Sequence record: LC788708.1
DNA from: Escherichia coli phage AZ21
DNA length: 64,000 bases
Reading direction: 5' to 3' (one strand)
In this document: piece by piece, positions 1 through 64,000 of the stretch
How the letters are laid out: each line of letters opens with the position of its first letter
Position numbering within the stretch: position 1 is the first letter of the stretch
Program-made: the position numbers and the translations under genes
Notes under the pieces: model-generated
Seen by the model: the letters and a program-made list of their open reading frames with translations, nothing else
The model's database searches: none
Told to the model about the DNA's origin: nothing

Positions 1-391
1 GACTAATGCTAAGACTTCTGAAACTAATGCTAAAGCTTCCAAATTAGCGGCAGCTACTTCGGCTACGAATGCTGCTACTAGCGAAACTAATGCATTAGCA
101 AGTAAAAATGCTGCTGCTGCATCACAAACAGCAGCAAAAACTTCTGAAACTAATGCTAAGACATCTGAGACGAATGCTGCTACTAGTGAAACTAATGCAT
201 TAGCAAGTAAAAATGCAGCAGCTAGAAGTGCCTCAGATGCTTTAGCAAGTAAAAATGCGGCAGCAGCTTCACAAATAGCAGCAAAAACTTCTGAGACTAA
301 TGCTAAGACTTCTGAAACTAATGCTAAAGCTTCTGAAATTAATGCTAAAGCTTCTGAAGCTGCCGCCGCTGCTTCTGCTGCTAGTATTATT
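1..391 (+). repeat. Tandem imperfect nucleotide repeats encoding Thr/Ser/Ala/Asn-rich peptide repeats (TSETNAK-like) inside the tail-fibre gene
   Basis: Recurring units such as aaaacttctgaaactaatgctaagac and gctactag(c/t)gaaactaatgcattagcaagtaaaaatgc appear 2-4 times each; open in the frame of the downstream ORF with no stop. Confidence 0.75.
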
Positions 392-1651
392 ATGTATGAA
401 CCTGTCCCTTATCCGGATGTTTGGATACCTTTAAATGATGATTTACGTTTACTTGCCGGTTTTGCACCTTATGAGCAACTAAATATAAACGGCAAAATCT
501 TGGAGCTTCCTTGGAAATCTATATCCCATAATAGAGGATCAACTGCCACTTATATAGATAAATCAGGAGTGCTGCAAACAGCAGGGATAAATGAGCCTAG
601 ATTTGAGCGCGCAGGGTTTTTACTAGAAGGACAATCAACTAATTATATATTAAATAGTGAAGCTCCTTTATCTTGGTCAGGAACTAATAAAGCTTTTGGA
701 ACAAAAAATGTAATACAGGATGGTACTACTAGAGCCACCACTTTTGATGGTATTATTACTTTAGCAGGTACTAATAATGCTTCTGTTGTATTTTCTTCTC
801 TTATATCTTGTGCTGTAGGAGAATTTATAACATTGTCCTGTCGTTTCAAGAGCACATACACAAAAGGATATATGTTATTTAGATTTGATTCACCGGCAGG
901 AACTAATCAGGGGCAGTTAGGTTTAAATTTCGATGGTACAACCGCTAATAATACTATCCCTGATATCCTTGTTAGGGTTGAGAATACTTTAGGAAGTGAT
1001 GGTTATTGTTATGGGGCTGTAACTTGTAAAGTTCCTGTAGCAGGTTATTATATGGGGCGTATTTACTTCATGCCTGGCGGCGGAGACACTTCAATTCCTG
1101 TAGATTCTGAAGTATTTGTTCAAACTGTTCAATGCGAAAAAAATGCCGTAGCAACTAGTTATATACCTACAACTACAGCAACAGCTACTCGTGCGAATGA
1201 GACATTATCTCTCCAACCTTCAAATAATTTAGGTTATAGGATTGTTGGAGATACTTTTAATAGAACTGTAGCACTAGAAATATCTGCCGATAGATTTTCT
1301 CCACCTACAGCAACTTATCATGACTTAATAAGAGCCCCTGGTGTTAGGTATGACATAATTATGAGGGTTACGGATACCTCTATAAGAGCATATAGAGCTT
1401 CAACAGGTCCAGTAGTTTCTGCTACACCTCCTTTCTTCAATAAAATTTATACACAAACTATAGATTCTAGTAATAAAATGACTCTATATTTTGATGGTAA
1501 TTCTAATTTTACTTTTGGGGATGCCAGGGATCCATCAACTGCACCTCAAGGATTAGAATTTGCGGGAGCATCTAGTATAGTATATCATTTAAGAAACTTT
1601 CGTATATGGCACAGAGTTCTAACAGAAGATCAAATTAGGGGTATACGCTAA
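2..1651 (+). CDS. Tail fibre protein, 5'-partial (gene continues upstream of the window)
   Basis: Frame of ORF 392..1651 stays open to position 2; repeat-rich N-terminal part then Gly/Thr/Asn-rich beta-type region; sits at the end of the late operon next to a second fibre gene. Confidence 0.6.
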   Translation, partial: TNAKTSETNAKASKLAAATSATNAATSETNALASKNAAAASQTAAKTSETNAKTSETNAATSETNALASKNAAARSASDALASKNAAAASQIAAKTSETNAKTSETNAKASEINAKASEAAAAASAASIIMYEPVPYPDVWIPLNDDLRLLAGFAPYEQLNINGKILELPWKSISHNRGSTATYIDKSGVLQTAGINEPRFERAGFLLEGQSTNYILNSEAPLSWSGTNKAFGTKNVIQDGTTRATTFDGIITLAGTNNASVVFSSLISCAVGEFITLSCRFKSTYTKGYMLFRFDSPAGTNQGQLGLNFDGTTANNTIPDILVRVENTLGSDGYCYGAVTCKVPVAGYYMGRIYFMPGGGDTSIPVDSEVFVQTVQCEKNAVATSYIPTTTATATRANETLSLQPSNNLGYRIVGDTFNRTVALEISADRFSPPTATYHDLIRAPGVRYDIIMRVTDTSIRAYRASTGPVVSATPPFFNKIYTQTIDSSNKMTLYFDGNSNFTFGDARDPSTAPQGLEFAGASSIVYHLRNFRIWHRVLTEDQIRGIR

Positions 1652-1950
1652 TGAGAGATTTATTTTTAAAATTTAAAGATGGGGATGAAATGAGCCAACA
1701 GCTAAAGGCTATTGGTTTTATTCCTGATGAGTATGGTACCTTGACTCACCCCGATATCAATTTAGATATAATAGGTACTATATCAATTTTATCTGAGGTT
1801 ATTGACGAAGGTACAGATAATCAAACAGAAAAATATATTAAAAAAGAAGGATATCATGCTAATCTTCGAGTTATAGATGATGATATTGATTTAACTTCAT
1901 TAGAAGATTACCTAGTATACCCAGAAAATCCTGTAAGAGTGTGGGCATAA
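1651..1950 (+). CDS. Hypothetical small acidic protein between the two tail-fibre genes
   Basis: 99-aa ORF, ATG overlaps the upstream stop (TAATG), same strand and operon. Confidence 0.45.
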   Translation: MRDLFLKFKDGDEMSQQLKAIGFIPDEYGTLTHPDINLDIIGTISILSEVIDEGTDNQTEKYIKKEGYHANLRVIDDDIDLTSLEDYLVYPENPVRVWA

Positions 1951-1959
1951 GGAATTAAA

Positions 1960-4077
1960 ATGGCAAATAGAATCGATACAATTAATTTAACTAGTACTGA
2001 CGTTGCTGCCTTACCTGTATATGGTTTAATTACTACAGGAACAAATTTAAATACACTTGATGGGAGTGTGTATGGAAAGTATTGGCAATCTGAAAATGCT
2101 AACTCTCCTACTTCTCTTAACTATCCTGTTGCGGCTGCAGGTACATTACTAGTTTTAAAAAATAATGCAAGCAATTTAGCGACTTCTTGTACTCAAATTT
2201 ACTTACCTTATAATCGTAATGAGATATATAGTAGATCTTTTTACAATTCATGGACTGCATGGTCAAGATTTGCTAGTATAGACATGGATGGTGCCAACTC
2301 AACTATTAAATCTTTAACAGGTTTAACCACTGCACTTTCTATAGAACAAGGAGGTACTGGAGTAGTATCAAAAGAAGCTTTTAGACAAAGTTATAATGTG
2401 CCAACAAAAGACGAAAGCCTATTGACTAAAAATAATTTATCAGATTTAGCAGATCGCGCAGCTGCGTGGCTAAATGTTCGTCCTATTGGATCTACTCCCC
2501 TTGCGGGAGATCCAGTTAATGATTATGATGCTGTAACTAAGCGTTGGGTGGAGAACAAAATTAATACTGGCATAGTAGGACCCACAATGAATGGTGTCAT
2601 GAACTATGGTGTAGGTGATTTTCACCTTCGCGATAGCCGTGCGTATATTCAACCTTATGAGGTAGTTTCTGATGGGCAGCTTCTTAACAGGGCTGACTGG
2701 CCGGAGCTTTGGGCTTACGCTCAAATGGTGGGTGCTATAGATGATTCTAAATGGCTGGCTGATAAATTTCAGCGTGGCAAGTATTCTAAGGGTGATGGAT
2801 CAACTACATTCCGCGTTCCAGACCGTAACGGCGTTCAAGTCGGTTCATTAGCCGCTCTTTATGGGCGTGGCGACGGTGCAGGAAGTGGCACGGCAAACTC
2901 AAATGCCGATGGTCTAGTGTTCGATTCAGGCGTTCCCAACATCACTGGTGATGCAGGTGGCGTTATATCTTACGGCGCTAGTGGCGCATTTTTCTATTCG
3001 GGTCAAGGAGATACCGTTGTGGGTGCGCAGCCTGGTACAAACTTAGGTACGCAACGGCTTTCGTTAAATGCTGCGGGAAGTAGTGCGGTATACGGAAGAT
3101 GCGCTGATGAAATTATGGGGCGCAACTTCGTCGGCGTCTGGGTAATACGCGCATCAGGCGGGTTCGTTGCTGCGGATACGTCGTGGAGTGTTAAGAACGC
3201 CGATAAAGGCACCCCTCCACAGAATACCTCCGTTCGTGGTGGTGAAGTAGTATCGGAATATTCCAATCCAGCAGGTAAGCGGTTTGCTCGTCTATACTCT
3301 GATACTATCTGGGGCTCCTCGGGGGCGGCGATTATTGAGGCTGAGGGCTCTGCTAAGCACTCCTATAAGTTTTACGAAGATGGTACAGTAGACTTCCGCC
3401 AGTCAGGGAAGATTAACACCTTTCATATGCACACGCCTATGGGTACATGGAATGGTATTACGGATGCAGGAATGAACAACCTAAGTACCAACGGCATGGA
3501 TAGGATAGCCATTGCGAGCGGTTCCGACACAATCATTCGTGGTTATTCTATCGGTGGATATCGCCCTAACGGATACCCCACCAAGGTTGGATACCATATG
3601 TATATTCCAGGCAATAATGCATTTGGTATAGGTTGCGTGGTAATCGGTGGAGATAACGGTAAATTCTGTCGATACTTCCTTGACATTGATGGTCAAATAT
3701 ATGGTTCGACTGATTACGGGAACTTTAGTTATACAAAAAATGGTACTTCTGACTCACGTGTAAAACACGGCATCGCCCCTGTTGGAGTTGACAAATCATA
3801 CTCTAATATTAAAGGACTGGAATTTGTAGAGTTCATTTATGACAATGACGAACAAAATCGAGTTCGGCATGGCGTGATTGCACAGCAAGCAGAGGTTGTT
3901 GAGCCTTTGTATGTTAAGACGCGCAAATATGTTGGCAATAATCCAGGAGAGGTTGTGGAGCAGAAGGAGCTGGACACCACGCCGATGCTTCTGGATACCA
4001 TGCACGTTGTGCAGGTATTGATGCAGAGGATCGAAGCGATGGAAGCTGAGATTGCGGAATTAAAGGCAAGTAAGTAA
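1960..4077 (+). CDS. Tail fibre protein with C-terminal intramolecular-chaperone-like domain (LtfB-like)
   Basis: 705 aa; RBS ggaattaaaATG; Gly-rich body; C-terminus (GIAPVGVDKSYSNIKGLEFVEF...MLLDTMHVVQVLMQRIEAMEAEIAELK) resembles the self-cleaving chaperone module of phage fibres and tailspikes. Confidence 0.65.
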   Translation: MANRIDTINLTSTDVAALPVYGLITTGTNLNTLDGSVYGKYWQSENANSPTSLNYPVAAAGTLLVLKNNASNLATSCTQIYLPYNRNEIYSRSFYNSWTAWSRFASIDMDGANSTIKSLTGLTTALSIEQGGTGVVSKEAFRQSYNVPTKDESLLTKNNLSDLADRAAAWLNVRPIGSTPLAGDPVNDYDAVTKRWVENKINTGIVGPTMNGVMNYGVGDFHLRDSRAYIQPYEVVSDGQLLNRADWPELWAYAQMVGAIDDSKWLADKFQRGKYSKGDGSTTFRVPDRNGVQVGSLAALYGRGDGAGSGTANSNADGLVFDSGVPNITGDAGGVISYGASGAFFYSGQGDTVVGAQPGTNLGTQRLSLNAAGSSAVYGRCADEIMGRNFVGVWVIRASGGFVAADTSWSVKNADKGTPPQNTSVRGGEVVSEYSNPAGKRFARLYSDTIWGSSGAAIIEAEGSAKHSYKFYEDGTVDFRQSGKINTFHMHTPMGTWNGITDAGMNNLSTNGMDRIAIASGSDTIIRGYSIGGYRPNGYPTKVGYHMYIPGNNAFGIGCVVIGGDNGKFCRYFLDIDGQIYGSTDYGNFSYTKNGTSDSRVKHGIAPVGVDKSYSNIKGLEFVEFIYDNDEQNRVRHGVIAQQAEVVEPLYVKTRKYVGNNPGEVVEQKELDTTPMLLDTMHVVQVLMQRIEAMEAEIAELKASK

Positions 4078-4080
4078 ATA

Positions 4081-4116
4081 AAAACCCCAATGGATTTTGT
4101 CCATTGGGGTTTATTA
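4081..4116. terminator. Bidirectional rho-independent terminator between convergent late and early operons
   Basis: aaaaccccaatgg-attttgt-ccattggggttt hairpin flanked by A/T runs on both sides. Confidence 0.75.
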
Positions 4117-4133
4117 TTTATTTGATATGTAAA

Positions 4134-4580
4134 TTATTTACTTCCTGAGCTTCCAAATCCGCCTTCTCCACGATCGGTCTTTCCTAATTCGTCAACGATT
4201 TCAAAGTTATGAGTTGAGTAGTGTGGTACTACTACTAGTTGACAAAGTCTTTCAAAATTCTCCAGAGTTTGAATTTCAGAACCATAGTTATAAAGGTTCA
4301 TCTTAATAGTTCCACGATAGTCTGAGTCAATCACTCCTGCGGTGTTTGCGATCATCAGATGACGCTTACCTAAAGAACTGCGAGGAACTACCAAACCGAA
4401 CCAACCTCGCGGAATTTCTACCGCGACACCGGTGTCAATCATTAGGGATTTGCCTGGTGCAATAGCACGTAAATCTGCAGCAGGGTTAGTACCAAAGAAT
4501 GCCCGCAGATCCATACCTGCGGCATCTTCGGAACCAATCTTAGGCATACAATCTGGATGAGTTAACTTAATTTTAATCAT
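4134..4580 (-). CDS. dut: dUTP pyrophosphatase
   Basis: 148 aa; motifs AAGMDLRA, GVIDSDYRG, RGEGGFGSSG typical of trimeric dUTPases. Confidence 0.9.
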   Translation of the reverse strand: MIKIKLTHPDCMPKIGSEDAAGMDLRAFFGTNPAADLRAIAPGKSLMIDTGVAVEIPRGWFGLVVPRSSLGKRHLMIANTAGVIDSDYRGTIKMNLYNYGSEIQTLENFERLCQLVVVPHYSTHNFEIVDELGKTDRGEGGFGSSGSK

Positions 4581-5452
4581 TGTTTTGCAATCTCCAAAAT
4601 ATCTTTTGTAAACTTATCTAATACGTCCTGGCCTACCGCAGCAATAGCATCCACACAGTACGTAGGTAAATCAACCAGAATTAAATTTCGGTAAAGCAAT
4701 TCTTCCGAAGCATTTAAATTCTGTATATATTTCTGTTTTCCAGGTAGTGGAAGCTGATCAATAATATCCAGAACGTTACCAAATTCACGAATAATATTAT
4801 ACCCGCGTTTTGCCCCAATACCCTCGACACCACGGATATTATCTCCTAAATCACCCATAATTGCTTTCAGAGAGATAAACTGCTCTACATCGTCAACATT
4901 ATGATGCTCATACATATCACGAAGATGGTACTCACGACGTGTTGTGAAAGAAAAACGAGAAACTTTATCTGTTAATAAAGTATCCCAGTCACCGTCTGTA
5001 GAAATTAGCCAAACATGATCATATAGATGCCCAATCAGCTTAACGATATAAGCTGCCATATCATCTGCTTCTACACCACGAATAGTGAAAGTTGGGAATG
5101 TAGTTTCACATAGTTCGAAAGCATCTTTCAAATACTCGAAGAACTGCTCATCTAACGCTTTCTCCTCTTCAGTACGCTGAGAGTATTTCTCATCTCGATT
5201 CCCTTTATACTCGGGGAGATGCTCTAAGCGGAATGCAGACTTCCCTTTATCTCCTAAAACTATTGTAGTTCTAGCGGAATAAGATTTTGCTAGAGACTGA
5301 ATAGTGGAAACATAACTTGAGGCAAATGGTTTTTTACTGTTGTTATGCTTGAAGCGAAAGCCTAAGTTAGTTCCATCGACAATCATTAGGTTACGACGGG
5401 AAGCCATTTCAGCTTCCTCTTCTTCAATAAATTTTCCCCAGGATTTACTCAT
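4577..5452 (-). CDS. 5'-3' exonuclease / flap endonuclease (T5 D15-like)
   Basis: 291 aa; N-terminal LMIVDGTNLGFRF and acidic clusters typical of FEN/PolI 5'-nuclease family; position matches T5 D15. Confidence 0.85.
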   Translation of the reverse strand: MSKSWGKFIEEEEAEMASRRNLMIVDGTNLGFRFKHNNSKKPFASSYVSTIQSLAKSYSARTTIVLGDKGKSAFRLEHLPEYKGNRDEKYSQRTEEEKALDEQFFEYLKDAFELCETTFPTFTIRGVEADDMAAYIVKLIGHLYDHVWLISTDGDWDTLLTDKVSRFSFTTRREYHLRDMYEHHNVDDVEQFISLKAIMGDLGDNIRGVEGIGAKRGYNIIREFGNVLDIIDQLPLPGKQKYIQNLNASEELLYRNLILVDLPTYCVDAIAAVGQDVLDKFTKDILEIAKQ

Positions 5453-5934
5453 TATTTAATTAAGTCCTCAACAGATGCATGATGTAGCCACGGCTCAAAT
5501 AAACCAATTACGATTTCCATGTCTTTCTTATTTAACACCATATGGGTACGACTCATTAAGTTGTCAACCATCGGGTCTGAGCTATCCAAAGCTATTAACC
5601 ACTGTCCTCTGTCTTTTTTGAATATTAATGCAGGTTTGGAGTTCATCTGCTCACCTTCACGTGAGCACTGCTGCCACCACTTCTCTAGAGTGGATTCACC
5701 AACATTAAATAAATTACTTGATATATTATCATCTTTATACCACTTAACTTCGAAGCAGTATTTACTAATGTGTCCGCTTTGTGGTGGAAGGTAGATGTCA
5801 CCTTTCAGTCCGTGGCTCTGGCCAAAAGCACCAGAGCCAGGAACACGTTCCCACTCAAGACCTGTACGTTCACGTAGAATATCTCTTACCTGATATTCCC
5901 CACGTTTACCTTTCTCTCTACTATCTACAGCCAT
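5452..5934 (-). CDS. Hypothetical protein, possible resolvase/nuclease (T5 D14 position)
   Basis: 160 aa; N-terminal REKGKRGEYQVRDIL motif; located between FEN and SbcCD-like genes. Confidence 0.4.
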   Translation of the reverse strand: MAVDSREKGKRGEYQVRDILRERTGLEWERVPGSGAFGQSHGLKGDIYLPPQSGHISKYCFEVKWYKDDNISSNLFNVGESTLEKWWQQCSREGEQMNSKPALIFKKDRGQWLIALDSSDPMVDNLMSRTHMVLNKKDMEIVIGLFEPWLHHASVEDLIK

Positions 5935-5937
5935 GTT

Positions 5938-7776
5938 TTATTCTAAGTAGGAAAATCCTTCTGCATCTTTTTTGACAGTAATCTTATGGGCCAATGGATG
6001 CGTATGCCCGTGAGAAACAATGATAGAATTTAGACTTTCTTCCTCATTTAATAATTCAACAAGGGTGTCAAGTCCTTTAGTATCAATAAAGCTAATTACT
6101 TCATCAAGGAATAGAAGATTAATATTAACTTTACTAATAGATGTTAGTAGCATTCGAATAGCTAACAGAGTTGCTAGATTGATTCTACTTTGCTGACCAG
6201 TGGAGCAGTTCTCCATACTAGTACGATTTCCATCATTGAAGATTACTACTTGTAATTTCGTTTCATCAAGCTCAAATCCAAGTGCAAACTTACCACCAGT
6301 CATAATAGAAAGGTATTTATTAATTAATTCTTCAAATACTTTCACACTATGCTCTAGCTTATACCCTACTAGATTTTTCAATGCGGCGATCAGAATATCA
6401 AGATCAGAAACAGCTTCTGATACTCCATCCAGTTTGGAAGTAATCTCAGACATTTCTGCCTCAGCTTTCTCAATCTGTTCTAGTTTCGCTTTATATTTTG
6501 CATTGGCTAATTCAACATTTGCATTATGCTCTTTGGCAATTGCAACCTTAGAACGGCCATCAGCTATTTCCTGTTCTAGTTGTCGGATTTGCACCTGTAG
6601 GTTTTGCACATTGAGTTCTTCAAAAGAAGCATCACTCATTGAATTTTTGAACTCGTCTCTAGCTGCTACTGCTTTATCCAAAGCATCCTTTGCTCTAATA
6701 TATGTAGTGTACTCAAGTTGTTCTTTCTTCAACTGTTCTAACTTAGCTTCAAGAGATTGTTTCTCTTTGAACAGAGGATCATATTCTGTTCTAGCCATAT
6801 CCATTGCTTTTTGAGCAGCAGTTGTATCCAGATGAGTACCACAAGTAGGACATTCAGTATTTGAAGCCTCTTGCTTGAACTTCTGATAACGTTTCTTGAC
6901 TTCGCCCGCACGTGAGGTCACAATCGTTAGGTCACGCGTAACACTCGAGATCTCTTCATTTTGGTCGGTGGGCGCGGGCAAATTTTTGAAAGGCTCGAAA
7001 GATTGTTCGGCAACTTGTACAGCTTTGTCCAAATTACGCAATTTAGTAATATTAGCCTCTTGAGACTTGGCTAATGCCGCCTTAATTTTCGATTCAGTAA
7101 GTTCTTGTGCTAAGGGTTCTTCGTCAAACTCAGGCACTTCGACTGGTTCCTGCAAAGTTCCCAGATTATTCTTTCCATTAAGGATTTTCGTAATTACAGC
7201 CATTTGGCCCTGCAAATTATTTAAGGTATTTGCTATTTCTTTACGGTCAGCCTTAATAGTTTCTGACATTTCTTTGTACTGTTCTTGATTGAACAAGTTA
7301 ACAAGGAAAGCCTTACGTGTTGCGTCTGTTGCTTTTAGAAAGTCTAGATTAGAACCCACTGATTGATAAATCAGTTTGGTGAATGTTTGGAAGTCACCAC
7401 CCATAATTTCTTCAATCATCTTGTATGTTTGGGTCGCCGTGTGCCCACTAATATCTTCTCCATTCTTAATAAGAGTTACTTTAGCAGTTGATTTAACTAC
7501 TTTATGTAGTTCGTACTCATCTTCATCTTTAGAGAAGTAAGCATGCATATCATACTCTTTTTTCGGAGTAGACCAAGAGAACAGAGCATCCTTCTTAATG
7601 CCACGCGAGTTCTTATTATAAAATAGTTCTTCAATAACAGTAGCGATAGTGGATTTCCCTAGCCCATTGCCACCAATTAGTTGAGTAACTGGATTCTTAT
7701 CGAAATGAATTACGATGTCCTTACCGTAAGACATAACGTTACTAAATTTTAGTGTCTTAATTGTAATCTTTGACAT
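5938..7776 (-). CDS. SbcC/Rad50-like recombination ATPase (T5 D13-like)
   Basis: Walker A GGNGLGKST near N-terminus, long coiled-coil, C-terminal LLFLDE signature; start placed at MSKITIKTLKF (7776) rather than the upstream in-frame ATG at 7857. Confidence 0.75.
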   Translation of the reverse strand: MSKITIKTLKFSNVMSYGKDIVIHFDKNPVTQLIGGNGLGKSTIATVIEELFYNKNSRGIKKDALFSWSTPKKEYDMHAYFSKDEDEYELHKVVKSTAKVTLIKNGEDISGHTATQTYKMIEEIMGGDFQTFTKLIYQSVGSNLDFLKATDATRKAFLVNLFNQEQYKEMSETIKADRKEIANTLNNLQGQMAVITKILNGKNNLGTLQEPVEVPEFDEEPLAQELTESKIKAALAKSQEANITKLRNLDKAVQVAEQSFEPFKNLPAPTDQNEEISSVTRDLTIVTSRAGEVKKRYQKFKQEASNTECPTCGTHLDTTAAQKAMDMARTEYDPLFKEKQSLEAKLEQLKKEQLEYTTYIRAKDALDKAVAARDEFKNSMSDASFEELNVQNLQVQIRQLEQEIADGRSKVAIAKEHNANVELANAKYKAKLEQIEKAEAEMSEITSKLDGVSEAVSDLDILIAALKNLVGYKLEHSVKVFEELINKYLSIMTGGKFALGFELDETKLQVVIFNDGNRTSMENCSTGQQSRINLATLLAIRMLLTSISKVNINLLFLDEVISFIDTKGLDTLVELLNEEESLNSIIVSHGHTHPLAHKITVKKDAEGFSYLE

Positions 7777-8734
7777 ATTTCGCAGCTCTAGCCAAGATTC
7801 TATCAATGTCGCCTTGAGATAGCTTCTCGACTTCACGGAAGTAAAGTTCAAGTTCACCTAACATATCAAGATCAACAAGATTTAACTTAGCATCTTTAGT
7901 AACTCGATGGTTAATCTTCTTATCTAATAAATCAGAGTCTTTGATAGACTTTAATTGAACAACGTCACCAGTAACTTCATAGACTACACGATCATAATCA
8001 CTAGGTTCCATCTCTTCACCAGCTCCGATTGTTTTACGAATCAGTTGTGGTAAATCACCGAGTTCGATCCATTCTACTTTTAATGTGTCGGTATCAACGA
8101 TAAAGCAACCATTTGTACCTTTTGTGCGTTCTCTATGGAACGATGTAGTTAATGGAGAGCCTGGGTAGAGGAGTCTAGTAGACCCGATAGTCTGGCTATT
8201 AGCATAAGAATGTAAATCGCCAGCAATTACAGTATCATAACAGTTGTACTTAGTTAGATCAATTTCTGGTTTTACATGTGGAGGGATTTCACCACGAACA
8301 TGCGTGAAACATAGTTTTGATTCAGATGGTTTCCACTTAGACTTATGGATTTCATCATACGGAACAATATCAAATTCAGGGGAACGATATGGTTTGGTAA
8401 CTACTTCCCACTTCCCACTCGTTACTTTATTAATAACTCCTGCATAATGATATAGGCATGAAATGGTTTTAGTTAACATTTCATGATTTCCAGTAAAGAT
8501 TTTGCCTGGATGGTCAAGTCTTGACATGAACTGTTCAAGCAGTTCTATTTCTTCTGACGACGGGTCGGCAACATCAAGTATATCACCACCAGCAATATGA
8601 AGATCACAGTTATGATTATGGAATATATCATTTAACCGTTCTCCTAGCATCAGGAAGCGACGCTTCTGCCATTCCTTTGGAACTTTATCTTGTCCTAGTT
8701 TGATATGATGATCAGCACTAAATAATATTCTCAT
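7757..8734 (-). CDS. SbcD/Mre11-like nuclease (T5 D12-like)
   Basis: 325 aa; calcineurin-like phosphoesterase motifs MRILFSADHH, GGDILD, GNHE; adjacent to the SbcC-like gene. Confidence 0.8.
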   Translation of the reverse strand: MRILFSADHHIKLGQDKVPKEWQKRRFLMLGERLNDIFHNHNCDLHIAGGDILDVADPSSEEIELLEQFMSRLDHPGKIFTGNHEMLTKTISCLYHYAGVINKVTSGKWEVVTKPYRSPEFDIVPYDEIHKSKWKPSESKLCFTHVRGEIPPHVKPEIDLTKYNCYDTVIAGDLHSYANSQTIGSTRLLYPGSPLTTSFHRERTKGTNGCFIVDTDTLKVEWIELGDLPQLIRKTIGAGEEMEPSDYDRVVYEVTGDVVQLKSIKDSDLLDKKINHRVTKDAKLNLVDLDMLGELELYFREVEKLSQGDIDRILARAAKYVKDYN

Positions 8735-8737
8735 TGG

Positions 8738-8763
8738 TTAAAAAGAAAGGGGCCGAAGCCCCT
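8738..8763 (-). terminator. Hairpin plus T-run immediately upstream of the SbcD-like start
   Basis: Minus-strand reading aggggcttcggcccct followed by ttcttttt, then aacc and ATG. Confidence 0.5.
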
Positions 8764-8770
8764 CTATTTA

Positions 8771-9544
8771 TTAGTCGTCCAGATCGCTTGCAGCTTCTGT
8801 GTCAATACCTTTCTGGGAGCCTGCATTGCTATTACCAGATTTGGCATCATCATCTTTATTCTCACGACCCTCCATGAAGGCTTGAATTGCTTCTTTCTGC
8901 TCTTCATAGGTAGGAACCGGATAGGTTTGTTCCAGAGAAGGAACTTTTTCGAACTTAATGATGTCGCCATCTTCATCACACATAGCTTCACCGATCATAT
9001 CTACATCCGCAGCATATTGCTTGGATTCCGCACTGTTAGGATCTTGCAGCTTAATCTGGAACTGCATAGCAGCAATCTGCTGTACATCATACTCAGTATC
9101 GAAACCTTTACCTTTTTTCTCGATAGAAATATCAATATCAAACGGAGTTGCCAGACTCAGCTGCTTCATGATAGACTGGATGCCTTTCAGAATAGTAGGC
9201 TTGACTTCCATTACTTTCAGTTTGTTATCAGAACGGTCAATAACAAAAGCGATATAGTTTTTCTTCGGTTTCAGCGGAACACGATTACCATCTTTATCCA
9301 GCTCTTTCTCGAAGAAGCCCATCTCATGAACCGGATCAGCTTTACCACGAACAAAGCTCTCTTTGTCACGGTTAAAACGGAGACATTCGAAAGGAGCTAC
9401 GCTACCCTCTTTATTAGTCAGCCAATAGACATAACGTGGAAGAACACCAGAAACGATACGAACACGAGTGATACCGTTGTTGAACTTCAGGAATTCGATT
9501 TTATCGTTAGAACCGCCAGTAGTTTCGCCCCAAGACTTAGCCAT
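8771..9544 (-). CDS. Hypothetical protein with acidic C-terminal tail, possible ssDNA-binding protein (T5 D11 position)
   Basis: 257 aa; C-terminus DTEAASDLDD is acidic as in SSB tails; no diagnostic catalytic motif. Confidence 0.4.
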   Translation of the reverse strand: MAKSWGETTGGSNDKIEFLKFNNGITRVRIVSGVLPRYVYWLTNKEGSVAPFECLRFNRDKESFVRGKADPVHEMGFFEKELDKDGNRVPLKPKKNYIAFVIDRSDNKLKVMEVKPTILKGIQSIMKQLSLATPFDIDISIEKKGKGFDTEYDVQQIAAMQFQIKLQDPNSAESKQYAADVDMIGEAMCDEDGDIIKFEKVPSLEQTYPVPTYEEQKEAIQAFMEGRENKDDDAKSGNSNAGSQKGIDTEAASDLDD

Positions 9545-9821
9545 ATTTTATTTCCTCTTTAAAGATTAATTTCGATTTGTTAATTGCGATTAGTGGGTTA
9601 GTGTCGATTACTAAACGTGGTATCCATACTGGAACATATTGCATGTCCAAGCTAGGATCGTTTGTAAACTTGTATTCGGCATAATTTCGTAGACTTAAAA
9701 TTCCTAGATATTCTGCCAGTTGTCTATTAGACAATTTATTTGGATTATCAACAATAGTTGATTCATTCAAAATGAAGGAAGAACCGACCAATAATTGATG
9801 AGCATCAGGCTCTGTAAGCAT
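9537..9821 (-). CDS. Hypothetical protein
   Basis: 94-aa ORF with weak RBS; downstream of tandem early promoters. Confidence 0.35.
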   Translation of the reverse strand: MLTEPDAHQLLVGSSFILNESTIVDNPNKLSNRQLAEYLGILSLRNYAEYKFTNDPSLDMQYVPVWIPRLVIDTNPLIAINKSKLIFKEEIKYG

Positions 9822-10041
9822 TCTTTTGAATAGCTTAATAATTAGGTCGGAATTTCCTCTAGCTAGTAAGTATAGCTTTTCATAATCGAAGAATTTAATT
9901 TTTGTTTTCTCCTCGAATTTATGTATATATTATACTAGATTTCGAGAGAATTTAGCAACTAAAATTTTTATTTTTCTGCTTCGGACTTTCTTATCAATCC
10001 GAAACTTTCTCTCTCAAATTTATGTATATATTATACATCAT

Positions 10042-11394
10042 TTATGAGCTGTTGCCAAATGCAATTTTAGCTAATTGAACTGCTTTCTCCGGAGTCATAG
10101 TAATAGTTTTCCACCCGTTGTTACGATATACTGCCATACGTCCAGAAGCCTGCCTTAACCCAGTGCCACCTTTCATAATTAGATCTACAACAATCGGGTC
10201 GAGTTTACCATCAACAATACGTTGAACACGCCCTGCAAGCTGTTCAATCAGAGATTCATTATTAATGAGACTTCCCATTATTAAACAAGACAACTCATTT
10301 AGAGAAATACCCTCAGAGAAGATACTTTGAGCTGCTGCAAGTACACAAGGCCCACCTTTTGCTATATCTTCCTGAATTTTTAATCGGTCATCCAAGTGGG
10401 TTGCCCCTATAATTTCATATGTTGTAACACCACGCTGTGCAAGAGCTTCTAGTACTGTTTGGATTAACTCTGTTCTATCACTTACAATGAGTACTTTATG
10501 CCCCATATTTACATATAAATGTGCTAGATTTATTATAGTCTCTCGATATTCGGGATGATTATACACATCGTTAGCACGTAATGCCCATGGCACATTCTGA
10601 TTTCCTGATAACTCAACAGGTATGGAGTACCTATGGATTGTAGGTGCAACAGTATTATTAACAGGTGGGCTGAAGATCTTATATCCAAAGAAGTCTTTGA
10701 ACGTAACGTGTAGACCATCTTTACGTTTTAATGTTCCAGATAGTCCAATCTTATAGCGAGCACATGATATTTCTAGGAAGTTAGTGAAAGTTGTAGCTAC
10801 ACAATGGTGAACTTCATCAACTATAACAGTACCGAATACTTTAGAAAGATTATTCGCATGTTTATTCACTGTTTGAATATTACTGACCACAATTGGTGGA
10901 TCAATATTGTATTTCCCAGAACCTATGATACCCGGTTCAAACCCAAACCATTTACGAACTTCTGCCGCCCACATTTCACGAATAGATGTATTGGTACAAA
11001 TTACCAAAGTTTTCTGGCCAAATTTATACGCAAGTGCGAGGGCTAGGATAGTTTTACCAAACCCAGGCTTACCATTAATAATACAGGTATCATCGCATTC
11101 TTCGTATATTGGAAGCTGGTCTTCTTCACGCAGCTTGAACTTAGGTTTTGGTATATCTACCGGAGCCAGTGTGCGTTTATCGACTAATTCGTATTTTACT
11201 CCTTTAGCATCTAATAAATCTAGACGCGTGATAGGAATCCACTTAATCTCTTTAGCAACAACACCACTATTCTTATACATAATAGGGTATTTACTAGTCA
11301 TTGTCTCAATGTGATAAGTGGTTTGCTTACTACAATAATCCCAAAGTTCATCATCGGGCTTGAAATAGGCTTTATTAGATATAACAACCTTCAT
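10042..11394 (-). CDS. SF2 DNA helicase (T5 D10-like)
   Basis: Walker A GKPGFGKT, DEVHH box, downstream helicase C-domain motifs. Confidence 0.8.
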   Translation of the reverse strand: MKVVISNKAYFKPDDELWDYCSKQTTYHIETMTSKYPIMYKNSGVVAKEIKWIPITRLDLLDAKGVKYELVDKRTLAPVDIPKPKFKLREEDQLPIYEECDDTCIINGKPGFGKTILALALAYKFGQKTLVICTNTSIREMWAAEVRKWFGFEPGIIGSGKYNIDPPIVVSNIQTVNKHANNLSKVFGTVIVDEVHHCVATTFTNFLEISCARYKIGLSGTLKRKDGLHVTFKDFFGYKIFSPPVNNTVAPTIHRYSIPVELSGNQNVPWALRANDVYNHPEYRETIINLAHLYVNMGHKVLIVSDRTELIQTVLEALAQRGVTTYEIIGATHLDDRLKIQEDIAKGGPCVLAAAQSIFSEGISLNELSCLIMGSLINNESLIEQLAGRVQRIVDGKLDPIVVDLIMKGGTGLRQASGRMAVYRNNGWKTITMTPEKAVQLAKIAFGNSS

Positions 11395-11888
11395 AATTTT
11401 ATTCTAAGTCTAGGAATTTCAGGCTCCTCTTGATGGACTTGGTAAATAACAGGGCTATTATTTACCAGAATATAGCTTATATAAGCTGGAACATAGGATA
11501 ATACAAATGGGTATGGAACTTTAGCTACATAGCATTGGTATTTTCCGTTATAAATTCTAGCTGAATGCAAAACTTTAGAGGTGACAACATCATAGAACGT
11601 AGTTTTCTTCCAATTAATAAGATTTCCATCAGAATCTATGAATTGGTTACGCTTTGACCCAACTAATTGGGACAACATTGATATTCTACCTCTAATAGGA
11701 TAGAGCTTGTATGGTAATTCTTTCCGTTTCTCAAATAGAATAAGCCTACGTTGAGAAAAAGTGCCAGGCAACTTCCTGTTATCTAACACATATTTATTAT
11801 ATCTTGTTGTAATTACGGAATAATCACCTTCTTGCTCAATTGATACAAACGCCCGTAAAGCATATACGGGCAATTTGAAATCAAGCAC
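11391..11888 (-). CDS. Hypothetical protein
   Basis: 165-aa ORF translationally coupled between polymerase and helicase genes. Confidence 0.45.
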   Translation of the reverse strand: MLDFKLPVYALRAFVSIEQEGDYSVITTRYNKYVLDNRKLPGTFSQRRLILFEKRKELPYKLYPIRGRISMLSQLVGSKRNQFIDSDGNLINWKKTTFYDVVTSKVLHSARIYNGKYQCYVAKVPYPFVLSYVPAYISYILVNNSPVIYQVHQEEPEIPRLRIKL

Positions 11889-14448
11889 CGAGAATCCTTC
11901 TCACGTTATCCAAATCTTTACATACAGCAATAAACTTATCATCCTTGTATTTGCTATGATCTGGATGCTCTTTATCCATTACAGCTAGTTTCTTATACTC
12001 GAATTCTGCGTCAAGTAATACACCCTTGACATAACGAGTATATTCATCATCATCAATACAAGCGATTGATGGATGCTGCTTCTTCATCTTACCGCAAGAG
12101 TAGTCACGAGAACCTCCAGCTTCAGAATCAGAATCAATACCAATCGGACAACCAGGAATACTGATACCACGGTCTTTCTGAATATTACGAATCAGGATTT
12201 CATTGTATTGGTCGATCAAATCCTCACGAACAATAGCAACTACGGAGTCGTGAACCAACATAACAATCTTCATCTCTTGTTCTAGGCCAAGAGAAATGAT
12301 CTCATTATCTGCATCTACAGCACCTAAAAGGAGGCTATCAGAGGAAGCAGACTGAATGATTGCGTTAAATCCAGAACGGATTTCTTCACCCTGAACACCA
12401 CGGTCTTCGGAGTGGATATTGTGCAGACGACGTTTACGACCAAAGTGGCTATAGATAAATCCATGATTCTTGATCTGATCGTGGCACTTATCAATCCAGC
12501 GCTTAAGCTGCGGGAACTGACTGAAATACGTTTCAATGTACTCTTTAGCATCTGCAACCGTACATTCTACAAACGGTTCGCCTGTCTTAGCAGCCTGTTC
12601 CAGAAGAGCTTCGTTAACAGAATGAGCTACTTTAGCTGGGCCAGAACCATACAGAATACCAAAGGTGATTGCTTTAGCTGCTTGACGCAGAGCTGGGAAT
12701 AACTTTTTAACATCACGAGGTTCGCATTGGAGCTTAAATACCATGTGTGCGATGTTAGAGTGGAAGTCAGGGTATTTATCTGGTTCATTTCTCATGTTGA
12801 TAAATACTTGTTGCATATTTCTATCACCAGATAGAACAGCAGCATAATAAACTTCCGCAGTTGTTAAGTCCCATGCGATTACACGATACCCAGGAGGAGC
12901 TACTACACAACCCTTGATAATAGATTCATCACGAGGTAACTGTTGCAGGTTCAGTTTACCAGAAGAACTCAGGCGACCAGAAGTAGTCATGTGTTCGTGG
13001 AAGCCAGTACGAATGCAACCATCAGCATCAATACTCAGAAGAATTTTCTCAACGTAAGTAGAGATCAGCTTAGTCAGCTTACGAATCTCTAGTAGAGTCT
13101 TAGCAATTGGATGCTGCGTAGACAATTCGTTCAGAGCTTCTGCATCTGTAGAGTCTGCTCCAGTATCTGTCAATTTACCTGTTGGAGTTAAGCCAACATA
13201 GTCAAACAGAAGAACACGGAGTTGTTTAACAGAGTTTGGGTTAAACGCTTCGTTCTGATCTTTCTCTAGCTGAATGACTTCTGGATAAGTATACAGCTTC
13301 TCACGGGCTTTATTCAGATTATGAGTTAACTGATACTGAGCTTCTTTTAAACGATTAATTGAAATAGGTACACCACGATCCTCAACACGCTGGAGAAATA
13401 CACAACCAGGCATTAGAACATCATAATACAGACTGCAAAGTTTTTCATTCTTCTCAATTTTTGGTAAGAAGAAGTTGTGCAGACGTAAGGTGGCATCAGT
13501 ATCTTTTGCAGCGTAAGGCCACATAATATCAAATGGAATTAAATCATAGGTGAAATCGTCTTTCTTGATTTTATGTGCTTTGCAGTAATCCTCCTTGAAC
13601 TTATCTAGCTCAAAGTCATAGTCACCCATATCGGTATACTTCATTGCTAGAGATTTCAAGCCATGAGTACCTCGACGCTCATCTAGAACATAGTGCTGCA
13701 ACATTGTATCATGGAGCCTGCGTTCTTTATGCGCTTTATCAAAAGTAAGTCCCAGATGGTACTTATAAAAGTGCATATCAAACTTCAAGTTGTGAAAAAC
13801 AATAGTGTGGTTTTCACTATCCAGAATTTTCTGGAGATAATATACTGCAACCTCTGTGAGACAATCAGAATCGATATATACACCCTGATACTCCTGGTGA
13901 GATATAGAAACACCAAGTAGATAACCATCTCGACAGTATAGTGCTGAGGTTTCGGAGTCGAATGCGACAGGTCCGATAACCATATTATACACCATCTTGA
14001 TATATTCTTCCGCCTCATCAGGGTCAGTAATAGGACGATAATCACCAGCTTTTGCAATCTTCTCACGACCATTGATAATATCGTGGATATTCTCTACTGT
14101 TGCATCAAAAACTGGTTTCATTTCAGGCTTAAAGTGTAACTGGGCTGGGCTGATACTCGCAATCCAGTTAGCATATCCATTATATTCTACACGTTTACCA
14201 GTATAGTCACCAATGCCTTTCTTACCTGCGAAATACAGGAAAGGTTCAGCACCTACTAGTATAACAAAATCATAGTCATTCGGATCAAATGGGTTTTCTG
14301 GTGTTCCAATAGTAATATGCTTTTTAAGCAAACGACCAGATAACTTCTCGTTACACATATGGAATACATCAACTTCCTCGCCGTATAGCTGGAAATGTTT
14401 ATCGTAACGAGTGTTGTTTAGAGCTTTATCAACTACTGCGATTTTCAA
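11881..14448 (-). CDS. Family A DNA polymerase with 3'-5' exonuclease domain
   Basis: 855 aa; Exo I VAFDSETSAL; Pol motif B RQAAKAITFGILYG; motif C VHDSVV. Confidence 0.92.
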   Translation of the reverse strand: MKIAVVDKALNNTRYDKHFQLYGEEVDVFHMCNEKLSGRLLKKHITIGTPENPFDPNDYDFVILVGAEPFLYFAGKKGIGDYTGKRVEYNGYANWIASISPAQLHFKPEMKPVFDATVENIHDIINGREKIAKAGDYRPITDPDEAEEYIKMVYNMVIGPVAFDSETSALYCRDGYLLGVSISHQEYQGVYIDSDCLTEVAVYYLQKILDSENHTIVFHNLKFDMHFYKYHLGLTFDKAHKERRLHDTMLQHYVLDERRGTHGLKSLAMKYTDMGDYDFELDKFKEDYCKAHKIKKDDFTYDLIPFDIMWPYAAKDTDATLRLHNFFLPKIEKNEKLCSLYYDVLMPGCVFLQRVEDRGVPISINRLKEAQYQLTHNLNKAREKLYTYPEVIQLEKDQNEAFNPNSVKQLRVLLFDYVGLTPTGKLTDTGADSTDAEALNELSTQHPIAKTLLEIRKLTKLISTYVEKILLSIDADGCIRTGFHEHMTTSGRLSSSGKLNLQQLPRDESIIKGCVVAPPGYRVIAWDLTTAEVYYAAVLSGDRNMQQVFINMRNEPDKYPDFHSNIAHMVFKLQCEPRDVKKLFPALRQAAKAITFGILYGSGPAKVAHSVNEALLEQAAKTGEPFVECTVADAKEYIETYFSQFPQLKRWIDKCHDQIKNHGFIYSHFGRKRRLHNIHSEDRGVQGEEIRSGFNAIIQSASSDSLLLGAVDADNEIISLGLEQEMKIVMLVHDSVVAIVREDLIDQYNEILIRNIQKDRGISIPGCPIGIDSDSEAGGSRDYSCGKMKKQHPSIACIDDDEYTRYVKGVLLDAEFEYKKLAVMDKEHPDHSKYKDDKFIAVCKDLDNVRRILGA

Positions 14449-14510
14449 ATTTAATCTCCTCTTGGTAAGTAAGTATAACTTCAGTGTTTCTTCTCTAACT
14501 TACCAATATA

Positions 14511-15401
14511 TTATACCAAATCTTTAAGCGATTCAGCAACTAAAATTTCAATACGTTTTGCTAACATATCAATTTCATCTTTGTTTAAATCACCAGGATC
14601 TTTGCCTTCTGGCAGAAGAAAGTTAGCAACTACAGGTGTTAAACGCGTTTTTGTACGAATTAGCTTGGCCAACGCTTGTGCAGCTTTGTTACCAGAAGCA
14701 TCATTATCTAGTAAGATAACAACAACTTTTACACCAGCAATAATATAAGGACTGAACTTATCTGCAATGTTATCCGAAGTAAATTGATGTGTACCAAAGC
14801 AGCAAGAAGCATAGTCTATACCATTATCCTCTAGGTTAAGCATATCAAAGATACCTTCAACTAGAATAAGAACTGGAGTATTATATCGTACAGGGAAAAT
14901 CGGTGGTGAAACTTGTTTTGGTTTTACTAAGTATTTAGGAGGGGCAGAACTGTTTATAGAACGACCCAAAAATAGGATATTGCGTCCAACAGCATCTGTG
15001 ATTGGGAATACAATTCTGCCTTCCCAGTCTGCTTGGTGTTGGAAAGCAAAATATTTCTTCAAGGTCTTAGAACTTATACCTCGGAAATCACCTTCGAAAA
15101 GGTAAGCAGATTCAGGAATTGCAAGATTCGTAGATCCATTCCTAATCTCTGAAATCTTTTTACGTACCTGTGATAGTCTTGGGGACTGTCTGTACTGAGT
15201 CTCATTAAAATAATGGTAAATGCTCGGTATACCTTTACCGAAGCCACAACTCAAGCAGTGCATAATACCTGTTTCAGGATCAATACGCAAACTTGGGTGT
15301 TTATCGTCATGATCTGGATTGAGACAACAGATGAGGATGTCCCCACCTGTGTCTTTATATTCAATGCCTTTCAGATCAAGTAGTTCTGTTATTCTACTCA
15401 T
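14511..15401 (-). CDS. DNA primase (DnaG-like zinc finger plus TOPRIM)
   Basis: CCLNPDHDDKHPSLRI...HCLSCGFGKG zinc-binding motif; TOPRIM LILVEGIFD and LDNDASGNKAA. Confidence 0.8.
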   Translation of the reverse strand: MSRITELLDLKGIEYKDTGGDILICCLNPDHDDKHPSLRIDPETGIMHCLSCGFGKGIPSIYHYFNETQYRQSPRLSQVRKKISEIRNGSTNLAIPESAYLFEGDFRGISSKTLKKYFAFQHQADWEGRIVFPITDAVGRNILFLGRSINSSAPPKYLVKPKQVSPPIFPVRYNTPVLILVEGIFDMLNLEDNGIDYASCCFGTHQFTSDNIADKFSPYIIAGVKVVVILLDNDASGNKAAQALAKLIRTKTRLTPVVANFLLPEGKDPGDLNKDEIDMLAKRIEILVAESLKDLV

Positions 15402-16870
15402 ATATCGCTGGCCTGTTCACCTGTTGAATTTTCAGTTTTGTCTTTCTTAGCACGTTTAGGTTGAGCCGGCTTATCCTTCTCAATAGGGATAACGAACTCA
15501 GCTTCCATTTGAGATATATCTTCCATTGCTAGATTGGTAGTGTTATCCATCCGCAGGGTTTCCCAGTTCATCTTAGGCATAAACTTCACGCTATCAGAAG
15601 AACGAGTCTTAACGAAGTCAAACATAATAGCACCTTGACCATTATCAGCTTTTGCAGCATTAAGATTAGCAGCCATGTCTGCGGAATCAAGAATCCCCTT
15701 TGACATACGTGTTCTACCATCTTGATCGATCTGGTAAGGAGCTACACCAGCAACATTATGTTTCTGACAGATGGATTTGAAAGACGAACTGACAACCATC
15801 TGTTCTTTCCAGTCATACATATCAATGGTTTTAGAGTCTGGAAGTCGGGTTTGGTTAATATAGTCAAGTAGAGCTACTGTAACTTTATCACCATATCTAG
15901 CAACTAATTTATTTAATTCTACGTCAACTGTCGTAATAGACAACTCAGGGTCATAAACAATAATCATAGGAGTATGTAGCTCATACCCTTCTATTAGCTT
16001 ACTCTCCATATCGTAGAAATCACTCATCTTAGCCATTGTATACTGTTTAACGAAGTTATCAAAAAGCTCTTCACCGCCATTAAACATTCTAGCTCTAGTT
16101 CTGGCCAATCTCAACAGAGCCGCACCTTCTAGAGTATTATTACGCATTGCTAATGCTGATACACCAGCTAACATGGCTAGATTACGTCTAAATACTTCAT
16201 GTTCTTTCATCTCAATTGAGAAGTATGGAGCAATATCCCCATTCAAATATTGCTGAACCTGTATGTTTGAACAGATAATGGATTTACCAGTACCACGCCA
16301 ACCACCAAGCAGTAACGTTTCTGTGCGAGCTAAACCAATTTGAGCGTCGAACTCATTACAAATACCAAGAGCGATTAAGTTCAGTTTGGTATCTTCTTCT
16401 CTCTGGAAAATACGCATGTTATCTGCGTTGAATACTTTTCCAGTATTCGTTACTTTCTCTTCTAATTTTAAGTGAAGGGAGGCAACTCGGTTGAGAATTT
16501 CTCCCTGATCCAGCATTGTTAAATCTTGAAGCACGTCTGTTTCTAGAAGCTTCAGGAATAAATCCTGCGTATATTCGGCTTCTAGGACTTCAAGTGCCTG
16601 TTCCATGCTCACTTCTGGAATTTGAGTGTTAGCTAAGACGACTAGAGCTTGAGAAAGGCGGGCGTTCCTATTAGCTTCAAGCATAAGTGCGTCAATGGAC
16701 GGCATTGTGTTATATTTTTTATAATAATTCTGGACGGCTTGGTAAATTGAGGAGAAAGCGTCATTAAAATGATCTTTATGCAGTTTTGAGAATGTTTCCA
16801 ATGCTATTTGCTTCTGTTCGGAAGCTAGAAGCATCTTCAACACTACAGCTTGCACGTTAAACAAGGTCAT
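15398..16870 (-). CDS. DnaB-like replicative helicase
   Basis: RecA-type Walker A GGWRGTGKS; start placed at MTLFNVQ (RBS aaaggaga) rather than the upstream in-frame ATG at 16921. Confidence 0.75.
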   Translation of the reverse strand: MTLFNVQAVVLKMLLASEQKQIALETFSKLHKDHFNDAFSSIYQAVQNYYKKYNTMPSIDALMLEANRNARLSQALVVLANTQIPEVSMEQALEVLEAEYTQDLFLKLLETDVLQDLTMLDQGEILNRVASLHLKLEEKVTNTGKVFNADNMRIFQREEDTKLNLIALGICNEFDAQIGLARTETLLLGGWRGTGKSIICSNIQVQQYLNGDIAPYFSIEMKEHEVFRRNLAMLAGVSALAMRNNTLEGAALLRLARTRARMFNGGEELFDNFVKQYTMAKMSDFYDMESKLIEGYELHTPMIIVYDPELSITTVDVELNKLVARYGDKVTVALLDYINQTRLPDSKTIDMYDWKEQMVVSSSFKSICQKHNVAGVAPYQIDQDGRTRMSKGILDSADMAANLNAAKADNGQGAIMFDFVKTRSSDSVKFMPKMNWETLRMDNTTNLAMEDISQMEAEFVIPIEKDKPAQPKRAKKDKTENSTGEQASDI

Positions 16871-16904
16871 TCTCCTTTGCACGCTTTCGTGCCTTCTAAA
16901 TGCA

Positions 16905-16936
16905 AAAAGGGGAAGGAGCATAGCCCCCTCCCCTTA
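16905..16936 (-). terminator. Rho-independent terminator
   Basis: Minus-strand reading aaggggagggggctatgctccttcccct followed by tttt. Confidence 0.6.
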
Positions 16937-16952
16937 GGTTTAATTTACCAGA

Positions 16953-17720
16953 TTATTCAGCAGCCGCAGCTTTTGCATCCAGTTTAGCACGCTTAGCGGC
17001 ACCATCATAGTCCTTAGCAACCAGACCACGACGAGACAGCATAGATTTAACACCGCGCTCAGACTTACCAGTTTTCTCAGCTATCTCAGCAACAGTCATG
17101 TTAACCAGATCCAGACCTTCTAACAGATCTTCACGAGTTTTAGCACTTGAAGTTTCCTGTACCGGCATAGCAGCGATACGACCTTCACGAAGCAGACTCA
17201 GAGCTTTACCACGGATCTGCTTGATATTACGACCGAAGTGAGCAGCGATAGCTTCAATAGTAGCACCAGCAACAACCTGATTAACAAAATCAGTTTCTTC
17301 ATCCGGAGTAAAGGAACGAACAGCAGCAGCTTTTTCGGTTGGCTTAACAGAAGCGGTCATTTCCAGACTCAGGATCTTACCCTGTACCTGTTTAGCACCG
17401 AACTGACCACCAGCTACAGCAGCAGCGATTTCAGCATAGGTATACTGACCAGCATGAGCGTTCAGGAAATCAACCAGTTCAGCTTCCTGCTCAGGAGTCC
17501 ACGGAGATTTCTGTACTTCGTTAGCTTTCTGTACTTCAAAACCTTCTTTACGCAGTTTAGAGCCAACAGAGCGAGCTGTAACGTCTTTGCCAGTTTCAGC
17601 AGCCAGTTCAGCAGCGATAGCAGCTACTTGTTCTTGAGAGATTACAGCAACACCCAGAGCAGTGGCTTTTGCTTTCAGAGACTCGGTTACACCTTCTACG
17701 TTCCAGTTCAGTTTAGACAT
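16953..17720 (-). CDS. Putative DNA-binding protein built from internal repeat modules (T5 D5 position)
   Basis: 255 aa; three to four repeated ~50-aa helix-rich modules such as FTPDEETDFVNQVVAGATIEAIAAHFGRNIKQIRGKALSLL and TVAEIAEKTGKSERGVKSML. Confidence 0.5.
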   Translation of the reverse strand: MSKLNWNVEGVTESLKAKATALGVAVISQEQVAAIAAELAAETGKDVTARSVGSKLRKEGFEVQKANEVQKSPWTPEQEAELVDFLNAHAGQYTYAEIAAAVAGGQFGAKQVQGKILSLEMTASVKPTEKAAAVRSFTPDEETDFVNQVVAGATIEAIAAHFGRNIKQIRGKALSLLREGRIAAMPVQETSSAKTREDLLEGLDLVNMTVAEIAEKTGKSERGVKSMLSRRGLVAKDYDGAAKRAKLDAKAAAAE

Positions 17721-18495
17721 TATTATTTTTCTCCAATAGTTCTTTAATCGACAGGATTTCTATCCCATTCGTTTCGGCTTTCTTATAAGATGAGGAAGAA
17801 CGTTTTGATTCATCCTCACAGATTAGGTATTTAACGTCTTTAGTAACGGATTTCTTAACCGTATACCCTAGACTTTCTAAATAGTTTGTTGCATCCGTTC
17901 TATTTGCAAAATCTTGCAAAGATCCGGTAATACATACCGCGATTCCATTTGGCTGGGCAATTAATTCATCTGTAATGATGACGTCAGCTTTAGTGCCCTT
18001 AATACCGGTTGAAAATTTCCACGGTAGTTCGATAACATCCTTGCCTTGTAGGGAATTTAGCCAGGCTTTATAATTTTCTCCAGCCTTGCCGTCAGCCTTC
18101 ACATCGTGGAAGCTAGTGCAATTTTGGGATAATTTCTTTGCTGCAACCTCTCCAATTAGAGGGATTCCTAAAGAACCGAGAACTGAACCAAAGTCAATGT
18201 CTCCGCGAACTTTAGTATTTAATTCGCTAATTAACTTAGCGGCAACCTTGCTACCCACGGCTCTAACCAAATCTTCTTCGGTTAGGTAAAATAGTTCTGA
18301 AATCTTCGTCAGCTCCAGCTTCTCAATAGTTTTCGGGCCAAAACCCTTTAACTTCATTTTTGTACAGAAGTTCTCAATTAACTTACTTGATTGCGCTGGA
18401 CAGTTGGACTTATTCCGACAGAATAATTGTCCGTTGACAAGATCTAGCTTAGAACCACAAGAGGGACATTGTGTTGGAATTTCGATTTTCATCAA
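17713..18495 (-). CDS. NAD-dependent DNA ligase, C-terminal half (Zn finger, HhH, BRCT)
   Basis: CPSCGSKLD...CRNKSNCP zinc finger, GFGPKTIEKL HhH, C-terminal BRCT-like segment; pairs with the adenylation-domain ORF upstream. Confidence 0.8.
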   Translation of the reverse strand: MMKIEIPTQCPSCGSKLDLVNGQLFCRNKSNCPAQSSKLIENFCTKMKLKGFGPKTIEKLELTKISELFYLTEEDLVRAVGSKVAAKLISELNTKVRGDIDFGSVLGSLGIPLIGEVAAKKLSQNCTSFHDVKADGKAGENYKAWLNSLQGKDVIELPWKFSTGIKGTKADVIITDELIAQPNGIAVCITGSLQDFANRTDATNYLESLGYTVKKSVTKDVKYLICEDESKRSSSSYKKAETNGIEILSIKELLEKNNNV

Positions 18496-18522
18496 ATTTC
18501 TTCCTTATCAATTTATATAAAT

Positions 18523-18551
18523 ATTATAGCAAGTATTTAAGCATTTAGCAA
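18523..18551 (-). promoter_or_regulatory. Sigma70-type early promoter for the ligase C-terminal-half gene
   Basis: Minus-strand reading ttgcta-17 nt-tataat then conserved box atttatataaattgataaggaag before ATG. Confidence 0.6.
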
Positions 18552-18694
18552 CTACAATTTTAACTAACTTTGCTTACCCTCGCCATAACTTTCTATCCCT
18601 CAACTGAATGATAATAGTATATACCTAAGCGGCGAAAATGTCAATAACCACTTTATAATTCCGATATGGTAGATGGGTAGCAAAGGGTTATGTA

Positions 18695-19666
18695 TTAATC
18701 GTATACTCGCTCTACTATGCACGGGATTACACCACCAGCACGAATCACTCGAATCTGGCAACCGATCTCTAGATCAAGAGAGTTAATATAATCAACGTTA
18801 TTAAGAGTCGCCTTAACAATTGTAGCATCATCAATAATTACCGGTTCGAAATAACCAACTGGAGTTACTTTACCAGAAGCCCCTACCTGCCATTCAACTT
18901 TAGTAAGAGTTGTAATCTCGCCTTCTTCATCCTCTTTAATAGCGAATGCTCCACGAGGGAATTTATTAGTCCAGCCTTCTCGGAAGAATTTGTTGTTGTC
19001 ATTAATACGAACAACTTTACCGTCCGTCGGAATCCATTTAAAGAAGGAACGCACATTAACAACTGTTAAGAAATCTTCATTCTCTAGCCAGAGCATATCT
19101 TTTAAATACGATTCTGTAATACCTACAGATTCAGCAGAACACTGGATACCGTATGCAACAAAGATTAAACCACCTTCCCCGATACGTTGTACGAAATCAT
19201 CGCTATCTTTGAGGTTAATAGCACCAGAGGCAAAGTTACGTTTATTTTCTACTTCTTTTGTAATTAGAACTTCACCAGTGATTTGAGTAGGTACTTTTTG
19301 GGAAATCTTTTTGGGGATGTTCAGCAATCTTACGTTGCTTGTGACATCATTCCCTAGAATACCATTACCACGAGTTAGTGCTTGAACAAATTCGCCATTA
19401 ATATATAGCAGAGAAATCGCACAACCATCTAACTTATCAGTTTCTACCTGACCTAACGGGTTAAATGGGGGTTTATCTCCACGATTATAATAAACTTTCT
19501 GTAAAGAATACATACGATACAGATGTGGAATATCACCCTTAGGCCCGATCTCTTCTTCTAATGGAAATCTTTTAATCAGACGATCATATTCTTCGTCAGA
19601 GATTAAAGACATTCCCTGGTAATATGCTTCTTGGCAACGTTTAATAAAGTCTTTTACATTAGTCAT
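18695..19666 (-). CDS. NAD-dependent DNA ligase, N-terminal half (adenylation and OB domains)
   Basis: 323 aa; KLDGCA adenylation motif (KxDG), further nucleotidyltransferase and OB-fold motifs. Confidence 0.85.
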   Translation of the reverse strand: MTNVKDFIKRCQEAYYQGMSLISDEEYDRLIKRFPLEEEIGPKGDIPHLYRMYSLQKVYYNRGDKPPFNPLGQVETDKLDGCAISLLYINGEFVQALTRGNGILGNDVTSNVRLLNIPKKISQKVPTQITGEVLITKEVENKRNFASGAINLKDSDDFVQRIGEGGLIFVAYGIQCSAESVGITESYLKDMLWLENEDFLTVVNVRSFFKWIPTDGKVVRINDNNKFFREGWTNKFPRGAFAIKEDEEGEITTLTKVEWQVGASGKVTPVGYFEPVIIDDATIVKATLNNVDYINSLDLEIGCQIRVIRAGGVIPCIVERVYD

Positions 19667-19697
19667 TTATTTGTATCTCTCATCAATTTATATAAAT

Positions 19698-19726
19698 ATT
19701 ATATAATAAAACTGAGTTGAAAGCAA
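19698..19726 (-). promoter_or_regulatory. Sigma70-type early promoter for the ligase N-terminal-half gene
   Basis: Minus-strand reading ttgctt-tcaactcagttttatta-tataat-atttatataaattgatgagagatacaaATG. Confidence 0.65.
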
Positions 19727-19740
19727 ATACATTTATAAAG

Positions 19741-19770
19741 AAAAAGCCAAGAACTAGGCATTCTTGGCTT
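19741..19770 (-). terminator. Rho-independent terminator
   Basis: Minus-strand reading agccaagaatgcctagttcttggct followed by ttttcttt. Confidence 0.65.
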
Positions 19771-20062
19771 TGAGTTCTTCAGCTCGTTTCTGTACTTCAT
19801 GTAAAACCTCAGATTCGCTAAGAATCTGTGTAAACGCATAGAAAAGCTGTGATGTTGTTTCTAGGGTGTAAGGAAAAGAGAAGCCAGATTTCGTTGGAAA
19901 CCACTCATCATTAATATCAAGAAGCCAGTAACGAATACCCATGTATAGATTCCCACGAAATTCAGATACTGTTAATCTTACTTGTTCTCCCTCCTTCTCC
20001 CAAAGTATGATGGACTGGTCATCAACGTGTCCTTCATAGTTTTGATTTACCTGTTCGCTCAT
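19754..20062 (-). CDS. Hypothetical protein
   Basis: 102-aa ORF between terminator hairpins. Confidence 0.5.
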   Translation of the reverse strand: MSEQVNQNYEGHVDDQSIILWEKEGEQVRLTVSEFRGNLYMGIRYWLLDINDEWFPTKSGFSFPYTLETTSQLFYAFTQILSESEVLHEVQKRAEELKAKNA

Positions 20063-20077
20063 TTACATATCCCAAAT

Positions 20078-20100
20078 ACACAAAAAGCCCCATATAGGGG
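20078..20100 (-). terminator. Rho-independent terminator
   Basis: Minus-strand reading agcccctatatggggct followed by ttttt. Confidence 0.6.
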
Positions 20101-20112
20101 CTAATTGGTTTC

Positions 20113-20409
20113 TTATCGGCCTACTGGAGAAGCACGATCTAACTCTGATTGGAGGCTAGTCACACGACGGACTTTCTCGACAGGAATAAAACGGAAGCTA
20201 TCATTAGTACGAGAGAAGACAAGGATCTCATCATCTTTCGCTTTACGAATACGTTCACGTTTAATACGCTCAGCCAGATATTTATCCTGGGCTGGATCAA
20301 ATTCCATCGTACCCTGAAGGTACGTGGTTCCTTTCTGACGAAGTTTCTCGTAATGAAGATAAAACTCACCAAATTTTTCACATTGTGCGATAATTTCAGC
20401 TTTGGTCAT
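20113..20409 (-). CDS. Hypothetical protein
   Basis: 98-aa ORF, basic/acidic mix, no recognisable motif. Confidence 0.5.
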   Translation of the reverse strand: MTKAEIIAQCEKFGEFYLHYEKLRQKGTTYLQGTMEFDPAQDKYLAERIKRERIRKAKDDEILVFSRTNDSFRFIPVEKVRRVTSLQSELDRASPVGR

Positions 20410-20445
20410 AACTGTGTTCCTTTTGTTGGTGGATTTATCTAAAAA

Positions 20446-20856
20446 TTACTTAGTGATAGCTCGGATTGCTTCTGCCAGATGAGCAGCCGCTTTACCGGTC
20501 AGTTTGTCGATAATTGCATCATCCAGAAAATCTGGTGCTAGGCCAGCATCAGAGAATGCTGAACGAAGGTCGGCATGAGCTTGGGCTTTAGAAGTACGAG
20601 AGCCTCCAGAAGCTTTTTCTCCAGTAGATGCGCTAGATTTAGAAGCAGAGCCAGCAGCTTTCTTGATATACAAACCTGCTTTAGTCAGCTTCATACGAAA
20701 ACCGTTCGGAGTTACACCATTTTCCTGGGCAATTTCGCTAACAATTTCCATGCTAACACCCGGACGTTCATCCTCTGGGAATTGCTCCATACGAGCAACG
20801 TATTCGGAAGACATTTTTTCGAACAGTTCATCAGTCCACTGAGTTGGAGTAGTCAT
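20446..20856 (-). CDS. Hypothetical protein, possible DNA-binding (module similar to the 16953..17720 product)
   Basis: 136 aa; segment SMEIVSEIAQENGVTPNGFRMKLTKAGLY resembles repeat modules of the D5-position protein; own promoter at about 20895-20925. Confidence 0.45.
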   Translation of the reverse strand: MTTPTQWTDELFEKMSSEYVARMEQFPEDERPGVSMEIVSEIAQENGVTPNGFRMKLTKAGLYIKKAAGSASKSSASTGEKASGGSRTSKAQAHADLRSAFSDAGLAPDFLDDAIIDKLTGKAAAHLAEAIRAITK

Positions 20857-20959
20857 ATTTTATATTTCCTTAATTAAGAATTAAACAGAATAGTTCTTTC
20901 AAACTATGAGAATATTATATCAAGAATTATAGGATTAAGCAACTGAAATTTTTCAGTAG

Positions 20960-21235
20960 TTACTCCACCAGGCCAACAGCAAGCATATCATCAATGCTGG
21001 CAATCTCCCAATCGTCGGCAATAGCTTCGCATACTGTTAACGTGGCAACCTCACTATAGGGATAATTACCAGCTACCCAGGTATGTTGGGTAGCTACATC
21101 TGAGTCAGCGTCTAAAGTTAGTAACACTAAGCCATTATTGTCATTATCCCAGCTTCTACGATATAGAGTTTTTACTTCCCCATCTTTAAGCAAATCTGTT
21201 AGTTTACTCACGGCGTTTTCCTTTTTCTTTATCAA
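20960..21235 (-). CDS. Hypothetical protein
   Basis: 91-aa acidic ORF. Confidence 0.45.
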   Translation of the reverse strand: MIKKKENAVSKLTDLLKDGEVKTLYRRSWDNDNNGLVLLTLDADSDVATQHTWVAGNYPYSEVATLTVCEAIADDWEIASIDDMLAVGLVE

Positions 21236-21908
21236 GTTTCAGGGCAGCCTTAACAGCTTCGTTAATCAACGTAATAATTTCTTCACGAGTCCATTTATAT
21301 CCTAGAGATTTTACATCAACCCCTAGCTTTTCCAGGTGTTTAATAGAAGCTAGCTCGTAATTCATATAATGAACGTTCTGTTGTTTGCCTTCTGATAGAA
21401 GCCATACACGGTAACAACCAACAGGATTATCCATTGCTTTTTTGATTTCACCGATACACTGGTATCCAGGAACCCAAACAAGCTCACCAACTGCAAATTC
21501 TTCTGCTACAGCATCATCAGGAATAATCGGAGGATTCAATGGATCTACAATATCATTCAAACGAAGTAGAGCACCGTATCGTTCCAGAACAGATTTAACC
21601 ATTGCTACAGAGCGATAATTACGATCGGCAATTTCTTCAAAAGAATCACCAGATAAATACTGCTCAATAACGTTAGCTAACTCGATGCCTTCAATAAGTG
21701 TGCCACGTTTCTTTTTCTTCATTTCGGCAACTTGAATTTGGCGATCTTGCCATTCTTCAATCATCCTTTCCATAGTTGGATTGGAGGATACGCCGAGCAT
21801 TTCACATGCTGCTTTCTTAGTACCACCGTTCTCCAGATGCTCTATAACCTTTTTAAAGACTTCATCCGGGATTTCATGGATATGTTTCTTTCTACGAGAA
21901 CCAGCCAT
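21204..21908 (-). CDS. Putative helix-turn-helix DNA-binding protein
   Basis: 234 aa; two HTH-like segments (GGTKKAACEMLGVSSNPTMERMI and FEEIADRNYRSVAMVKSVLERY); promoter box at 21915-21945. Confidence 0.5.
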   Translation of the reverse strand: MAGSRRKKHIHEIPDEVFKKVIEHLENGGTKKAACEMLGVSSNPTMERMIEEWQDRQIQVAEMKKKKRGTLIEGIELANVIEQYLSGDSFEEIADRNYRSVAMVKSVLERYGALLRLNDIVDPLNPPIIPDDAVAEEFAVGELVWVPGYQCIGEIKKAMDNPVGCYRVWLLSEGKQQNVHYMNYELASIKHLEKLGVDVKSLGYKWTREEIITLINEAVKAALKLDKEKGKRRE

Positions 21909-21976
21909 ATTTAAACTCCTCTCTCAAATTTATGAATCTATTATACAGAAATTTTTTGAACTATGCAAATAAATTT

Positions 21977-22219
21977 TTACGATTCCTTGAGCAAAGAAGC
22001 AAGTTCAGCATAGACTTTATCTAACTCAAAGCCGATGCGAAGAGACACGTTTGTTTTCCGTTGTTTAAGTAACCACTCGGATATGTTAGGGATGCCAGCT
22101 AATCTATGTGGTACCACCCTACATAGCTTTTCCGAAGTGTCGTAAACAGGAACTTTACGTTCTTTTACTGGAAACTTCCTTGTTTCCCATTTTTTATTCT
22201 TCACTGTCATTTCTAGCAC
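21977..22219 (-). CDS. Hypothetical protein
   Basis: 80-aa basic ORF. Confidence 0.4.
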   Translation of the reverse strand: MLEMTVKNKKWETRKFPVKERKVPVYDTSEKLCRVVPHRLAGIPNISEWLLKQRKTNVSLRIGFELDKVYAELASLLKES

Positions 22220-25061
22220 CTAGCTCTGCCATTGCTTCATCATGCATATGTTTCTCCTCATCAGTCATAAACTTATATGGGATTGGCATACACTCGATTT
22301 TACAATAGGTTCTGTACCAGTCTACAATATTCTCCGTGTTCATATCCTTACCAATACCCATCATACCAAGATACATTCTTGCATATTTTGGGTTAGCACT
22401 CTGACCTGTTTTAAGGAAGAAATCTTTCTTCTTACCTTTCAGAGCTTCTATGAATGGTTTGATAGTGACATTTGAACACTTCTTAATATCTTCCCAGAAC
22501 ATCTCGTGCATTTTATGGAAGAATGCCGCTCGATCATTCGGTTTATCCTTGATATATTGTTCAACATGCTCAACTGTTACATCTTTAATAGACTCAAGAT
22601 GATAATAGCGTACAAGAAGTAGTTTAGCTTCATACGCATCTGCATGGCGTGGAGCACAATAATCAGGAGTTGAATACAAAATAGCTTTGATTCGCTCTTC
22701 CGTATATTCTTTTCCTGCACCTTCGATAGTTCCCCAGCTTTCACTAAAAATATCAATAGTTGCACCCTGATCAAGCAAGTAGTAACGTAAAGTACTAGTA
22801 TAGTTCCTAGATTCCAGCTCTCTTCGACGTGCGTATAATTGCTGTGCTAACTCCAGCCAACCTTCATCAATGTTATATTGTTCAGAACCTGCGGAGAATC
22901 CACTTGTAGATTTATCAATAAAATAATAAATGTTCTGAGCACCACGGTCGCGCCTGATTGCTTGGAAACGCATGTTTGGCGCCTGGTTGCTAGTTCTAGT
23001 AATAACGAATACGTTATCAAAGTAGTTGAAGTCAACACCACTCGTTACGGATGGACTACATAATAAGCAATCAATTTGTTGATCAATTAGCTCGTTAGTT
23101 GTGTAATCCAGGATACGTCGAATATCTACATCAGACGTAGAGTTTGAATGGATTTCCTTAACTAACGCACCAGTATTACGACGCAATGCCATGCCCTTCT
23201 CATTCAGTTCATCAGGGCCACAATCAGATACCAGAATAGATTTCTCCCCCATCTCTAGAGAAGTCTGAAGTGCAACCCAAATACTGGATTCGTCAGGGAA
23301 CTCATAAGCATGAGCTTTTGACAGCATCTTACGGTGATGATTATAAAATGCAACCGGTTTATCAAACTCAATCAAAGAACCATATGCTTCAATTGTTTCT
23401 GCACTAATATCCCCATCAGATAATATAATTATTTTTGCAGTTGCAAGAATATCCCGAAGAACTTGAATGCATTCACGACGTTGTTTAACAACCGGAGCGA
23501 ATAATAGGTCATTCATTACAGCATCACATTCATCGATAAAGATTGCATCAATTTGACCAATAAAACTCTTGAACTTATGCAAAGAGTGAATAGTTGTGGA
23601 CATACGGTCAATAGCACCACGCTTAAAATTAAGCATATCTACAGACTTATCATATTGTCCTGCACTAAATTTCTTAGCATTTGAAGATACCAGCGCTCTA
23701 GTATTGGTAATTGCTAAGAAATTACCTTTAATAACTCCTGAATCTAACCAACGTACAACCGCCGTAGTTTTACCTGTACCTAGACTTGCTTTTACAAAAG
23801 TCATATAACCTTCTGGTGGTACAGTATTTAATTTCAAGAAGTTATCAGTTTCTAGAGAATTAGTTTCTAACTTTTTAAGTGGAATACCTTTTAAAACATC
23901 AGGTATATCGCGTTTAGAATTATTAACAAACGCTTTCAGAGCCTGTTTACGACCGTTATTAAAGTAATCTTGAATATTACGACTATTATCTTTAGTTGCA
24001 ATATACTCTGATAAGGCTGGACGGATTTCTTTTTCTAGCCATGCAAAGTCAACACCATCCTCTAAAGCTCTATGATAGAGTTTAGGTATGATACGTAGAT
24101 ACACTCCATCCTCAGCTTCTTCTAGTTCGCTGATAGTTTCCTCTACTTTATCAGAGGCAGCTTTTTTACCTTTAATTTGATCTAGTAAAGAGTAAAACTC
24201 CTCCTTAAACTCACCTCTAGTTGTTTCATAATCAACCAGATTATTGGGTAAGTTTACCTTAGAACCCTTAACAAATACCAGACGTGAAGCACCCTCCGCT
24301 TTAAACGGATCTACTATACCATCGGTAAATAACGGATCTGCAAAATAATGAAGCTGTACGGAAGAGTAATAAGCTAAGTCGGCAATATCAAAGCCATACT
24401 TTTGTCTACTACTTTCGTTGATAGATGTAAATAAGAATTTTATTTGACCCTGAGTTACTTTAACATTAGATTCTAGTATTAAGTGCATTCGGATACCTGG
24501 TTTTAGCCCAGCCGAAGACGATGCATGAGCGATAAACCCTGCATCAAGAGGAAACATATCCTCACTAATACTATTTAACATTCTAATAATATGTCGAGCC
24601 ATGCCAACAAGATCAAACTTGTTACAACCACCTGTATCTACAATACCATCCACATCCATTGCAATTATATGACTTGGATTAGATACATTAAAGTTGCCCT
24701 TCTTACGCCGCACATTATTTTTAGGTGCGAGACATCGACCTCGTACCGCAACAATATGAGGGTCAGACGTTAAACGTCTCATAAGGGGAAGCATTTCTAC
24801 TAGGGTTTGAGGATCAACTTCATCAATTACATCAAACTTGAAGGGCATTGAAGCTGGTTTACCTTCAGGATGCTTTGAGGAAAATCTTTTAGCAAAAAGA
24901 TAGTCTTCTGCTTTAACTTCTCGCCAAATGCCTGTGGCTAAATCGCGATGAAATCCTGCATGACCTTGTAGGATTGAGAACACAACAATACTCCTGTGTT
25001 GGAAATGAAATAAGTTTTCTTTAGGACTATTCAGAAAGAATAGAACAACTGTTACTGTCAA
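22194..25061 (-). CDS. Large P-loop NTPase / helicase-like protein (putative replication origin-binding helicase); true start may be the internal ATG near 24848
   Basis: Walker A SLGTGKTTAV, Walker B FIDECDAV; N-terminal 71 residues of the longest ORF look non-protein-like; preceded by about 400 nt ORF-free leader. Confidence 0.6.
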   Translation of the reverse strand: MTVTVVLFFLNSPKENLFHFQHRSIVVFSILQGHAGFHRDLATGIWREVKAEDYLFAKRFSSKHPEGKPASMPFKFDVIDEVDPQTLVEMLPLMRRLTSDPHIVAVRGRCLAPKNNVRRKKGNFNVSNPSHIIAMDVDGIVDTGGCNKFDLVGMARHIIRMLNSISEDMFPLDAGFIAHASSSAGLKPGIRMHLILESNVKVTQGQIKFLFTSINESSRQKYGFDIADLAYYSSVQLHYFADPLFTDGIVDPFKAEGASRLVFVKGSKVNLPNNLVDYETTRGEFKEEFYSLLDQIKGKKAASDKVEETISELEEAEDGVYLRIIPKLYHRALEDGVDFAWLEKEIRPALSEYIATKDNSRNIQDYFNNGRKQALKAFVNNSKRDIPDVLKGIPLKKLETNSLETDNFLKLNTVPPEGYMTFVKASLGTGKTTAVVRWLDSGVIKGNFLAITNTRALVSSNAKKFSAGQYDKSVDMLNFKRGAIDRMSTTIHSLHKFKSFIGQIDAIFIDECDAVMNDLLFAPVVKQRRECIQVLRDILATAKIIILSDGDISAETIEAYGSLIEFDKPVAFYNHHRKMLSKAHAYEFPDESSIWVALQTSLEMGEKSILVSDCGPDELNEKGMALRRNTGALVKEIHSNSTSDVDIRRILDYTTNELIDQQIDCLLCSPSVTSGVDFNYFDNVFVITRTSNQAPNMRFQAIRRDRGAQNIYYFIDKSTSGFSAGSEQYNIDEGWLELAQQLYARRRELESRNYTSTLRYYLLDQGATIDIFSESWGTIEGAGKEYTEERIKAILYSTPDYCAPRHADAYEAKLLLVRYYHLESIKDVTVEHVEQYIKDKPNDRAAFFHKMHEMFWEDIKKCSNVTIKPFIEALKGKKKDFFLKTGQSANPKYARMYLGMMGIGKDMNTENIVDWYRTYCKIECMPIPYKFMTDEEKHMHDEAMAELGARNDSEE

Positions 25062-25550
25062 TTTCTCAACAAATTAATTGCAAATACTGAAGGGGGGTGG
25101 CAACTTCCCCTTTCACGCTACACTGCCGCTTCACTATACCGCACAAATCCTTGAGGATGGCCGCTAAGCCAGATTTGCTCACCTAATGCTTCATGTACTA
25201 GCTCATACTAGATGCAGTATACCTTACGTCATCACTTCTCAGAGTTTTTCACTCTTCCCGTCTCACTTCACAACCACCTCACGCTAGGTTGCTTCGAGGC
25301 CTTACCAGGGTTCCTACGGGATGTAGATCGCTAAGTATTCTATTAACTATTTGTTTAAAAACTAACACGTAACAGTTAAAACAACCCTTAATGGGGCAGC
25401 CTAACTGTTCCGTATCGCGGATTGTAAACAAGAAAAATTAGCAAAATCAATTTTTACTAATGTCTCTCAATTCAATATAAATATTATATCAAGATTTTGG
25501 GCATCCTGCAAGTAAAATTTTCCGGATGGTGCTATCATTGGTCTTGAGTA

Positions 25551-25580
25551 CGATAAAACCGAGCCAAAATGACTCGGTTA
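25551..25580 (-). terminator. Hairpin terminator
   Basis: Minus-strand reading aaccgagtcattttggctcggtt followed by ttatcg. Confidence 0.45.
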
Positions 25581-25586
25581 TGTGGA

Positions 25587-25784
25587 TTAGACACTTAAAA
25601 TACTTCTAATCTCTTCTATATACTTATCTACTTTTTTAGCATCTACTTTACTTAGTTTTCCTATATCAAAATCAGGATCAGTAAACATTCTAGCTATTTC
25701 TATCTCTAGAGACTTACTAATTTTCCCTGTAGTATTCCACTTAGAAATCTTACCTTTTATTTTCCAAAATTCCTTATTCATCAT
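25587..25784 (-). CDS. Hypothetical small protein
   Basis: 65-aa ORF. Confidence 0.4.
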   Translation of the reverse strand: MMNKEFWKIKGKISKWNTTGKISKSLEIEIARMFTDPDFDIGKLSKVDAKKVDKYIEEIRSILSV

Positions 25785-25854
25785 TTAATCCCGGAACATA
25801 AATCCCAACACGGTTTAATTGTTCTTTAGCTTCTTTGAGAATATCTGTAGTGTA

Positions 25855-26166
25855 CTACCAAATATCATCTTCCACCTGTAAAAGATGGGGCGAACAACCA
25901 TCATCCGGCACACGACATATGGCCAACCCACGTGGATGGAATATAGAGAAGTTTAGGGCAACAATCAAGCCCATAGCAGACAATTCATTCCAATCCAATT
26001 CCCATTCCCCTGCATATCCAGACAGGAAAACGCCAATGCAGGGATCATCTATTTGCTGCTCTGGAAAAGTGAAGGAGGCTTGTCTTACCCCCAACCAACG
26101 TTGTAGCAGCTTCTCAGCACGTTCCACTAAACTAGGGTCAATCTATCGCCAAAATACTCGTTCCAT
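25855..26166 (-). pseudogene. Amber-interrupted paralogue of the adjacent 142-aa gene
   Basis: RBS aaggagg then ATG GAA CGA GTA TTT TGG CGA TAG, continuing in frame as IDPSLVERAEKLLQRW...; downstream part aligns with residues ~30-100 of the 26176..26604 product (shared DDPCIG, MGLIVALN-type motifs). Confidence 0.5.
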
Positions 26167-26175
26167 TCTGCCTCC

Positions 26176-26604
26176 TTAAGCAGTTAAACCTGGGATGATA
26201 TACCCGAAACGTCGAAGTTTCTGAATCTCCTCATTTACTTCTTCCGGTGAGTAAGACCAACCGTAACGTTCATTAACCTGAAAACCAGGAGATTCACTAG
26301 TCTTATAGTTAACAACGAGGCGATGCTTAGCAGGCATAAACAGCTTATAGTTTAATGCAAAAACTAAGCCCATTTCATCTAACTCTTTCCAGCCAACAAT
26401 TTCTTCAAGACCCTCCTCTACCTGAACAATTAAACCAATACAGGGGGCCTCATCAATATCATCTTTAAAAGCAAAGGAGATTTCGTTATTTTCACACCAT
26501 ATTTTCAAGGAGTTAATAGCTTCATTATACAGGCTAGCTGGGAGAGTACGCCAAAAGTTAACCAAAATTGGGTTAGCTTCTTTAGAGAATACATTATTGA
26601 ACAT
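26176..26604 (-). CDS. Hypothetical protein (intact member of tandem paralogue pair)
   Basis: 142-aa ORF; paralogous to the interrupted copy downstream. Confidence 0.5.
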   Translation of the reverse strand: MFNNVFSKEANPILVNFWRTLPASLYNEAINSLKIWCENNEISFAFKDDIDEAPCIGLIVQVEEGLEEIVGWKELDEMGLVFALNYKLFMPAKHRLVVNYKTSESPGFQVNERYGWSYSPEEVNEEIQKLRRFGYIIPGLTA

Positions 26605-26606
26605 AT

Positions 26607-27113
26607 TTACACCTTAAATTGTTGTAAGGATTTACACATTTCAAGATCTGGGCTAAATTCTAGCATATAGCTAACAGCCATTAAATCTTGAAGATTTATC
26701 CCAGTCCTACCGTTGACTATAACTGTTGGATACTGATACATCATAGCACCAGCATCATCTAGCACACACCAATGTTTGAGCTTATGCTTTTCAACGAAGC
26801 GAAGAACAGAATTACCTCTAGATAGCCCACTCCCAGTAAAATCCGTTGTACCAAGAAAACGATCGATAAGGCCTAATCCGGTCATAATCTGAACGTTCTC
26901 CATCTCATTTTTGACAGAGAACCAAGATGATACTCCAACAATCATTATCGGAGAAGGACGAATAAAGTCCTGAAAAGCCTTGAGAAGCGGTTTGAAAACC
27001 CAGTCACTTCCAAAGAAAATCTTTTCATTATCAGGTGCATGATGGTGGGAGATGCTCGAATTGAGCACCCCATCAATATCTAGAAAAATAATTGGAGTAT
27101 TACTTATTTCCAT
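26607..27113 (-). CDS. HAD-superfamily phosphatase-like protein
   Basis: N-terminal IIFLDIDGVLN (HAD motif I DxDG) and C-terminal VLDDAG-type motif. Confidence 0.6.
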   Translation of the reverse strand: MEISNTPIIFLDIDGVLNSSISHHHAPDNEKIFFGSDWVFKPLLKAFQDFIRPSPIMIVGVSSWFSVKNEMENVQIMTGLGLIDRFLGTTDFTGSGLSRGNSVLRFVEKHKLKHWCVLDDAGAMMYQYPTVIVNGRTGINLQDLMAVSYMLEFSPDLEMCKSLQQFKV

Positions 27114-27309
27114 TTTTGTTCCTTTCTAAGAACGTATCATACTCAACCGTATCAACATATATAACACCATAGTCATCGGATTTATAGTCCATCTCCCACA
27201 GCTCACAGCGATAGCACCAACTACCATCTGCCCATACAAATATATCATCGGGATGTGTATAAACAGATTTAACTATGGACATATCTATTTCCCTTGCTTC
27301 TCGACACAT
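27100..27309 (-). CDS. Hypothetical protein
   Basis: 69-aa ORF overlapping neighbours at both ends. Confidence 0.4.
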   Translation of the reverse strand: MCREAREIDMSIVKSVYTHPDDIFVWADGSWCYRCELWEMDYKSDDYGVIYVDTVEYDTFLERNKNGNK

Positions 27310-28105
27310 AAGGTCTACCCTCTAAATGAGCTTCTACACGAGCAATAAAATCAGGGTCACTAAAAGCATCTACCGCACCTTTACTCCAGTAAGGGATACC
27401 GCGTTCTTCCAACTGGTACATCTCACTACGAGTCATACCTTGATAGCCAGGTTCTGCTGCGAGGGCACTATCATAGTAGTTAACAACCATAAGTTTCGCA
27501 GCAGTCAAATTAAGAACAGGAAATAATTCCCAGTAGAAGTTAATTACTTGGTTAGAGCAACCAACCACAATGATCATATCTTGACTGGTAATACCATCAA
27601 AAACATTATACATTTCTGCGTATGCAGGAGCACACTCCCCAAAGAAGATTACATTAGGTTTAACCCATTTATAATCATCTGGATCAATAGAATTGTATCC
27701 TACATCAATAATCCGTTTATTGCTACTATTGTAGCTATCAGCTACAACAACCTCTTTTAAATATCCGTGAATGTGCAGAATGTCACTATGTGGAACGCCA
27801 GCACGCTCAATAAGGTCATCAACGTTGGTAGTCAAGTTTACTACTTGACCTGGATATTGTTTATACCATTCACCAATACGCAAATGCGCAAGATTGGGTT
27901 CAACAGTTTTTAGCTCTTCACGACGCTTGTTGTAAAACATATGGGTTTTATGATAAAAATTACTACGAAAGGCATGAATATTACATACTTCTTCTAGATC
28001 ATAATCATCCCACAATGCTTTACCACTAGCAGTATCAGTACGGAAGGCTCGTACACCACTTTCAACACTCAAACCTGCACCACTAATAATAATTAATCTA
28101 CGCAT
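27269..28105 (-). CDS. Sir2 (sirtuin)-like NAD-binding protein
   Basis: GAGLSVESGVRAFR (sirtuin GAGxSxxSGIPxFR), TTNVDDL, HIHG (catalytic His), IFFGE, VVGCS; no zinc-ribbon cysteines seen. Confidence 0.65.
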   Translation of the reverse strand: MRRLIIISGAGLSVESGVRAFRTDTASGKALWDDYDLEEVCNIHAFRSNFYHKTHMFYNKRREELKTVEPNLAHLRIGEWYKQYPGQVVNLTTNVDDLIERAGVPHSDILHIHGYLKEVVVADSYNSSNKRIIDVGYNSIDPDDYKWVKPNVIFFGECAPAYAEMYNVFDGITSQDMIIVVGCSNQVINFYWELFPVLNLTAAKLMVVNYYDSALAAEPGYQGMTRSEMYQLEERGIPYWSKGAVDAFSDPDFIARVEAHLEGRPYVSRSKGNRYVHS

Positions 28106-28319
28106 TTTTCACCTGTTCTCTGAAGTTTTGCCCAATACTGTCTAATAGCTCAGCTAATTCTTTATTGCCTTTCCCCATTAAGGTATTAGCAATAACTTCT
28201 AGCATAGTAGCGCAGGATTCAACACCATCCTTATAGCCAGTTTCCCAGCGCTGCATTAATGCGTTTTCCAAAACAGCGTTTAAACCCTTATCTGGTAGCA
28301 TCGGCTTCGAGAATGCCAT
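28098..28319 (-). CDS. Hypothetical protein
   Basis: 73-aa ORF. Confidence 0.4.
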   Translation of the reverse strand: MAFSKPMLPDKGLNAVLENALMQRWETGYKDGVESCATMLEVIANTLMGKGNKELAELLDSIGQNFREQVKNA

Positions 28320-28491
28320 AAAGTTTCTCCTCTAGTTCCATGATACGACTTTCATAAGAGGCACGCAACTTTTCAATTGCCAGAGCACGCACTGTAATCT
28401 CATTAGAATTAATAGCTAATTGGGCCAGATCTTCTGTTTCCATACGTCCGTTGTAAATTAAGCGATATTTAAGATGTTTTACGTTTTTCAT
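28288..28491 (-). CDS. Hypothetical protein
   Basis: 67-aa ORF. Confidence 0.4.
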   Translation of the reverse strand: MKNVKHLKYRLIYNGRMETEDLAQLAINSNEITVRALAIEKLRASYESRIMELEEKLYGILEADATR

Positions 28492-28500
28492 TCTTGTTCC

Positions 28501-28782
28501 TTAGTTCTGTACTGTAAACTCATTCTTATCACAGTGAGCATAATAATACCCATACATACGATAAATTTTCACAGCCTTAGTAGACCCCTTCGATTCTTCA
28601 TAATCAATCCAGAGCCACTTGTCTTTACCTACATAATGTACCCGAAACTTCTTAACTTTCTTATCATTCCATGTTGCAACAACACGACGATAATCAAATC
28701 CTCCCAACCAATCTAGAGCCTTACGTTCTTCGCTAGGCTCTCCAAAATGGGAGACATCTACTTTAGGAAGCAACTCGCTCAT
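28501..28782 (-). CDS. Hypothetical protein
   Basis: 93-aa ORF; promoter box copy at 28785-28815. Confidence 0.45.
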   Translation of the reverse strand: MSELLPKVDVSHFGEPSEERKALDWLGGFDYRRVVATWNDKKVKKFRVHYVGKDKWLWIDYEESKGSTKAVKIYRMYGYYYAHCDKNEFTVQN

Positions 28783-28881
28783 AGCTTTCTCCTCTCAAAT
28801 TTATAAATCTATTATATATAAATTTTTGGCTGAAAGCAAATAAAATAAAAGCCAGGTCGACTAGCAACCCGGCTGATTAGC

Positions 28882-30729
28882 TTATTTAGCTCGAATATCC
28901 TGATGTTTCACTCTGCCCATCACCTCGTGCTGTTTGCCGGGGTTAAATGGACGAGCACCCGGATTTCCAAGATACCCACAAACTCGACGAGTTACTTCAA
29001 GAGTCTCAGGGTCATGATTACCACAGATAGGGCACTTAAATCCATCTTCGGATGCTATTGTTTCACCTAAGAATCCACATTTACCACAAGAATCCACTGG
29101 GGTATTAATACCGAAGTAATGAACCTTACTAGCAGCATAATTAATAACCCATTCCAGTGCATCTGGGAATCGTTTCATATCCGGTAGTTCTACATAGGAA
29201 ATGCACCCACCAGAAGCAATCGGAGTAAAGTTAGATTCATAATCAAATTTCACATTGGGAGCAACTTTACGTTCTACATCAAGGTGGTGCGAGTTAGTGT
29301 AGTATCCTTTGGACAGAATATCTTCATGCTCTGGGAAATATTCACGGTCTAGACGACAAAAACGGTCGCATAGGGATTCTGATGGTGTAGCATACAGACT
29401 ATAACCTAGTTTAGTTTCTTCCTTCTTCTGATCGACTCTATCCCGCATGTACTGCAATACACGCTGAACAAACTTGATGCAGGTCTCGGACATTGTGTCT
29501 ACATCTTTGCCAAACATGAACTGTAGCATTTCATGGCAGCCAATATACCCTAGAGATACAGAAGCACGGTTATAGAAATGATCGAATACATATTCCTCAG
29601 GCCCCAAGCGTAACCCAAAGGCTCCTGACATATAGAGGATGGGTGCAGCTTTAGCTTGAATGTATTTTAAGCGATCAACTCTCCACTCCAACGCTTTTAA
29701 TGCTGTATCCACACGTAGCTCAAGCAAATCAAAGAATAGGTCAATATTTCCTTCAGCTTCGATAGCAATTCTAGGCAAGTTTACAGAAACAACACCTAAG
29801 TTATTACGACCGGCAGTTTCACCATCTTCTGTAGCAGCTAGGAATGAACGGCAGCCCATAGAAACTTTATAGTCTCCAGTAACTTCTACAACCTTGTCAT
29901 AGCTGATATAATCTGGATACATACGTTCAGCAGTACATTTCATAGCTAACTTCTTGATGTCATAATTAACATCTCCTGGTTTCATGTTAACACCATCACG
30001 AAGTACAAATACCAGTTTCGGGAAGATAGCTGTACGTTTATTGATACCTAAACCATCCATGCGTACTTTCAGTATTGCCCTCTGTACTAGACGTGCTTCC
30101 CAAGAAGTTCCTAGACCAAAACCAAAGGTAATAAATGGACTCTGACCATTAGAGTTGAACATGGTATTGATTTCATATTCTAAACCCTGACAAGCGTCAT
30201 AGACTTCTTTTTCAGTCATCTCCGTAGCCATTACGGATGCTTTGGCCTCATCCTTAGTCCAACGTTTTGCAAACGCATGATTTTTATCATAGGATTTACG
30301 AACATAAGGGGCTAATACTTCATCAAGGCGATCTACAGAAGTACCACCATACTGATGGGAGCTAACCTGAGTGATAATCTGAGCAGTAATAGCCGCCGCA
30401 GTAGTAATAGAGTTTGGAGTGCTAATTTCAGCATTACCAACCTTCATACCATTCTTCAACATATCTTCCAGAGCTACCAGACAACAGTTAGTCATGCCTA
30501 ATGCAGCATAATCAGCATCATGGAAATGAATATCCCCAATCATATGAGCATTTCGAATCTGAATTGGCATTTCTTCTAGAATCAGATACTTACTCAATTC
30601 ACCTGCAAGCATATCCCTTTGTGTAGGGAAACGTTCTGAGGGTTTATTAGCATTATTAAACAGCAGCTCTTCATCTGCTGACCCTTCGATAATCTCTTTG
30701 CAGTTTCTAATCAATTCATCTTTGTTCAT
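28882..30729 (-). CDS. nrdD: Anaerobic ribonucleoside-triphosphate reductase (class III RNR)
   Basis: 615 aa; C-terminal zinc site CGKCGF...CPICG and glycyl-radical motif RRVCGYLG. Confidence 0.9.
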   Translation of the reverse strand: MNKDELIRNCKEIIEGSADEELLFNNANKPSERFPTQRDMLAGELSKYLILEEMPIQIRNAHMIGDIHFHDADYAALGMTNCCLVALEDMLKNGMKVGNAEISTPNSITTAAAITAQIITQVSSHQYGGTSVDRLDEVLAPYVRKSYDKNHAFAKRWTKDEAKASVMATEMTEKEVYDACQGLEYEINTMFNSNGQSPFITFGFGLGTSWEARLVQRAILKVRMDGLGINKRTAIFPKLVFVLRDGVNMKPGDVNYDIKKLAMKCTAERMYPDYISYDKVVEVTGDYKVSMGCRSFLAATEDGETAGRNNLGVVSVNLPRIAIEAEGNIDLFFDLLELRVDTALKALEWRVDRLKYIQAKAAPILYMSGAFGLRLGPEEYVFDHFYNRASVSLGYIGCHEMLQFMFGKDVDTMSETCIKFVQRVLQYMRDRVDQKKEETKLGYSLYATPSESLCDRFCRLDREYFPEHEDILSKGYYTNSHHLDVERKVAPNVKFDYESNFTPIASGGCISYVELPDMKRFPDALEWVINYAASKVHYFGINTPVDSCGKCGFLGETIASEDGFKCPICGNHDPETLEVTRRVCGYLGNPGARPFNPGKQHEVMGRVKHQDIRAK

Positions 30730-31387
30730 TAATTATTTCCTCAATAAACCTTGCTACTACTTCTGGCTCAATACTAAAAAATTCTGTAGCACCATCAAAA
30801 TCTTTATATTGACAATTATATTCCTTAAAATGTAGATGGGTTTCTCTCTCAATACGCATAGCTTTTGATCTATCTGAAAAGCTATACTCCTTAAATATTT
30901 TTAAATCATGTATGTTAGAAGAAGTTTTAATATCTCTGAGTCTATCTTTAGTTCTGCTAGACACACCTATTTTGGTCCCCACATTACTTACTAAAATATA
31001 TACGTTAGTAGGATAATTATCCTTTTCTAATAAACATATAGGACAACCAGAATTATGATTCCTAACACTATCGAGTGTAGACTCCCACCTATGATCATTC
31101 TCACAGCTAAACATGATTTTACTCTTGGAATTGATGTATTTACCTTCCATCTTTATTCCACGGGCAGCTAACGACTCATTTACTTCTTTAAGATCTAAAG
31201 TACGGCTAGCACAATAAGGGCAGCCCCTACCACCTTTTACGTTATCTACTCTAGCCTCCCAACTATGTCCATTAGAGCACTTAAATATAGCATTGGATTT
31301 AGCTGATATATACGTGCTTAGCATAACTATTCCTCTAGGAGCAAGTGCTAAGTTCACATCTTCTGTAGTTATTTTCTTTCTTACCAT
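30716..31387 (-). CDS. T5orf172 / GIY-YIG-like domain protein with tandem zinc-ribbon repeats (putative homing endonuclease)
   Basis: Two repeats FKCSNGHSWEARVDNVKGGRGCPYCA and FSCENDHRWESTLDSVRNHNSGCPICL; C-terminal NVYILVSNVGTKIGVSS...GATEFF; start overlaps nrdD by 14 nt. Confidence 0.6.
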   Translation of the reverse strand: MVRKKITTEDVNLALAPRGIVMLSTYISAKSNAIFKCSNGHSWEARVDNVKGGRGCPYCASRTLDLKEVNESLAARGIKMEGKYINSKSKIMFSCENDHRWESTLDSVRNHNSGCPICLLEKDNYPTNVYILVSNVGTKIGVSSRTKDRLRDIKTSSNIHDLKIFKEYSFSDRSKAMRIERETHLHFKEYNCQYKDFDGATEFFSIEPEVVARFIEEIINEQR

Positions 31388-31609
31388 TAAATTCTCCTTA
31401 ATTCACATATTATACATAATTCCACCCCATACGTCAACTACATTTTTCTAATACTATTTGACTTTTGATTTTTATCAATTTTTATTGACGTTATACAGCA
31501 TAATATCTTTACGTATAAATAAATGAATATCTAGTATCATATTTCTACCTTTATAAGCAAGTAAACTTTTTATTTAAAAGCAATATCATAGGTTTATTTA
31601 AAATTATAC

Positions 31610-31638
31610 TTGCTTTTTGCTGTAAACCTTGTTATAAT
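31610..31638 (+). promoter_or_regulatory. Sigma70-type early promoter (phoH operon) in the divergent intergenic region
   Basis: ttgctt-17 nt-tataat in AT-rich 320-bp region. Confidence 0.6.
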
Positions 31639-31714
31639 ATATTCGTAAGTTGATAAACAAGATCTCTTTGTTGATCCTCTGTTAGAAGCGAAGTACACTA
31701 TAGGAGTGTTATTT

Positions 31715-32467
31715 ATGGGAAAAGCACGTCAAAAAAGAGAGAACCGCAATGGTTCAAGAAAGCGTGGCAACAAATATGAGAATACCGTAATTCAGGCTGA
31801 TTTTTCTAATGATTACGCTAACCCAGTTGCTAAATCCCTAGTAGGTAAAAACCGCGAGCAAAAATCATATATCAATATGATCAAGAACAACACAGTGACT
31901 GTGGGTATCGGTGAGCCGGGTACTGGTAAAACCTTTATTCCGTCCGTTCTTGCAGCTCAGGAACTCGTAGACATTCACTCAGATATTGAGCAAGTGATCC
32001 TCGTACGTCCTAATGAACCTCTAGGCAAGTCTCTTGGTATGCTTCCTGGTGATCTAGCAGAAAAGCTAGAGCCTTGGTTGGAGCCAATAGCTGATGGTAT
32101 GAAATGGGCCATCGGCGATCATGCATATAAAGGATATGTCGAACGTCAGAAAATTAAATTTTTGGCTATCGAACATGCTCGTGGCAGAACTTTCAACAAC
32201 TCCTATGTAATTGTCGATGAAGCTCAGAATATTTCCGTTGAGGCAATGATTTGTCTCCTAACTCGTGTAGGACAAGACTGCCGTTTAATTATCTGCGGAG
32301 ATATAGCTCAGAAAGACATTAAAGGTGACTCAGGTCTAGCACTCCTTATGGAAGTCTATGAGAAATACGAAAATGCCCCATTCTCAATGATCGAATTGAT
32401 TGATAACGTTCGTTCTGTCGAGTCTAAAGCATTCTATGATATTTTTAAAGACATGGGGAAGGTGTAA
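31715..32467 (+). CDS. phoH: PhoH-like ATPase
   Basis: Walker A GEPGTGKT, Walker B VIVDEAQN; start at ATG with RBS aggag (not the upstream GTG at 31706). Confidence 0.85.
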   Translation: MGKARQKRENRNGSRKRGNKYENTVIQADFSNDYANPVAKSLVGKNREQKSYINMIKNNTVTVGIGEPGTGKTFIPSVLAAQELVDIHSDIEQVILVRPNEPLGKSLGMLPGDLAEKLEPWLEPIADGMKWAIGDHAYKGYVERQKIKFLAIEHARGRTFNNSYVIVDEAQNISVEAMICLLTRVGQDCRLIICGDIAQKDIKGDSGLALLMEVYEKYENAPFSMIELIDNVRSVESKAFYDIFKDMGKV

Positions 32468-32468
32468 T

Positions 32469-32690
32469 ATGGGAAACGTCGTTCATCTGAGCCGTAAAAC
32501 TAAAATACATCGTACTTCACTGAGTGCTGCTAATATTATTACACGTAAGGAAGGAGAAGAAAGTCCTAAGACAACCCTAGCGTGGAAAATTGTAACCTCA
32601 AATCCAAATAAACCATTCAATTATAACGAGCTGAGCACCTCCATAGATATTCTATTAAAAGAAGTAGCTAGAGCTAAAGTAATTGAATAA
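32469..32690 (+). CDS. Hypothetical protein
   Basis: 73 aa from MGNVVHL; ATG overlaps the phoH stop. Confidence 0.4.
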   Translation: MGNVVHLSRKTKIHRTSLSAANIITRKEGEESPKTTLAWKIVTSNPNKPFNYNELSTSIDILLKEVARAKVIE

Positions 32691-32832
32691 GCTAAAAAGC
32701 TAGACTGGTAATATACAGGGCCTGGGTATGAAAATACTCGGGCCTTTTCTATCAGAAAATTTTATTTGCCTAATGACCAATAATAATGTAGAATATTCCT
32801 TAAATCCTGATAACTATAAAAAGGAAAGCCAA

Positions 32833-35163
32833 ATGAGCCATCGCATTGAAAAAGTAATTAAACGTGACGGTACTGTAGAAGACTTTGCTCCTGAAAAAAT
32901 CAATGGTTGGGCAGAGTATGGTTGCAAAACAGTTGATGTAAGTTGGTCAGCCATTACTATGGCTGCTCAAAAAACTCTGCCTAAAGGGGTTGTAGATTCC
33001 GACACTCTGATGGATGCATTAATTAAAGCTGCTGAAAGTCTTATTAAAGATAATCCAGCATATGATGTGCCAGCAAAGGAATTACGTCTTGCGCAAATGC
33101 GTAAACGCCTTTATGATTCCTTCGAACCGCCTTCTCTGCGCTTCTTCCATGACCATATGGTTAGCGTAGGTGCATGGGAAGACATGAGTGCATGGATTAC
33201 CGATGAGCAATTTGAAGCTCTGAATCAGGTTATCGACCATGATCGTGACCGTCTTTTTACTAGTGGTGGGCTGAAGCAGTTCTTTGATAAGTATTCCCGC
33301 CGTAACATAGCCACTGGTGAAATTTATGAAACCCCGCAGTTTGCCTACATGGGTATGGCAATGGCGATGCTTTCTCAACCTAACTGGACAATTCTAGATG
33401 CAATCGACCTCTACAACGCAATGTCACTCCACAAAATCAACGTTCCTACGCCGCCACTGGTTGGTCTGCGCTCTAGTGACCGTGGATTTGCTAGTTGCTG
33501 TCTCGTGGATTCCACTGACACGTTGGATTCAATCGACACCGCCGAGCACATCGTCTTCAAAATGGTCGCAGCCAGAGCGGGAATCGGGTATCATCTTGAA
33601 AGCCGATCAATTGCTGATCCGGTGCGAAATGGGGCATTCCCGCATTCCGGAAAACTGCCATATTATCGACACATTGACCGCTCAGTAAAGGCCAATACTC
33701 AGCAAACTCGTGGTGGTTCTGCTACAGTGTCTTATCCATACTTCGACCCTGAAATCATTCAATTGATGCAGGTTAAGCAACAACGTGCTACAGATGAGAA
33801 TAAAATCGATAAGATGGATTATTCTCTGAGCTTTAACAATCTTTTGTTAAAACGTTATCTTAAAAACGAAGATATTACGCTAATGTCATACTTCTATGCT
33901 CCAGAAGTTCATGAAGCGTTTTATAGTGATGACGAGGCTAAATTTGAAGAAATCTACGTGGCAGCGGAGAAACGTGTGGCATCTCTTACAAAGATCGACC
34001 ACGAAGGAAAAACAGTTCCTGCAGCTCCTAAAGTCTCTGCAAAAGAAATCCTAGATACTTGGCTACGTATCCGAATGGAAACAGGACGTATGTATGCTCA
34101 TCACATCGGGGAATCTAATCGTCACGGTAACTTCCTTGATCCGATCCGTATGACAAACCTTTGTGTTGAAATTACTCAGCCTACACGCCCGTTCCATCAT
34201 ATCACAGAGCTGTATAAGACAAAAGAGCAGCTTGATCAAATGAAGCCGGAGGATATTGGTGAAGTATCTCTGTGTAACTTAGGCGGTGTTGTACTTGGAC
34301 GCATGGAATCTCTGGCTGAGTGGGAAAAAACTTGCTACATCCTTCTGAAATTCGTTGATACAATTATTGAGATTCAGGATTATCCGTTCCCAACTATGGA
34401 ATATACGGCTAAGAAACGTCGTAATGTTGGTATTGGCCTGATGAACGCAGCAGGTGCAATGGCAGCAGAAGGTCTGGCTTACGAAGGTATTGAAGCCCGT
34501 AACTGGATCCACCGTGAGGCTGAAAAACTGTCTTACTTCCTGCATAAAGCCTCTGTACGCCTAGCTAAAGAACAAGGTGCATGTGAGTGGTTTGATCGTA
34601 CTAAACCATCTAAAGGAATTCTGGTAATCGACACGTACAAGAAAACTGTTGATGAACTAGTATCCGTAGGCCTAGAAATGGATTGGGAGTCTCTGCGGGC
34701 AGATATTCTGAAATATGGTATGCGTAACTCTGTTCTAACTGCTCAGATGCCGGGAGAAAGTTCTTCTGTTCTGTTAGGTGTTACTAACTCTATTGAACCA
34801 CCTCGTAAGATTGTATCTATCAAGGGTAGTGCAGTAAATAAAGTAATTGCAATTGCTCCGGGTGCAACCGATTGGGAGACGTTAATGAGCTATAAACTGG
34901 CTTATGATGTAGATCGTATCGAGTGGATCAAGTGGGTAGCAACTATGCAGAAATTCTTCAGTCAGTCTATCAGTACGAATATGTACTATGACTACACCAA
35001 GTTTGAGAATGAAATCATTCCTGGCCCAGTAGTAGTTCGTGATTTCATGACTGCTGTTAAGTATGGGTGGAAAACTTTCTATTATGCTAACTTCAACACC
35101 GCAAATGGTGGAGGTGCTGGAGAAGAAGCAGCCGGTTGTGCATTCGGTGGTTGTACTATTTAA
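32833..35163 (+). CDS. nrdA: Ribonucleotide reductase large subunit (class Ia)
   Basis: ATP-cone VIKRDGTVEDF at N-terminus, catalytic core and C-terminal Cys pair; start at MSHRIEK with RBS aaaggaaag. Confidence 0.9.
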   Translation: MSHRIEKVIKRDGTVEDFAPEKINGWAEYGCKTVDVSWSAITMAAQKTLPKGVVDSDTLMDALIKAAESLIKDNPAYDVPAKELRLAQMRKRLYDSFEPPSLRFFHDHMVSVGAWEDMSAWITDEQFEALNQVIDHDRDRLFTSGGLKQFFDKYSRRNIATGEIYETPQFAYMGMAMAMLSQPNWTILDAIDLYNAMSLHKINVPTPPLVGLRSSDRGFASCCLVDSTDTLDSIDTAEHIVFKMVAARAGIGYHLESRSIADPVRNGAFPHSGKLPYYRHIDRSVKANTQQTRGGSATVSYPYFDPEIIQLMQVKQQRATDENKIDKMDYSLSFNNLLLKRYLKNEDITLMSYFYAPEVHEAFYSDDEAKFEEIYVAAEKRVASLTKIDHEGKTVPAAPKVSAKEILDTWLRIRMETGRMYAHHIGESNRHGNFLDPIRMTNLCVEITQPTRPFHHITELYKTKEQLDQMKPEDIGEVSLCNLGGVVLGRMESLAEWEKTCYILLKFVDTIIEIQDYPFPTMEYTAKKRRNVGIGLMNAAGAMAAEGLAYEGIEARNWIHREAEKLSYFLHKASVRLAKEQGACEWFDRTKPSKGILVIDTYKKTVDELVSVGLEMDWESLRADILKYGMRNSVLTAQMPGESSSVLLGVTNSIEPPRKIVSIKGSAVNKVIAIAPGATDWETLMSYKLAYDVDRIEWIKWVATMQKFFSQSISTNMYYDYTKFENEIIPGPVVVRDFMTAVKYGWKTFYYANFNTANGGGAGEEAAGCAFGGCTI

Positions 35164-35170
35164 TAAAAAC

Positions 35171-35199
35171 AAGGAGATCTTCGGGTCTCCTTTTTCTTT
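35171..35199 (+). terminator. Rho-independent terminator after nrdA
   Basis: aaggagatcttcgggtctcctt followed by tttcttt. Confidence 0.75.
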
Positions 35200-35209
35200 G
35201 AAATTTTAC

Positions 35210-35239
35210 TTGCTAATCGCTACCAGATTTGCTATAATA
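35210..35239 (+). promoter_or_regulatory. Sigma70-type promoter for nrdB
   Basis: ttgcta-18 nt-tataat. Confidence 0.6.
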
Positions 35240-35269
35240 TTCCTGAAATAGTGAGAAAGAGGAAAATCA

Positions 35270-36415
35270 ATGACTACTTTACTAAACCTGAATTGGGATC
35301 ATACTAACGCTGACCTTTTCCTGGGAGATTCTCTCGGTATCGCAGATTATGTACGTGTAGCACATCCAGAACTAGAACGTCTGGCACTTCTGCAACGCTC
35401 TCAATTTTGGACTGAAACTGAAATCAGTCTGGAAGCAGATAAGAAACAATGGCCCAATCTCCCTCGTGAAATTCAGGAAATTACACTCCTGAACTTAGCA
35501 TGGCAAACTCAAACTGATTCCTTTATCAGTCGTGCCCCTGAAGCAGCTATTATGCCACTTGTAAGTCGTCCAGAATTGGAAGGTATGCTCAAACAGTGGA
35601 GCTATTTTGAAGACCTGCATAGTCGTGCTTATAGCAATATTATTCGTAATGTGCTGACTGATCCAGCAGAATTTATTGATTCTGTAACCAAAAACCAAGA
35701 AGCATTCGCGCGCATCGCTGATTCTGTTGAACTATTCGATGAACTGTACCAGTTAGGTCAGTATTTCATCGCAGTACGCGATCATCGTGGAGACAATACA
35801 TATCCAGAAACTGAGTTCCCTGAAGTTAAACGTGAAACTCAGGCTAAACTATTGGACGCTTACTTTGCGATCTATGGTCTGGAAGCAATGCAGTTTTACG
35901 CATCCTTTGCATGTACCTTTGCATTAGCAGAGAACGATATTCTGCAAGGTATTGCTAAAAATCTGCAATTAATCGCTAAAGATGAAGCTCTGCACACTCA
36001 GATGTCCAAAGCAATCATCCAGATTATGTTTCAGCAATTTGACAAAGATCTGGTAGATGAGGCAGTAGCTAAAGCACCAGCACAGCTCCTGAAAACTCTG
36101 AAAACTGAAATTGAATGGGGTCATTTCATTTTCAAAGGTCGTAGTCTGATTGGCTTGAATGCAGAACTTCTAGAAGAATATCTGTACTTTGTGGGGCGCA
36201 ATGCATTTATGCACATCGGTGTAGAATGGCCTAGTCACTTACCAGTAATCACCAAAAACCCTATTCCGTGGATCATGAACTGGTTGGATACTACTTCTCT
36301 ACAGCCTGCTCCGCAAGAAATCCAGATTGGTGCAGCTTACCGTGTAGGTCAGGTAACTGAGACCTCTACTGATACTCTGAAAGATCTGGGTAATGAATTT
36401 GGAGATTTCTTATGA
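35270..36415 (+). CDS. nrdB: Ribonucleotide reductase small subunit (class Ia)
   Basis: 381 aa; diiron ligand pattern and tyrosyl-radical region. Confidence 0.88.
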   Translation: MTTLLNLNWDHTNADLFLGDSLGIADYVRVAHPELERLALLQRSQFWTETEISLEADKKQWPNLPREIQEITLLNLAWQTQTDSFISRAPEAAIMPLVSRPELEGMLKQWSYFEDLHSRAYSNIIRNVLTDPAEFIDSVTKNQEAFARIADSVELFDELYQLGQYFIAVRDHRGDNTYPETEFPEVKRETQAKLLDAYFAIYGLEAMQFYASFACTFALAENDILQGIAKNLQLIAKDEALHTQMSKAIIQIMFQQFDKDLVDEAVAKAPAQLLKTLKTEIEWGHFIFKGRSLIGLNAELLEEYLYFVGRNAFMHIGVEWPSHLPVITKNPIPWIMNWLDTTSLQPAPQEIQIGAAYRVGQVTETSTDTLKDLGNEFGDFL

Positions 36416-36945
36416 TTACAGCAATGTATGCAGTTGGGCCGAATGGGGAGTTCGGCCTCCGCGGTAAACTTCCATGGGGTTCCTTCAAAGAAGAACTAGA
36501 TGCTTTCTATTCTCAACTGGACGTATTAAATCCAGATAACATCATCATTGGTGCGGGTACTTATTTAGCTCTTCCATACGCCGTTAGAGAACGTATGATT
36601 AGGGCTTCTGACCTATTTATTCGTGTTGATCGTCCACTGCCAGACGATATTACGCATGATATTTACACTCCAATTTCTAAGATTGGGGATACATTACCTA
36701 CGTTTCTGAAAGATCAGCAGACAGTGGTTTTAGGTGGCGCAACATTATTGTACGAAATGTATATTCATGGACATATTGAGAGTGCTTTTGTATCCACAAT
36801 CTTTAGTAGTCAAAAACTAGAGGCAGATGTACATCTGGATAATATGATTCTAGATTACAACTATGAATCTACTCGTTTAGTTTACGCAACTGGCGCAAAC
36901 AGTGATAACAGCCTGCGATTTGTACAGGAATTGGTTACTTATTAA
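36412..36945 (+). CDS. Dihydrofolate reductase
   Basis: 177 aa; N-terminal [18 protein letters not shown]; sits directly upstream of thymidylate synthase. Confidence 0.7.
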
Positions 36946-37799
36946 TGGATCAGTATATCGAAGTTGGAAAACGCATTCTATCAGATGGTCAGTGGGTAAC
37001 GAATCCTAGAACAGGGGTTCGTTGCCTCACTATTATTGATGCAGACTTTACTTTTAACGTAGGTGCAGGGGAATTTCCCCTTATTACTACTCGTAAGGCG
37101 TTTGCAAAACAAGCAATAATGGAAATGATTGGGTATCTACGTGGATATGACTCAGCAGCACAATTCCGTGCTATTGGTGTTAACACATGGAATGCTAATG
37201 CAAATGAAAACTCAGCTTGGCTAGACAATCCATACCGTAAAGGTGAGGATGATATGGGACGAGTCTATGGTGTTCAAGGACGTCAGTGGACTAATTCCGA
37301 TGGTCTTATGTTTGACCAACTAGCCAAGATTTATCATAATCTGAAAAGGGGCATTGATGATCGTGGGGAAATTCTAACCTTCTGGAATCCGGGAGAGTTC
37401 TCAAAGGGTTGCTTACGTCCATGTATGCACACTCATCAGTTCTCTATTTTGGGAGATACATTATACCTGAACTCTTTCCAGAGATCTAATGACTTCCTGT
37501 TAGGCCAAGTATTTAACATGGTTCAGTGCTATACGCTTCTAGCATTAATGGCTCAGATTACAGGCCTTAAACCAGGAATTGCACGCCAGAAGATTATCAA
37601 TCTTCATATCTATGAGGATCAGTATAATGTTTTGATGGAGCATAAGCAATTCGATCGTAAACCTTTTGCACCTCCTACTCTAGAAATTAATCCAAATATC
37701 CGAACTCTGGAGGATGTATTGACCTGGGTAAATAAGGATGATTTTACTGTTCGTGGTTACGAACACCACCCTGCTATTGCATACCCCTTTACGGTATAA
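36945..37799 (+). CDS. thyA: Thymidylate synthase
   Basis: 284 aa; catalytic Cys region [10 protein letters not shown] and [12 protein letters not shown] (ThyA-like DxxLGxPFN). Confidence 0.8.
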
Positions 37800-37802
37800 T
37801 AT

Positions 37803-38156
37803 ATGTTGACAATACTATTATTTGTTATATTCTTCCTGAAACATTTTATGGCTGATTATCCCCTCCAAACTCCATACATGTTAAGGAAGACCCACAAAAT
37901 AGGGTGGAAACTTCCATTACTAACCCATTCTCTAGTACATGCTGGACTAACCTTTATAATTCTTACTATGTTCACATCACTAGGAATGGCTATAACTTTA
38001 GCTATAATGGAATTAATTCTACACTTTATCATAGATTACTGGAAAGCACAATGCTGTAAATACGATATAAGTGATTCCAGGTTTTGGATAGCTTTAGGAT
38101 TTGATCAGTTACTCCATTACTTAACCTATGCTCTCATAATTTTAATTATAATTTAG
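37803..38156 (+). CDS. Hypothetical membrane protein
   Basis: 117 aa, several hydrophobic helices. Confidence 0.45.
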   Translation: MLTILLFVIFFLKHFMADYPLQTPYMLRKTHKIGWKLPLLTHSLVHAGLTFIILTMFTSLGMAITLAIMELILHFIIDYWKAQCCKYDISDSRFWIALGFDQLLHYLTYALIILIII

Positions 38157-38161
38157 CTCAA

Positions 38162-38187
38162 ATAGCCCTTCGGGGCTATTATATTTA
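38162..38187 (+). terminator. Rho-independent terminator
   Basis: atagccc-ttcg-gggctat followed by tatattt. Confidence 0.65.
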
Positions 38188-38195
38188 AATTTCAT

Positions 38196-38224
38196 TTGCT
38201 TATTTAGTGAAATTTAAATATAAT
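38196..38224 (+). promoter_or_regulatory. Sigma70-type early promoter
   Basis: ttgctt-17 nt-tataat-atattttataaattggagg. Confidence 0.65.
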
Positions 38225-38250
38225 ATATTTTATAAATTGGAGGTACACAT

Positions 38251-38508
38251 ATGGGACTCTTTAGAAAGAAAGTTTATTTAACAGAAGAGCAAGAACACAA
38301 ACTTCTTACTCTATCAGAATACTATCATTTACCATATGATTATTTTGTAGATAGAGCAATAGAGGAATTCTTAGATAGAGAATTAGAGGCTATAAAACCT
38401 AAGCCTCCTGAGCCGTCTTTAGCATCAAAGGGTCACCAAAGAGAATCCCCAAGAGTTCCGCCAATGCCCCCAATTCCACCAAAAACTAGAGTTGTAACAG
38501 AGTTGTAA
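38251..38508 (+). CDS. Hypothetical protein, possible ribbon-helix-helix fold with Pro-rich tail
   Basis: 85 aa; KKVYLTEEQEHKLLTLSE N-terminus; C-terminal PPMPPIPP. Confidence 0.4.
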   Translation: MGLFRKKVYLTEEQEHKLLTLSEYYHLPYDYFVDRAIEEFLDRELEAIKPKPPEPSLASKGHQRESPRVPPMPPIPPKTRVVTEL

Positions 38509-38524
38509 TAGAAGGTAAAAAATA

Positions 38525-39004
38525 ATGTCGGTTTTCCACATTTACACAGATGGTGCTTGTAAGTCTAACCCAGGTCCAGGTGCTTGGGGTTTTATTGTCT
38601 ATAATGATAACGACGATCGTTTAGGTTCTAAATCTGGTTATAATCCTAAAACTACAAATAATGAGATGGAACTCACAGCTATTGTAGAAGCTCTACGTTG
38701 GTCTGTTAAAAAAGATAATAGACCAATTGCTATCTATACTGACTCTGCTTATTGCAAAAATGGCATGGAAAGCTGGATGTTTTCTTGGCAAAGGAAAGGC
38801 TGGAAGAAAGCAGATGGTGAAGTTCCTCTTAATCTAGAACTTTGGCAGGAAGCATTTAAATTAACACAGCAGTATATCAACTTTCATAATACTAATCCTA
38901 CCTTTATTAAGGTTAAAGGACATTCTGGTATTAGTGGTAATGAAGCTGTAGACGCCTTATGTAATACAGTTATTACTGAAGCTGAAATGGCTGAGATGTT
39001 ATAA
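38525..39004 (+). CDS. rnh: Ribonuclease H
   Basis: 159 aa; HIYTDGACKSNPGPGAWG start, TNNEMEL, YTDS, C-terminal H...D motifs of RNase HI. Confidence 0.8.
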   Translation: MSVFHIYTDGACKSNPGPGAWGFIVYNDNDDRLGSKSGYNPKTTNNEMELTAIVEALRWSVKKDNRPIAIYTDSAYCKNGMESWMFSWQRKGWKKADGEVPLNLELWQEAFKLTQQYINFHNTNPTFIKVKGHSGISGNEAVDALCNTVITEAEMAEML

Positions 39005-39021
39005 ATAAATTAAAAATTTTC

Positions 39022-39050
39022 TTGCTTAAAGCCCTCTAATTTAGTATAAT
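39022..39050 (+). promoter_or_regulatory. Sigma70-type early promoter
   Basis: ttgctt-17 nt-tataat. Confidence 0.65.
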
Positions 39051-39077
39051 ATTCGTATTGAAAGTGAGGAGGGATTT

Positions 39078-39356
39078 ATGCGAATTTATAACTCAAATTC
39101 ATTAGGATTTAAACCATTGAGAAAACGTGCACAATCACCTCGTCAAATAAGAAAGGCTAATATTGGTGAGCCAGAGACACGCCTTCCACCTCCTCCAGAA
39201 CAACGTTTAGTTTATCTGGACGAAGAATTAGCTGAACGCGAAAGAAAAGCTCAAGAAGAGATTGAGCGTAAGAAAATGTGTACTGCTCCAGCGTATAATA
39301 AAGGGGCGTATCAATACGTCTCAGATGCCGAACAAGCTAAGATGGTTGGTAGATAA
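39078..39356 (+). CDS. Hypothetical protein
   Basis: 92-aa ORF with RBS gaggagg. Confidence 0.45.
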   Translation: MRIYNSNSLGFKPLRKRAQSPRQIRKANIGEPETRLPPPPEQRLVYLDEELAERERKAQEEIERKKMCTAPAYNKGAYQYVSDAEQAKMVGR

Positions 39357-39372
39357 TTTTTAAAAAATTCAT

Positions 39373-39401
39373 TTGCTAAACGCTTCAAATTCTCGTATAA
39401 T
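39373..39401 (+). promoter_or_regulatory. Sigma70-type early promoter
   Basis: ttgcta-17 nt-tataat-atacttcataaattgat. Confidence 0.65.
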
Positions 39402-39439
39402 ATACTTCATAAATTGATAAACAAAAAGGAAAACAAATA

Positions 39440-39955
39440 ATGGCTAAGCAGAAAAACGCAAAAACTCAAGCAGCTCCGGCAGTTAAAACTTTCCCGAAGA
39501 CTGAGGCTAATCGCAAAGCTCGGCTGGAACGTCACCTGCGTAAGCATCCTACAGATGCTCAGGCTGCGCAAGCACTGAATAATCCGGCTCCGATTCGTCA
39601 GAAGCCTAAAGCTAAAAATGCCACCCGTAAATCCTACAAAATGGTTATGTATGTAGAAAATTACGGCCACAAATCTGTCCCAGTTTCCCTGAGCTTTAAC
39701 GCTGGGGCTGAATTGTTCTCTCGTAATGGTATGTCTATGAAAGACTATGAGAAGGCAGTTAACCAGAAGCGTAAACCAACAGCAGATGTATTGCGCGATA
39801 CTCGTGGACAGTTTGGTTCTGTTAAGCCAAGTATCTTTGGCGTAGAGTATAGTAAAGATAATGTTCGTGCTCTGTGTTACGGTGTAGGTATTAAGTTCAC
39901 GGGTGATTCTGCTCGTAAATCTGCTAAACCAGCTCGCAAGCGTAAAGCGAAGTAA
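39440..39955 (+). CDS. Highly basic Lys/Arg/Ala-rich protein (possible nucleic-acid binding)
   Basis: 171 aa; KAKNATRK, ARKSAKPARKRKAK. Confidence 0.5.
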   Translation: MAKQKNAKTQAAPAVKTFPKTEANRKARLERHLRKHPTDAQAAQALNNPAPIRQKPKAKNATRKSYKMVMYVENYGHKSVPVSLSFNAGAELFSRNGMSMKDYEKAVNQKRKPTADVLRDTRGQFGSVKPSIFGVEYSKDNVRALCYGVGIKFTGDSARKSAKPARKRKAK

Positions 39956-39964
39956 TAGATAAAT

Positions 39965-39980
39965 AGGGGCGAAAGCCCCT
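39965..39980 (+). terminator. GNRA-type hairpin (attenuator-like, weak U-tract)
   Basis: aggggcgaaagcccct. Confidence 0.4.
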
Positions 39981-40019
39981 ACAATCGACTAATTCTCTAA
40001 CTAATCAAGGATATTTTTT

Positions 40020-40235
40020 ATGTTCTCTAAGAAACCACGTTCTGTTACTGAAATCGTTGCTTCCTTTACCACTATCACTGATGAGCTTCAAGCTCGTATT
40101 GAGGCTGATCAAAAAATCGCTGCTGATATTCAGAAACAGCAGGAAGAACTCGCTTTAAAGTTGGCTGAAACCAACAAGAGTGAAAAATCTGCCCAAACTA
40201 TTATGGAAAATATCCTTAAACTGCTGGGCAAGTGA
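40020..40235 (+). CDS. Hypothetical protein
   Basis: 71-aa ORF. Confidence 0.45.
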   Translation: MFSKKPRSVTEIVASFTTITDELQARIEADQKIAADIQKQQEELALKLAETNKSEKSAQTIMENILKLLGK

Positions 40236-40243
40236 TTTAAATC

Positions 40244-40270
40244 AGGGGGGGGCGAAAGCCCCTCTTATTT
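40244..40270 (+). terminator. Rho-independent terminator-like hairpin
   Basis: gggggggcgaaagcccctc followed by ttattt. Confidence 0.55.
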
Positions 40271-40279
40271 GGAGAAACT

Positions 40280-40516
40280 ATGCGTAATTTTGTAGCAAAG
40301 AATGATTTTAACCGTGCTAGCACTCATAAGTCCGCTAGAGATTATACACGACTTTCTAGTCATGAGGTAATGGATACCTGTTATGAAGAGCTGGAAGGTA
40401 GCTGGAATGAGTGTCCCGACTTCTCTATGGAAGAGAACTGGGATGTCAGTGAGGATATGCTTCCTGGTTTTAAAGACCCCAAGAAGTGGGAGTCTATTAA
40501 AGAGACAGCTCTTTAA
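40280..40516 (+). CDS. Hypothetical acidic protein
   Basis: 78-aa ORF. Confidence 0.45.
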   Translation: MRNFVAKNDFNRASTHKSARDYTRLSSHEVMDTCYEELEGSWNECPDFSMEENWDVSEDMLPGFKDPKKWESIKETAL

Positions 40517-40544
40517 TAGTTTTCTACACAATAAAGGATAAGTT

Positions 40545-41246
40545 ATGAAAGTAAAACCATTTGGTATGCTAGATATTGAATCTCTAGGAACTCCAGGAGA
40601 TTGTGGTACTACCCATATCGCAATGCCTTCATTCGCTTTTGTGGCTATGCATGGAATTGATAAAGACCCTGATCTAGTATTTGTTACTTTAGATGTACAA
40701 GATCAACTTAATTCTGGTGCCAAAGTTACAGCATCTACTCTAGCATTCTGGATGGATCAGGCTAAACATAGCCCGTCTGCTATCCACATTATGGAAGCTA
40801 TGAATGAGCGTAATCCAAAACTGGTTGCCTTCCAAAATGGTAAACATCATTGCACTAATAAACTTGGCTCTAACCATGCTGCCTTCTCTATGGCTCAAAA
40901 TATTATGGAGTTGGCTCTAGGCGAAAATGCTTTGTATTATGGCAATGGCCCAGAGTTTGATATGACTATCTACTCTGCAAACACTTTCCATGCTGGAACC
41001 AATGAAGAAATAGTTCCGTGGAAATTCTGGAACTTGGGTAATGTTAGATCTCTTCGTAATCTCTGGATGCAAACTGGCTATAGTTATAAAGCTCTAGAAA
41101 CCGAAGGTATTAGCTGGGCAATAGCTAAAATGGAGAAGATGGACACCATTCGTTATGGGATCTATCCGGTTAAGCACGACCCAGCATTCGATGCCCTAGT
41201 TGAGAGCTATTGTGTTGCAGCTATGATCGAAAAAATGAAAATTTGA
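40545..41246 (+). CDS. Putative DEDDh 3'-5' exonuclease (Rv2179c-like)
   Basis: N-terminal MLDIESLGT (Exo I), YGNGPEFD (Exo II), KHDPAFDAL (Exo III HxAxxD). Confidence 0.5.
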   Translation: MKVKPFGMLDIESLGTPGDCGTTHIAMPSFAFVAMHGIDKDPDLVFVTLDVQDQLNSGAKVTASTLAFWMDQAKHSPSAIHIMEAMNERNPKLVAFQNGKHHCTNKLGSNHAAFSMAQNIMELALGENALYYGNGPEFDMTIYSANTFHAGTNEEIVPWKFWNLGNVRSLRNLWMQTGYSYKALETEGISWAIAKMEKMDTIRYGIYPVKHDPAFDALVESYCVAAMIEKMKI

Positions 41247-41247
41247 T

Positions 41248-41276
41248 TTGCTTCCGGCTCCAAAATTCTGTATAAT
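41248..41276 (+). promoter_or_regulatory. Sigma70-type early promoter
   Basis: ttgctt-17 nt-tataat-atattcataaatttgag. Confidence 0.65.
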
Positions 41277-41316
41277 ATATTCATAAATTTGAGAAAACAA
41301 TAAAAGGAAAACAAAT

Positions 41317-41499
41317 ATGCCAGTATCTAAAAATGTTCGTAAAAATGGTAAGAAAGCTACTCGTAATCTGGGTATCCGTCGTATGGCTGAACGTCAATCA
41401 GGTATCCAGAAAATCTTTGATCTGCTAAATCGTGCTAATCCTAAAATTGATAACAGTAACGATACTGTTCTGCGCACCCTGCTGGCAATTGGTCTGTAA
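41317..41499 (+). CDS. Hypothetical small basic protein
   Basis: 60-aa ORF. Confidence 0.45.
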   Translation: MPVSKNVRKNGKKATRNLGIRRMAERQSGIQKIFDLLNRANPKIDNSNDTVLRTLLAIGL

Positions 41500-41552
41500 T
41501 AGACCAAATTTAAACAAATTCAAATCTCAAACTTCATATAAGGAAGCAAATA

Positions 41553-42191
41553 ATGACTACTCGTATCTCTAAAACTCGCGCTCTGGCAACTATCAAATCT
41601 CTGGAAGCTAAAATCCGTAAAGCTACTGAACAACAGCTTCTGATCGCTGTTGGTGAAGGTAAGGATAAAAACCAGGTTGTAGTTGGCGCTGCAATCGAAG
41701 TAGATGCCCTGTCTACTCGTATTAAAACTGATTTCCAATCTCTGCTGGATATGATGTCTCAGCGTGATCGTATTAAATCTGCTCTGATTAAGAGCAATGC
41801 AGAAACAATCGTTGAGATTGGTTCTCGTAAGATGACTGTTGCGGAAGCAATTGAAGCTAAGCGTTCTATGGAGCTTAAAGCTCAGCTGCTGGCTAACATG
41901 CGTAAGCAGTTCCATGCCGCTACGATTAAGTTTAATACGCAGAAAGCACAGTTTGATGCTAAATATGAGCGTTTGCAGGATAGCATGGCTACCCGCGATA
42001 AGAAAACTTCCGAAGATGAAGTTAAAATGCAGCTCAATCTGCTGGAACTCAAGAATACTCCATTCTTGATTGATCCGCTGGAACTGGAGAAGCTGATTAA
42101 GCAGCATGACGAGGAATACCAGGACTTTGCAACAAATGTTGACTTTGTTCTATCCGAGTCTAACGCCTCTACCTTCATTGAAGTAGAGTAA
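41553..42191 (+). CDS. Hypothetical coiled-coil protein
   Basis: 212 aa; RBS aaggaagcaaataATG. Confidence 0.5.
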   Translation: MTTRISKTRALATIKSLEAKIRKATEQQLLIAVGEGKDKNQVVVGAAIEVDALSTRIKTDFQSLLDMMSQRDRIKSALIKSNAETIVEIGSRKMTVAEAIEAKRSMELKAQLLANMRKQFHAATIKFNTQKAQFDAKYERLQDSMATRDKKTSEDEVKMQLNLLELKNTPFLIDPLELEKLIKQHDEEYQDFATNVDFVLSESNASTFIEVE

Positions 42192-42574
42192 TAATTTAAA
42201 AGCTAGTAAATCGGTAGACGAAAGCCCAAGCATCTTACCTCGCAGCAGCGGTTGAAATACGAGGTTAAATAAGACCGCTGACCATACTATAAAGTATAAT
42301 CTATTGGAGATTATGTTTATTACACCAGCCTCTTAAGCTGACACGTAAGAACAAAGCGTCGTTGATATTACCGACACAACTTCAAAGATCAACATTTAAG
42401 TATGAAAGCTGAAAAGTTTAAAGAACTCAAACTTCTAAACTTCTAAAGCTAAAAGATGCAAAGTATTCGTTGATGATTCAAACCCTAGATCAAAGGTACA
42501 TGGCTCATAAGATATGGCCTGTGGCGCCTCTAGGCTGTTTATCGGTTTACTAGTTTCACAATTTAAAAATGTAT

Positions 42575-42603
42575 TTGCTAATTTACTAAGTTATCTGTAT
42601 AAT
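42575..42603 (+). promoter_or_regulatory. Sigma70-type early promoter
   Basis: ttgcta-17 nt-tataat-atatttttaaattgatgaaacgagg. Confidence 0.65.
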
Positions 42604-42633
42604 ATATTTTTAAATTGATGAAACGAGGCTATT

Positions 42634-42951
42634 ATGACTTTTCATATTTTGATTGATGATGTGCGTAATCTTCACGGAATGGACATTATCATTCGAACCC
42701 CAGAAGCCGCTGTAGAGTTTCTGAATAAAACTGATACCACAGGCCACTTCGTTTATATGGATAATGACTTGGCTGTAGATGGTATGGAAGGTTATCAAAT
42801 TCTTCGTTTACTCTTAGAATTTGGGCAGAGACCAAAGAAAGTGGTACTAGTAACCTCAAACCCAGTAGCTAAGCAAAATATGCGTAATGATTTGCTTGAC
42901 TTAGGGTATAAAGAAAATCCCAATCGTGTTGAATATGATTGGCAGGAGTAA
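42634..42951 (+). CDS. Stand-alone receiver (REC/CheY-like) domain protein
   Basis: 105 aa; HILIDD (beta1 acidic pair), FVYMDNDLAVDGMEG (beta3 Asp), VVLVTSNP (beta4 Thr/Ser), YKENP (beta5 Lys). Confidence 0.4.
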   Translation: MTFHILIDDVRNLHGMDIIIRTPEAAVEFLNKTDTTGHFVYMDNDLAVDGMEGYQILRLLLEFGQRPKKVVLVTSNPVAKQNMRNDLLDLGYKENPNRVEYDWQE

Positions 42952-42956
42952 AAAGA

Positions 42957-43406
42957 ATGAAGGCAGCTTTGCTTTTAGTAGCTGCCCTTACCTTCAGCTT
43001 TAGTAGTCAGGCATCGCACGATGCAAAAGAAATAGATTGCATTGCTAAAAATATCTATTTCGAGAGTCGCGGTGAGGGCATAAAGGGAATGACGGCGGTT
43101 GCACATGTTACTAAAAACCGTGTAAACTCCGGTAAATTCCCAGATTCCTACTGTAAAGTAGTATATCAGTCTAACCAGTTCTCTTGGGTATCTAAGAGAC
43201 CAAAAGTTGATAAAACTGATGAGGCTTGGCAAACCGCTAAGAATTTAGCTAGAGTGATATACTACGTTGATTTACCACAAGATCCTACGTATGGAGCACT
43301 ATACTTCCATAGTGGTAAAGATAAACCTTACTGGACAAAGAAGTTTAAGAAAACAACTAAGATTAAGGGACATACGTTTTATAAACCTGTTGTCACTAAA
43401 ACTTAA
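42957..43406 (+). CDS. Secreted SleB-like cell-wall hydrolase
   Basis: Signal peptide MKAALLLVAALTFSFSSQA; IAKNIYFESRGEG...AVAHVTKNRV...YCKVVYQSNQFSW matches SleB/Hydrolase_2 family. Confidence 0.65.
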   Translation: MKAALLLVAALTFSFSSQASHDAKEIDCIAKNIYFESRGEGIKGMTAVAHVTKNRVNSGKFPDSYCKVVYQSNQFSWVSKRPKVDKTDEAWQTAKNLARVIYYVDLPQDPTYGALYFHSGKDKPYWTKKFKKTTKIKGHTFYKPVVTKT

Positions 43407-43414
43407 AAATTTAC

Positions 43415-43443
43415 TTGCTTAGCTACTTAAATTTCTGTATAAT
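43415..43443 (+). promoter_or_regulatory. Sigma70-type early promoter
   Basis: ttgctt-agctacttaaatttctg-tataat-actttcataaattaatgagaggaag. Confidence 0.7.
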
Positions 43444-43474
43444 ACTTTCATAAATTAATGAGAGGAAGCGAAAT

Positions 43475-43645
43475 ATGAAATCAGTTGTAATTATTGGTGT
43501 TAACACTCGCGGTATTCGTACTACGAAAACTGTTAAAACTTCTAACGTTGCTGAAATCACTACGAACCCTAAAAAGTTTGATTTCGCCAAAGTCTCAGCA
43601 GTTATGACAGAACAATCTTTTAACCAAGCATTGGGGATGAAATAA
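43475..43645 (+). CDS. Hypothetical small protein (56 aa)
   Basis: ATG 10 nt after RBS gagaggaag; stop overlaps next start (TAATG); below the ORF-track size cutoff. Confidence 0.45.
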   Translation: MKSVVIIGVNTRGIRTTKTVKTSNVAEITTNPKKFDFAKVSAVMTEQSFNQALGMK

Positions 43646-44079
43646 TGGGTGAAAATATTCTAATGACCCTTCGTGGACTGCTTAGTCTAGCACGTACCCA
43701 CGGTGATAAGGAGAGGGCACTTAATCTTCAGACCATGATTGGTGATCTGCAACGTATTGATAAAGACATTGTTACTCGAACCGAGTTCGTAGCCTATCTG
43801 AAAGCTCAGATTAAGGCTCTAGAAAATGCAAAACAACGCGCTATTAAAGTTGGTACGGAAGTTCCTACTGATGTAGACTATGAGCAACTGCTTTATTCCA
43901 TGCTGCAAGAGTATCAGCCAAGTCAACTGACTGAAGTTCAGATTCGTGAGTATTTTGCAGAACTGGTTAAATTAAACCCAGGTATTACCAAAGCTCTATT
44001 AATGAAAACTATTAAGGCAGAATTTCCTGGACGTTATGACGGTAAAACAACTGCTTTGATTGCTAGTGAATTTTTCTAA
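43645..44079 (+). CDS. Hypothetical protein
   Basis: 144-aa ORF translationally coupled to the preceding small ORF. Confidence 0.5.
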   Translation: MGENILMTLRGLLSLARTHGDKERALNLQTMIGDLQRIDKDIVTRTEFVAYLKAQIKALENAKQRAIKVGTEVPTDVDYEQLLYSMLQEYQPSQLTEVQIREYFAELVKLNPGITKALLMKTIKAEFPGRYDGKTTALIASEFF

Positions 44080-44087
44080 AAATTCAC

Positions 44088-44116
44088 TTGCTAAATGCTT
44101 ATAAATTCTATATAAT
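44088..44116 (+). promoter_or_regulatory. Sigma70-type promoter heading the tRNA island
   Basis: ttgcta-17 nt-tataat-atattcataaatt followed by inverted repeat aattagatg...catctaatt. Confidence 0.65.
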
Positions 44117-44193
44117 ATATTCATAAATTAGATGATAATTAGGCATCTAATTTATAAATAGTGGGGTGTGGAAATCACTTATGTAGTAACACT

Positions 44194-44265
44194 GCCGTCC
44201 TAGTATAATTGGTATTATCAAGCCGTAACTGGTGGAAGATGTAGGTTCGAATCCTACGGTCGGTA
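44194..44265 (+). tRNA. tRNA-like gene with canonical T-arm but irregular acceptor/anticodon arms (possible degenerate tRNA)
   Basis: T-arm gtagg-ttcgaat-cctac and D-loop aattgg are present; acceptor gccgtcc/ggtcggt has one U-U mismatch; best anticodon stem has only 4 bp (loop gccgtaa); no encoded CCA. Confidence 0.4.
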
Positions 44266-44767
44266 AGAACTGGATAACTGATGCTTTTAACGTAAAAGCT
44301 TCCGAGGTTAGTTGCGCACTGCCTAAACCACGCGGTAGTTGGTTCCAGACTAACCAACCAGTCTGCTGAATAGTTTTATTACGATTTAACTATGTCCAGG
44401 CTAAAGAAGAACTTTAGAAGGTATTCTAGGATAGTGAAGTTCTTTCTCCACATCGGAGTAGTTTTTCAAGCTATCCACAAAGTGGGAAATGCTGACATGA
44501 GAGATGTCACTAATGGTGCACAATAGCACAGGTAATTCGCGATAATTCCTGTTGAGTAGCAGCAAAAGGCGGGAAGTCATGACCCCAAGCCTAACCGAGT
44601 CCTCAATATACCGCAGGGCATAACCACTAAGTCACCCTGACTTAAACTGGAAAATAATAGACGTTACTGTATTTTGTCTTGAAATACTTAATGAGTGAGA
44701 CTTATGACTCTCCCGGTATCGTCTGTATTTTTAAGAGTTTTTACGAGAGTTCTTAAAAATACTTAAA

Positions 44768-44842
44768 CGGGGTGTAGTCTAAGGGAGAGGCAGGAGTCTT
44801 CTAAATTCCTTTATGCAGGTTCGAATCCTGTCACCTCGGCCA
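44768..44842 (+). tRNA. tRNA-Arg (anticodon UCU)
   Basis: Acceptor cggggtg/cacctcg, D-stem gtct/aggc, anticodon stem ggagt/attcc with loop cTTCTAa, T-arm gcagg-ttcgaat-cctgt, discriminator g, encoded CCA. Confidence 0.8.
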
Positions 44843-44876
44843 ATTTTATTAACTGTAACTAAAACAAAGGAAACAT

Positions 44877-45824
44877 ATGTTTAATACTAAAAATATGAAA
44901 GAATTGACTTCTGAGCAGAAAGTAATTCGTACTATTAAACGTTGGGGTATTGGTGCTGTAGTTGGTTTAGCAGGTTTAATCCTAGCTTTTAATTCGTATA
45001 CCATTGTTTCTGATGGTACGGTTAAAACCCAAACATTCCTGGGTAAAGTAGACCCTAATCCAGTATTACCTGGTTTCCATCTTGTAAACCCGTTTGCATC
45101 TTTCGATACTTTTAGTACGAAAGATATTTCTATGAAACTGGATAAACTTCAGGTTCCTAGCCAGGATAAGTTTAAGTCTACAGTTGACATTACCGTTATG
45201 TTGCAGTTTGATGGTGCTAAAGCTCCTATTAACCGTGTTAACGCAGGTACTCAGGATCAAGCTCTGAACAAGTACGTTGAAGAGAAGATGCTGTCTACGA
45301 TTCGTGAGTTTGGTAAGTCTGTACCAAAAGCACAAGATCTGTTCGACGCTAAGATTCAGGCTCAACTGCAAACCGCTATTCAGCAAGAAGTAGAAGAGTA
45401 TGCGCGTCCTTATGGCTACACCGTTAAGCAAGTATTCCTTCAGGATATTACTCTGCCACCGGTAATCATGGAACAGGTACAAAACACCAAAGTTCGTGAA
45501 GAACAAGTTAACGCTGCAAAAGCTGAACTAGCTCGTGTTGAACAAGAAGCACAGCAGAAAGTTAAGCAAGCTGAGGCTGATCGTTCTGCTCGTGAAAATA
45601 TGGCAGTAGCTAACGAACGTGACGCAGATGCTAAACTGTATGCGGCTAAGAAAGAAGCTGAAGCTAACACCGCTCTGCAGCGTACCATCACTCCAGAGAT
45701 GATTCGCTGGAAACAGCTGGAAGTTGATATGAAACGCGCTGAAAAATATCAGGGTGGCGTTCCTCAGACTGTTGTAGGTACTGGTTATGATGGCCAGATG
45801 ATTATGGATATGCGTAATAAGTAA
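44877..45824 (+). CDS. SPFH/band-7 (prohibitin/HflC-like) membrane protein
   Basis: 315 aa; N-terminal TM helix IGAVVGLAGLILAF, SPFH core, C-terminal coiled-coil. Confidence 0.65.
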   Translation: MFNTKNMKELTSEQKVIRTIKRWGIGAVVGLAGLILAFNSYTIVSDGTVKTQTFLGKVDPNPVLPGFHLVNPFASFDTFSTKDISMKLDKLQVPSQDKFKSTVDITVMLQFDGAKAPINRVNAGTQDQALNKYVEEKMLSTIREFGKSVPKAQDLFDAKIQAQLQTAIQQEVEEYARPYGYTVKQVFLQDITLPPVIMEQVQNTKVREEQVNAAKAELARVEQEAQQKVKQAEADRSARENMAVANERDADAKLYAAKKEAEANTALQRTITPEMIRWKQLEVDMKRAEKYQGGVPQTVVGTGYDGQMIMDMRNK

Positions 45825-45847
45825 TAGTTACACGTAATCTTCGAAAC

Positions 45848-45882
45848 AAGCCCGCGTTTCCTCCGAGAGCGCGGGCTTTTCT
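45848..45882 (+). terminator. Rho-independent terminator
   Basis: aagcccgcg-loop-cgcgggctt followed by ttctg. Confidence 0.7.
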
Positions 45883-46027
45883 GTATTTAAGGCAAAAGAA
45901 AAGCCCATAAGTTATTCAACTAAGGTCTTTAGTACTTAATTCTTTAGAATCATATACTATTATTGCAGCAACAACGTGCTACCACTAAATGCCCTACGAT
46001 TTTCCTCTAAAAAGTTAAAAAATTCGA

Positions 46028-46056
46028 TTGCTTGAATGCTAAATTCTCTGTATAAT
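46028..46056 (+). promoter_or_regulatory. Sigma70-type early promoter
   Basis: ttgctt-17 nt-tataat-atatttataaatttgagagagg. Confidence 0.7.
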
Positions 46057-46086
46057 ATATTTATAAATTTGAGAGAGGAATCAAAT

Positions 46087-46383
46087 ATGAAACGCATTGT
46101 ACTTGCATTGACTCTAGTATCTACTTCTGTATTTGCTGCTCCACAACAGGAACTTTGTCAAGTTCAAGTTTGTAATAAGCTAGAACGATTTACTTTGGAT
46201 ATTTGGTCACACATTAAAGATAATATGGGTGAGCAATGTTTTGATATTGTTCTGCCAAAAGAACAAGCTGTTCCTGGTGCTGTTCTCAGCTCAGAATCAC
46301 GTTGGTGGCAAGGTTCTTCTATCAATCCAACTAAGAAGTCAGTGACACGTATCAAACAAGTGTATCAGTGCAGTGTTCAGTAA
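46087..46383 (+). CDS. Small secreted Cys-containing protein
   Basis: Signal peptide MKRIVLALTLVSTSVFAAPQ; 98 aa; start at ATG with RBS gagagagg. Confidence 0.5.
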   Translation: MKRIVLALTLVSTSVFAAPQQELCQVQVCNKLERFTLDIWSHIKDNMGEQCFDIVLPKEQAVPGAVLSSESRWWQGSSINPTKKSVTRIKQVYQCSVQ

Positions 46384-46391
46384 AATTTCAC

Positions 46392-46420
46392 TTGCTTAAT
46401 GCCGAAATTTTCTATATAAT
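46392..46420 (+). promoter_or_regulatory. Sigma70-type early promoter
   Basis: ttgctt-17 nt-tataat. Confidence 0.65.
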
Positions 46421-46451
46421 ATATTCTATAAATTATAGATAGGAGTCATAT

Positions 46452-46970
46452 ATGACTGTTGACGAGTTAAAACAACATCTTTTATCTAGGGGCTTTGATA
46501 GTGATAAGTATCACTGTTGGCTCTCTCCACATGGATGGTTAACAGTTCCACTGTATGATTTCTCTGGCATGTTACGTGGATATCAAACATATAACCCTAG
46601 TGCAGCTAAAGGTCATGGAAAATGTCCTTCTGAAGCTAAATATTTTACGCATTCTTCTACTCAATGTCTATGGGGTTTAGAAACTCTTACAGGTAATGAA
46701 GACCTAGTATTAGTTGCAGAATCTGTATTTAAAGCTGTGGCACTACACAACGCGGGATATCCCGCACTAGCAATGCTAGGATCTTCCCCTAGCAAAGCAC
46801 TGCTAAAGCAGCTAAAATTACAACCTTTTAAAGTAGTAGCCGTAGGCGATAATGATTCTGCTGGTGAGAAGTTTGCTAAAAAACTAAATGGGTTTACTTC
46901 CCTCATGGATTTAGATGAAATGAATACAGAAAACTTGAAAAATTTTCTTGCCATGAAGCTAAATTTCTAA
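46452..46970 (+). CDS. Hypothetical protein with TOPRIM-like segment
   Basis: 172 aa; LVLVAESVFKAVAL...VVAVGDNDSAGEKFAKKL resembles TOPRIM acidic motifs; the downstream tRNA promoter -35 lies within its 3' end. Confidence 0.4.
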   Translation: MTVDELKQHLLSRGFDSDKYHCWLSPHGWLTVPLYDFSGMLRGYQTYNPSAAKGHGKCPSEAKYFTHSSTQCLWGLETLTGNEDLVLVAESVFKAVALHNAGYPALAMLGSSPSKALLKQLKLQPFKVVAVGDNDSAGEKFAKKLNGFTSLMDLDEMNTENLKNFLAMKLNF

Positions 46971-46976
46971 TATAAT
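46948..46976 (+). promoter_or_regulatory. Sigma70-type promoter for tRNA-Ser/tRNA-Met pair
   Basis: ttgcca-17 nt-tataat-atattcataaattt immediately followed by the tRNA 5' end. Confidence 0.65.
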
Positions 46977-46990
46977 ATATTCATAAATTT

Positions 46991-47084
46991 GGAAGATTAA
47001 CCCTAAAGGTAAGGGAGCTGTTTGCTAAACAGCCAGTAGCTGTGGAGACACGGTGTGCCAGTTCGAATCTGGCATCTTCCTCCA
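46991..47084 (+). tRNA. tRNA-Ser (anticodon GCU), class II with long variable arm
   Basis: Acceptor ggaagat/atcttcc (7 bp), anticodon stem gctgt/acagc with loop tTGCTaa, long variable arm, T-arm gccag-ttcgaat-ctggc, encoded CCA. Confidence 0.8.
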
Positions 47085-47089
47085 AATTT

Positions 47090-47167
47090 GGTTCTCAAGC
47101 TCATTTGGTATGAGCCGTCGCCTCATAAGCGAAAGGTAGGCAGGTTCGAATCCTCCGGGAGCCACCA
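47090..47167 (+). tRNA. tRNA with CAU anticodon (Met or Ile-lysidine type)
   Basis: Acceptor ggttctc/gggagcc, D-stem gctc/gagc, anticodon loop cTCATaa, T-loop ttcgaat, encoded CCA; one non-WC pair in each of the anticodon and T stems. Confidence 0.6.
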
Positions 47168-47186
47168 AATTAAATAAGGACAACTA

Positions 47187-47375
47187 ATGGAATTATTCAT
47201 AGTTTCTATTAAATTTGCACAAGATAGAGAACATTCGGACGAGTTTAAACAAGGGTACAGACTAGTAAAGGCTACATCTGAACTACATGCTATGGACAAA
47301 GTAGTAGACTATATGTATAAAGTAGAAGACGTTTACTACGTCAATGCTTTAGAAGCCTCAAAAGTAATTAACTAG
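47187..47375 (+). CDS. Hypothetical protein
   Basis: 62-aa ORF with RBS aaggacaactaATG. Confidence 0.45.
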   Translation: MELFIVSIKFAQDREHSDEFKQGYRLVKATSELHAMDKVVDYMYKVEDVYYVNALEASKVIN

Positions 47376-47383
47376 GAGACTAT

Positions 47384-47569
47384 ATGTCCAAATTTCAAGA
47401 ACTCAAGCAAGAGCTAGAAGAGTGTGCCTGCCCAAAATGCTTCGGAGTAGGTGAGTGGAACGATGCTGAACCCGGTGATACACGGTATAATACATACGTT
47501 TGTACATATTGTAATGGTTCTGGTATTAATCCTGAATGTGGTATTTCTCTAGACATTGAGCGAGGTTAA
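47384..47569 (+). CDS. Small zinc-ribbon-like Cys-rich protein
   Basis: 61 aa; CACPKCFG ... CTYCNGSG. Confidence 0.45.
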   Translation: MSKFQELKQELEECACPKCFGVGEWNDAEPGDTRYNTYVCTYCNGSGINPECGISLDIERG

Positions 47570-47909
47570 GATGGATATTTTTACTACTCCGGCAATAAAC
47601 CTTTTAGGTGTTGGCTTGTTCCAAGCTACGGTGTATCGTACTGATGATTCTACTGATGTGGTAACGTTCATCGTACCTGAGTTCTTCCTAGAAAAGTTCT
47701 TTGAAGAGTTTGAGCAGTTCCGTGAAGAACACAATGCTCATTCCGATATGGAAGATCTAGCAGCTATGTTCCCTGCGGTTTACGGCTATATCTTTGAAGG
47801 TAATGGCCTAGATCTTAATAAATCTGAACTCGTTGAACTTAACTGGGGCATCAATTTTGAAGTTGGCTCTCCATTCCCTCGATATTTCCAGGGTTTAGAG
47901 ATTCGCTAA
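47556..47909 (+). CDS. Hypothetical acidic protein
   Basis: 117-aa ORF overlapping the upstream stop. Confidence 0.45.
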   Translation: MSEVKMDIFTTPAINLLGVGLFQATVYRTDDSTDVVTFIVPEFFLEKFFEEFEQFREEHNAHSDMEDLAAMFPAVYGYIFEGNGLDLNKSELVELNWGINFEVGSPFPRYFQGLEIR

Positions 47910-47917
47910 GATTACAT

Positions 47918-47994
47918 GGGGGTGTAATCGAATTGGCATAGGTACTGGACTTAAAATTCAGGTTTTGTGGGTTCGAATCCCACCACCCCTACCA
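47918..47994 (+). tRNA. tRNA with UAA anticodon (Leu by anticodon) but class I short variable arm
   Basis: Acceptor gggggtg/cacccct (7 bp), anticodon stem ctgga/ttcag with loop cTTAAaa, 5-nt variable loop, T-arm gtggg-ttcgaat-cccac, discriminator a, encoded CCA. Confidence 0.6.
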
Positions 47995-48009
47995 AATTAA
48001 GGAAATAAA

Positions 48010-48132
48010 ATGAAAGCTATTAAGAAAGCACTGCGTAAATTTATGTATTGTCGTTTTCATAGCATCAAGGCTTCAACTAATGGTACTACTTACGATCGCT
48101 ATGATCCTAAGTTTGGCTTACATTCTAAATAA
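48010..48132 (+). CDS. Possible small basic peptide (40 aa)
   Basis: RBS aaggaaataaaATG; below the ORF-track cutoff. Confidence 0.3.
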   Translation: MKAIKKALRKFMYCRFHSIKASTNGTTYDRYDPKFGLHSK

Positions 48133-48145
48133 CTGGAGAAAACAA

Positions 48146-48352
48146 ATGGCTAATCCTGAAATTACGGCACAACGCTTTATGCTGAAAGGAATTATTGCTG
48201 AAGCAGGCATGACAGAAGAAGTTGCAGATTTTCAAAAGCAATTCCTCAATATTCTCACTCAAGCCAAAGAGCTAGGAGAGAAAGAACATGGCGCGGCTAT
48301 TATGGCAATCACATTGGTTGGGCTTGATCTGGCTGAAGAATCAGGAGTTTAA
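48146..48352 (+). CDS. Hypothetical protein
   Basis: 68 aa from MANPEITAQ with RBS ctggagaaaacaaATG. Confidence 0.45.
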   Translation: MANPEITAQRFMLKGIIAEAGMTEEVADFQKQFLNILTQAKELGEKEHGAAIMAITLVGLDLAEESGV

Positions 48353-48382
48353 CTCCTCCAAGCAGAAATTTTAAAAATGTAC

Positions 48383-48412
48383 TTGCTTTTTGCTTAAGAT
48401 TTCTGCTATAAT
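48383..48412 (+). promoter_or_regulatory. Sigma70-type early promoter
   Basis: ttgctt-18 nt-tataat-agttatataagttgatgagagg. Confidence 0.6.
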
Positions 48413-48441
48413 AGTTATATAAGTTGATGAGAGGAATCAGA

Positions 48442-48717
48442 ATGTTAAAACGTTTTGCAGCAACTGGTATTGAAAGCTCAGTATGTAAATCCTGGGGTGG
48501 TTGGGAAGGTGAGATCGAGTGGCTTCAGTTCTACAATGTAGAACTTCTTCCAGAGATCAAAGCTCAATGTATTGAGGCTGGTATGGCTCCTGATGCTACG
48601 GCTGATGTTGAAATCAGCATGAATAAGCTAGAGGGTCGAGTAGTCACTGTTACTGATGAAGGTGAAGAGGTATTCGAACTTCCATTCACTTTGAAAGTCA
48701 CTCCTTCATTTGATTAA
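48442..48717 (+). CDS. Hypothetical acidic protein
   Basis: 91 aa from MLKRFAAT. Confidence 0.5.
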   Translation: MLKRFAATGIESSVCKSWGGWEGEIEWLQFYNVELLPEIKAQCIEAGMAPDATADVEISMNKLEGRVVTVTDEGEEVFELPFTLKVTPSFD

Positions 48718-48753
48718 CTGATACAGCACTGAGCAAGTTCTTTAAAATTTGAC

Positions 48754-48782
48754 TTGCTCAGTGCCTTAAAACTTGATATAAT
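48754..48782 (+). promoter_or_regulatory. Sigma70-type promoter upstream of tRNA-Tyr
   Basis: ttgctc-17 nt-tataat. Confidence 0.55.
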
Positions 48783-48847
48783 ATTTATCTAATTTGGAAA
48801 CATATTTAAAAGTGTTTAAATGAGAATTTTTGAATACTTCTAAATAT

Positions 48848-48935
48848 GGGCGTTTATTCCGTAAGTGGTAGCGGAGGGGATTGTAAATCCCTGGTCATTG
48901 CGACTCGAGTGGTTCGACTCCATTAACGCCCACCA
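48848..48935 (+). tRNA. tRNA-Tyr (anticodon GUA), class II
   Basis: Acceptor gggcgtt/aacgccc (7 bp), D-stem tccg/cgga, anticodon stem gggga/tccct with loop tTGTAaa, long variable arm, T-arm agtgg-ttcgact-ccatt, encoded CCA. Confidence 0.75.
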
Positions 48936-48952
48936 AATTAAAGGTAAAGGAT

Positions 48953-49144
48953 ATGTATATTGATCGGATAATTCAAGAAGCTGCAAATAGGGGTATTATA
49001 CAGTTGGGTTCACCCGCTGATATAAATAAAGATCTAATATTAGAAAGCCTCACATTTGGTACAGCTAACTTTGGTCGCGATAGTAATCGTCGATATAGCT
49101 TGAAGTTATCTGCACTATCTTTTATCAAGTATAACAAATTATAG
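48953..49144 (+). CDS. Hypothetical protein
   Basis: 63-aa ORF between two tRNAs; stop overlaps the next tRNA 5' end. Confidence 0.4.
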   Translation: MYIDRIIQEAANRGIIQLGSPADINKDLILESLTFGTANFGRDSNRRYSLKLSALSFIKYNKL

Positions 49145-49218
49145 TTAGTTGGCAGAGTGGTTATGCACCTCCTTCATACGGAGCGACTACAGTGGTTCAA
49201 CTCCACTACTAACTACCA
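49143..49218 (+). tRNA. tRNA with CAU anticodon (second copy; Met/fMet or Ile2)
   Basis: Acceptor agttagt/actaact (7 bp), anticodon stem ctcc/ggag with loop tTCATac, T-arm agtgg-ttcaact-ccact, encoded CCA. Confidence 0.7.
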
Positions 49219-49401
49219 AAGATAAGATCAGGCCTTTGTGCCAGATCTCTGTGTTTATTAAACTGAATGGGACTATCAATCCACAAGCCGGACTACGAGC
49301 GATTATCGGGTATTCACTTAATAAACAGCCTGCCTCCCAGTTTTTATCTTGCTTCTGGGTTAACAAAAAGCTGAGCCAAATTCTAACATCAGGGAGATCT
49401 A

Positions 49402-49770
49402 ATGAAAGCATATCAAAGTCTTAAGTCTGGCGTAATTAACCTTGTTCATGATAACCAGATCATTCAGCTATATTCTAAAGATGGTGAACTTAAACAAAAG
49501 GTTCTAGTTGAAGATCTAGAGGGTATCACACCTCATTTTGACCCTGAGGCCTTCCGCATTGTAGATGTAGAAGTGGTTCCTCAAGTCGAGGGTGGTCAGC
49601 ACCTAAATGTCAATGTGTTAAGCCGTGATCAGCTTTTGGATGCACAGAAACATCCTGAAAAATATCCTCAGTTGACCATCCGTGTCTCTGGCTATGCTGT
49701 TCGATTTAACGCATTGACGCGTGAACAACAGAACGACGTTATTAGTCGTACATTTACTCAGGCGATATAA
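49402..49770 (+). CDS. grcA: Autonomous glycyl-radical cofactor (GrcA/YfiD-like)
   Basis: 122 aa; [11 protein letters not shown]...[37 protein letters not shown] is the conserved GrcA/PFL C-terminal glycyl-radical domain (RVSGY). Confidence 0.8.
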
Positions 49771-49851
49771 TGGGGTTTGGATACGATTTCTCCCAACTAC
49801 GCAAGGTAGTCGAGCAAACTCCATTTATCTCCCAAGTTTTAGGAGAAATGT

Positions 49852-50151
49852 GTGGATCGAGCATTAAGACGCCATCACCGGCAACGTGTGAAAAACAATC
49901 GCAAGAAGTATTGGACAGTCTTCCCACATGAAGAAAGCCCTAAGAGGTTAGGCATTATCACTACCACTCCTTGCATCTGTTCTTGTTGGATGTGTGGGAA
50001 TCCTCGCAAATACTATAAGAATAGTAAAGCAGGCATGAAAATTTCGGAGATTAAAAAGATGGATGCAATGATTATGGGCATCACCTTTACAGGTGGTATC
50101 TCTGATGAATTCGACGGTTTTGTAACTCAGGATATTGTCGAAATTATCTAA
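49852..50151 (+). CDS. Hypothetical Cys-rich basic protein (GTG start)
   Basis: 99 aa; PCICSCWMCGNP; RBS aggag 6 nt before GTG. Confidence 0.4.
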   Translation: MDRALRRHHRQRVKNNRKKYWTVFPHEESPKRLGIITTTPCICSCWMCGNPRKYYKNSKAGMKISEIKKMDAMIMGITFTGGISDEFDGFVTQDIVEII

Positions 50152-50160
50152 TTAATAATA

Positions 50161-50196
50161 AACCCCAGCTATTGAATACGTAGTCTGGGGTTTTCT
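50161..50196 (+). terminator. Rho-independent terminator
   Basis: aaccccag-loop-tctgggg followed by ttttctt. Confidence 0.75.
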
Positions 50197-50215
50197 TGTA
50201 TATAGGATTTTCGAA

Positions 50216-50401
50216 ATGAAAATTTTTAAAGTGAACTATAGCGGCCTGTGGTTAGGTGGTACAGCTATTGTTGTTGCGGAAACTGCGGAAGAAGCAATCG
50301 AACTGGCTAGAAATCATAGAAGTTCTATAGAATTCGAGAATGTGACAGCAGAAGAACTCCCTAGCAGTGGGGTAGTATACAACGATAACGGAGACTACTA
50401 A
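50216..50401 (+). CDS. Hypothetical protein
   Basis: 61-aa ORF. Confidence 0.45.
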   Translation: MKIFKVNYSGLWLGGTAIVVAETAEEAIELARNHRSSIEFENVTAEELPSSGVVYNDNGDY

Positions 50402-50460
50402 ATGTTATATTTTGAAGTTAGACCACATTAAGTTACTTTAACAGACTTAATGGAGGTATT

Positions 50461-50814
50461 ATGAGCCGTACATATCGTAAACAATCGGGGAATCGTCACT
50501 GGCGTGATGCACATCGTTCTAAATTCAACTTTACTCTTGGGTACAATCGTCGTTTCTTTGCTTTGAAGGAGCCAGCAGTCCCGTATACTAGAGAAGAAGT
50601 TGAAAAGGAATTACAAGACGATATCATTAAATATGAGAAGAAGGATGGTTATAACTGGAATTCCATTAGTAAGAATGTTAAGTGGCACTCTAATAAAATG
50701 GTTCGTCAAGGGAATCGTCAAGAACTTCACCGCGTGATGAAAGATCCAGAAAATTACGACTATAATCGCGATCATGACATGCGTAAGCGTGGGTTATGGT
50801 GGTGCTATGACTAA
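50461..50814 (+). CDS. Hypothetical basic protein
   Basis: 117-aa ORF with RBS ggaggtattATG. Confidence 0.5.
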   Translation: MSRTYRKQSGNRHWRDAHRSKFNFTLGYNRRFFALKEPAVPYTREEVEKELQDDIIKYEKKDGYNWNSISKNVKWHSNKMVRQGNRQELHRVMKDPENYDYNRDHDMRKRGLWWCYD

Positions 50815-50831
50815 ATTCTGAAATAATTCAT

Positions 50832-50860
50832 TTGCTAAACCTCTCTTTTCTTGCTATAAT
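50832..50860 (+). promoter_or_regulatory. Sigma70-type early promoter
   Basis: ttgcta-17 nt-tataat-atgtttataaattgatgagagagg. Confidence 0.7.
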
Positions 50861-50890
50861 ATGTTTATAAATTGATGAGAGAGGTTTGAA

Positions 50891-51172
50891 ATGAAAACTC
50901 GTCTAGACTGTGCTGTTCATGTTCTTGAGCATGATGTTGCGGGAACCTGTATGTCCTACCATGAAGCAGGTCGTTTAATTAAAGAACGTGTGGCAGATGT
51001 GTGCGGATTGAAGATTACTGCTGAGGAAGCTGATGATCTTTTAGGTCAAGCACTGGAGAAAACCGAAATGTTCCTCTGCGATTCTTGTTCTTGGTGGTGT
51101 GAAGCTCACGAACGTTCTTTCAACGATTATGATGTATGTCGTGATTGTAGTGGGGAGGATGAAGATGAATAA
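50891..51172 (+). CDS. Hypothetical Cys-containing acidic protein
   Basis: 93 aa; ends CRDCSGEDEDE. Confidence 0.5.
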   Translation: MKTRLDCAVHVLEHDVAGTCMSYHEAGRLIKERVADVCGLKITAEEADDLLGQALEKTEMFLCDSCSWWCEAHERSFNDYDVCRDCSGEDEDE

Positions 51173-51464
51173 GTTTATTATTGCACTGATGATCTCCGCA
51201 GTTAGTTTCGGTTCTCTGGCGTCTACCAAAGTTTCTATGAAAAATGGTAATGTTAAAGTCCAACAGAACGGTATTATTACCGAGTATGGTAAAGTTCGCG
51301 ATGTTAAAGAACGTAATGGTAAAGTAGAAATCTATACTAATAAAAACTTCTCTACTCCAGCCGTTACTATTGGCAAACGTGGTGAAATAACCACTCAACG
51401 TACTAATAGTTCCAGCTCTTTTACTTGTCGTTATGATTGCGACTTTGAAGGTGAAGATGAATAA
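51165..51464 (+). CDS. Small secreted protein
   Basis: Signal peptide MNKFIIALMISAVSFGSLAS; ends CRYDCDFEGEDE, similar tail to the previous ORF. Confidence 0.5.
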   Translation: MNKFIIALMISAVSFGSLASTKVSMKNGNVKVQQNGIITEYGKVRDVKERNGKVEIYTNKNFSTPAVTIGKRGEITTQRTNSSSSFTCRYDCDFEGEDE

Positions 51465-51852
51465 TTTAGACCCTAGAATTAAATTTGCAATTACAGAAAT
51501 CCAAGATCAAATTGATGAGGACTTCACTGTTTGGTCAAGGTCTGGTAATGGGGAATATTGCCAGCTTTATAGCATGAAAATGGGTATCTCAATTGAGCTT
51601 AATATCAACTCTGAAGGCAGAGTAGAAGCCCAACCCATGTTCAGTGTTCCAGGCTTCTCTGGATTTGTTGCAGGTATAAAATTGTGTCTACCAAATAACC
51701 ATCTTCATCGAATTATTTGTCAGCTAGAGACTATTAAGCATTTCTTGCCAGAAGATAACATTAATGACTACTACCACGAAGTTGTAGCAGCTCATATGAT
51801 GAAAGAATCTAAACGTCGGAGAGAAGAACGTGAAAAGACTAAACATCAATAG
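51457..51852 (+). CDS. Hypothetical protein
   Basis: 131 aa from MNNLDPRIKF. Confidence 0.45.
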   Translation: MNNLDPRIKFAITEIQDQIDEDFTVWSRSGNGEYCQLYSMKMGISIELNINSEGRVEAQPMFSVPGFSGFVAGIKLCLPNNHLHRIICQLETIKHFLPEDNINDYYHEVVAAHMMKESKRRREEREKTKHQ

Positions 51853-52126
51853 CACAGTGCAGATTCCAGCAACTAAGGATGTTTTAACATTCCTACGGAG
51901 TGAAAACGCTCAGTTTTGGCATGATCATGTTGTAAAGAACGGTAGTATTCCAGATGTAGTTGCCTTTGCCAAAAAACGTATTGAAGAATATAAAGATCCA
52001 GAGATTAAAGATGGGATGATCACTATACAATTGTGGGTAGCCATGAATACGTTTGGGCCTACTATGAGTCTAGGAGTTACTCCACTGTTTACTAATATTC
52101 TAATTAAGGAAAAGGATCTGAAATGA
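51830..52126 (+). CDS. Hypothetical protein
   Basis: 98-aa ORF. Confidence 0.45.
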   Translation: MKRLNINSTVQIPATKDVLTFLRSENAQFWHDHVVKNGSIPDVVAFAKKRIEEYKDPEIKDGMITIQLWVAMNTFGPTMSLGVTPLFTNILIKEKDLK

Positions 52127-52407
52127 TTATCTCTCCATTTGCTCTTTGGTTCGTCATTGGATCTATAGTAGCTATTTACAGCTTGGTTGATGATCTGTAT
52201 ATTTCTAAGAATAAAGATGTAATATTATACGTTATACATAAAACTCGACCGTTAGATCTGCCTCCTCTTGATGATAAAACATTACTCAGATGTGCTAGAT
52301 CTATGATATTTGTTGTGGATATTCTTCTAGGCCCAACATCTGTGTTTTTCTTTTATAGAAAGACTCGTAATATGAAAAAATTTAAAGCTGAAATGCAGAA
52401 TACCTAA
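52123..52407 (+). CDS. Hypothetical membrane protein
   Basis: 94 aa, two hydrophobic helices. Confidence 0.45.
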   Translation: MIISPFALWFVIGSIVAIYSLVDDLYISKNKDVILYVIHKTRPLDLPPLDDKTLLRCARSMIFVVDILLGPTSVFFFYRKTRNMKKFKAEMQNT

Positions 52408-52517
52408 AGAACTCGCGTAGGACCGAGTTGCGTCACCTGCAACTGTTACGGATAAGGGAGTCGTGCCCCTTAGTGCGGTAAGTGGTGAGGTGGCTGCTAG
52501 CCATAACTGGAGATAAT

Positions 52518-52862
52518 ATGACTATATTACTAATTCTTGTTACAACTTGGTTTTTAATAGGTGCTGGATACGCAATAGCTATTATTAGACATTTGGACGA
52601 ATACTCTGCTGAATGGTTTGTTAAATATCTACGTATTGATGATCAAGAACAGAAGTTTAAAGATGAAAAGCAGAAAAAAGCAGTAAATAATATGACAGCC
52701 AAAGAATGCTTGTTCTACATGCGTATTGTAGGGTTCTTTGGACTATTAGTTGCTGGCCCAATTGGTTCTACCATTGCTCCCTATAAAGAAACAGTTGCTG
52801 ACATCAAATTGTGGAGAAATGCAGGGGTACTACGCAAAGCTAGAGAAACTAATATTACATAA
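52518..52862 (+). CDS. Hypothetical membrane protein
   Basis: 114 aa from MTILLILVTTWFLIGAGYA. Confidence 0.45.
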   Translation: MTILLILVTTWFLIGAGYAIAIIRHLDEYSAEWFVKYLRIDDQEQKFKDEKQKKAVNNMTAKECLFYMRIVGFFGLLVAGPIGSTIAPYKETVADIKLWRNAGVLRKARETNIT

Positions 52863-52956
52863 GATTGATACTAAATCAACTTACTAGCAAAAGCAAATAA
52901 TGACAAAGTCCAGCCTGCACTTTTGCGACTGGGCTATTTTTATAATAAAATTTTAG

Positions 52957-52985
52957 TTGCTTAGATGCCCAAACTTTTGTATAAT
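52957..52985 (+). promoter_or_regulatory. Sigma70-type early promoter
   Basis: ttgctt-17 nt-tataat-atgtttatagattgagg. Confidence 0.65.
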
Positions 52986-53016
52986 ATGTTTATAGATTGA
53001 GGCAAGAGGATTAAAT

Positions 53017-53715
53017 ATGAGGATTATTTCTAAGTTCGCCGATGTGTATGATTTGCAGAACAGTTTGTTCGACCCAGATCGTGTTTGGGAACGTAAAACT
53101 GAAGAGTTGCTGGTTAAAGTAACCGATGATGCAGAAAAGAACATTGTGCATACTCGCCAGGTATTTCGTGATGGTTCGCTATCTTTCCGTGGTGATTTCG
53201 AATATTTTGTAAACCCACTATTTGTTGCAGGTGAAGTTTACTGGTTACACGAGCTGTACTGCTGGCATCCAGCATTTAGCTTCAAAACGTTTAATCTCGA
53301 CACTATGTTCGATAAAATGGAAGAGATGGGATTACATGCTCGCTCTTACTTAATGGATAAGAGTCGTGGAGATGTTCGTGAAACAGTACGTGATTTGCTC
53401 TCTGAAGCAAAACCTAAAGCAGAACGTATCTTATCCGAACTGCGTGTACCGATTGCATATGTGAAAGGTATTAAGAAGAACGATAACGATGATGTTCGTA
53501 ACTTCGTGATTCAGACTAACATTCGTTTCCATCAGTCAGGTATTCCGTGGCAGGAAATTGAAAGTAACTTATACCGTTTACACCAAGTTCTCGAACAGTA
53601 TATCTTCGGTGTACTAGGAACTGGTGAGCCTGATATGATTAAAGTATCAGATAAAGACAGGTTAGCAGCGCATGGATTTGATACAAAAACTTCTTTCAGG
53701 AATATGGCACGGTAA
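53017..53715 (+). CDS. Hypothetical protein
   Basis: 232-aa ORF. Confidence 0.5.
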   Translation: MRIISKFADVYDLQNSLFDPDRVWERKTEELLVKVTDDAEKNIVHTRQVFRDGSLSFRGDFEYFVNPLFVAGEVYWLHELYCWHPAFSFKTFNLDTMFDKMEEMGLHARSYLMDKSRGDVRETVRDLLSEAKPKAERILSELRVPIAYVKGIKKNDNDDVRNFVIQTNIRFHQSGIPWQEIESNLYRLHQVLEQYIFGVLGTGEPDMIKVSDKDRLAAHGFDTKTSFRNMAR

Positions 53716-54121
53716 GTGGTATATCCTGGGAGCAGGTCTAGCGATAGGCATCGGGTTCGGTGCTTATCACTTAGTAGATAAAGTGGAGACTTTAGCAGGA
53801 GATCTTGCGGTAGCTACTAAAAAGATTTCTTCTCTAGAAACTTCCCTTAATAAGGTGAAAGCTGAAAGTGAACTTCGGGAGACTCGGATGAATCAGTATT
53901 TCACGATGAATAATACTTCTCAAGCAGATCTAGACAAAAAGATTAAGCAGTTAGATAAAGCTCTTAGTCGACAAGATATTATAGCTGCAAAGCCTGGATT
54001 GGTAACATTAATTGCTAAAAAGCAGAGTAAAGAGTTCGAGGAAAGATTAGCGTGTTTAACTGGAAACTTGGAATACTGCTCGCAGCCGCAATCACAATCA
54101 CAGGCTGTGCAGAAGAAATAA
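53672..54121 (+). CDS. Putative i-spanin (Rz-like): N-terminal TM helix plus coiled-coil
   Basis: 149 aa; TM WYILGAGLAIGIGFGAY then coiled-coil; overlaps the next lipoprotein gene. Confidence 0.5.
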   Translation: MDLIQKLLSGIWHGKWYILGAGLAIGIGFGAYHLVDKVETLAGDLAVATKKISSLETSLNKVKAESELRETRMNQYFTMNNTSQADLDKKIKQLDKALSRQDIIAAKPGLVTLIAKKQSKEFEERLACLTGNLEYCSQPQSQSQAVQKK

Positions 54122-54405
54122 AACCAGAGCCATCTCATGAGTTAAAGCAAGCTCATGTAGACTGGCCTAAAGGACTTCAACCTTGTAGCTTTGACTTTAA
54201 GTTTGAAAAGAAATTAGCTACAAATGGAGAAGATGGCGTAGTAGTTGTTGTACCATACAAAGATTGGAATGCAAAAGCAAAATGTGAGGAAGCAGTTTAC
54301 TCTTACATTTCACGACTGACTGGTATGGTTTGCTTCTATCGCCAAGATTTACAAGAAAAACGTTGCTTAGTTTACTATCCACCAATTAACAATAGGAAAG
54401 ATTAA
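54052..54405 (+). CDS. Putative o-spanin (Rz1-like outer-membrane lipoprotein)
   Basis: GTG start; lipoprotein signal LGILLAAAITITGC (lipobox ITGC); start embedded in the 3' end of the preceding gene. Confidence 0.5.
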   Translation: MFNWKLGILLAAAITITGCAEEIKPEPSHELKQAHVDWPKGLQPCSFDFKFEKKLATNGEDGVVVVVPYKDWNAKAKCEEAVYSYISRLTGMVCFYRQDLQEKRCLVYYPPINNRKD

Positions 54406-55157
54406 TGTCAGTATTAGTCGGTTTACATGGTGAAGCTGGTTCGGGAAAAGATACCGTTGCAAAATTAATTATCGATTGGTGTAATGACACGTATCCAACG
54501 TGTTTATCCCGTCGTTATAGTTTTGCTAAGCCCGTTTATGAACTTGCATCCGTAATCCTCGGTGTAACTCCGGAGTTTCTAGGAGAGCGCAGGGGAAAAG
54601 AGATTGACCAATGGTTTACTGTCACACAATCTCAATTGGAGCGAGCCAGAGATGTGTGGTTTAAGTACGGTATCGATAAGTTTGAAGACTTCTCGTACAT
54701 TTGGCCTATTTTTGAGGAAAAGTATCTTAATCCTCAACAACTTATCTCAGAGAATAAAGAAGACGGATTTTATAGTTTATTTATTTCTCCGAGAAAAATG
54801 TTACAGCTCGTAGGGACAGAGCTAGGAAGGCAGCTGGTGCATGAACGCATTTGGCTCATAATTCTGGAGCAATCCATCGCTAAAGACGACCCAGATGTCG
54901 CCGTAATAACAGATGTTAGATTCCCCAATGAAGGAGAGTTACTCAGAGAAACAAACCATTTAGATATGGATTCTTTGATAGTAAATGTAGTACCCGCTGA
55001 GCAGAAGTTCACTATTAAATCAGATCATCCATCTGAAAGTGGTATTCCTGCAAAATATATTACTCACGAATTAGTTAATAAATTCGATGGTATCAATAAC
55101 CTTAAACTAGAAGTTTATAACTTCTGTGACTTAGAGCTAGAACCACTAGTTGGATAA
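54405..55157 (+). CDS. Deoxynucleoside monophosphate kinase-like P-loop kinase
   Basis: 250 aa; N-terminal Walker A GLHGEAGSGKDT. Confidence 0.6.
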   Translation: MSVLVGLHGEAGSGKDTVAKLIIDWCNDTYPTCLSRRYSFAKPVYELASVILGVTPEFLGERRGKEIDQWFTVTQSQLERARDVWFKYGIDKFEDFSYIWPIFEEKYLNPQQLISENKEDGFYSLFISPRKMLQLVGTELGRQLVHERIWLIILEQSIAKDDPDVAVITDVRFPNEGELLRETNHLDMDSLIVNVVPAEQKFTIKSDHPSESGIPAKYITHELVNKFDGINNLKLEVYNFCDLELEPLVG

Positions 55158-55169
55158 TCAAGGATCGCT

Positions 55170-55769
55170 ATGACTAATAAAAAAGAAGAAAAGACTAACC
55201 TGTTTCACTCCATTCGCCAATCTAACGAGTATACCTTTTTCTTTGATGAAGAATTAGGCCCGCCTGATGAATACCGTGATTTATCAATGGTACTTATGCA
55301 GGCAAATGAGGACGACGAAATTAATCTGATGATTAATGGCCCAGGTGGTTATGTTGATACTGCTGCACAGTTAGCTAACTTAATTGCTAATTGCCGTGGA
55401 ACAGTTATAGGGCATCTGATTGGTCCTAGTGCTTCTGCTTACTGCACAATTTTCCTATCCTGTCATGGATGGGTAGTACATCCACATGCTACGTTAATGG
55501 GACACACGTTCTCTGGCGGATTCTGTGAGAAAGGTCAGGAAATCAAGAAAGCCTATGAATCTTACAACAAGTTTGTAGAAGATATGATGCTAGATGTCTA
55601 CTATCCCTTTTTCTCAATAGATGAAATCGACGAGATGGTAAAAGACAACAAAAATATCTATCTAGATAGCAAGGAAATCCATAAGCGTATTGAAATCTTG
55701 GCGAAATATCGATCTGAGCAATATAATAAAGCCCAGTTACCTCAATCCGAGGAGTACAACGAAGAGTAA
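55170..55769 (+). CDS. ClpP-like serine peptidase (S14 family)
   Basis: LMINGPGGYV (ClpP INSPGG-type) and IGPSASAYCTIF (GxxAS active-site Ser region), downstream His. Confidence 0.55.
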   Translation: MTNKKEEKTNLFHSIRQSNEYTFFFDEELGPPDEYRDLSMVLMQANEDDEINLMINGPGGYVDTAAQLANLIANCRGTVIGHLIGPSASAYCTIFLSCHGWVVHPHATLMGHTFSGGFCEKGQEIKKAYESYNKFVEDMMLDVYYPFFSIDEIDEMVKDNKNIYLDSKEIHKRIEILAKYRSEQYNKAQLPQSEEYNEE

Positions 55770-55778
55770 GTAATTTTA

Positions 55779-55810
55779 AGCCAGGGTTTAACGACCCTGG
55801 CTTTTCTTTT
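55779..55810 (+). terminator. Rho-independent terminator
   Basis: agccagggtt-taacg-accctggct followed by tttctttt. Confidence 0.8.
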
Positions 55811-55925
55811 ATCTAAAATTCTTCTTGACAACGACAAAATTTTGTGCTCCAAAGAAAATCTTTAAAAACACATTGTAATTTTCCTCCAAAATTAGTATAA
55901 TGGTACTGGTTAGAGGAGGTTACAA

Positions 55926-56582
55926 TTGGAAAAGTTCTTACAATTATTAACGGTACTGCTCCAAGAAGCGAAAGATCCAGCATCGCTTCTTAAACGTCTG
56001 CTAACTATCTTAGTTGCTGTCATTATTTTCTTATTTGTTAGTAATACTAGCGAGGTGATGTCATTCTTAAAGACTTTCTCCACGTCTGCGGTTCTACAGG
56101 ATGTTCAAACTCAAAGGATAGATAACTTTCCTAATGTAGCTAGAGAAAAGAGCATGGTACTCTTTTCTCAAACGGGTGCGGATGCTGTTTTTGTAGTCAA
56201 GTATAAACCCGATGCCATTAATGATTATTCTAACATTATTGCATGGGAAAGCAATGCGCAATTAGATAGGGCTGACTTGGCCGATAAAGCAGTAAATAAA
56301 ACGTCTGAGCTATACAGACGTCACTTAGAGGGCTTTAACTACGCATCGGATTTAAGTGTAAGAGTAAATAAATATACGGGGTTAAATATACCTGCGTTTA
56401 AGAACGTTACTTTTAATTACATATACACTTGTCCATATTTCAATCTAAACAATATCTATGCTGGATATATTGGTATTGCTTGGAAAGATAATCCTGTAGA
56501 TGCAGCCGATTCTGAGAGATTTAAGGAATATTTAACAAAGCTCTGTTCTCCACAACAGAGATCTTTAGGTAGATCAATATGA
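55926..56582 (+). CDS. Putative holin (membrane protein immediately upstream of the endolysin)
   Basis: TTG start after RBS gaggagg; 218 aa with N-terminal TM helix; stop overlaps the endolysin start. Confidence 0.55.
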   Translation: MEKFLQLLTVLLQEAKDPASLLKRLLTILVAVIIFLFVSNTSEVMSFLKTFSTSAVLQDVQTQRIDNFPNVAREKSMVLFSQTGADAVFVVKYKPDAINDYSNIIAWESNAQLDRADLADKAVNKTSELYRRHLEGFNYASDLSVRVNKYTGLNIPAFKNVTFNYIYTCPYFNLNNIYAGYIGIAWKDNPVDAADSERFKEYLTKLCSPQQRSLGRSI

Positions 56583-56992
56583 GTTTTAAATTTGGTAAAA
56601 ATAGCGAAAAACAATTAGCTACCGTTAAGCCAGAGCTACAAAAAGTAGCTCGTAGAGCGTTAGAATTATCCCCATATGATTTCACAATCGTACAGGGTAT
56701 TCGTACAGTAGCACAAAGTGCCCAGAATATTGCTAATGGTACTTCATTTTTAAAAGATCCTAGTAAAAGCAAGCATATTACTGGGGATGCGCTTGATTTT
56801 GCTCCATATATTAATGGCAAAATTGATTGGAATGACTTAGAAGCATTTTGGGCGGTTAAAAAGGCTTTTGAACAAGCGGGTAAAGAACTAGGTATTAAAC
56901 TTCGTTTTGGTGCTGATTGGAATAATTCTGGAGACTATCACGATGAAATAAAACGTGGTACCTATGATGGCGGTCATGTCGAACTAGTTTAA
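56579..56992 (+). CDS. Endolysin, L-alanyl-D-glutamate peptidase (M15-like zinc peptidase)
   Basis: 137 aa; SKHITGDALD ... DGGHVE (His-Asp-His zinc triad pattern). Confidence 0.8.
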   Translation: MSFKFGKNSEKQLATVKPELQKVARRALELSPYDFTIVQGIRTVAQSAQNIANGTSFLKDPSKSKHITGDALDFAPYINGKIDWNDLEAFWAVKKAFEQAGKELGIKLRFGADWNNSGDYHDEIKRGTYDGGHVELV

Positions 56993-57003
56993 TTAATAAT
57001 TGA

Positions 57004-57026
57004 GGCGGGAATATTCCCGCCTTTTT
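57004..57026 (+). terminator. Rho-independent terminator
   Basis: ggcggga-atat-tcccgcc followed by ttttt. Confidence 0.8.
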
Positions 57027-57069
57027 AGGCAAAGGGGGCTTTAATAATTTTTGAAGATAGGAGAAAGCC

Positions 57070-57486
57070 ATGTTTGCAGAACTATTCACTATGATGCTGC
57101 TAAGTATCTGGAAAATAAGTCTAGTAGTATTCGTTTTAATGATAGTCTTTACTATCCTTGCATTAACTACCCGAAATAGCTTATTAATAAAGGTTATTCA
57201 CGGACTAGAGTATATAATTATGGGTTCATTCGGCGTTTGTAAATGCAATTGCCATAGAGATACGAAATATTGTTGGTTATGGATGGAACTAGAGAATCCT
57301 ATATCCATAGCTTTGGCTGTTTCATTCGGCATGATTCTTATGGCCCTTACTCTAGCATTAATACCTTTGATGTTAGCTGGGGGAGTTACAGCGTATTTCA
57401 CCCTTTTCTCCCCGATACTTATGTACTCAATTTACCCGATAACTATGTATCTAGTTAGGAAAAGATTTATCCATGCAGTAGATTAA
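57070..57486 (+). CDS. Hypothetical multi-pass membrane protein
   Basis: 138 aa, four hydrophobic segments. Confidence 0.5.
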   Translation: MFAELFTMMLLSIWKISLVVFVLMIVFTILALTTRNSLLIKVIHGLEYIIMGSFGVCKCNCHRDTKYCWLWMELENPISIALAVSFGMILMALTLALIPLMLAGGVTAYFTLFSPILMYSIYPITMYLVRKRFIHAVD

Positions 57487-57499
57487 GATAAAAAAGTAG

Positions 57500-57528
57500 T
57501 TGACTTTTAGCCCTACTTATTATATAAT
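57500..57528 (+). promoter_or_regulatory. Sigma70-type early promoter
   Basis: ttgact-17 nt-tataat-atatacataaattagttaagagagg. Confidence 0.7.
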
Positions 57529-57563
57529 ATATACATAAATTAGTTAAGAGAGGTATATATATT

Positions 57564-57992
57564 ATGTCTGATCGTTTCTATACTCAAATGGCGGAACATT
57601 TTCGTATACCACATTACGAGCTAAACATTGCACTCCGTGATCATGACTCTCCTGAGTACAAAAAGCTCGAAAAGAAAGCGGAAAAATCTATTGATACAAA
57701 GGTAGGTGCATCTATGTCTAAGGGCAAAAAGTTAACTCGTCTTGATCTTAATAAAATTTTAACTGAACTTTTGGGTACTGATATTGAAGGTGCTAAATTA
57801 CCGCTTCTTGTACTAGAGACTATGATTAAAAAGGTCAAAAATAAAGAATATAAGAAGGTAGAAGTCCCGGAAGGCAGATTAAAAGCTCCTTATCAGGAAG
57901 CATTAACCGAGTGTTTGGGTGTAAATCTTGATCTGAGCACCGCAACCGTAAAAACTATGAAAAACTTCTTAGAGGCCATTAATAAATTGTGA
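57564..57992 (+). CDS. Hypothetical protein
   Basis: 142-aa Lys-rich ORF. Confidence 0.5.
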   Translation: MSDRFYTQMAEHFRIPHYELNIALRDHDSPEYKKLEKKAEKSIDTKVGASMSKGKKLTRLDLNKILTELLGTDIEGAKLPLLVLETMIKKVKNKEYKKVEVPEGRLKAPYQEALTECLGVNLDLSTATVKTMKNFLEAINKL

Positions 57993-58495
57993 TTACTAGG
58001 GAAAGATTATTAGAGGTACTAGAGTATCACGAAGATGGTACTCTAACCTGGAAACCTAGACCAGAAGGTACAAGAGGTTGGAATACCAGCCTTAACAATA
58101 TGCCTGCTGGGTCTATTAATGCTGATGGCTATCTAATGCTCTCTATTGATAGAGAACGAATACTTGCGCATAGGGCAATCTTCTTTATGCACAAAGGCTA
58201 TTTACCTGATATAGTAGATCATGATGATACCAATACTCTAGATAATCGTATTGGTAACTTAAGAGAAGCTACAAAAGCTCAAAATGCTTTTAATAGGAAA
58301 TCGGCTAATAAAAATAACCTATTGGGATTAAAAAATATATCTCAAAGAGGGAAGTCTTTTAGAGTAAAAATCTCTAGGGCAGGAATCAATTATATGAAAA
58401 CGTGCAGTTCTTTGGAAGAAGCAATTGCATGGAGAGATGAAAAACTAGAAGAACTCCACGGTGAGTTTGCCAGCAAAGGAAATAAAAATGTCTAA
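57989..58495 (+). CDS. HNH homing endonuclease-like protein
   Basis: 168 aa; HRAIFFMHKGYLPDIVDHDDTNTLDNRIGNLREATKAQNAFN matches HNH_3-type motif. Confidence 0.65.
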   Translation: MITRERLLEVLEYHEDGTLTWKPRPEGTRGWNTSLNNMPAGSINADGYLMLSIDRERILAHRAIFFMHKGYLPDIVDHDDTNTLDNRIGNLREATKAQNAFNRKSANKNNLLGLKNISQRGKSFRVKISRAGINYMKTCSSLEEAIAWRDEKLEELHGEFASKGNKNV

Positions 58496-58778
58496 ATTAG
58501 TCTATCTATTAAAAGGTTCCACCTGTAACCCGTGTAAACTTTTCGAGCCAGTATTTGATAAAGTAGTCAGTGACTATAATTTGGAAATCCATAAAGAGAC
58601 TGATAATACAGAATTAATGCAGAAATTTGGTGTGCGCCAAGTTCCTGTAGTAGTTCTGGCGGATCGCTTACCTAATGGTCGAGTAGAAGCTAATCATATT
58701 CTGATTGGACGTCAGCTTCGTAAAGAAACTATGCACGAAGCTATTAAAAATTTCCTGGATGATAATCCAGAGGACTAA
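58488..58778 (+). CDS. Thioredoxin/glutaredoxin-like protein
   Basis: CNPC (CxxC) near N-terminus; 96 aa from MSKLVYLLKG with RBS aaagga. Confidence 0.55.
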   Translation: MSKLVYLLKGSTCNPCKLFEPVFDKVVSDYNLEIHKETDNTELMQKFGVRQVPVVVLADRLPNGRVEANHILIGRQLRKETMHEAIKNFLDDNPED

Positions 58779-58785
58779 TAAACAA

Positions 58786-58817
58786 AGCCTGATTTTAGCT
58801 GATCAGGCTTTTATTTT
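58786..58817 (+). terminator. Rho-independent terminator
   Basis: agcctgat-tttagc-tgatcaggct followed by tttatttt. Confidence 0.75.
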
Positions 58818-58819
58818 AC

Positions 58820-58848
58820 TTGCTTTTTGCTAAAAATTTTGGTATAAT
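58820..58848 (+). promoter_or_regulatory. Sigma70-type early promoter
   Basis: ttgctt-17 nt-tataat-acttatataaattgattggagg. Confidence 0.7.
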
Positions 58849-58875
58849 ACTTATATAAATTGATTGGAGGATTAA

Positions 58876-59121
58876 ATGTTAGCGGAACAAGCAAAACGTT
58901 TAGCTAGAATAAATAGAGCTGCACTCCTTAAGAGCAAGAAGAAAACGTATAAGTATGTTAAAAAGAGAATAGTTTCTTCTGTAGGGATTGGAAGTTCTTT
59001 TGTACAGTTTAATCGTGATGAAATTAGTTATGAAGTTATAAAAGCCCTCTATAAAGAGGGTTATACTCTCCAACTATCTAATGATTATGGCACAACTATT
59101 TTAACTGTTATTTGGGAATAA
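58876..59121 (+). CDS. Hypothetical protein
   Basis: 81-aa ORF. Confidence 0.45.
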   Translation: MLAEQAKRLARINRAALLKSKKKTYKYVKKRIVSSVGIGSSFVQFNRDEISYEVIKALYKEGYTLQLSNDYGTTILTVIWE

Positions 59122-59987
59122 TTATGAAAAAAGAATTTAATGTACATAAAACTCTAGTAGTGCCTGATGATGCCAACTTGTTTTTCGTTGGTGATATTCA
59201 TGGATGCAATGATTTGCTAGAAGATGCGTTGAAGTTAGCTGGGTATAATAGCAAAAAAGATTGCGTAGTATGTGTCGGAGACTTAATAGACCGAGGCACA
59301 CAAAACCTACAAGTTTTAGCCAAATTCCTGTATAATCCACGTTTTATCAGTGTACGTGGTAATCATGACCAATTTATGATTGTAGGAGATTGGGCTAATT
59401 GGATGTATAATGGTGGTATGTGGGCTATGAATGAACTAGATGCAGACACCATTAAAAATATTGCCGAAGATATGGCTGAAAAAATGCCAGTATTCCTAAC
59501 TGTTAGACATCGTGGTAAGAAGTTTGGTGTTGTTCATGGTGGTGTACCTTTTACGTACAAAGAATGTGGTAATGAAGTAGAAACCCCAGTATGGGATAAT
59601 CTTATTGCACAAATAGAAGCAGCTAAGGAAAACCCACATGACCATCCTGAATACCATATTGAACCATATTTATGGGATCGAGATGTAATCCAAGAAATAG
59701 GCTTCTACTTGTCCAAAAATGGTGAGGAACACCCGTATTTCCAGCGTTATGCAGGATTTAAAGAAAAATACATGGTAGAAGTGCCAGAAGTTAAAGGTGT
59801 AGATTTCGTGTTTCACGGACATACTGGAGTTCCTTACCCACTTCTTTATAAGAACCGTGTTTATCTTGATACTGGCGGTGTTTTCAACGGGCAGTTGACG
59901 GTTGCGCAAGTTAACGATGAAACTGGCAAAATCACCACATTTACCACAGATAAAAATAATAGCTGCGGTGTACAGAGGATTCTTTAA
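59112..59987 (+). CDS. Ser/Thr protein phosphatase (calcineurin-like metallophosphatase)
   Basis: FFVGDIHGC, VGDLIDRG, RGNHD motifs. Confidence 0.75.
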   Translation: MGIIMKKEFNVHKTLVVPDDANLFFVGDIHGCNDLLEDALKLAGYNSKKDCVVCVGDLIDRGTQNLQVLAKFLYNPRFISVRGNHDQFMIVGDWANWMYNGGMWAMNELDADTIKNIAEDMAEKMPVFLTVRHRGKKFGVVHGGVPFTYKECGNEVETPVWDNLIAQIEAAKENPHDHPEYHIEPYLWDRDVIQEIGFYLSKNGEEHPYFQRYAGFKEKYMVEVPEVKGVDFVFHGHTGVPYPLLYKNRVYLDTGGVFNGQLTVAQVNDETGKITTFTTDKNNSCGVQRIL

Positions 59988-60508
59988 TGAAAGTTCGCTT
60001 TTGGAGTGATCTCCACTTGGGGCATGCAAATATTACTAAATTCAGACCAATCTTCTCTACTATGGAAGAGCATGATGAATTTATTATGGATACTATTACA
60101 TCTATGAAAGATAAGCGTACAGTATTCTATATTTTAGGAGACGCATTTGTATCTAGAAATGGTTTGGAGAAGTTCGAAAAACTCTTTGGCAATGTTAGAA
60201 CTACGTTAGTTTTGGGAAACCACGACTTAGAACGAGAAGGATTATCTTTCAAAGACTTAATAGGGGTTGTAGATAATGTACAATCACTAGTTAAATATAA
60301 AAACTTCTGGCTTTCCCATGCTCCAGTGCACCCTGGGGAGCTGAGGGGTAAAAAGAACCTACATGGACATACTCACTTTGAGTTAATGGGAGACCCTCGT
60401 TATATTAACGTTTGTATCGAGTATGCAAAATCTCCAGTACGCCTGGAAGACATCATGAGTGGTAAGTACACTTCACATGATAAAACTAGCTGGATGTTAA
60501 ATGTCTGA
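59987..60508 (+). CDS. Second calcineurin-like metallophosphoesterase
   Basis: SDLHLGH, ILGDAF, LGNHD, HGHTH motifs. Confidence 0.65.
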   Translation: MKVRFWSDLHLGHANITKFRPIFSTMEEHDEFIMDTITSMKDKRTVFYILGDAFVSRNGLEKFEKLFGNVRTTLVLGNHDLEREGLSFKDLIGVVDNVQSLVKYKNFWLSHAPVHPGELRGKKNLHGHTHFELMGDPRYINVCIEYAKSPVRLEDIMSGKYTSHDKTSWMLNV

Positions 60509-60623
60509 GTATATAGCTGAGGGTATTATTAAACGAATCATACAAGCGATAGCAATACTTATAATCATTTGTATTGCTATTGGTGCGGGATTAGGCATTT
60601 TAATTAAAAGTTTTATTTGCTAA
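60501..60623 (+). CDS. Possible small hydrophobic peptide (40 aa)
   Basis: MSEYIAEGIIKRIIQAIAILIIICIAIGAGLGILIKSFIC; start overlaps the upstream stop; below the ORF-track cutoff. Confidence 0.3.
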   Translation: MSEYIAEGIIKRIIQAIAILIIICIAIGAGLGILIKSFIC

Positions 60624-60645
60624 AATGCTTAAGTTTCTGTATAAT
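60617..60645 (+). promoter_or_regulatory. Sigma70-type early promoter
   Basis: ttgcta-17 nt-tataat-tactttataaattgatgagaagg. Confidence 0.7.
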
Positions 60646-60675
60646 TACTTTATAAATTGATGAGAAGGAATCAAA

Positions 60676-61104
60676 ATGAACAAAGTTGATAAAGCTCTAG
60701 TTTTCGCAGCAGCAGATAAGTTTGAACAAGTTAAGGCAACTTTCCGAACCTTGTTCCAGTCTTACGTTCAAGATAAGTCTAATCCTATCTCTGAACGTTT
60801 GATGGTCTGGGAATGCTACGCAACTGATGCCCTATTAATGGCATATTACAGGGGTGAGGCAGACGAAGAGATCGAAGAACTTTTTACTGAAGATACTCCA
60901 CGTTATCAGGCAGTTTATTTCCAAGACCTAGCTGAGCGCATCATTCCTGATGATCTTTGGAATAAATACTACGGTGATCCTGAAGATGAAGGAATGACTC
61001 CAGAAGCCTGTATTGAGCTGATCTGCAAAGATCATCCTGAAATTGCAGAGAAATTTGAAAAAGTTTTTGCTTCTGAGTTCTCCGGCGTTGTTAACGATTG
61101 GTAA
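60676..61104 (+). CDS. Hypothetical acidic protein
   Basis: 142-aa ORF. Confidence 0.5.
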   Translation: MNKVDKALVFAAADKFEQVKATFRTLFQSYVQDKSNPISERLMVWECYATDALLMAYYRGEADEEIEELFTEDTPRYQAVYFQDLAERIIPDDLWNKYYGDPEDEGMTPEACIELICKDHPEIAEKFEKVFASEFSGVVNDW

Positions 61105-61121
61105 GTAATTAAAAAATTCAG

Positions 61122-61150
61122 TTGCTTTAAGCCTTAAAATTCTGTATAAT
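61122..61150 (+). promoter_or_regulatory. Sigma70-type early promoter
   Basis: ttgctt-17 nt-tataat-aagttcataaattaatgagagagg. Confidence 0.7.
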
Positions 61151-61182
61151 AAGTTCATAAATTAATGAGAGAGGAAATTCTA

Positions 61183-61461
61183 ATGAAAAACATGACTAAA
61201 GACTTCGACGCCTCTAACCTTACCAAGACTGAAATGGCCAATGTATTAGCAATTCTCCTCGACATGCAAGGATTTGAGGGGCAACTGATGAAAATGTCTA
61301 TTCCAGCGATGAAGAAGATGTACGATTCCCTTAACAAGAACGCTATGGCCTTTAACTTAGCAAAACAAGAGGCGCGCTTTGCTAAGGAGCATCAAGCAGT
61401 GGCAGAACGCCGAGCAGCTAGCTTTGAGCGTGAAGTTAAGCAACTGAAAGGTAAGAAATAA
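61183..61461 (+). CDS. Hypothetical protein
   Basis: 92 aa from MKNMTKDF; the upstream in-frame ATG at 61165 lies inside the conserved promoter box. Confidence 0.5.
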   Translation: MKNMTKDFDASNLTKTEMANVLAILLDMQGFEGQLMKMSIPAMKKMYDSLNKNAMAFNLAKQEARFAKEHQAVAERRAASFEREVKQLKGKK

Positions 61462-61483
61462 GGACTAAGGGAGTATATAATTA

Positions 61484-61765
61484 ATGTTAATTGAAATTCT
61501 CATTGGATTGCTAGTGCTTATGACACTAGCAGCGATTGGTGGGGTTATTGGTATTGTAAGCATACGAAAAAACATGGAGAGTATGCTTATTACTAATAGT
61601 GGACTTCACTGCCGCTTAATAGAACAAGAACAAGATATTGAACTAGCACAAAGACGCTCGGATATTCTAAAAGAAAAATTAAACAATATTGAAGCAATAG
61701 CTGGGAATACAAAACTACCTAATAAAGTAATGCGTGCTCAGATAATTACGGAGATTAAAAAATGA
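61484..61765 (+). CDS. Hypothetical membrane protein
   Basis: 93 aa; N-terminal TM helix, coiled-coil tail. Confidence 0.45.
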   Translation: MLIEILIGLLVLMTLAAIGGVIGIVSIRKNMESMLITNSGLHCRLIEQEQDIELAQRRSDILKEKLNNIEAIAGNTKLPNKVMRAQIITEIKK

Positions 61766-62007
61766 TGATGTTTATTCTAGCGTTTTATCTAATTGTGGTT
61801 GGTGTACTGGTTACTAAATATCACACATGGACGCCAAAGAATGTTGTTAAGGTAGCCTTATTTGTTATTCCAGTTCCACTTATTATCTTTTCTATGTTAC
61901 TAGTGATGTTAGTTGGTAAAGTAACAAAAACCGATATTAAACGAATTGCGGATGAATTGCAACAGTCTTGTGATATGGTAGAGGATATTCTTAAAGATGA
62001 AGCTTAA
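61762..62007 (+). CDS. Hypothetical membrane protein
   Basis: 81 aa, two TM helices. Confidence 0.45.
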   Translation: MMMFILAFYLIVVGVLVTKYHTWTPKNVVKVALFVIPVPLIIFSMLLVMLVGKVTKTDIKRIADELQQSCDMVEDILKDEA

Positions 62008-62323
62008 TTTTAATGAATTAAATACCTTACATGAGATATTACAGTTTGTGAATAACAATATTAGTATTCCGGACGATACACTAGAAGTTCTCAGGATAAT
62101 TGAGAAAAAGGTAGGAATTGAAATTGAGGACTCTTGGAAACCACTTTCTGTATTAACACCACTTAATATGAAAGTGATAGTTAAAAATATCAATACTGGT
62201 GAAGAGTGTGAAATGATTCGTAAAGAACTAGCTGATAGCTATTCACCAAAGTCTGTAGTAATGTACCATGATGATACTGCTAAGACTCTACAGACAGCTA
62301 ATTACGTATGGCGTCTCCCATGA
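61997..62323 (+). CDS. Hypothetical protein
   Basis: 108-aa ORF. Confidence 0.45.
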   Translation: MKLNFNELNTLHEILQFVNNNISIPDDTLEVLRIIEKKVGIEIEDSWKPLSVLTPLNMKVIVKNINTGEECEMIRKELADSYSPKSVVMYHDDTAKTLQTANYVWRLP

Positions 62324-62466
62324 TTGATTTAGTACCAATTACTGCTGGGCTAATAGCACTATTAGTGCTTGCAGTTTTTATTATTGTGGAGCAGGCCAAA
62401 GTAATAAGGAGACTTAAAAACAATGATAAAACGTCTTGTTTATCAGGCACCAAAGATTGTAACTGA
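62320..62466 (+). CDS. Possible small membrane peptide (48 aa)
   Basis: ATG overlaps the upstream stop (ATGA); hydrophobic core ITAGLIALLVLAVFIIV; overlaps the next ORF in another frame. Confidence 0.3.
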   Translation: MIDLVPITAGLIALLVLAVFIIVEQAKVIRRLKNNDKTSCLSGTKDCN

Positions 62467-62623
62467 GTATTTTGTATTACTGCCTCAGATTGTATTTCTA
62501 ACAGCATTATTTAATATACTTTTTCGGCATCTAGGAATAACGGAAAATATCTTCTACACTTCTGAACTACTTCCTTTTATGTACGAAGGCATCATCGTGG
62601 CAATTAACGGAGTTCGTAAATGA
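62423..62623 (+). CDS. Hypothetical membrane protein
   Basis: 66-aa ORF. Confidence 0.4.
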   Translation: MIKRLVYQAPKIVTEYFVLLPQIVFLTALFNILFRHLGITENIFYTSELLPFMYEGIIVAINGVRK

Positions 62624-63081
62624 CAGCACTACAACAACTACAGAATTACTGGTTTGATAACCAATTTAACGATCTCTTCATCCAGTTGTTTGTCGAAACG
62701 AACGGACGCTTCAACTACCGATTCTTTAATAAGTTTCACGAAACAAAATTCTCGCATACAGAAATTAATGCAGCGATCCAAGACCTAACTGGTTCTAAAG
62801 TAATTCAGTATCGTGAAGTAGACTTTACACCAGATTGTTTTGGGTTTGAATTGTTTAAGAAAGCATATAAATTTGGTAAGTTTGAGGATGCTCGTCAATG
62901 GGTTCATGATTTCTGGTACAACACTGATATTGTTCCTAGTCGTGTGCTGATTCTTAACTGGATTGCTAAACAACATCCACCTAAAGCTCAATCGTCCTTC
63001 TTACCAACTGACACAGGAAACCTTTACCATGACAGAAAAGAAAAATCCATTGCTGGAGCAGATGAAGGAATGGGAGAGTAA
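62620..63081 (+). CDS. Hypothetical protein
   Basis: 153-aa ORF. Confidence 0.5.
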   Translation: MTALQQLQNYWFDNQFNDLFIQLFVETNGRFNYRFFNKFHETKFSHTEINAAIQDLTGSKVIQYREVDFTPDCFGFELFKKAYKFGKFEDARQWVHDFWYNTDIVPSRVLILNWIAKQHPPKAQSSFLPTDTGNLYHDRKEKSIAGADEGMGE

Positions 63082-63400
63082 TATTGAATCTGGTCTGGTA
63101 GACGGAGAAGATATTGTTAACTCTATGCTAGAAGTAACAATAGATAATATAAATCCTATTTTGGCCAGTGAAACCTCAGATCTTATAGGACTTTCTAGTA
63201 CTTTCGATTCTTTGGCTAAATTAGCCTTAGATGACAAAGAGATAACCAAAGAAGATCTCGCCTCAGCTATGAATATGGCTATTAACGCTTACATTGGCAA
63301 ACGTACCGATGAACTCGACAAACAAATCAAAAAGCGTGATACAACACTAAATCTTATGGAAACGGCCACTATTTTAAGAAGTGGTAAACAACTTCATTAA
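63029..63400 (+). CDS. Hypothetical acidic protein
   Basis: 123 aa from MTEKKNPLLEQ. Confidence 0.45.
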   Translation: MTEKKNPLLEQMKEWESNIESGLVDGEDIVNSMLEVTIDNINPILASETSDLIGLSSTFDSLAKLALDDKEITKEDLASAMNMAINAYIGKRTDELDKQIKKRDTTLNLMETATILRSGKQLH

Positions 63401-63413
63401 TTCTAGAGGCCGG

Positions 63414-63445
63414 GACTTGATTGTTCTGGCCTTTTGTGTTTCAAG
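63414..63445 (+). terminator. Rho-independent terminator-like hairpin
   Basis: aggccggg-loop-ctggcct followed by tttgtgttt. Confidence 0.55.
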
Positions 63446-63454
63446 GAATATAAT

Positions 63455-63652
63455 ATGAAAGCACTAGATAATTACTTAAAGGCTAAATATAGTCCTATAG
63501 AAGATCAATCTGCTGTAACTTGTGAAATAAGTCGAAATAATACAGTACGATTAGCTCAAAAAGGCGGAGGAACATCTGCTAATATTATTTGGCTATCCGA
63601 AGAACAAGCAAAAGACTTGTACCATAAACTAGACAAGTTATTTAATAAGTAG
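63455..63652 (+). CDS. Hypothetical protein
   Basis: 65 aa from MKALDNYLK. Confidence 0.45.
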   Translation: MKALDNYLKAKYSPIEDQSAVTCEISRNNTVRLAQKGGGTSANIIWLSEEQAKDLYHKLDKLFNK

Positions 63653-63653
63653 T

Positions 63654-64000
63654 ATGAGAGAAAAAGTAAATGAATTACTAATCGAGGAAGCTAACAACTT
63701 TCCAATAAATAGGTTTGTCAAATCTGATGGATCTATTAATAGAACTAAGATTAAGCAGCTACATCCCGACTTTCAACAAGAAGCACTAAACCTTATATTT
63801 ATCAAGAAAGCTGTTGCAGTTCATGGGGCTTTCTTTGGGTATGAGCGTGTAAATTACAAAACAATGCAACAGCAAGTCGAGATCTACTGTCCAGATCATG
63901 AAGGGTATTATTGGCAAACTGCTAGATCTCATTTAGAAGGGCATGGTTGTCGACTGTGTGCACACAAGGTTGTGCAGCGTGTCACGGATTATGGAACTTA
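63654..64000 (+). CDS. 3'-partial ORF with zinc-ribbon motif similar to the T5orf172-type endonuclease repeats (runs off the window end)
   Basis: Open frame from ATG 63654 to window end; EIYCPDHEGYYWQTARSHLEGHGCRLCA resembles the repeats of the 30716..31387 protein. Confidence 0.4.
   Translation, partial: MREKVNELLIEEANNFPINRFVKSDGSINRTKIKQLHPDFQQEALNLIFIKKAVAVHGAFFGYERVNYKTMQQQVEIYCPDHEGYYWQTARSHLEGHGCRLCAHKVVQRVTDYGT

What the first reader, a model, noticed from the sequence alone, without database searches (positions are those of the whole stretch)
1..4077. Two consecutive tail-fibre genes: one with a tandem-repeat N-terminal stalk, one with a C-terminal intramolecular-chaperone module
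The first fibre gene (partial) contains near-identical DNA repeats encoding TSETNAK-like units, a substrate for repeat expansion or contraction that would change fibre length. The second (705 aa) ends in a segment resembling self-cleaving chaperone domains. Together with the 99-aa ORF between them this resembles branched lateral-fibre systems of T5-like phages and is the likely host-range determinant.
Basis: partly seen in the sequence, partly recalled or inferred. Interest (0 to 1): 0.4.

Follow-up and report, generated by a model that had tools for sequence, protein, structure and literature searches.

The report
T5-like phage lateral tail-fibre locus
This is the side-fibre (host-recognition) gene cluster of a T5-like coliphage: a long repeat-built fibre with a sugar-binding head, a small conserved partner protein, and a second fibre that trims off its own folding chaperone. 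The kind of locus is already known, but the role of the small protein is not.

Summary
The window is Escherichia phage AZ23 (Tequintavirus; LC788707.1 from record nt 73), and nt 1-4077 is the 3' end of the late tail operon.

**Fibre 1** (nt 2-1651, partial; about 730 aa in full) has three parts:
- a T5 Ltf-type N-terminus;
- a stalk of about 250 aa in an unbroken 7-residue (TSETNAK) register;
- a 414-aa head made of two concanavalin-A-like lectin domains. It has no S74 domain.

**The 99-aa ORF** (1651-1950) overlaps the fibre-1 stop codon. It belongs to an uncharacterised family that always follows this head type.

**Fibre 2** (1960-4077) is homologous to DT57C LtfA/LtfB. It ends in a Peptidase_S74 chaperone with the T596-S597...K602 autocleavage motif.

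Repeat number is identical in the closest relative, IME178. An apparent 37-aa difference was an assembly end-overlap artefact. Repeat number does differ among more distant Tequintaviruses (stalk 266-382 aa).

The three-gene cassette recurs behind unrelated virion-attachment domains in several siphovirus lineages and in one Aeromonas phage that encodes a tail sheath. This argues that fibre 2 docks on fibre 1 or the small protein. The docking elements of the DT57C model are absent.

The finding is ordinary overall; the small protein is the open question.

The parts
2..1651 (+). Fibre 1 (LtfA-like lateral tail fibre), C-terminal 549 codons plus stop. The 5' end lies off the window.
   Evidence: Open frame. 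100% coverage by LC788707.1 at offset +72. The full gene reconstructed from the record ends is 730 aa after removing a 111-nt end overlap. The N-terminal 233 aa are 49% identical to DT57C LtfA. PHROG tail and tail-fibre families match.
2..391 (+). Distal part of the heptad-repeat (TSETNAK-type) Ala/Ser/Thr-rich stalk. [quoted passage not shown]
   Evidence: Searches show the DNA repeats. SE dipeptides keep one phase modulo 7 from aa 61 to 299 of the full protein. The homologous proximal part of DT57C LtfA is seen as a three-helix coiled coil by cryo-EM (PMC10713586).
284..358 (+). Best tandem array: 21-nt unit x3.6, 90% matches.
   Evidence: pattern count against shuffles.
407..424 (+). Stalk/head junction motif P-Y-P-D-V-W, conserved in all fibre-1 homologues. 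Left boundary of the swapped module.
   Evidence: The PxPDVW motif is found in every homologue examined. Identity to IME178 falls from >90% to 28-65% after about nt 420.
392..1648 (+). Fibre-1 head: two concanavalin-A-like / LamG-like beta-sandwich lectin domains. No S74 domain.
1651..1950 (+). 99-aa conserved accessory protein (phrog_1361, function unknown). Its start codon overlaps the fibre-1 stop (TAATG).
1960..4077 (+). Fibre 2 (LtfB-like distal fibre), 705 aa. RBS AAGGA at 1949-1953.
   Evidence: PDB 8hqz_d (DT57C LtfA) aa 528-1074, E 8.6e-130. 45% identity to LtfA and 41% to LtfB. phrog_6921 tail fibre, E 1e-177.
1960..2271 (+). Fibre-2 N-terminal region. It holds the conserved anchor peptide MANRIDTINL... 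(aa 1-~25) and a possible pyocin-fibre knob-like domain (aa 27-104).
   Evidence: In 79 of 80 IMG/VR loci, and in the Leclercia prophage, a gene starts 9-11 nt after the small ORF with MA[NLMK]R[IKQN]D[ST]. The match to R2 pyocin fibre 6ct8 is weak (E 0.013).
2761..3120 (+). Hypervariable segment of fibre 2 (aa 268-387), lying between conserved TTFRVPDRNG and FVGVWVIRASGG strands. Candidate receptor-binding loops.
   Evidence: Identity to IME178 drops to 31-75% here, between flanks at or near 100% on the 5' side and 76-100% on the 3' side. The Pfam phage tail Collar hint is weak (E 0.13).
3748..4074 (+). C-terminal intramolecular chaperone (Peptidase_S74), aa 597-705. Predicted scissile bond T596|S597 (Ser codon 3748-3750); Lys602 codon 3763-3765.
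   Evidence: Pfam PF13884, E 3.2e-8. The motif GTSDSRVK aligns with DT57C LtfA/LtfB and other S74 fibres. The T5 pb1 mechanism uses Thr1263-Ser1264 and Lys1269 (PMC4690869).
4082..4112 (.). Bidirectional intrinsic terminator between fibre 2 and the convergent dut gene. It marks the end of the late tail operon.
   Evidence: A 13-14-bp stem with T-runs on both strands.

Best explanation
This is the lateral (L-shaped) tail-fibre locus of a Tequintavirus. It most likely encodes a composite fibre with two receptor-binding proteins.

**Fibre 1.** It trimerises and plugs its T5-Ltf-type N-terminus into the LtfC collar. This follows from homology to the DT57C structure. A run of about 35 heptads in one unbroken register forms a thin alpha-helical coiled-coil rod (inferred). 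The rod ends in a head of two lectin-fold beta-sandwiches that probably bind surface polysaccharide (inferred from fold).

**The 99-aa protein.** It is translationally coupled to fibre 1. It is the conserved island between two hypervariable modules. I take it to be a partner of the conserved base of the fibre-1 head. Either it is an assembly factor, or, as I favour slightly, it is a retained adaptor.

**Fibre 2.** It has no virion-attachment domain of its own. I infer that it docks by its conserved N-terminal peptide onto the fibre-1 head and/or the small protein. Its C-terminal S74 domain drives trimer folding and then cuts itself off at Thr596|Ser597, which exposes the distal binding domain (motif shown, cleavage inferred).

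**Function of the whole.** The fibres give reversible, glycan-specific first contact and so shape host range on O-antigen-bearing strains. Irreversible binding is done elsewhere, by pb5.

**The repeat DNA.** It sets stalk length. Among Tequintaviruses it differs by indels, several of which span whole repeat units. It is identical in length in the closest relative.
For: **Identity and context.**

**Fibre-1 N-terminus and stalk.** Homology to DT57C LtfA and the collar-LtfA cryo-EM structure (PMC10713586). Heptad register.

**Head.** Lectin folds. The AKFV33 homologue ORF137 is a virion protein by mass spectrometry (PMC3326045).

**S74 domain.**; motif position; mechanism from PMC4690869.

**Cassette logic.**
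- In every locus examined, the same order (fibre-1 head, small ORF, then usually fibre 2) sits behind different virion-attachment N-termini.
- These N-termini are T5 Ltf-type, lambda Stf-type, Drexlerviridae-type and Queuovirinae-type.
- The fibre-2 N-terminus comes in types that track the fibre-1 C-terminus and small-protein type.
- 79 of 80 IMG/VR loci have a downstream gene with the MANRxD N-terminus, although the bodies of those genes are unrelated.
- The small protein is conserved (mean p-distance 0.13) between a hypervariable head (0.60-0.65) and fibre 2 (0.44-0.59).

**Expression signals.** Overlapping stop/start and RBS; terminator.

**Stalk-length polymorphism.**
Against: - No physical evidence here shows that fibre 2 is attached to fibre 1, or that the small protein is in the virion.
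- The small protein persists in phages with no fibre 2 (Lambda_ev066, Perceval, Aeromonas phage 14AhydR10PP). This fits a fibre-1 chaperone at least as well as an adaptor.
- Its fold matches no known chaperone or adaptor.
- The distance-correlation test between the small protein and its neighbours was uninformative (r 0.05-0.30).
- The conserved N-terminal third of the head is also conserved in the wider GTA-spike-fibre family, so that conservation may reflect fold rather than a docking surface.
- Lectin-fold similarity does not identify a ligand.
- AZ23 and IME178 show no indel in the repeats despite 10% substitutions.
Confidence: 0.7

Rival explanations
1. The 99-aa protein is only a folding or trimerisation chaperone for the fibre-1 head, like a Tfa, and is not a virion component. 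Fibre 2 then binds the fibre-1 head directly.
For: - It sits in the classical position immediately after the fibre gene, with overlapping stop and start codons.
- It is retained where fibre 2 is absent.
- It was swapped together with the head between AZ23 and IME178.
Against: - Concanavalin-A-like domains generally fold without dedicated chaperones (general knowledge).
- The protein is far more conserved than the head it would serve.
- It has no sequence or fold similarity to Tfa, gp38 or gp57A-type chaperones.
Confidence: 0.35
2. The two fibres are independent. Fibre 2 attaches to the tail tip on its own, or is an alternative to fibre 1, so there is no composite or branched fibre.
For: - There is no direct evidence of a fibre-1/fibre-2 contact.
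- Weak densities in the DT57C tail-tip map were interpreted as LtfB folded back onto the tail tip (PMC10713586).
Against: - Fibre 2 has no T5 Ltf-like N-terminus.
- The same fibre-2 N-terminal motifs occur in phages with unrelated tails. The docking partner should therefore be encoded inside the cassette.
- In DT57C no robust density attributable to LtfB was found on the core of the virion, and only LtfA was resolved in the LtfC collar (PMC10713586).
Confidence: 0.1
3. The heptad DNA repeats are simply the footprint of a coiled-coil rod. They are evolutionarily stable and are not an active length-variation mechanism.
For: - AZ23 and IME178 stalks are colinear (316 aa each, no gaps) despite 10% amino-acid divergence.
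- The apparent 37-aa difference was a 111-nt record end overlap.
- The repeat copies are diverged; the longest exact repeat within the window is 39 nt.
Against: Among Tequintaviruses with near-identical N-termini, the stalks differ by indels. Examples are one heptad, a 25-aa unit, and a net 98 aa (14 heptads) in VSe12.
Confidence: 0.4

Closest known systems
DT57C / DT571-2 branched lateral tail fibres (LtfA + LtfB; Golomidova 2016, PMC4728585; Ayala 2023, PMC10713586)
   Same: - Same phage genus and the same locus, from ltfC through the fibres to dut.
- The fibre-1 N-terminus and proximal stalk are homologous to LtfA (49% identity over 233 aa).
- Fibre 2 is homologous to LtfA aa 528-1076 and to LtfB (45% and 41% identity) and carries an S74 chaperone.
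- There are two receptor-binding proteins, and only the first has a collar-binding N-terminus.
   Different: - Fibre 1 ends in lectin-fold domains and has no S74.
- It lacks the phiEco32 gp14-like region (LtfA 223-471) proposed as the LtfB docking site.
- The fibre-2 N-terminus is unrelated to the gp15-like 45 aa of LtfB.
- A conserved 99-aa gene lies between the fibre genes; DT57C has none.
T5 pb1 (Ltf) L-shaped tail fibre
   Same: It uses a collar-binding N-terminus. It matures through a C-terminal S74 intramolecular chaperone with a Thr-Ser...Lys motif (PMC4690869). It gives reversible binding to the O-antigen.
   Different: T5 uses one 1396-aa polypeptide. Here the functions are split over two fibres plus a small protein.
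AKFV33-type three-gene ltf loci (orf137-orf136-orf135) and the equivalent loci of IrisVonRoten (Bas32), Lindwurm, EC100 and others
   Same: The gene order, sizes and spacing are the same, as are the head fold type, the small ORF family and the S74 fibre 2. AKFV33 ORF137 has been shown to be a virion protein (PMC3326045).
   Different: They belong to different cassette types: the fibre-1 C-terminus, the small ORF (88-92 aa) and the fibre-2 N-terminus (MVTKTVIPTDITKLK / MTTYTNIPQDITKLK) all differ. The AZ23 head and small ORF belong to a Leclercia-prophage-like lineage.
RcGTA head spike fibre Rcc01080 (PDB 6tb9) / NCBIfam GTA_spike_fiber domain
   Same: The first head domain is a sequence-detectable homologue.
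   Different: Here the domain sits at the tip of a tail side fibre and is followed by a second, LamG-like domain.

Membership tests
Peptidase_S74 C-terminal intramolecular chaperone (endosialidase / T5 pb1 type) | Sequence match to PF13884 above the gathering threshold, at the extreme C-terminus of a fibre or spike | tested here: met
   aa 597-649 of 705, 34.2 bits against a cut-off of 22, E 3.2e-8.
Peptidase_S74 C-terminal intramolecular chaperone (endosialidase / T5 pb1 type) | Scissile Thr/x-Ser with a Lys five residues downstream (T5: T1263-S1264...K1269) | tested here: met
   G-T596-S597-D-S-R-V-K602. The T5 residues are from PMC4690869.
Peptidase_S74 C-terminal intramolecular chaperone (endosialidase / T5 pb1 type) | Actual autoproteolytic release of the domain from the mature trimer | not testable with these tools
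   Needs SDS-PAGE or mass spectrometry of virions, or of recombinant protein with and without S597A.
T5-like (Tequintavirus) lateral tail-fibre locus | Position downstream of pb3, pb4 and the collar gene ltfC, convergent with dut | tested here: met
   the same synteny is seen in 10 other Tequintaviruses.
T5-like (Tequintavirus) lateral tail-fibre locus | First fibre has the T5 Ltf / LtfA collar-binding N-terminus | tested here: met
   Reconstructed from the source record, outside the window. The first ~115 aa are nearly identical in 9 Tequintaviruses and 49% identical to DT57C LtfA over 233 aa.
DT57C-type branched LTF (LtfA/LtfB) | LtfA carries the phiEco32 gp14-like region (aa 223-471) proposed to dock LtfB | tested here: not met
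   BLASTP aligns fibre 1 to LtfA only in LtfA's N-terminal/stalk region (aa 1-~265), as stalk-repeat matches.
DT57C-type branched LTF (LtfA/LtfB) | LtfB N-terminal 45 aa are phiEco32 gp15-like | tested here: not met
   Fibre 2 aligns to LtfB only from aa 111 onward.
DT57C-type branched LTF (LtfA/LtfB) | Both fibre proteins end in S74 chaperones | tested here: not met
   Fibre 1 has no S74 hit; fibre 2 does.
DT57C-type branched LTF (LtfA/LtfB) | Second fibre physically carried by the first | not testable with these tools
   Only indirect cassette-portability evidence is available.
GTA_spike_fiber / ConA-like lectin head | Match to NF048003 above cut-off and a beta-sandwich lectin fold | tested here: met
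Tail-fibre assembly chaperones (Tfa / gp38 / gp57A) | Sequence or fold similarity of the 99-aa protein to a known chaperone family | tested here: not met

The most novel reading that the evidence does not exclude
The roughly 90-100-aa protein family (phrog_1361) may form a portable junction. The other parts of the junction would be the conserved base and C-terminal strand of the lectin head and the conserved N-terminal peptide of the downstream fibre. Such a junction would let any side fibre of this type carry a second, freely exchangeable receptor-binding fibre. It would be a fibre-branching adaptor distinct from the phiEco32 gp14/gp15 (DT57C) and T4 gp10-like adaptors. It would be shared by Demerecviridae, Drexlerviridae, Queuovirinae, lambdoid prophages and other small siphoviruses.
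Probability: 0.4. Interest if true: 0.55.

Novelty: new member of a known kind. Interest (0 to 1): 0.3.

Why it matters
Lateral fibres decide which O-antigen types a T5-like phage can adsorb to. Correct parsing of this locus is therefore what host-range prediction or engineering needs. The pieces are the stalk, the lectin head, the accessory protein, the S74-matured second fibre and the swap boundaries at about nt 420, about nt 1950 and nt 2761-3120.

The AZ23 head and small-ORF module is at most 60% identical to anything in the databases searched, and its nearest relatives are in Leclercia prophages. This illustrates cross-genus module exchange.

There is also a practical point. Short-read assemblies of this gene are routinely broken or padded in the repeats, so published fibre lengths should not be trusted without long reads.

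The uncharacterised small protein is a tractable target. One virion proteomics run or one co-fold would say whether it is a new fibre adaptor.

Tried and rejected
1. **Naive joining of the record ends.** Joining the two ends of LC788707.1 gave a 767-aa fibre 1 and a '37-aa insertion' relative to IME178. I rejected this. The last and first 111 nt of the record are identical. The duplication breaks the heptad register. Removing it gives perfect colinearity with IME178.
2. **Word-indexed search for the small ORF.** It found only one relative. The exhaustive HMMER search was needed.
3. **Locus search with the 47-sequence alignment.** It failed for lack of a conserved stretch. A 6-sequence alignment worked, but it returned a narrow, Leclercia-like sample. 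The genome-contig scan gave only 5 loci.
5. **Distance-matrix correlation.** I compared the small protein with the fibre-1 and fibre-2 segments to choose between chaperone and adaptor. The correlations were weak and uninformative.
6. **'The small ORF co-varies with the head'.** I first inferred this from AZ23 against IME178. It does not hold generally, because within the Leclercia-type set the small protein is conserved while heads vary.
7. **Programmed read-through from the small ORF into fibre 2.** The two are in the same frame here. I rejected this because the spacer is 9-11 nt in relatives.
8. **Homology of the small protein to the RcGTA spike base.** There is no sequence hit and no such chain among the listed fold matches.


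Full report
**What the sequence is**

The first 7.2 kb of the window are identical, apart from two bases, to Escherichia coli phage AZ23 (LC788707.1; Demerecviridae, Tequintavirus), starting at record position 73. Downstream on the opposite strand lie dut, the D15 flap endonuclease, D14 and the SbcCD-like D12/D13 genes. The other end of the same record carries the genes in the positions of the tape-measure protein, pb9, pb3, pb4 and the 140-aa collar protein LtfC, all annotated as hypothetical there. They are followed by 580 unannotated bases that open the first fibre gene. The finding therefore covers the 3' end of the late tail operon of a T5-like phage. This is the ltf locus.

**Check of the observation**

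The repeats are real:
- Tandem Repeats Finder reports a 21-nt unit x3.6 at 284-358 (90% matches) and x2.6 at 144-198.
- 63-nt and 147-nt higher-order copies occur within 1-379.
- The unit occurs five times with three or fewer mismatches, all within nt 14-349, against none in 100 shuffles.

Pfam Peptidase_S74 matches aa 597-649 of the 705-aa protein above threshold.

**Fibre 1**

Joining the record ends gives an in-frame gene, but the last 111 nt of the record equal its first 111 nt. With one copy removed the protein is 730 aa. It is then colinear, with no gap, with the 729-aa protein of the closest relative, IME178. Every Ser-Glu dipeptide from residue 61 to 299 (one exception) falls in the same phase modulo 7. 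That is about 35 consecutive heptads.

The N-terminal ~115 residues are almost invariant in nine Tequintaviruses. The first 233 residues are 49% identical to DT57C LtfA. In DT57C, cryo-EM shows the LtfA N-terminus held in the LtfC dodecamer, with the chain continuing as a three-helix coiled coil (PMC10713586). I infer that the heptad region here is the same kind of rod.

After a conserved PxPDVW junction comes a 414-aa head. The evidence on the head is:
- It matches NCBIfam GTA_spike_fiber (E 1e-20).
- It matches the RcGTA head spike fibre 6tb9 (E 2.5e-7).
- It matches Laminin_G_3 weakly, below cut-off.
- An AF2 model (pLDDT 86.6) gives two beta-sandwiches.
- There is no S74 domain.
- Conservation across 46 homologues is concentrated in the first ~110 residues, a SYIPT...TR linker and the last ~25 residues. 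The rest is variable.

The RBPseg atlas of BASEL fibres already records coiled-coil rods ending in lectin-like beta-sandwich heads (PMC12143355). The AKFV33 homologue (ORF137) is a virion protein by mass spectrometry (PMC3326045).

**The 99-aa ORF**

Homologues occur in 156 phage records. In every locus I opened, the ORF sits directly after a fibre-1-type gene ending in ...NFRIWH(R/K)xLT...:
- eleven Tequintaviruses;
- Seuratvirus VogelGryff and Nonagvirus BRET;
- the drexlervirus tonn;
- lambdoid or unclassified siphoviruses (Lambda_ev066, Perceval, PhiR49, HannyBb);
- a Leclercia prophage;
- an Aeromonas phage that encodes a tail sheath

.

**Fibre 2**

From residue 151 it is homologous to DT57C LtfA residues 528-1074 (E 8.6e-130 against PDB 8hqz), and it also aligns to LtfB. 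Its C-terminus carries G-T596-S597-D-S-R-V-K602. This aligns with the S74 motif of other fibres and corresponds to T1263-S1264...K1269 of T5 pb1, where the Thr-Ser bond is cut and the chaperone leaves with the serine (PMC4690869). The predicted products are a 596-aa mature fibre and a 109-aa released chaperone.

Residues 27-104 weakly resemble the R2 pyocin fibre knob (E 0.013). A bidirectional terminator at 4082-4112 closes the operon.

**Mosaic structure**

Identity to IME178 along the window is as follows:

| Window nt | Identity to IME178 | Content |
|---|---|---|
| 1-420 | 91-98%, one 60-nt bin at 73% | stalk |
| 421-~1920 | 28-65% | fibre-1 head plus the whole small ORF |
| 1921-2040 | 80-85% | transition |
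| 2041-2760 | 93-100% | fibre 2, aa 28-267 |
| 2761-3120 | 31-75% | fibre 2, aa 268-387 |
| 3121-3720 | 76-96% | fibre 2, distal part |
| 3721-4140 | 98-100% | S74 chaperone |

The AZ23 head has no homologue above 60% identity among 5.8 billion proteins. The nearest are 560-aa proteins of Leclercia prophages. One such prophage has gpJ, then the fibre, a 100-aa ORF and a 294-aa S74 fibre, with the same spacing. A species-level genome scan finds this small-ORF type only in Leclercia, Atlantibacter and Silvania.

**How fibre 2 is probably held**

Fibre 2 has no collar-binding N-terminus. It also lacks the phiEco32 gp15-like peptide of LtfB, and fibre 1 lacks the gp14-like region of LtfA (PMC4728585). 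The DT57C docking scheme therefore does not apply.

Fibre-2 N-termini come in types that track the cassette rather than the phage:
- MANRIDxINL follows heads ending NFRIWHRxLTxxQIxG(I/L)R.
- M(V/A)T.T.IP.DI..LK follows heads ending ...WHKxLTD....
- MTTYTNIPxDITKLK follows heads ending ...WNRVLTDSQMRE..

This holds in Tequintaviruses, Queuovirinae, a drexlervirus and lambdoid phages, whose fibre-1 N-termini are unrelated.

In 80 IMG/VR loci, 79 have a gene starting 9-11 nt after the small ORF with MA.R.D(S/T). Its body is otherwise of at least ten different kinds, and 53 of the 80 carry S74. In the 75 of these loci that could be compared, the small protein is the conserved island (mean distance 0.13) between a hypervariable head (0.60-0.65) and fibre 2 (0.44-0.59).

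The simplest reading is that the docking partner of fibre 2 is encoded inside the cassette. It would be the conserved base of the head, the small protein, or both.

Against a pure adaptor role, the small ORF is retained in three phages that have no fibre 2. I cannot separate 'adaptor' from 'head-specific assembly factor' with these tools.

**Repeat number**

| Phage | Stalk length (start to PxPDVW), aa |
|---|---|
| AZ23 | 316 |
| IME178 | 316 |
| AKFV33 | 351 |
| IrisVonRoten | 364 |
| JLBYU40 | 364 |
| Lindwurm | 375 |
| EC100 | 382 |
| T5_ev219 | 382 |
| VSe12 | 266 |

SExNA heptads number 5 to 17 across these phages. Indels include one heptad, a 25-aa unit, and a net 98 aa (14 heptads) in VSe12.

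The closest pair shows none. The relevant assemblies are also unreliable:
- fp01 has an N run and a frameshifted annotation.
- HMD-P3 has Ns and junk sequence.
- AZ23 is broken exactly there.

**Verdict**

The locus is an ordinary member of a known class, the multi-protein lateral tail-fibre locus of T5-like phages (PMC4728585, PMC8594841), with a new head allele. It is not a DT57C-type system in its docking elements. The one unexplained component is the conserved small protein.

Noticed in passing
LC788707.1 record ends (L003 last 111 nt; L001 first 111 nt); window 1-39: The deposited 'complete sequence' of AZ23 has an exact 111-nt overlap between its two ends, inside the fibre-1 repeat region. 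Circularising without trimming creates a false 37-codon duplication that breaks the heptad register.
   Followed up: yes
L005 (fp01, MH745368.2) about 6050-6230; L004 (HMD-P3, PQ462667.1) about 6060-6130: Relatives' assemblies carry N runs in the same repeat DNA. In HMD-P3 there is also a junk peptide (...SEERRVGKECFLRCRSRWSPYH). In both, the fibre gene is annotated as two frameshifted pieces.
   Followed up: partly
window 1528 and 1550: These are the only two differences from LC788707.1 in the first 7.2 kb. Both are non-synonymous and lie in the LamG-like domain (Arg/Ser and Gly/Arg). An independent Logan contig (DRR569831_122931, 99.6% identical over window 308-2472) shares one allele with each.
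   Followed up: partly
window 1948-1962: The small ORF and fibre 2 are in the same reading frame, separated by TAA plus 9 nt. In relatives the spacer is 9-11 nt, so this is not a conserved read-through arrangement.
   Followed up: yes
L008 (Lambda_ev066) 5292-9126; L106 (Perceval) 3792-7276: In these lambdoid phages the position of fibre 2 is occupied by a 97-aa predicted membrane protein, followed by a sitABCD manganese/iron transporter cargo.
   Followed up: no
L098 (Salmonella phage VSe12) 4279-6018: Fibre 2 appears disrupted. It is annotated as a 277-aa piece starting after a 119-nt gap, plus an 80-aa fragment. The same phage has the shortest fibre-1 stalk (266 aa).
   Followed up: no
window 300-434 (+): The listed 44-aa ORF (MLRLLKLMLKLLKL...) is just the heptad-repeat DNA read in another frame. 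The same wrong frame is what fp01's annotation runs into.
   Followed up: yes
window 3108-4057: The distal domain and chaperone of fibre 2 share 79-85% nucleotide identity with fibre genes of unrelated E. coli phages. These include Wifcevirus myoviruses (WFH, WFC, ManiWeber Bas99), PEC14/PEC9, the Seuratvirus VogelGryff and the Nonagvirus BRET. This points to wide horizontal spread of this tip module.
   Followed up: partly

What the first reader, a model, noticed from the sequence alone, without database searches (positions are those of the whole stretch)
17713..19666. NAD-dependent DNA ligase encoded as two separate genes with an intervening 200-bp promoter-containing spacer
The adenylation/OB half (18695..19666) and the Zn-finger/HhH/BRCT half (17713..18495) are separate ORFs on the same strand. 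The spacer (18496..18694) carries its own canonical early promoter and has no ORF. This is either a genuinely split two-subunit ligase or the scar of an excised insertion.
Basis: partly seen in the sequence, partly recalled or inferred. Interest (0 to 1): 0.4.

Follow-up and report, generated by a model that had tools for sequence, protein, structure and literature searches.

The report
Phage T5 two-gene DNA ligase
This is the well-known split NAD-dependent DNA ligase of bacteriophage T5 and its relatives (genes ligA and ligB), separated by a spacer holding the named T5 early promoters PK28b and PK28a; it is real but already described.

Summary
The window is a T5-like phage, 100% identical here to E. 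coli phage AZ23. On the minus strand, ligA (18695..19666, 323 aa) carries domain Ia, the adenylation domain and the OB fold. ligB (17713..18492, 259 aa from the ATG) carries the Zn finger, HhH and BRCT. They lie in different frames. The 202-bp spacer has at least 5 stop codons in every frame, so no single frameshift can fuse them.

The break maps to the OB-to-Zn linker of E. coli LigA, and no domain is missing. The spacer is identical to that of T5, whose RefSeq record names two promoters there, P-K28b and P-K28a.

The split is already known. [quoted passage not shown] 2005. PHROGs has separate families for each half. PDB entries 9HU3 and 9I5I hold both subunits of the Providencia phage PR1 homologue.

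All 93 T5-family loci I surveyed, down to about 40% identity, have the same split, order and synteny. The only fused homologue I inspected is an outgroup. There is no intein, no endonuclease and no sign of a recent excision scar.

Verdict: genuine two-subunit ligase, already known, low interest.

The parts
19743..19771 (-). Intrinsic-terminator-like hairpin at the end of the upstream PC4-like regulator gene. It marks the start of the ligA transcription unit.
   Evidence: 12-bp stem followed by a T-run. T5-like records annotate a terminator at the equivalent place.
19698..19726 (-). Promoter upstream of ligA (TTGCTT-17-TATAAT). From the -10 onward it shares a perfect 22-mer with PK28a.
   Evidence: Read from the sequence. 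The 22-mer matches at 19682..19703 and 18507..18528. T5 RefSeq annotates an unnamed promoter at the equivalent position, 65284..65358.
18695..19666 (-). [quoted passage not shown] It contains a shortened domain Ia, the nucleotidyltransferase domain with KLDG (K78), and the OB fold.
   Evidence: Pfam PF01653 and PF03120. phrog_3359, 2.9e-176. 98.8% identical to T5 LigA. E 6e-104 to PDB 9hu3_A. K78 aligns to E. coli K115, and residue 320 aligns to E. coli 390.
18616..18644 (-). Distal spacer promoter, the T5 promoter P-K28b (TTGACA-17-TATACT).
   Evidence: 11 of 12 consensus matches. It falls inside the T5 RefSeq feature 'promoter P-K 28b' (66366..66440, equivalent to window 18664..18590). The spacer is identical to T5. 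Its hexamers are invariant in 11 lineages.
18523..18551 (-). Proximal spacer promoter, the T5 promoter P-K28a (TTGCTA-17-TATAAT with an extended -10 TG). The -10 ends 30 nt before the ligB ATG.
   Evidence: It falls inside the T5 RefSeq feature 'promoter P-K 28a' (66459..66533, equivalent to window 18571..18497). TTGnTATAAT is invariant in 11 lineages. Its position is conserved at 28-31 nt from the ATG.
18493..18694 (-). The 202-bp ligA-ligB intergenic spacer. It has no conserved ORF, no predicted terminator, and 31% G+C.
   Evidence: No Rfam family matches there.
17713..18492 (-). ligB: NAD-dependent DNA ligase subunit B, 259 aa. It contains a Cys4 Zn finger (C9, C12, C25, C31), HhH and BRCT.
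   Evidence: Pfam BRCT and HhH. phrog_3498, 2e-136. E 1.8e-80 to PDB 9hu3_B. Residue 3 aligns to E. coli LigA 402. The four Cys are invariant in 8 lineages.
16953..17720 (-). D5 DNA-binding protein gene. Its ATG overlaps the ligB stop (ATGTCTAA), so it lies in the same transcription unit downstream of PK28b/PK28a. Listed as context.
   Evidence: T5.118 D5 annotation. D5 is immediately downstream of ligB in 93 of 93 loci.

Best explanation
This is the T5-type two-subunit NAD+-dependent DNA ligase.

**Subunits**
- LigA holds domain Ia, the nucleotidyltransferase domain and the OB fold. It is the catalytic half. It should react with NAD+ to form the ligase-AMP intermediate on Lys78 and transfer AMP to the 5' phosphate at a nick.
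- LigB holds the Zn finger, HhH and BRCT. It is the DNA-binding half, which in single-chain LigA completes the clamp around nicked duplex DNA.
- The two proteins associate non-covalently to rebuild a LigA-like enzyme. That enzyme would seal Okazaki fragments and nicks during phage replication.

**Transcription**
- A terminator and promoter precede ligA.
- No terminator follows ligA.
- Two strong early sigma-70 promoters (PK28b, PK28a) in the 202-bp gap add transcripts for ligB and the overlapping D5 gene.

**What is shown and what is inferred**
- Shown here: the domain content, the clean break in the OB-to-Zn linker, the conservation of the split and of the promoter cassette, and the identity to T5.
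- Shown by others: both chains of the PR1 homologue occur in the same PDB entries, and T5 annotates the promoters by name.
- Inferred: ligase activity of this particular pair, the stoichiometry, and the idea that the promoters mainly serve D5.
For: - **Identity of the locus:** the window is 100% identical to phage AZ23 and 97.5-98.4% identical to the other Tequintavirus genomes listed. The spacer is identical to T5.
- **Existing annotation:** T5 RefSeq annotates ligA (T5.116), ligB (T5.117) and promoters P-K28b and P-K28a between them.
[quoted passage not shown] 2005 in PMC1684257. That paper also shows that a LigN fragment of Ia, adenylation and OB domains still self-adenylates.
- **Domains:**. 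In the full-length ligase profile phrog_3869, ligA covers positions 9-381 and ligB covers 388-654.
- **Junction:** ligA residue 320 aligns to E. coli 390, and ligB residue 3 aligns to E. coli 402. ligB C9 corresponds to C408.
- **Structure of a homologue:** PDB 9hu3/9i5i hold chain A (339 aa) and chain B (248 aa, 'DNA ligase subunit B'). Chain B is 100% identical to Providencia phage PR1/PSTCR5 LigB.
- **Conserved residues:** KLDGCA, the domain Ia residues Y15 Y16 Y27 D28, and the four Zn Cys are invariant.
- **Survey:** 93 of 93 T5-family loci are split in the same order. D5 is downstream in 93 of 93.
- **Promoters:** the cassette is conserved in position across genera.
Against: - No biochemical assay of the T5 or AZ23 pair was found in the searchable literature.
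- The PDB entries show the two chains together in the same entries, but I could not inspect the interface or find the paper.
- The HhH Pfam hit is below the gathering score (24.5 against 27).
- The adenylation domain is about 70 residues shorter than in E. coli LigA, and residues 148-251 align poorly.
- My single-sequence structure model of LigB was unusable (pLDDT 36).
Confidence: 0.9

Rival explanations
1. Sequencing or assembly frameshift, or a decaying pseudogene: the ligase is really one ORF, or is broken.
For: None beyond the bare fact of two ORFs. One old record (Eps7, CP000917) annotates a truncated ligB, which looks like a record-specific error.
Against: The halves are 202 bp apart, with at least 5 stops in each frame. 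The architecture is identical in 430 independent phage records and in 93 of 93 surveyed loci. Both halves keep their catalytic and Zn residues at 40-50% identity.
Confidence: 0.01
2. The spacer is the scar of a recently excised mobile insertion (a homing endonuclease gene or similar) that split a once-continuous ligase gene.
For: In some relatives the gap carries extra genes, one to three in Vibrio phages and a radical SAM gene in an environmental contig. The site therefore tolerates insertions. Splitting of phage genes by homing endonucleases is a known process (PMC2677866).
Against: None of the cargo genes checked is an endonuclease. The cargo lies between the ligA stop and the promoter cassette, which itself stays at a fixed distance from ligB. 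The spacer is constant at 202 bp across Tequintavirus and Epseptimavirus, and its conserved parts are promoter hexamers. The only fused homologue I inspected is a 30%-identical outgroup. The split therefore predates the family. An ancient insertion origin remains untestable here.
Confidence: 0.04
3. A split-intein 'fractured gene': the two halves are joined after translation by protein trans-splicing.
For: A phage-like DNA ligase split by a split intein has been reported from metagenomes (PMC2677866).
Against: LigA ends about 3 residues after the last aligned OB residue, and LigB begins 2 residues before E. coli position 402. Only about 6 linker positions have no counterpart. That leaves no room for intein halves. 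Pfam finds no intein domain. The PDB entry holds two separate chains.
Confidence: 0.01
4. Subfunctionalisation: LigB is made in excess from PK28b/PK28a and has a role of its own, such as binding nicks or replisome partners through HhH/BRCT, besides completing the ligase.
For: Two extra strong promoters act on ligB but not on ligA, and no terminator lies between them. A promoter directly upstream of ligB is seen in 41 of 42 representative gaps, although in some the match does not exceed shuffled controls. ligB is always coupled to D5.
Against: The promoters may simply serve D5, and LigB excess may be incidental. There are no expression or interaction data. Every genome surveyed here that has ligB also has ligA adjacent.
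Confidence: 0.15

Closest known systems
Bacteriophage T5 LigA/LigB (T5.116/T5.117; AAU05253/AAU05254) with promoters P-K28b and P-K28a
   Same: The same genes: 98.8% and 96.5% amino-acid identity. The spacer is identical, and so are the flanking genes (PC4-like regulator, D5, D6 helicase).
   Different: Nothing of substance. The window is another Tequintavirus isolate, AZ23, whose GenBank record labels these genes 'hypothetical protein'.
Providencia phage vB_PreS_PR1 ligase, PDB 9HU3/9I5I (chain A 'DNA ligase (NAD(+))', chain B 'DNA ligase subunit B')
   Same: The same two-chain architecture, and the same gene order, gap and promoters.
   Different: About 56% identity for each subunit. The gap is 192 bp. 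I found no associated paper and could not inspect the coordinates.
Single-chain bacterial LigA (E. coli LigA, PDB 2OWO)
   Same: All LigA modules are present in order: Ia, NTase with KxDG, OB, Cys4 Zn finger, HhH, BRCT.
   Different: One polypeptide of 671 aa against two of 323 and 259 aa. The phage NTase domain is shorter, and about 6 linker residues between OB and Zn have no counterpart.
Fractured genes with split inteins, and genes-in-pieces made by homing endonuclease insertion (Dassa et al. 2009, PMC2677866; the Aeromonas phage Aeh1 NrdA case is from my own knowledge)
   Same: A phage DNA-metabolism enzyme encoded as two adjacent same-strand ORFs.
   Different: No intein halves and no endonuclease gene, here or in any surveyed relative. 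The intervening DNA is a promoter cassette.
Engineered LigA domain fragments (Haloferax LigN-deltaC, PMC1684257; Bacillus stearothermophilus LigA fragments, Timson and Wigley 1999, from my own knowledge)
   Same: The Ia-NTase-OB fragment self-adenylates without the Zn/HhH/BRCT region. This mirrors the natural break point.
   Different: Those are artificial truncations. Here the break is natural, and the C-terminal half is supplied in trans.

Membership tests
NAD+-dependent DNA ligase (LigA family) | Nucleotidyltransferase domain with the KxDG adenylation motif | tested here: met
   PF01653, 2e-23. K78-L-D-G aligns to E. coli K115. KLDGCA is invariant in 8 lineages.
NAD+-dependent DNA ligase (LigA family) | N-terminal domain Ia with NMN-binding residues (YY...D.EYD), which confer NAD+ specificity | tested here: met
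   Residues 4-42 align weakly to domain Ia of Thermus ligase. Y15, Y16, Y27 and D28 are invariant across 8 lineages. Assigning these residues to NMN binding rests on published E. coli mutagenesis, from my own knowledge.
NAD+-dependent DNA ligase (LigA family) | OB-fold domain | tested here: met
   PF03120, 3.6e-22, at residues 252-321. Residues 214-320 align to E. coli 284-390.
NAD+-dependent DNA ligase (LigA family) | Cys4 zinc finger, HhH and BRCT modules | tested here: met
   C9, C12, C25 and C31 are invariant and align with the E. coli Zn finger from residue 402. BRCT PF00533 scores 33.4 bits against a cut-off of 21.3. HhH is below the Pfam cut-off (24.5 against 27), but the region aligns to 2OWO residues 402-529.
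NAD+-dependent DNA ligase (LigA family) | All modules on one polypeptide | tested here: not met
   Two ORFs, 202 bp apart and out of frame. This is the feature that defines the T5-type variant.
T5-type split ligase (LigA subunit phrog_3359 plus LigB subunit phrog_3498) | Break in the OB-to-Zn linker, ligA upstream of ligB on one strand, inside the PC4-like/ligA/ligB/D5/D6 replication module | tested here: met
   phrog_3359, 2.9e-176, and phrog_3498, 2e-136. Junction mapping. Synteny.
T5-type split ligase (LigA subunit phrog_3359 plus LigB subunit phrog_3498) | The two subunits form a complex with nick-sealing activity | not testable with these tools
   The only evidence is indirect: both chains of the PR1 homologue occur in PDB 9HU3/9I5I.
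T5 early promoters (P-K28a, P-K28b) | Sigma-70 -35 and -10 hexamers at the positions annotated in T5, with the early-class ATATT discriminator | tested here: met
   The hexamers were found. The sequence is identical to the annotated T5 features. PK28a reads TATAATATT and so contains ATATT, the motif stated for early promoters in PMC7472727. Promoter activity itself was not tested here.
Split-intein fractured gene | N-intein at the end of the first ORF and C-intein at the start of the second | tested here: not met
   No extra residues at either end. No intein Pfam hit.
Gene split by a free-standing homing endonuclease | An endonuclease ORF (HNH, GIY-YIG or similar), or its remnant, between the halves | tested here: not met
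   No ORF in the spacer. Gap cargo in relatives is DprA-like, radical SAM, crAss001_48-like or unknown, with no endonuclease among the ORFs checked.

The most novel reading that the evidence does not exclude
The ligase break is maintained across the whole T5-like family because it coincides with a conserved transcription-unit boundary. A strong promoter cassette must sit directly upstream of ligB-D5, so LigB would be made independently of LigA, probably in excess. LigB may then act on its own as a nick-binding or replisome-binding factor, for example in handling the site-specific nicks of T5 DNA, in addition to completing the ligase.
Probability: 0.15. Interest if true: 0.4.

Novelty: already known. 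Interest (0 to 1): 0.08.

Why it matters
It matters little as a discovery. The split T5 ligase has been in the literature since the 2005 genome paper, it is annotated as subunits A and B in hundreds of genomes, and a homologous pair is in the PDB. The spacer promoters are named in the T5 RefSeq record.

The useful by-products are modest:
- The AZ23 record could be re-annotated, since its ligase genes are labelled hypothetical.
- The survey shows the split, and a promoter directly upstream of ligB, across the sampled family.
- The slot between ligA and the promoter cassette is a recurrent site for cargo genes.

Tried and rejected
- **Structure model:** a single-sequence AlphaFold model of LigB gave pLDDT 36 and was unusable, so no fold search was run.
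- **Literature:** searches for a paper on 9HU3/9I5I, for 'split/heterodimeric DNA ligase', and for Providencia phage ligase found nothing relevant. A search for 'K28a/K28b' returned only unrelated hits. Gentz and Bujard 1985 (PMC214212) is not held.
- **Rfam:** nothing matches in the spacer. The only hits in the window are five tRNAs at 44-48 kb.
- **Mini-ORF:** the 8-codon ORF MARVSKVS in the spacer is not conserved in Klebsiella or Serratia relatives, so I rejected it as a gene.
- **Conserved RNA structure in the PK28b-to-ligB leader:**
  - RNAalifold found no pairs.
  - Single-sequence folds give z-scores from -0.6 to -4.3.
  - A hairpin whose 3' arm covers the proximal -35 occurs in 30 of 42 lineages against 23.9 expected (P about 0.03). 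This is too weak to claim.
- **Insertions in close relatives:** I suspected that the +179 to +465 bp differences lay in the ligA-ligB spacer. In phA11 they lie upstream of ligA, and the ligA-ligB gap stays 202 bp in every Tequintavirus/Epseptimavirus locus surveyed.
- **Not run:** the large protein-database searches, because the verdict did not depend on them.
Full report
**1. What is there**

The window matches Escherichia coli phage AZ23 (LC788707) at 100% over 17600..19800. It matches the other Tequintavirus genomes listed at 97.5-98.4%. In all, 453 phage records match, and 430 of them cover at least 80% of the query.

Two ORFs lie on the minus strand.
- **18695..19666, 323 aa.** It hits the NAD-ligase adenylation domain (PF01653, 2e-23) and the NAD-ligase OB fold (PF03120, 3.6e-22).
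- **17713..18495, 260 aa from a TTG, or 259 aa from the ATG at 18492.** It hits BRCT above the Pfam threshold and HhH just below it.

T5 RefSeq and the PDB homologue both start at the ATG (MKIEIP/MKIQIP). I therefore take ligB as 17713..18492 and the spacer as 18493..18694, which is 202 bp.

**2. Not an artefact**

The spacer has 7, 5 and 5 stop codons in its three frames. ligA and ligB are out of frame by one.

**3. Where the break falls**

- LigA K78 aligns with the E. coli LigA adenylation lysine K115.
- LigA residues 214-320 align with E. coli 284-390.
- LigB residue 3 aligns with E. coli 402. LigB C9 therefore corresponds to the first Zn-finger cysteine, C408.
- Against the full-length phage ligase profile phrog_3869 (656 positions), LigA covers 9-381 and LigB covers 388-654.

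Only about six linker positions between the OB fold and the Zn finger lack a counterpart. No domain is missing, and there is no room for intein halves.

Eight lineages at 50-73% (LigA) and 47-72% (LigB) identity to the window proteins keep these residues invariant: KLDGCA, the domain Ia residues Y15/Y16/Y27/D28, and the four Zn cysteines.

**4. The spacer**

A consensus scan finds two sigma-70 promoters on the coding strand:
- TTGACA-17-TATACT at 18644..18616.
- TTGCTA-17-TATAAT, with an extended -10 TG, at 18551..18523.

No terminator is predicted after ligA. A terminator-like hairpin (19771..19743) and a further promoter precede ligA.

The spacer is base-for-base identical to that of phage T5. 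T5's RefSeq record annotates 'promoter P-K 28b' and 'promoter P-K 28a' at exactly these places, between ligA (T5.116) and ligB (T5.117). As I recall, these belong to the strong T5 promoter set of Gentz and Bujard 1985, which is cited as reference 38 in PMC7472727; that 1985 paper is not held and I could not check it. PMC7472727 also states that T5 early promoters share an ATATT discriminator, and PK28a has it.

The ligB stop overlaps the start of D5 (ATGTCTAA). PK28b and PK28a therefore feed a ligB-D5 unit.

**5. Already known**

[quoted passage not shown] 2005. It also shows that a fragment of Haloferax LigN holding Ia, the adenylation domain and OB still self-adenylates.
- PHROGs holds separate families for the two subunits.
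- The PDB holds entries 9HU3 and 9I5I, with a 339-aa 'DNA ligase (NAD(+))' chain and a 248-aa 'DNA ligase subunit B' chain. They match the window proteins at 6e-104 and 1.8e-80.
- The B chain is 100% identical to LigB of Providencia phages vB_PreS_PR1 and PSTCR5.
- I found no paper for those entries.

**6. How old and how general the split is**

I fetched 14 loci from GenBank phage records and 80 viral contigs from IMG/VR that encode a LigB relative. The results are as follows.
- In 93 of 93 family loci, down to about 40% identity, ligA ends with a stop a few codons after the OB fold.
- In every one, ligB follows on the same strand.
- The intergenic distance ranges from 29 to 1374 bp.
- D5 lies immediately downstream in 93 of 93 loci, and the D6 helicase in 91 of 93.
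- The only fused homologue I inspected is an outgroup: a human faecal phage contig at about 30% identity with a 647-aa ORF.

The fission therefore predates the family, and the gene is not a decaying or recently disrupted one.

**7. Scar of an excised insertion?**

Within Tequintavirus and Epseptimavirus the gap is a constant 202 bp.

An alignment of 11 lineages shows what is invariant in the ligB-proximal 150 nt:
- the distal -35 (TTGAC);
- the distal -10 (TATA.T);
- an A-tract;
- the proximal -35 (TTGC);
- the extended -10 (TTGnTATAAT).

The sequence between these elements is free to vary. The distal -10 ends 116-126 nt before the ligB start codon, and the proximal -10 ends 28-31 nt before it. 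This holds in Tequintavirus, Sugarlandvirus, Serratia phage Slocum, Priunavirus, Novosibvirus and several Vibrio phages. Environmental relatives have a single promoter close to ligB. A candidate promoter is present in 41 of 42 representative gaps, although in some the match does not exceed shuffled controls.

Where the gap is long, it holds cargo genes:
- a 73-aa ORF and a DprA-like protein in JSF12;
- three ORFs, including a DprA-like one, in Pontus;
- one ORF in 234P1 and one in PM135;
- a radical SAM protein in one environmental contig;
- a crAss001_48-like protein in another.

In the lineages inspected, the cargo sits between the ligA stop and the promoter cassette. None of the cargo ORFs checked is a homing endonuclease.

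The T5 spacer is therefore a functional regulatory cassette, not debris. An insertion at the origin of the family can be neither shown nor excluded.

**8. Mechanism**

By homology, LigA is adenylated by NAD+ on K78. LigB supplies the Zn/HhH/BRCT DNA-binding modules. In E. coli LigA these modules close the clamp round nicked DNA (PDB 2OWO; domain roles are from my own knowledge of the family). The presence of both chains of the PR1 pair in the same PDB entries supports a non-covalent heterodimer.

ligB receives transcripts from the ligA promoter by read-through, and also from PK28b and PK28a. Together with D5, it is therefore probably expressed more strongly than ligA. That step is inference.

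**9. Loose ends**

- A purine-rich GGGA motif follows the distal promoter in most lineages. The mini-ORFs after it are not conserved.
- The T5-type leader folds well (-26.1 kcal/mol, z = -3.46). No consensus structure emerges across lineages.
- A hairpin covering the proximal -35 is only weakly enriched.

**10. Verdict**

The feature is the textbook T5 split ligase with its named promoters. Novelty: already known. Interest: low.

Noticed in passing
L006 3453-4285 (Vibrio phage JSF12); L008 3469-4687 (Pontus); L007 3457-3753 (234P1); L014 2649-2816 (PM135); L053 564-1568; L046 4319-4849; L091 473-875: In some T5-like lineages the slot between the ligA stop and the ligB promoter cassette carries one to three cargo genes. 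They include a DprA-like protein (phrog_768) in JSF12 and Pontus, a 334-aa radical SAM protein (PF04055, 2.7e-11) in an environmental contig, a crAss001_48-like protein, and several unknowns. None of those checked is a homing endonuclease.
   Followed up: partly
window 18497..18664 and the equivalent 150 nt upstream of ligB in L004-L008, L013, L014, L037, L038, L041, L046: The tandem promoter pair (distal TTGAC[AG]-17-TATA[AC]T, proximal TTGC-type -35 with an extended -10 TGnTATAAT) sits at fixed distances from the ligB start codon across at least six genera. The distal -10 ends 116-126 nt before it and the proximal -10 ends 28-31 nt before it. The sequence between the two promoters varies freely.
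   Followed up: yes
window 18575..18600 (minus strand): A Shine-Dalgarno-like GAGGGA lies about 15 nt after the PK28b -10, followed by an 8-codon mini-ORF (MARVSKVS). The GGGA motif recurs in most lineages. The mini-ORF differs in length and sequence between them (9 codons in PR1, 2 in 234P1). Its purpose is unexplained.
   Followed up: partly
window 18490..18609 (minus strand): The PK28b-to-ligB leader folds into a long hairpin (-26.1 kcal/mol, z = -3.46). The hairpin pairs the mini-ORF start with the PK28a -10 region. In many lineages an inverted repeat has its 3' arm on the proximal -35.
   Followed up: partly
window 18507..18528, 19682..19703 (minus strand); 42598, 48407, 50855, 58843 (plus strand): The 22-mer TATAATATTTATATAAATTGAT (the -10 plus the initial transcribed region) is identical upstream of ligA and of ligB. 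It recurs with 1-3 mismatches at four plus-strand sites (0.03 expected by chance). This looks like a shared early-promoter module used on both strands.
   Followed up: partly
L002 1634-2107 (phage phA11); L020 and other loci where the PC4-like gene lies further upstream of ligA: The spacer between the PC4-like regulator gene and ligA varies among very close relatives. In phA11 it carries two small ORFs. Other close relatives differ in this region by +179 to +465 bp, while the ligA-ligB spacer stays at 202 bp.
   Followed up: partly
L010 3473-4453 (Escherichia phage Eps7, CP000917): ligB is annotated as a truncated 129-aa protein, and tblastn picks up only residues 94-259 in one frame. This is probably a frameshift in that older record rather than biology.
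   Followed up: no
L006 3453-3674 (JSF12 gp143): A 73-aa protein is annotated 'DNA ligase' (phrog_13916). It has no Pfam hit and no evident similarity to any LigA domain. The name may come only from its position next to ligA.
   Followed up: partly
window 44194..47991 (plus strand): Five tRNA genes reach the Rfam gathering score. This is presumably the T5-type tRNA cluster.
   Followed up: no
window 17600..19800, corresponding to LC788707 17672..19872: The 100%-identical GenBank record (phage AZ23) labels all four genes under this stretch, including ligA and ligB, 'hypothetical protein'. The record could be re-annotated.
   Followed up: no

What the first reader, a model, noticed from the sequence alone, without database searches (positions are those of the whole stretch)
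25062..25550. About 490-bp ORF-free, relatively GC-rich leader upstream of the large helicase-like gene: candidate structured RNA or origin-associated region
In an otherwise tightly packed genome, no ORF of 60 aa or more occurs on either strand here. A minus-strand promoter (ttgcag-17 nt-tataat, about 25478-25506) would transcribe through the region into the 955-aa P-loop protein gene. The sequence is visibly richer in G/C than neighbouring intergenic DNA, contains a G-rich hairpin (aagggggg...cttcccctt at about 25070-25100) and repeated tcacttc/cacctcac motifs (25230-25285). It could be a long structured 5' leader, an ncRNA, or iteron-like DNA near a putative origin-binding helicase.
Basis: partly seen in the sequence, partly recalled or inferred. 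Interest (0 to 1): 0.5.

Follow-up and report, generated by a model that had tools for sequence, protein, structure and literature searches.

The report
Structured RNA before T5 helicase gene
The gene-free stretch encodes a conserved, intricately folded RNA domain of about 330 bases in the leader of the replication-helicase (D2) message of T5-like phages; it matches no known RNA family and its function has not been tested.

Summary
The ORF-free stretch 25062-25586 is real and is the longest in the 64-kb window. The true gap is 24984-25586. The window is a T5-like phage, 100% identical to E. coli phage AZ23. On the minus strand, a T5 early sigma-70 promoter (-35 at 25511-25506, -10 at 25488-25483; annotated 'T5P32' in T5) drives a ~490-nt untranslated leader of the D2/'obp' UL9-like helicase gene.

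The leader holds a ~330-nt domain (25377-25047). A long-range helix of 20-35 bp closes it, and it contains at least eight more helices.

- **Covariation:** of 97 predicted pairs, 97.9% of cells pair and 45 pairs show compensatory changes, against 5-11 in slid controls. In a cross-type covariance-model alignment, 30 of 35 pairs are compensatory.
- **Strand:** 305 G·U cells against 8 A·C cells show that the transcript strand folds.
- **Distribution:** eight sequence types occur in phages of Escherichia, Salmonella, Klebsiella, Pantoea, Pectobacterium, Proteus and Providencia. They share the architecture and an invariant CU-UAGC-GG hairpin.
- **Excluded:** no Rfam match, conserved ORF, iterons or terminator.

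Best reading: a new structured leader RNA, probably processed at its long stem and controlling D2 expression. That function is inferred. An origin or primer RNA is a minority alternative.

The parts
25557..25579 (-). Intrinsic terminator of the upstream operon: hairpin AACCGAGUCAUUUUGGCUCGGUU followed by a U run. It isolates the leader's own promoter.
   Evidence: Inverted repeat I9. Conserved in the alignment. Annotated as a rho-independent terminator in T5 and HASG4.
25483..25511 (-). T5-type early sigma-70 promoter: -35 TTGCAG at 25511-25506, 17-nt spacer, -10 TATAAT at 25488-25483. The inferred start site is near 25476.
   Evidence: Sequence. Near-invariant in T5-like phages. Annotated 'putative early promoter T5P32' in AY587007 and 'promoter' in NC_005859. 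A 61-bp match also occurs at other early promoters of Klebsiella phages.
25430..25468 (-). 5'-proximal stem-loop of the transcript (GAGAGA..UUAGUAAAA-loop-UUUUGCUAA..UUUCUU), followed by a U-rich tract (UUCUUGU, 25434-25428) that can pair with the D2 Shine-Dalgarno sequence.
   Evidence: MFE folds of all types show a 5' hairpin of different sequence. The UUCUUGU/ACAGGAG helix appears in the type-B consensus, with only pair-preserving changes. A 10-bp equivalent exists in AAS21.
25395..25411 (-). P0 hairpin GGAACAG-UUAGG-CUGCC, a conserved island (GAACRGUYNGGCYG).
   Evidence: Conserved in types A, B, AAS21, Sugarland, DU_PP_V and My1. The A-U pair changes to G-C in AAS21 and L105 (helix 1).
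25047..25377 (-). The structured RNA domain as a whole: P1-closed, about 330 nt, containing P2-P7.
   Evidence: RNAalifold and pair counts. Between type A and type B, the core 25341-25056 is replaced as a cassette while the flanks stay 87-93% identical.
25342..25377 (-). P1 5' arm (AACUGUUAC GUGUUAGUUUUU AAACAAAUAGUUAAU).
   Evidence: It pairs with 25078-25047. Twenty pairs are conserved in A2 (helix 2), 35 in type B (helices 3 and 4), and 32 in the window's own fold. The arms are complementary in 10 of 11 types, z -2.5 to -5.7. Inverted repeats I1 and I5.
25047..25078 (-). P1 3' arm (AUUAAUUUGUUGAGAAAUUGACAGUAACAGUU).
   Evidence: Same evidence as the 5' arm. Compensatory series: G-C (window), G-U (T5), A-U (BD13).
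25321..25332 (-). P2 5' strand AGCG-AU-CUACAU, with a conserved bulged AU (the GAUCU island).
   Evidence: It pairs with 25123-25115. Five of 9 pairs show compensatory changes, e.g. CUACA/UGUAG to CUGCG/CGCAG (helix 3).
25115..25123 (-). P2 3' strand GUGUAGCGU (the conserved '..AGC..' island).
25241..25320 (-). P3 three-way element (UCCCGU/ACGGGA, enclosing a small hairpin and P3a CAACC/GGUUG) and the P4 hairpin (AGAGU-GAAAA-ACUCU).
   Evidence: helices 4-9, with compensatory changes in each. Repeat family D4.
25133..25223 (-). P5 junction (GGUAUACUG/GCGGUAUAGU) enclosing the P5a hairpin (CAUCUAGU/AUUAGGUG) and P6.
   Evidence: helices 12 and 13. In the cross-type covariance-model alignment, every one of the 8 pairs of P5a and 5 of 7 pairs of P5 are compensatory.
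25143..25178 (-). P6 stem (GCAAAUCU/GGAUUUGU) capped by the P6a mini-hairpin GGCU-UAGC-GGCC (25170-25159). CUUAGCGG (25168-25161) is invariant in all eight types.
   Evidence: Alignment A4 has 8 invariant columns among 11 sequences. The P6 stems differ in every type yet still pair (8 of 8 pairs compensatory). P6a changes are GGCU/GGCC, AGCU/GGCU, GACU/GGUC and GCCU/GGGU.
25090..25112 (-). It is not a terminator.
   Evidence: Covaries: GGGG/CCCC to GUGG/CCAC, and AUAUGA/UCAUAU in T5. No U tract follows, and the terminator scan found none.
25027..25043 (-). P8 hairpin CUAUUC-UUUCU-GAAUAG, between the domain and the ribosome-binding site.
   Evidence: helix 17. helix 16.
24981..24995 (-). Shine-Dalgarno AGGAG (24995-24991) and the GUG start codon (24983-24981) of D2.
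   Evidence: The conserved N-terminus MFSILEGH starts here.
22194..24983 (-). D2 / 'replication origin binding protein' gene: a 929-aa UL9-like SF2 helicase, the cistron served by the leader.
   Evidence: phrog_3712 and Pfam Herpes_ori_bp over residues 394-533. PDB herpes OBP chains match at E 2e-5. T5 D2 is a characterised bipolar helicase (PMC3632103).

Best explanation
The region is not empty spacer. It is transcribed from a strong T5 early promoter as the ~490-nt untranslated leader of the D2 (UL9-like helicase) mRNA. About 330 nt of that leader (window 25377-25047, minus strand) fold into a conserved multi-helix RNA domain.

**Shown:**
- The promoter is present, and no terminator or ORF lies between it and D2.
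- The fold consists of a long closing helix P1, P2 with a GAUCU bulge, the P3/P4 hairpins, and a P5 junction carrying P5a and P6/P6a. The P6a hairpin CU-UAGC-GG is invariant. P7 follows.
- The fold persists across eight otherwise unalignable sequence types.
- The strand that folds is the transcript strand.

**Inferred mechanism:**
- The domain acts at the RNA level on expression of D2 and the replication genes downstream of it.
- The 20-35-bp P1 duplex works like the processing stalks that flank rRNAs or the RNase III sites of T7 early mRNAs. Cleavage there would release the ~300-nt domain.
- Cleavage would also separate the 5' U-rich anti-Shine-Dalgarno tract from the message, leaving a D2 mRNA that begins with the protective P8 hairpin.
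- The invariant hairpin, the P0 hairpin and the P2 bulge are the likely contact points for a protein, possibly D2 itself acting in feedback.
- The G-rich, C-poor, tightly folded composition would also protect the long untranslated leader from Rho.
For: **Identity and context.** The window is 100% identical to phage AZ23, and 535 phage records match the gap. T5 has the same layout: terminator, promoter T5P32, then 472 nt with no annotated feature before obp.

**Structure within type A and its relatives.** Of 97 predicted pairs, 97.9% of cells are paired, against 39-46% when the partners are slid. Forty-five pairs show changes on both sides, against 5-11 when slid. No shuffle out of 500 reached the observed value on any of the five measures.

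**Structure within type B.** Of 139 pairs, 99.8% of cells are paired. Six pairs are compensatory, against 0-1 when slid. Almost no change breaks a pair.

**Structure across types.** A covariance model built from type A alone finds Pantoea AAS21 (72 bits), L105 (53), Pectobacterium DU_PP_V (38), Klebsiella Sugarland type (38, E 6e-8) and My1 (31). In the resulting alignment, 30 of 35 pairs carry compensatory changes, against 8-13 when slid.

**Strand.** G·U/U·G cells number 305 and A·C/C·A cells 8, out of 1940.

**P1.** The arms are complementary over 20-35 bp in 10 of 11 types.

**Anti-SD pairing.** It appears in type B (helix 1) and in AAS21.

**Negative controls.** No terminator lies in the leader. 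No ORF is conserved in any frame.

**Spacing.** The distance from P0 to CUUAGCGG is 223-229 nt (my count from the sequences) in the types that carry the P0 island. This holds despite sequence turnover.
Against: - No expression, processing or binding data exist for this region. I found none in the papers searched.
- Single-sequence folding energy is only moderately better than shuffles: z -2.7 for the window and -1.5 for T5.
- Anti-SD pairing is not conserved in all types. In Sugarland, Stubb and My1 the SD sits in a local hairpin instead.
- A 330-nt domain with invariant loops is far more elaborate than a translational operator needs. This favours an additional or different role.
- Stubb and DU_PP_V have a promoter-like site between the domain and D2, so the domain may not always be part of the D2 message.
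- P1 in the Sugarland type is irregular (z -0.4).
Confidence: 0.5

Rival explanations
1. The domain is a trans-acting, stable non-coding RNA. Once folded or excised from the leader, it works away from the D2 message. It could be the RNA subunit or scaffold of a ribonucleoprotein, in the way phi29 pRNA is. It could also be a decoy or sponge for a host factor or defence sensor. Its position in the D2 leader would then only provide early, strong expression.
For: The size, the number of helices and the invariant loop nucleotides resemble those of large functional ncRNAs more than those of operators. The core turns over rapidly in sequence while keeping its architecture and spacing, and it is exchanged as a cassette independently of D2 divergence. 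That pattern is seen in RNAs under conflict or specificity selection. The closed ends (P1) would stabilise a released RNA. Stubb and DU_PP_V have a separate promoter-like site for D2.
Against: It is always directly upstream of D2, in the same orientation, with no terminator in between. No second copy or target motif is enriched in sense transcripts of the window. No partner is known.
Confidence: 0.2
2. The region is a transcription-activated replication origin. The early transcript, G-rich and folded like ColE1 RNA II, would form a persistent R-loop or primer, or present a structure to the neighbouring UL9-like D2 helicase, and DNA synthesis would start here. In T5 the locus lies at 48.5-49% of the genome.
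For: The D2 gene is adjacent; D2 was proposed as an initiator helicase and is related to HSV UL9. A strong promoter fires into about 490 nt with no coding function. The transcript strand has G 26% and C 17%. In T5 the leader spans 59,073-59,615 of 121,752 bp. My recollection that electron microscopy placed an early T5 origin near the middle of the genome could not be verified, because the paper is not held.
Against: There is no GC-skew inflection at the locus. There are no iterons, no AT-rich unwinding element and no antisense RNA-I-type promoter. Recombitron editing of T5 showed a strand bias, which its authors read as dominant unidirectional replication from one genome end (PMC10055335). Covariation with 16% G·U pairs points to selection on RNA folding, which a simple R-loop does not require. 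The D2 N-terminus does not change with the RNA type: it is 91% identical between type A and type B hosts.
Confidence: 0.15
3. The conserved features act at the DNA level. They would be protein-binding sites (for example the near-palindrome GAACnGTTC in P0 and GCTTAGCGGC) or single-stranded DNA hairpins, such as a primosome-assembly or ssi signal on the displaced strand, rather than RNA.
For: Short invariant islands sit in otherwise diverged sequence. P0 contains a partial palindrome. By established knowledge, UL9 binds a hairpin form of oriS.
Against: Compensatory changes occur in about 10 helices, and 305 G·U cells stand against 8 A·C cells. This does not fit duplex-DNA sites, and the G·U load is high for a DNA hairpin. 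A dedicated promoter reads the folding strand as RNA.
Confidence: 0.05
4. The region is functionless: a decayed gene, a remnant of a mobile element bounded by inverted repeats, or plain spacer.
For: The core is bounded by inverted repeats and is swapped like a cassette. An optional 97-nt insertion occurs in 51 records.
Against: Some version is present at the same site in all T5-like phages of Enterobacterales examined. Its spacing is constant, compensatory substitutions are pervasive, and no frame is conserved.
Confidence: 0.03

Closest known systems
RNase III processing stalks (rRNA precursor stems; T7 early-mRNA R sites; lambda N leader)
   Same: A long-range, imperfect duplex of 20-35 bp is formed by sequences flanking a structured RNA within a longer transcript. 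It lies just upstream of a cistron whose translation could change after cleavage.
   Different: Cleavage has not been shown. There is no sequence similarity. The enclosed RNA is a new domain, not rRNA.
ColE1-type RNA II (replication primer precursor)
   Same: It is promoter-proximal, several hundred nucleotides long, G-rich and multi-hairpin. It lies next to replication functions. Its sequence diverges into 'alleles' that keep the same fold.
   Different: No antisense RNA I promoter was found, no origin or RNase H site is known, and the RNA continues into a protein-coding message. It does not match Rfam RNAI or related models.
phi29-family pRNA
   Same: It is a phage-encoded RNA whose relatives share secondary structure but little sequence.
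   Different: pRNA is 120-174 nt, is transcribed on its own, and is part of the packaging motor. Here the RNA is an early leader of a helicase gene.
Phage translational operators and leaders (T4 gene 32, gene 43, regA targets) and riboswitch-type leaders
   Same: It is a cis-located structured 5' UTR of a replication gene, with possible Shine-Dalgarno sequestration by an upstream pyrimidine tract.
   Different: Those operators are 20-100 nt. No known riboswitch class matches. The domain here is about 330 nt with about 10 helices.
Large bacterial or phage ncRNAs of unknown function (ROOL, GOLLD, HEARO, raiA, OLE)
   Same: The size class is similar, covariation support is strong, loop nucleotides are invariant, and some of these occur in phages.
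   Different: None of their Rfam models matches. This RNA is confined to one locus of Markadamsvirinae-like phages and is embedded in an mRNA leader.

Membership tests
Any Rfam 15 family (4227 models, including riboswitches, RNase P, tmRNA, 6S, ROOL, GOLLD, HEARO, RNAI, ribozymes) | Covariance-model score at or above the family's gathering threshold | tested here: not met
   The window at gathering threshold gives only 5 tRNAs at 44-48 kb. An E<=10 scan of 24900-25700 gives only chance hits of 13-17 bits against thresholds of 36-56. Homologous loci in eight other phages give no hit.
tRNA / tmRNA | Cloverleaf or tmRNA fold detected by ARAGORN | tested here: not met
   Six tRNAs, all at 44.7-49.2 kb, and none in the region.
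Protein-coding gene (including a frameshifted one) | An open frame conserved in position and phase among relatives | tested here: not met
   ORFs of 25 aa or more differ in frame, start and position in all 10 types. BD13 has none on the sense strand. The type A and type B cores cannot be aligned.
Iteron-type replication origin | Three or more direct repeats of about 17-22 bp, usually with an AT-rich unwinding element | tested here: not met
   Only two-copy repeats of 8-17 nt. None is conserved across types.
Replication origin (any type) | Initiation of DNA synthesis at the locus; a skew or copy-number inflection | tested here: inconclusive
   The cumulative GC-skew minimum is at 31587, not here, but skew follows transcription direction in this genome. 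Initiation itself cannot be tested with these tools.
Intrinsic terminator / attenuator (for hairpin 25090-25112) | A GC-rich stem followed directly by a U tract | tested here: not met
   The stem is followed by CAGUAUUUGC. The terminator scan found no site in the leader. The T5 version is an AU-rich stem.
Sigma-70 early promoter of T5 | -35 and -10 hexamers at 17-nt spacing, an A/T-rich upstream region, and conservation | tested here: met
   TTGCAG-17-TATAAT with AAAATTTTAC upstream. Conserved. Annotated T5P32. Activity was not measured.
Structured RNA supported by covariation | Helices maintained by compensatory substitutions beyond controls, on one strand | tested here: met
   for pair counts and controls. 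for 305 G·U against 8 A·C cells.
RNase III processing stalk | (a) a duplex of about 20 bp or more formed by flanking sequences; (b) cleavage by RNase III | tested here: inconclusive
   (a) is met in 10 of 11 types. (b) cannot be tested with these tools.
ColE1-like RNA II / RNA I control | An antisense RNA I promoter within the primer region; an RNA-DNA switch at the origin | tested here: not met
   No plus-strand promoter-like site lies inside 25047-25470. The RNA-DNA switch cannot be tested.
Riboswitch (novel class) | A ligand-binding aptamer with an alternative expression platform | not testable with these tools
   An alternative pairing of AACUGUUAC with P0 exists only in the Tequintavirus and Epseptimavirus flanks (I3) and is absent in AAS21 and DU_PP_V. 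No ligand can be inferred.

The most novel reading that the evidence does not exclude
The P1-enclosed RNA is a dedicated RNA cofactor for starting T5 DNA replication. It would act either as a primer or R-loop former at the unmapped primary origin near the genome centre, or as a scaffold that loads the UL9-like D2 helicase. Its fast-evolving 'types' would set replicon specificity between co-infecting T5-like phages.
Probability: 0.15. Interest if true: 0.9.

Novelty: new variant of a known kind. Interest (0 to 1): 0.68.

Why it matters
T5 is a classical model phage, yet this ~600-nt gap in front of its presumed initiator helicase carries no functional annotation in the records examined. Where it is annotated at all, it holds spurious small CDSs.

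The evidence here shows that the gap encodes one of the larger covariation-supported RNA folds seen in a phage. The fold is conserved across phages of seven enterobacterial host genera and is absent from Rfam.

This gives a concrete, genetically tractable object for three open questions:
- how T5 early replication genes are controlled;
- whether large structured RNAs take part in phage DNA replication or host takeover;
- why an RNA can keep its architecture while its sequence is replaced wholesale.

It also corrects gene calls in many deposited genomes.

Tried and rejected
1. **Rfam, tRNA and tmRNA identity.** No hits.
2. **Hidden or frameshifted gene.** No conserved frame.
3. **Iterons or tandem repeats.** Only two-copy short repeats.
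4. **P7 as a terminator.** No U tract, and not found by the scan.
5. **GC-skew origin signal.** The minimum lies 6 kb away, at the transcription switch.
6. **RNase P-like reading.** The islands ACAGAAC..CCGGCU and UAGGCUGC resemble parts of the M1 RNA sequence as I recall it. I rejected this because no RNase P model scores and shared 8-mers are expected by chance.
7. **Pseudoknot between the P6a loop (AGCGGC) and P0 (GCUGCU).** It pairs in types A, B, AAS21 and Sugarland, but a C-to-A change in L105 breaks it and it is absent in Stubb and PR1. It remains unsupported.
8. **boxB-like reading of P4 (GAAAA pentaloop).** The loop is not conserved outside type A.
9. **Presence in bacterial genomes.** A combined P0+P6a pattern gave 31 hits in GTDB genomes. 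That is about the number expected by chance, and none scores with the covariance model. In IMG/VR it returned only T5-like contigs plus 2 chance hits.
10. **Homology of the long obp leaders of Vibrio and Aeromonas phages.** No motif and no covariance-model hit, even with filters off. A three-sequence alignment was uninformative.
11. **Extending the P5-P7 covariance model to type B, Providencia and Proteus types.** Only the P6/P6a hairpin matches (E about 0.04-0.2). PR1 gives a weak full-length hit at the right place (12.9 bits).
12. **A regulon of CUUAGCGG sites.** There are 4 sites in the window against 1.2 expected, but the other three are antisense to transcription.
13. **Literature.** Nothing on this leader, and Bourguignon 1976 is not held.
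Full report
**What the window is.** The 2.6 kb around the finding is 100% identical to Escherichia coli phage AZ23. It is 93-97% identical to many Tequintavirus and Epseptimavirus genomes, and 543 phage records match. All genes from about 4 kb to 31.5 kb of the window lie on the minus strand, so I read the region as RNA on the minus strand.

**The observation.**
- No ORF of 60 aa or more lies on either strand in 25062-25586. This is the longest such stretch in the 64 kb; the runners-up are in the tRNA cluster.
- The 955-aa mechanical ORF over-extends. The conserved helicase starts at GUG 24983, with AGGAG 8 nt upstream. The gap is therefore about 600 nt.
- GC content peaks at 0.485. The transcript strand is G-rich: G 26% and C 17% in the core, against 19% each for the whole window.
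It is TTGCAG (25511-25506), 17 nt, TATAAT (25488-25483), nearly invariant in relatives, and annotated in T5 as early promoter T5P32. In T5 it follows a terminator and precedes 472 nt that carry no annotation before obp.
- The G-rich hairpin is at 25090-25112, not 25070-25100.
- The 'repeated motifs' are two-copy matches of 8-13 nt.

**The neighbouring gene.** The gene is the 929-aa 'replication origin binding protein' (phrog_3712). A Herpes_ori_bp helicase segment covers residues 394-533, and PDB herpes OBP chains match. In T5 this is D2, a characterised bipolar SF2 helicase proposed to act in initiation (PMC3632103).

**Conservation pattern.**
- Aligning the leader from T5, DT57C, BD13, NBEco002, two KKP phages and Pantoea phage AAS21 shows conserved flanks and a central ~285 nt that exists in two mutually unalignable forms.
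- Between the window (type A) and T5 (type B), the flanks are 87-93% identical. The segment 25341-25056 gives no blastn match at all.
- Pantoea AAS21, whose D2 is only 72% identical in protein sequence, keeps a type-A-like core at 70% nucleotide identity.
- I gathered loci through the helicase N-terminus from IMG/VR, metagenomes and GenBank. Clustering gave seven types, and a pattern scan added an eighth.
- The eight types are: A (AZ23, DT57C); B (T5, Epseptimavirus); AAS21/L105; Klebsiella Sugarland/IME260; Providencia PR1/PSTCR5; Pectobacterium DU_PP_V; Pectobacterium My1; and Proteus Stubb.
- All have a sigma-70 promoter, a 5' hairpin and a 480-760-nt leader.
- All contain CUUAGCGG.

**It is a folded RNA.**
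- For 20 sequences of type A and its alignable relatives, RNAalifold predicts 97 pairs, of which 45 have compensatory double changes.
- Counting on that structure gives 97.9% of cells paired, against 39-46% when the 3' partners are slid by 1-3 columns. It gives 45 compensatory pairs against 5-11 when slid. No shuffle out of 500 reaches the observed value on any of the five measures.
- The 16 type B sequences are 97% identical, so statistical power is low. Even so, 139 pairs are 99.8% paired. The differences between the T5 and BD13 subtypes fall on six pairs as double changes (0-1 in slid controls). The one-sided changes in paired columns keep a standard pair (for example G-C to G-U). Only a few single cells are unpaired.
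- A covariance model of the P5-P7 sub-domain, built from type A alone, recovers AAS21, L105, DU_PP_V, the Sugarland type (E 6e-8) and My1 at full length. BLAST cannot align these.
- In that model-guided alignment, 30 of 35 pairs carry compensatory changes, against 8-13 when slid, and 96% of cells pair, against 37-46%. The alignment is fitted to the model, which favours the structure, but the margin is large.
- Of the paired cells, 305 are G·U or U·G and only 8 are A·C or C·A. The folding strand is therefore the transcript strand. The complementary strand would carry about 300 mismatches.
- Single-sequence energies are only modestly better than shuffles: z -2.7 for the window and -1.5 for T5. 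The case therefore rests on covariation.

**Anatomy (window coordinates, minus strand).**
- 5' hairpin: 25468-25430.
- U-rich tract UUCUUGU: 25434-25428.
- P0 hairpin GGAACAG-UUAGG-CUGCC: 25411-25395.
- P1: 25377-25342 pairs with 25078-25047.
- P2: AGCG-AU-CUACAU (25332-25321) pairs with GUGUAGCGU (25123-25115).
- P3 three-way element and P4 hairpin: 25320-25241.
- P5 junction: 25223-25133. It carries P5a and P6.
- P6 (25178-25143) is capped by the mini-hairpin GGCU-UAGC-GGCC (25170-25159).
- P7: 25112-25090.
- P8: 25043-25027.
- Then the SD and the GUG start codon.
- The consensus fold of type B has the same order of elements: two hairpins, small hairpins, then a P5 junction with P5a and P6/P6a. 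P1, P2, P6 and P6a can be written for nearly every type with different sequences.
- P6a itself covaries: GGCU/GGCC, AGCU/GGCU, GACU/GGUC and GCCU/GGGU.
- The distance from P0 to CUUAGCGG is 223-229 nt (my count from the sequences) in all types that have P0. The pattern with N{212,242} matched all of them.
- P1 is unusually long: 32 bp in the window's own fold and 35 bp in type B. The arms are complementary in 10 of 11 types, z -2.5 to -5.7. The Sugarland type is irregular.

**What it is not.**
- No Rfam family matches, at gathering or permissive thresholds, in the window or in nine related loci.
- There is no tRNA or tmRNA, no conserved ORF, no iterons, and no terminator in the leader.
- No GC-skew inflection occurs here.
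- Nothing comparable turns up in bacterial genomes: the 31 pattern hits are at chance level and fail the covariance model.
- Vibrio and Aeromonas Demerecviridae also have long ORF-free leaders before their obp genes. These show no homology to this RNA.

**Mechanism.**
- *Shown:* an early promoter reads about 490 nt of conserved, folded, non-coding RNA straight into D2.
- *Inferred:* the domain acts on D2 expression at the RNA level. I commit to this model. P1 is a processing stalk of the rRNA or T7 type for RNase III. Cleavage frees the ~300-nt domain, removes the 5' anti-SD tract (helix UUCUUGU/ACAGGAG in type B; 10 bp in AAS21), and leaves a D2 message headed by the P8 hairpin. The invariant P6a hairpin, P0 and the P2 bulge would be protein contact sites. 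The G-rich, C-poor, folded leader would also resist Rho. That rests on established knowledge of rut sites.
- *Confidence:* I put about 0.9 on 'functional structured RNA' and about 0.5 on the cis-regulatory and processing package.
- *Rivals:* a trans-acting RNA (0.2), an origin or primer RNA (0.15), DNA-level sites (0.05), and no function (0.03).
- *On the origin idea:* it draws on the D2 neighbourhood and the central genome position (48.5-49% in T5). The absence of origin hallmarks weakens it. So does the recombitron strand bias, which its authors read as replication from one genome end (PMC10055335).

**Novelty and verdict.** I found no description of this element in Rfam or in the papers searched. 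It is a new class of large structured leader RNA. It is confined, on present evidence, to Markadamsvirinae-like phages of Enterobacterales.

Noticed in passing
L005 (DT57C) leader, between window-equivalent positions ~25437 and 25431; also L012, L041 (type A) and L032 (type B): An optional ~97-nt insertion sits right after the 5' hairpin, flanked by direct UUUUUCUU repeats. It occurs in 51 T5-like GenBank records, once per record, in both type A and type B backgrounds. It has no Rfam match and contains its own 8-9-bp hairpin (AUUUACGG...CCGUAAAU).
   Followed up: partly
window 25587-25784 (-): A 65-aa ORF (phrog_29527, unknown function) lies between the upstream operon and the terminator. It is absent from T5, where the homologous flanks abut.
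   Followed up: partly
L088 ~870-1930 and L043 1-1041 (Vibrio phage JSF12 type); L044 ~1010-1671 (Vibrio phage Brizo): Distant Demerecviridae also have very long ORF-free, G-rich leaders between a sigma-70-like promoter and their obp homologue: about 1.06 kb in the JSF12 type (MFE z -3.1) and about 650 nt in Brizo (z -0.5). There is no detectable homology to the T5-type RNA, and too few diverged sequences were available to test covariation.
   Followed up: partly
L002 (phage Baret) 2567-3069; L006 (BD13) and L009 (KKP_3831) obp start: Deposited annotations place 33-50-aa 'hypothetical protein' CDSs inside the leader, or start obp 96 nt upstream inside P8/P1. None of these frames is conserved across types, so they are likely mis-calls.
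   Followed up: yes
L076 ~1936-1965 (Proteus phage Stubb); L075 ~1907-1935 (Pectobacterium DU_PP_V): A near-consensus sigma-70 promoter (TTGACA-18-TATAAT in Stubb; TTGATG-17-TATAAT in DU_PP_V) lies between the RNA domain and obp, overlapping the P1 3' arm. In these phages D2 may also be transcribed without the domain.
   Followed up: no
window 25367-25378 with 25402-25413: The outer 5' arm of P1 (AACUGUUAC) can pair instead with GGAACAGUUAGG in P0 (12 nt, 92% complementary). This gives mutually exclusive folds, but only in Tequintavirus and Epseptimavirus flanks, not in AAS21 or DU_PP_V.
   Followed up: partly
L008 (Salmonella phage KKP_3822) leader U-tract: A long poly-T/C expansion (TTTTTTCCCTTTTTTTTTTTTTT) lies in the U-rich tract after the 5' hairpin. 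It could be slippage or an assembly artefact.
   Followed up: no
window 42192-42609 and 44358-44876: Two other ORF-free stretches of 418 and 519 nt lie beside the tRNA cluster. Rfam at gathering threshold reports only tRNAs there. I did not examine them further.
   Followed up: no
window 31388-31705: A 318-nt ORF-free gap coincides with the cumulative GC-skew minimum (31587), where gene orientation switches from minus to plus. It is a divergent promoter region, and it is the only skew-based origin candidate in the window.
   Followed up: no
window 16992, 18235 (+) and 43234 (-): Three further exact CUUAGCGG matches occur, giving 4 in total against 1.2 expected. All three are antisense to the local direction of transcription, so they are probably chance.
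   Followed up: partly
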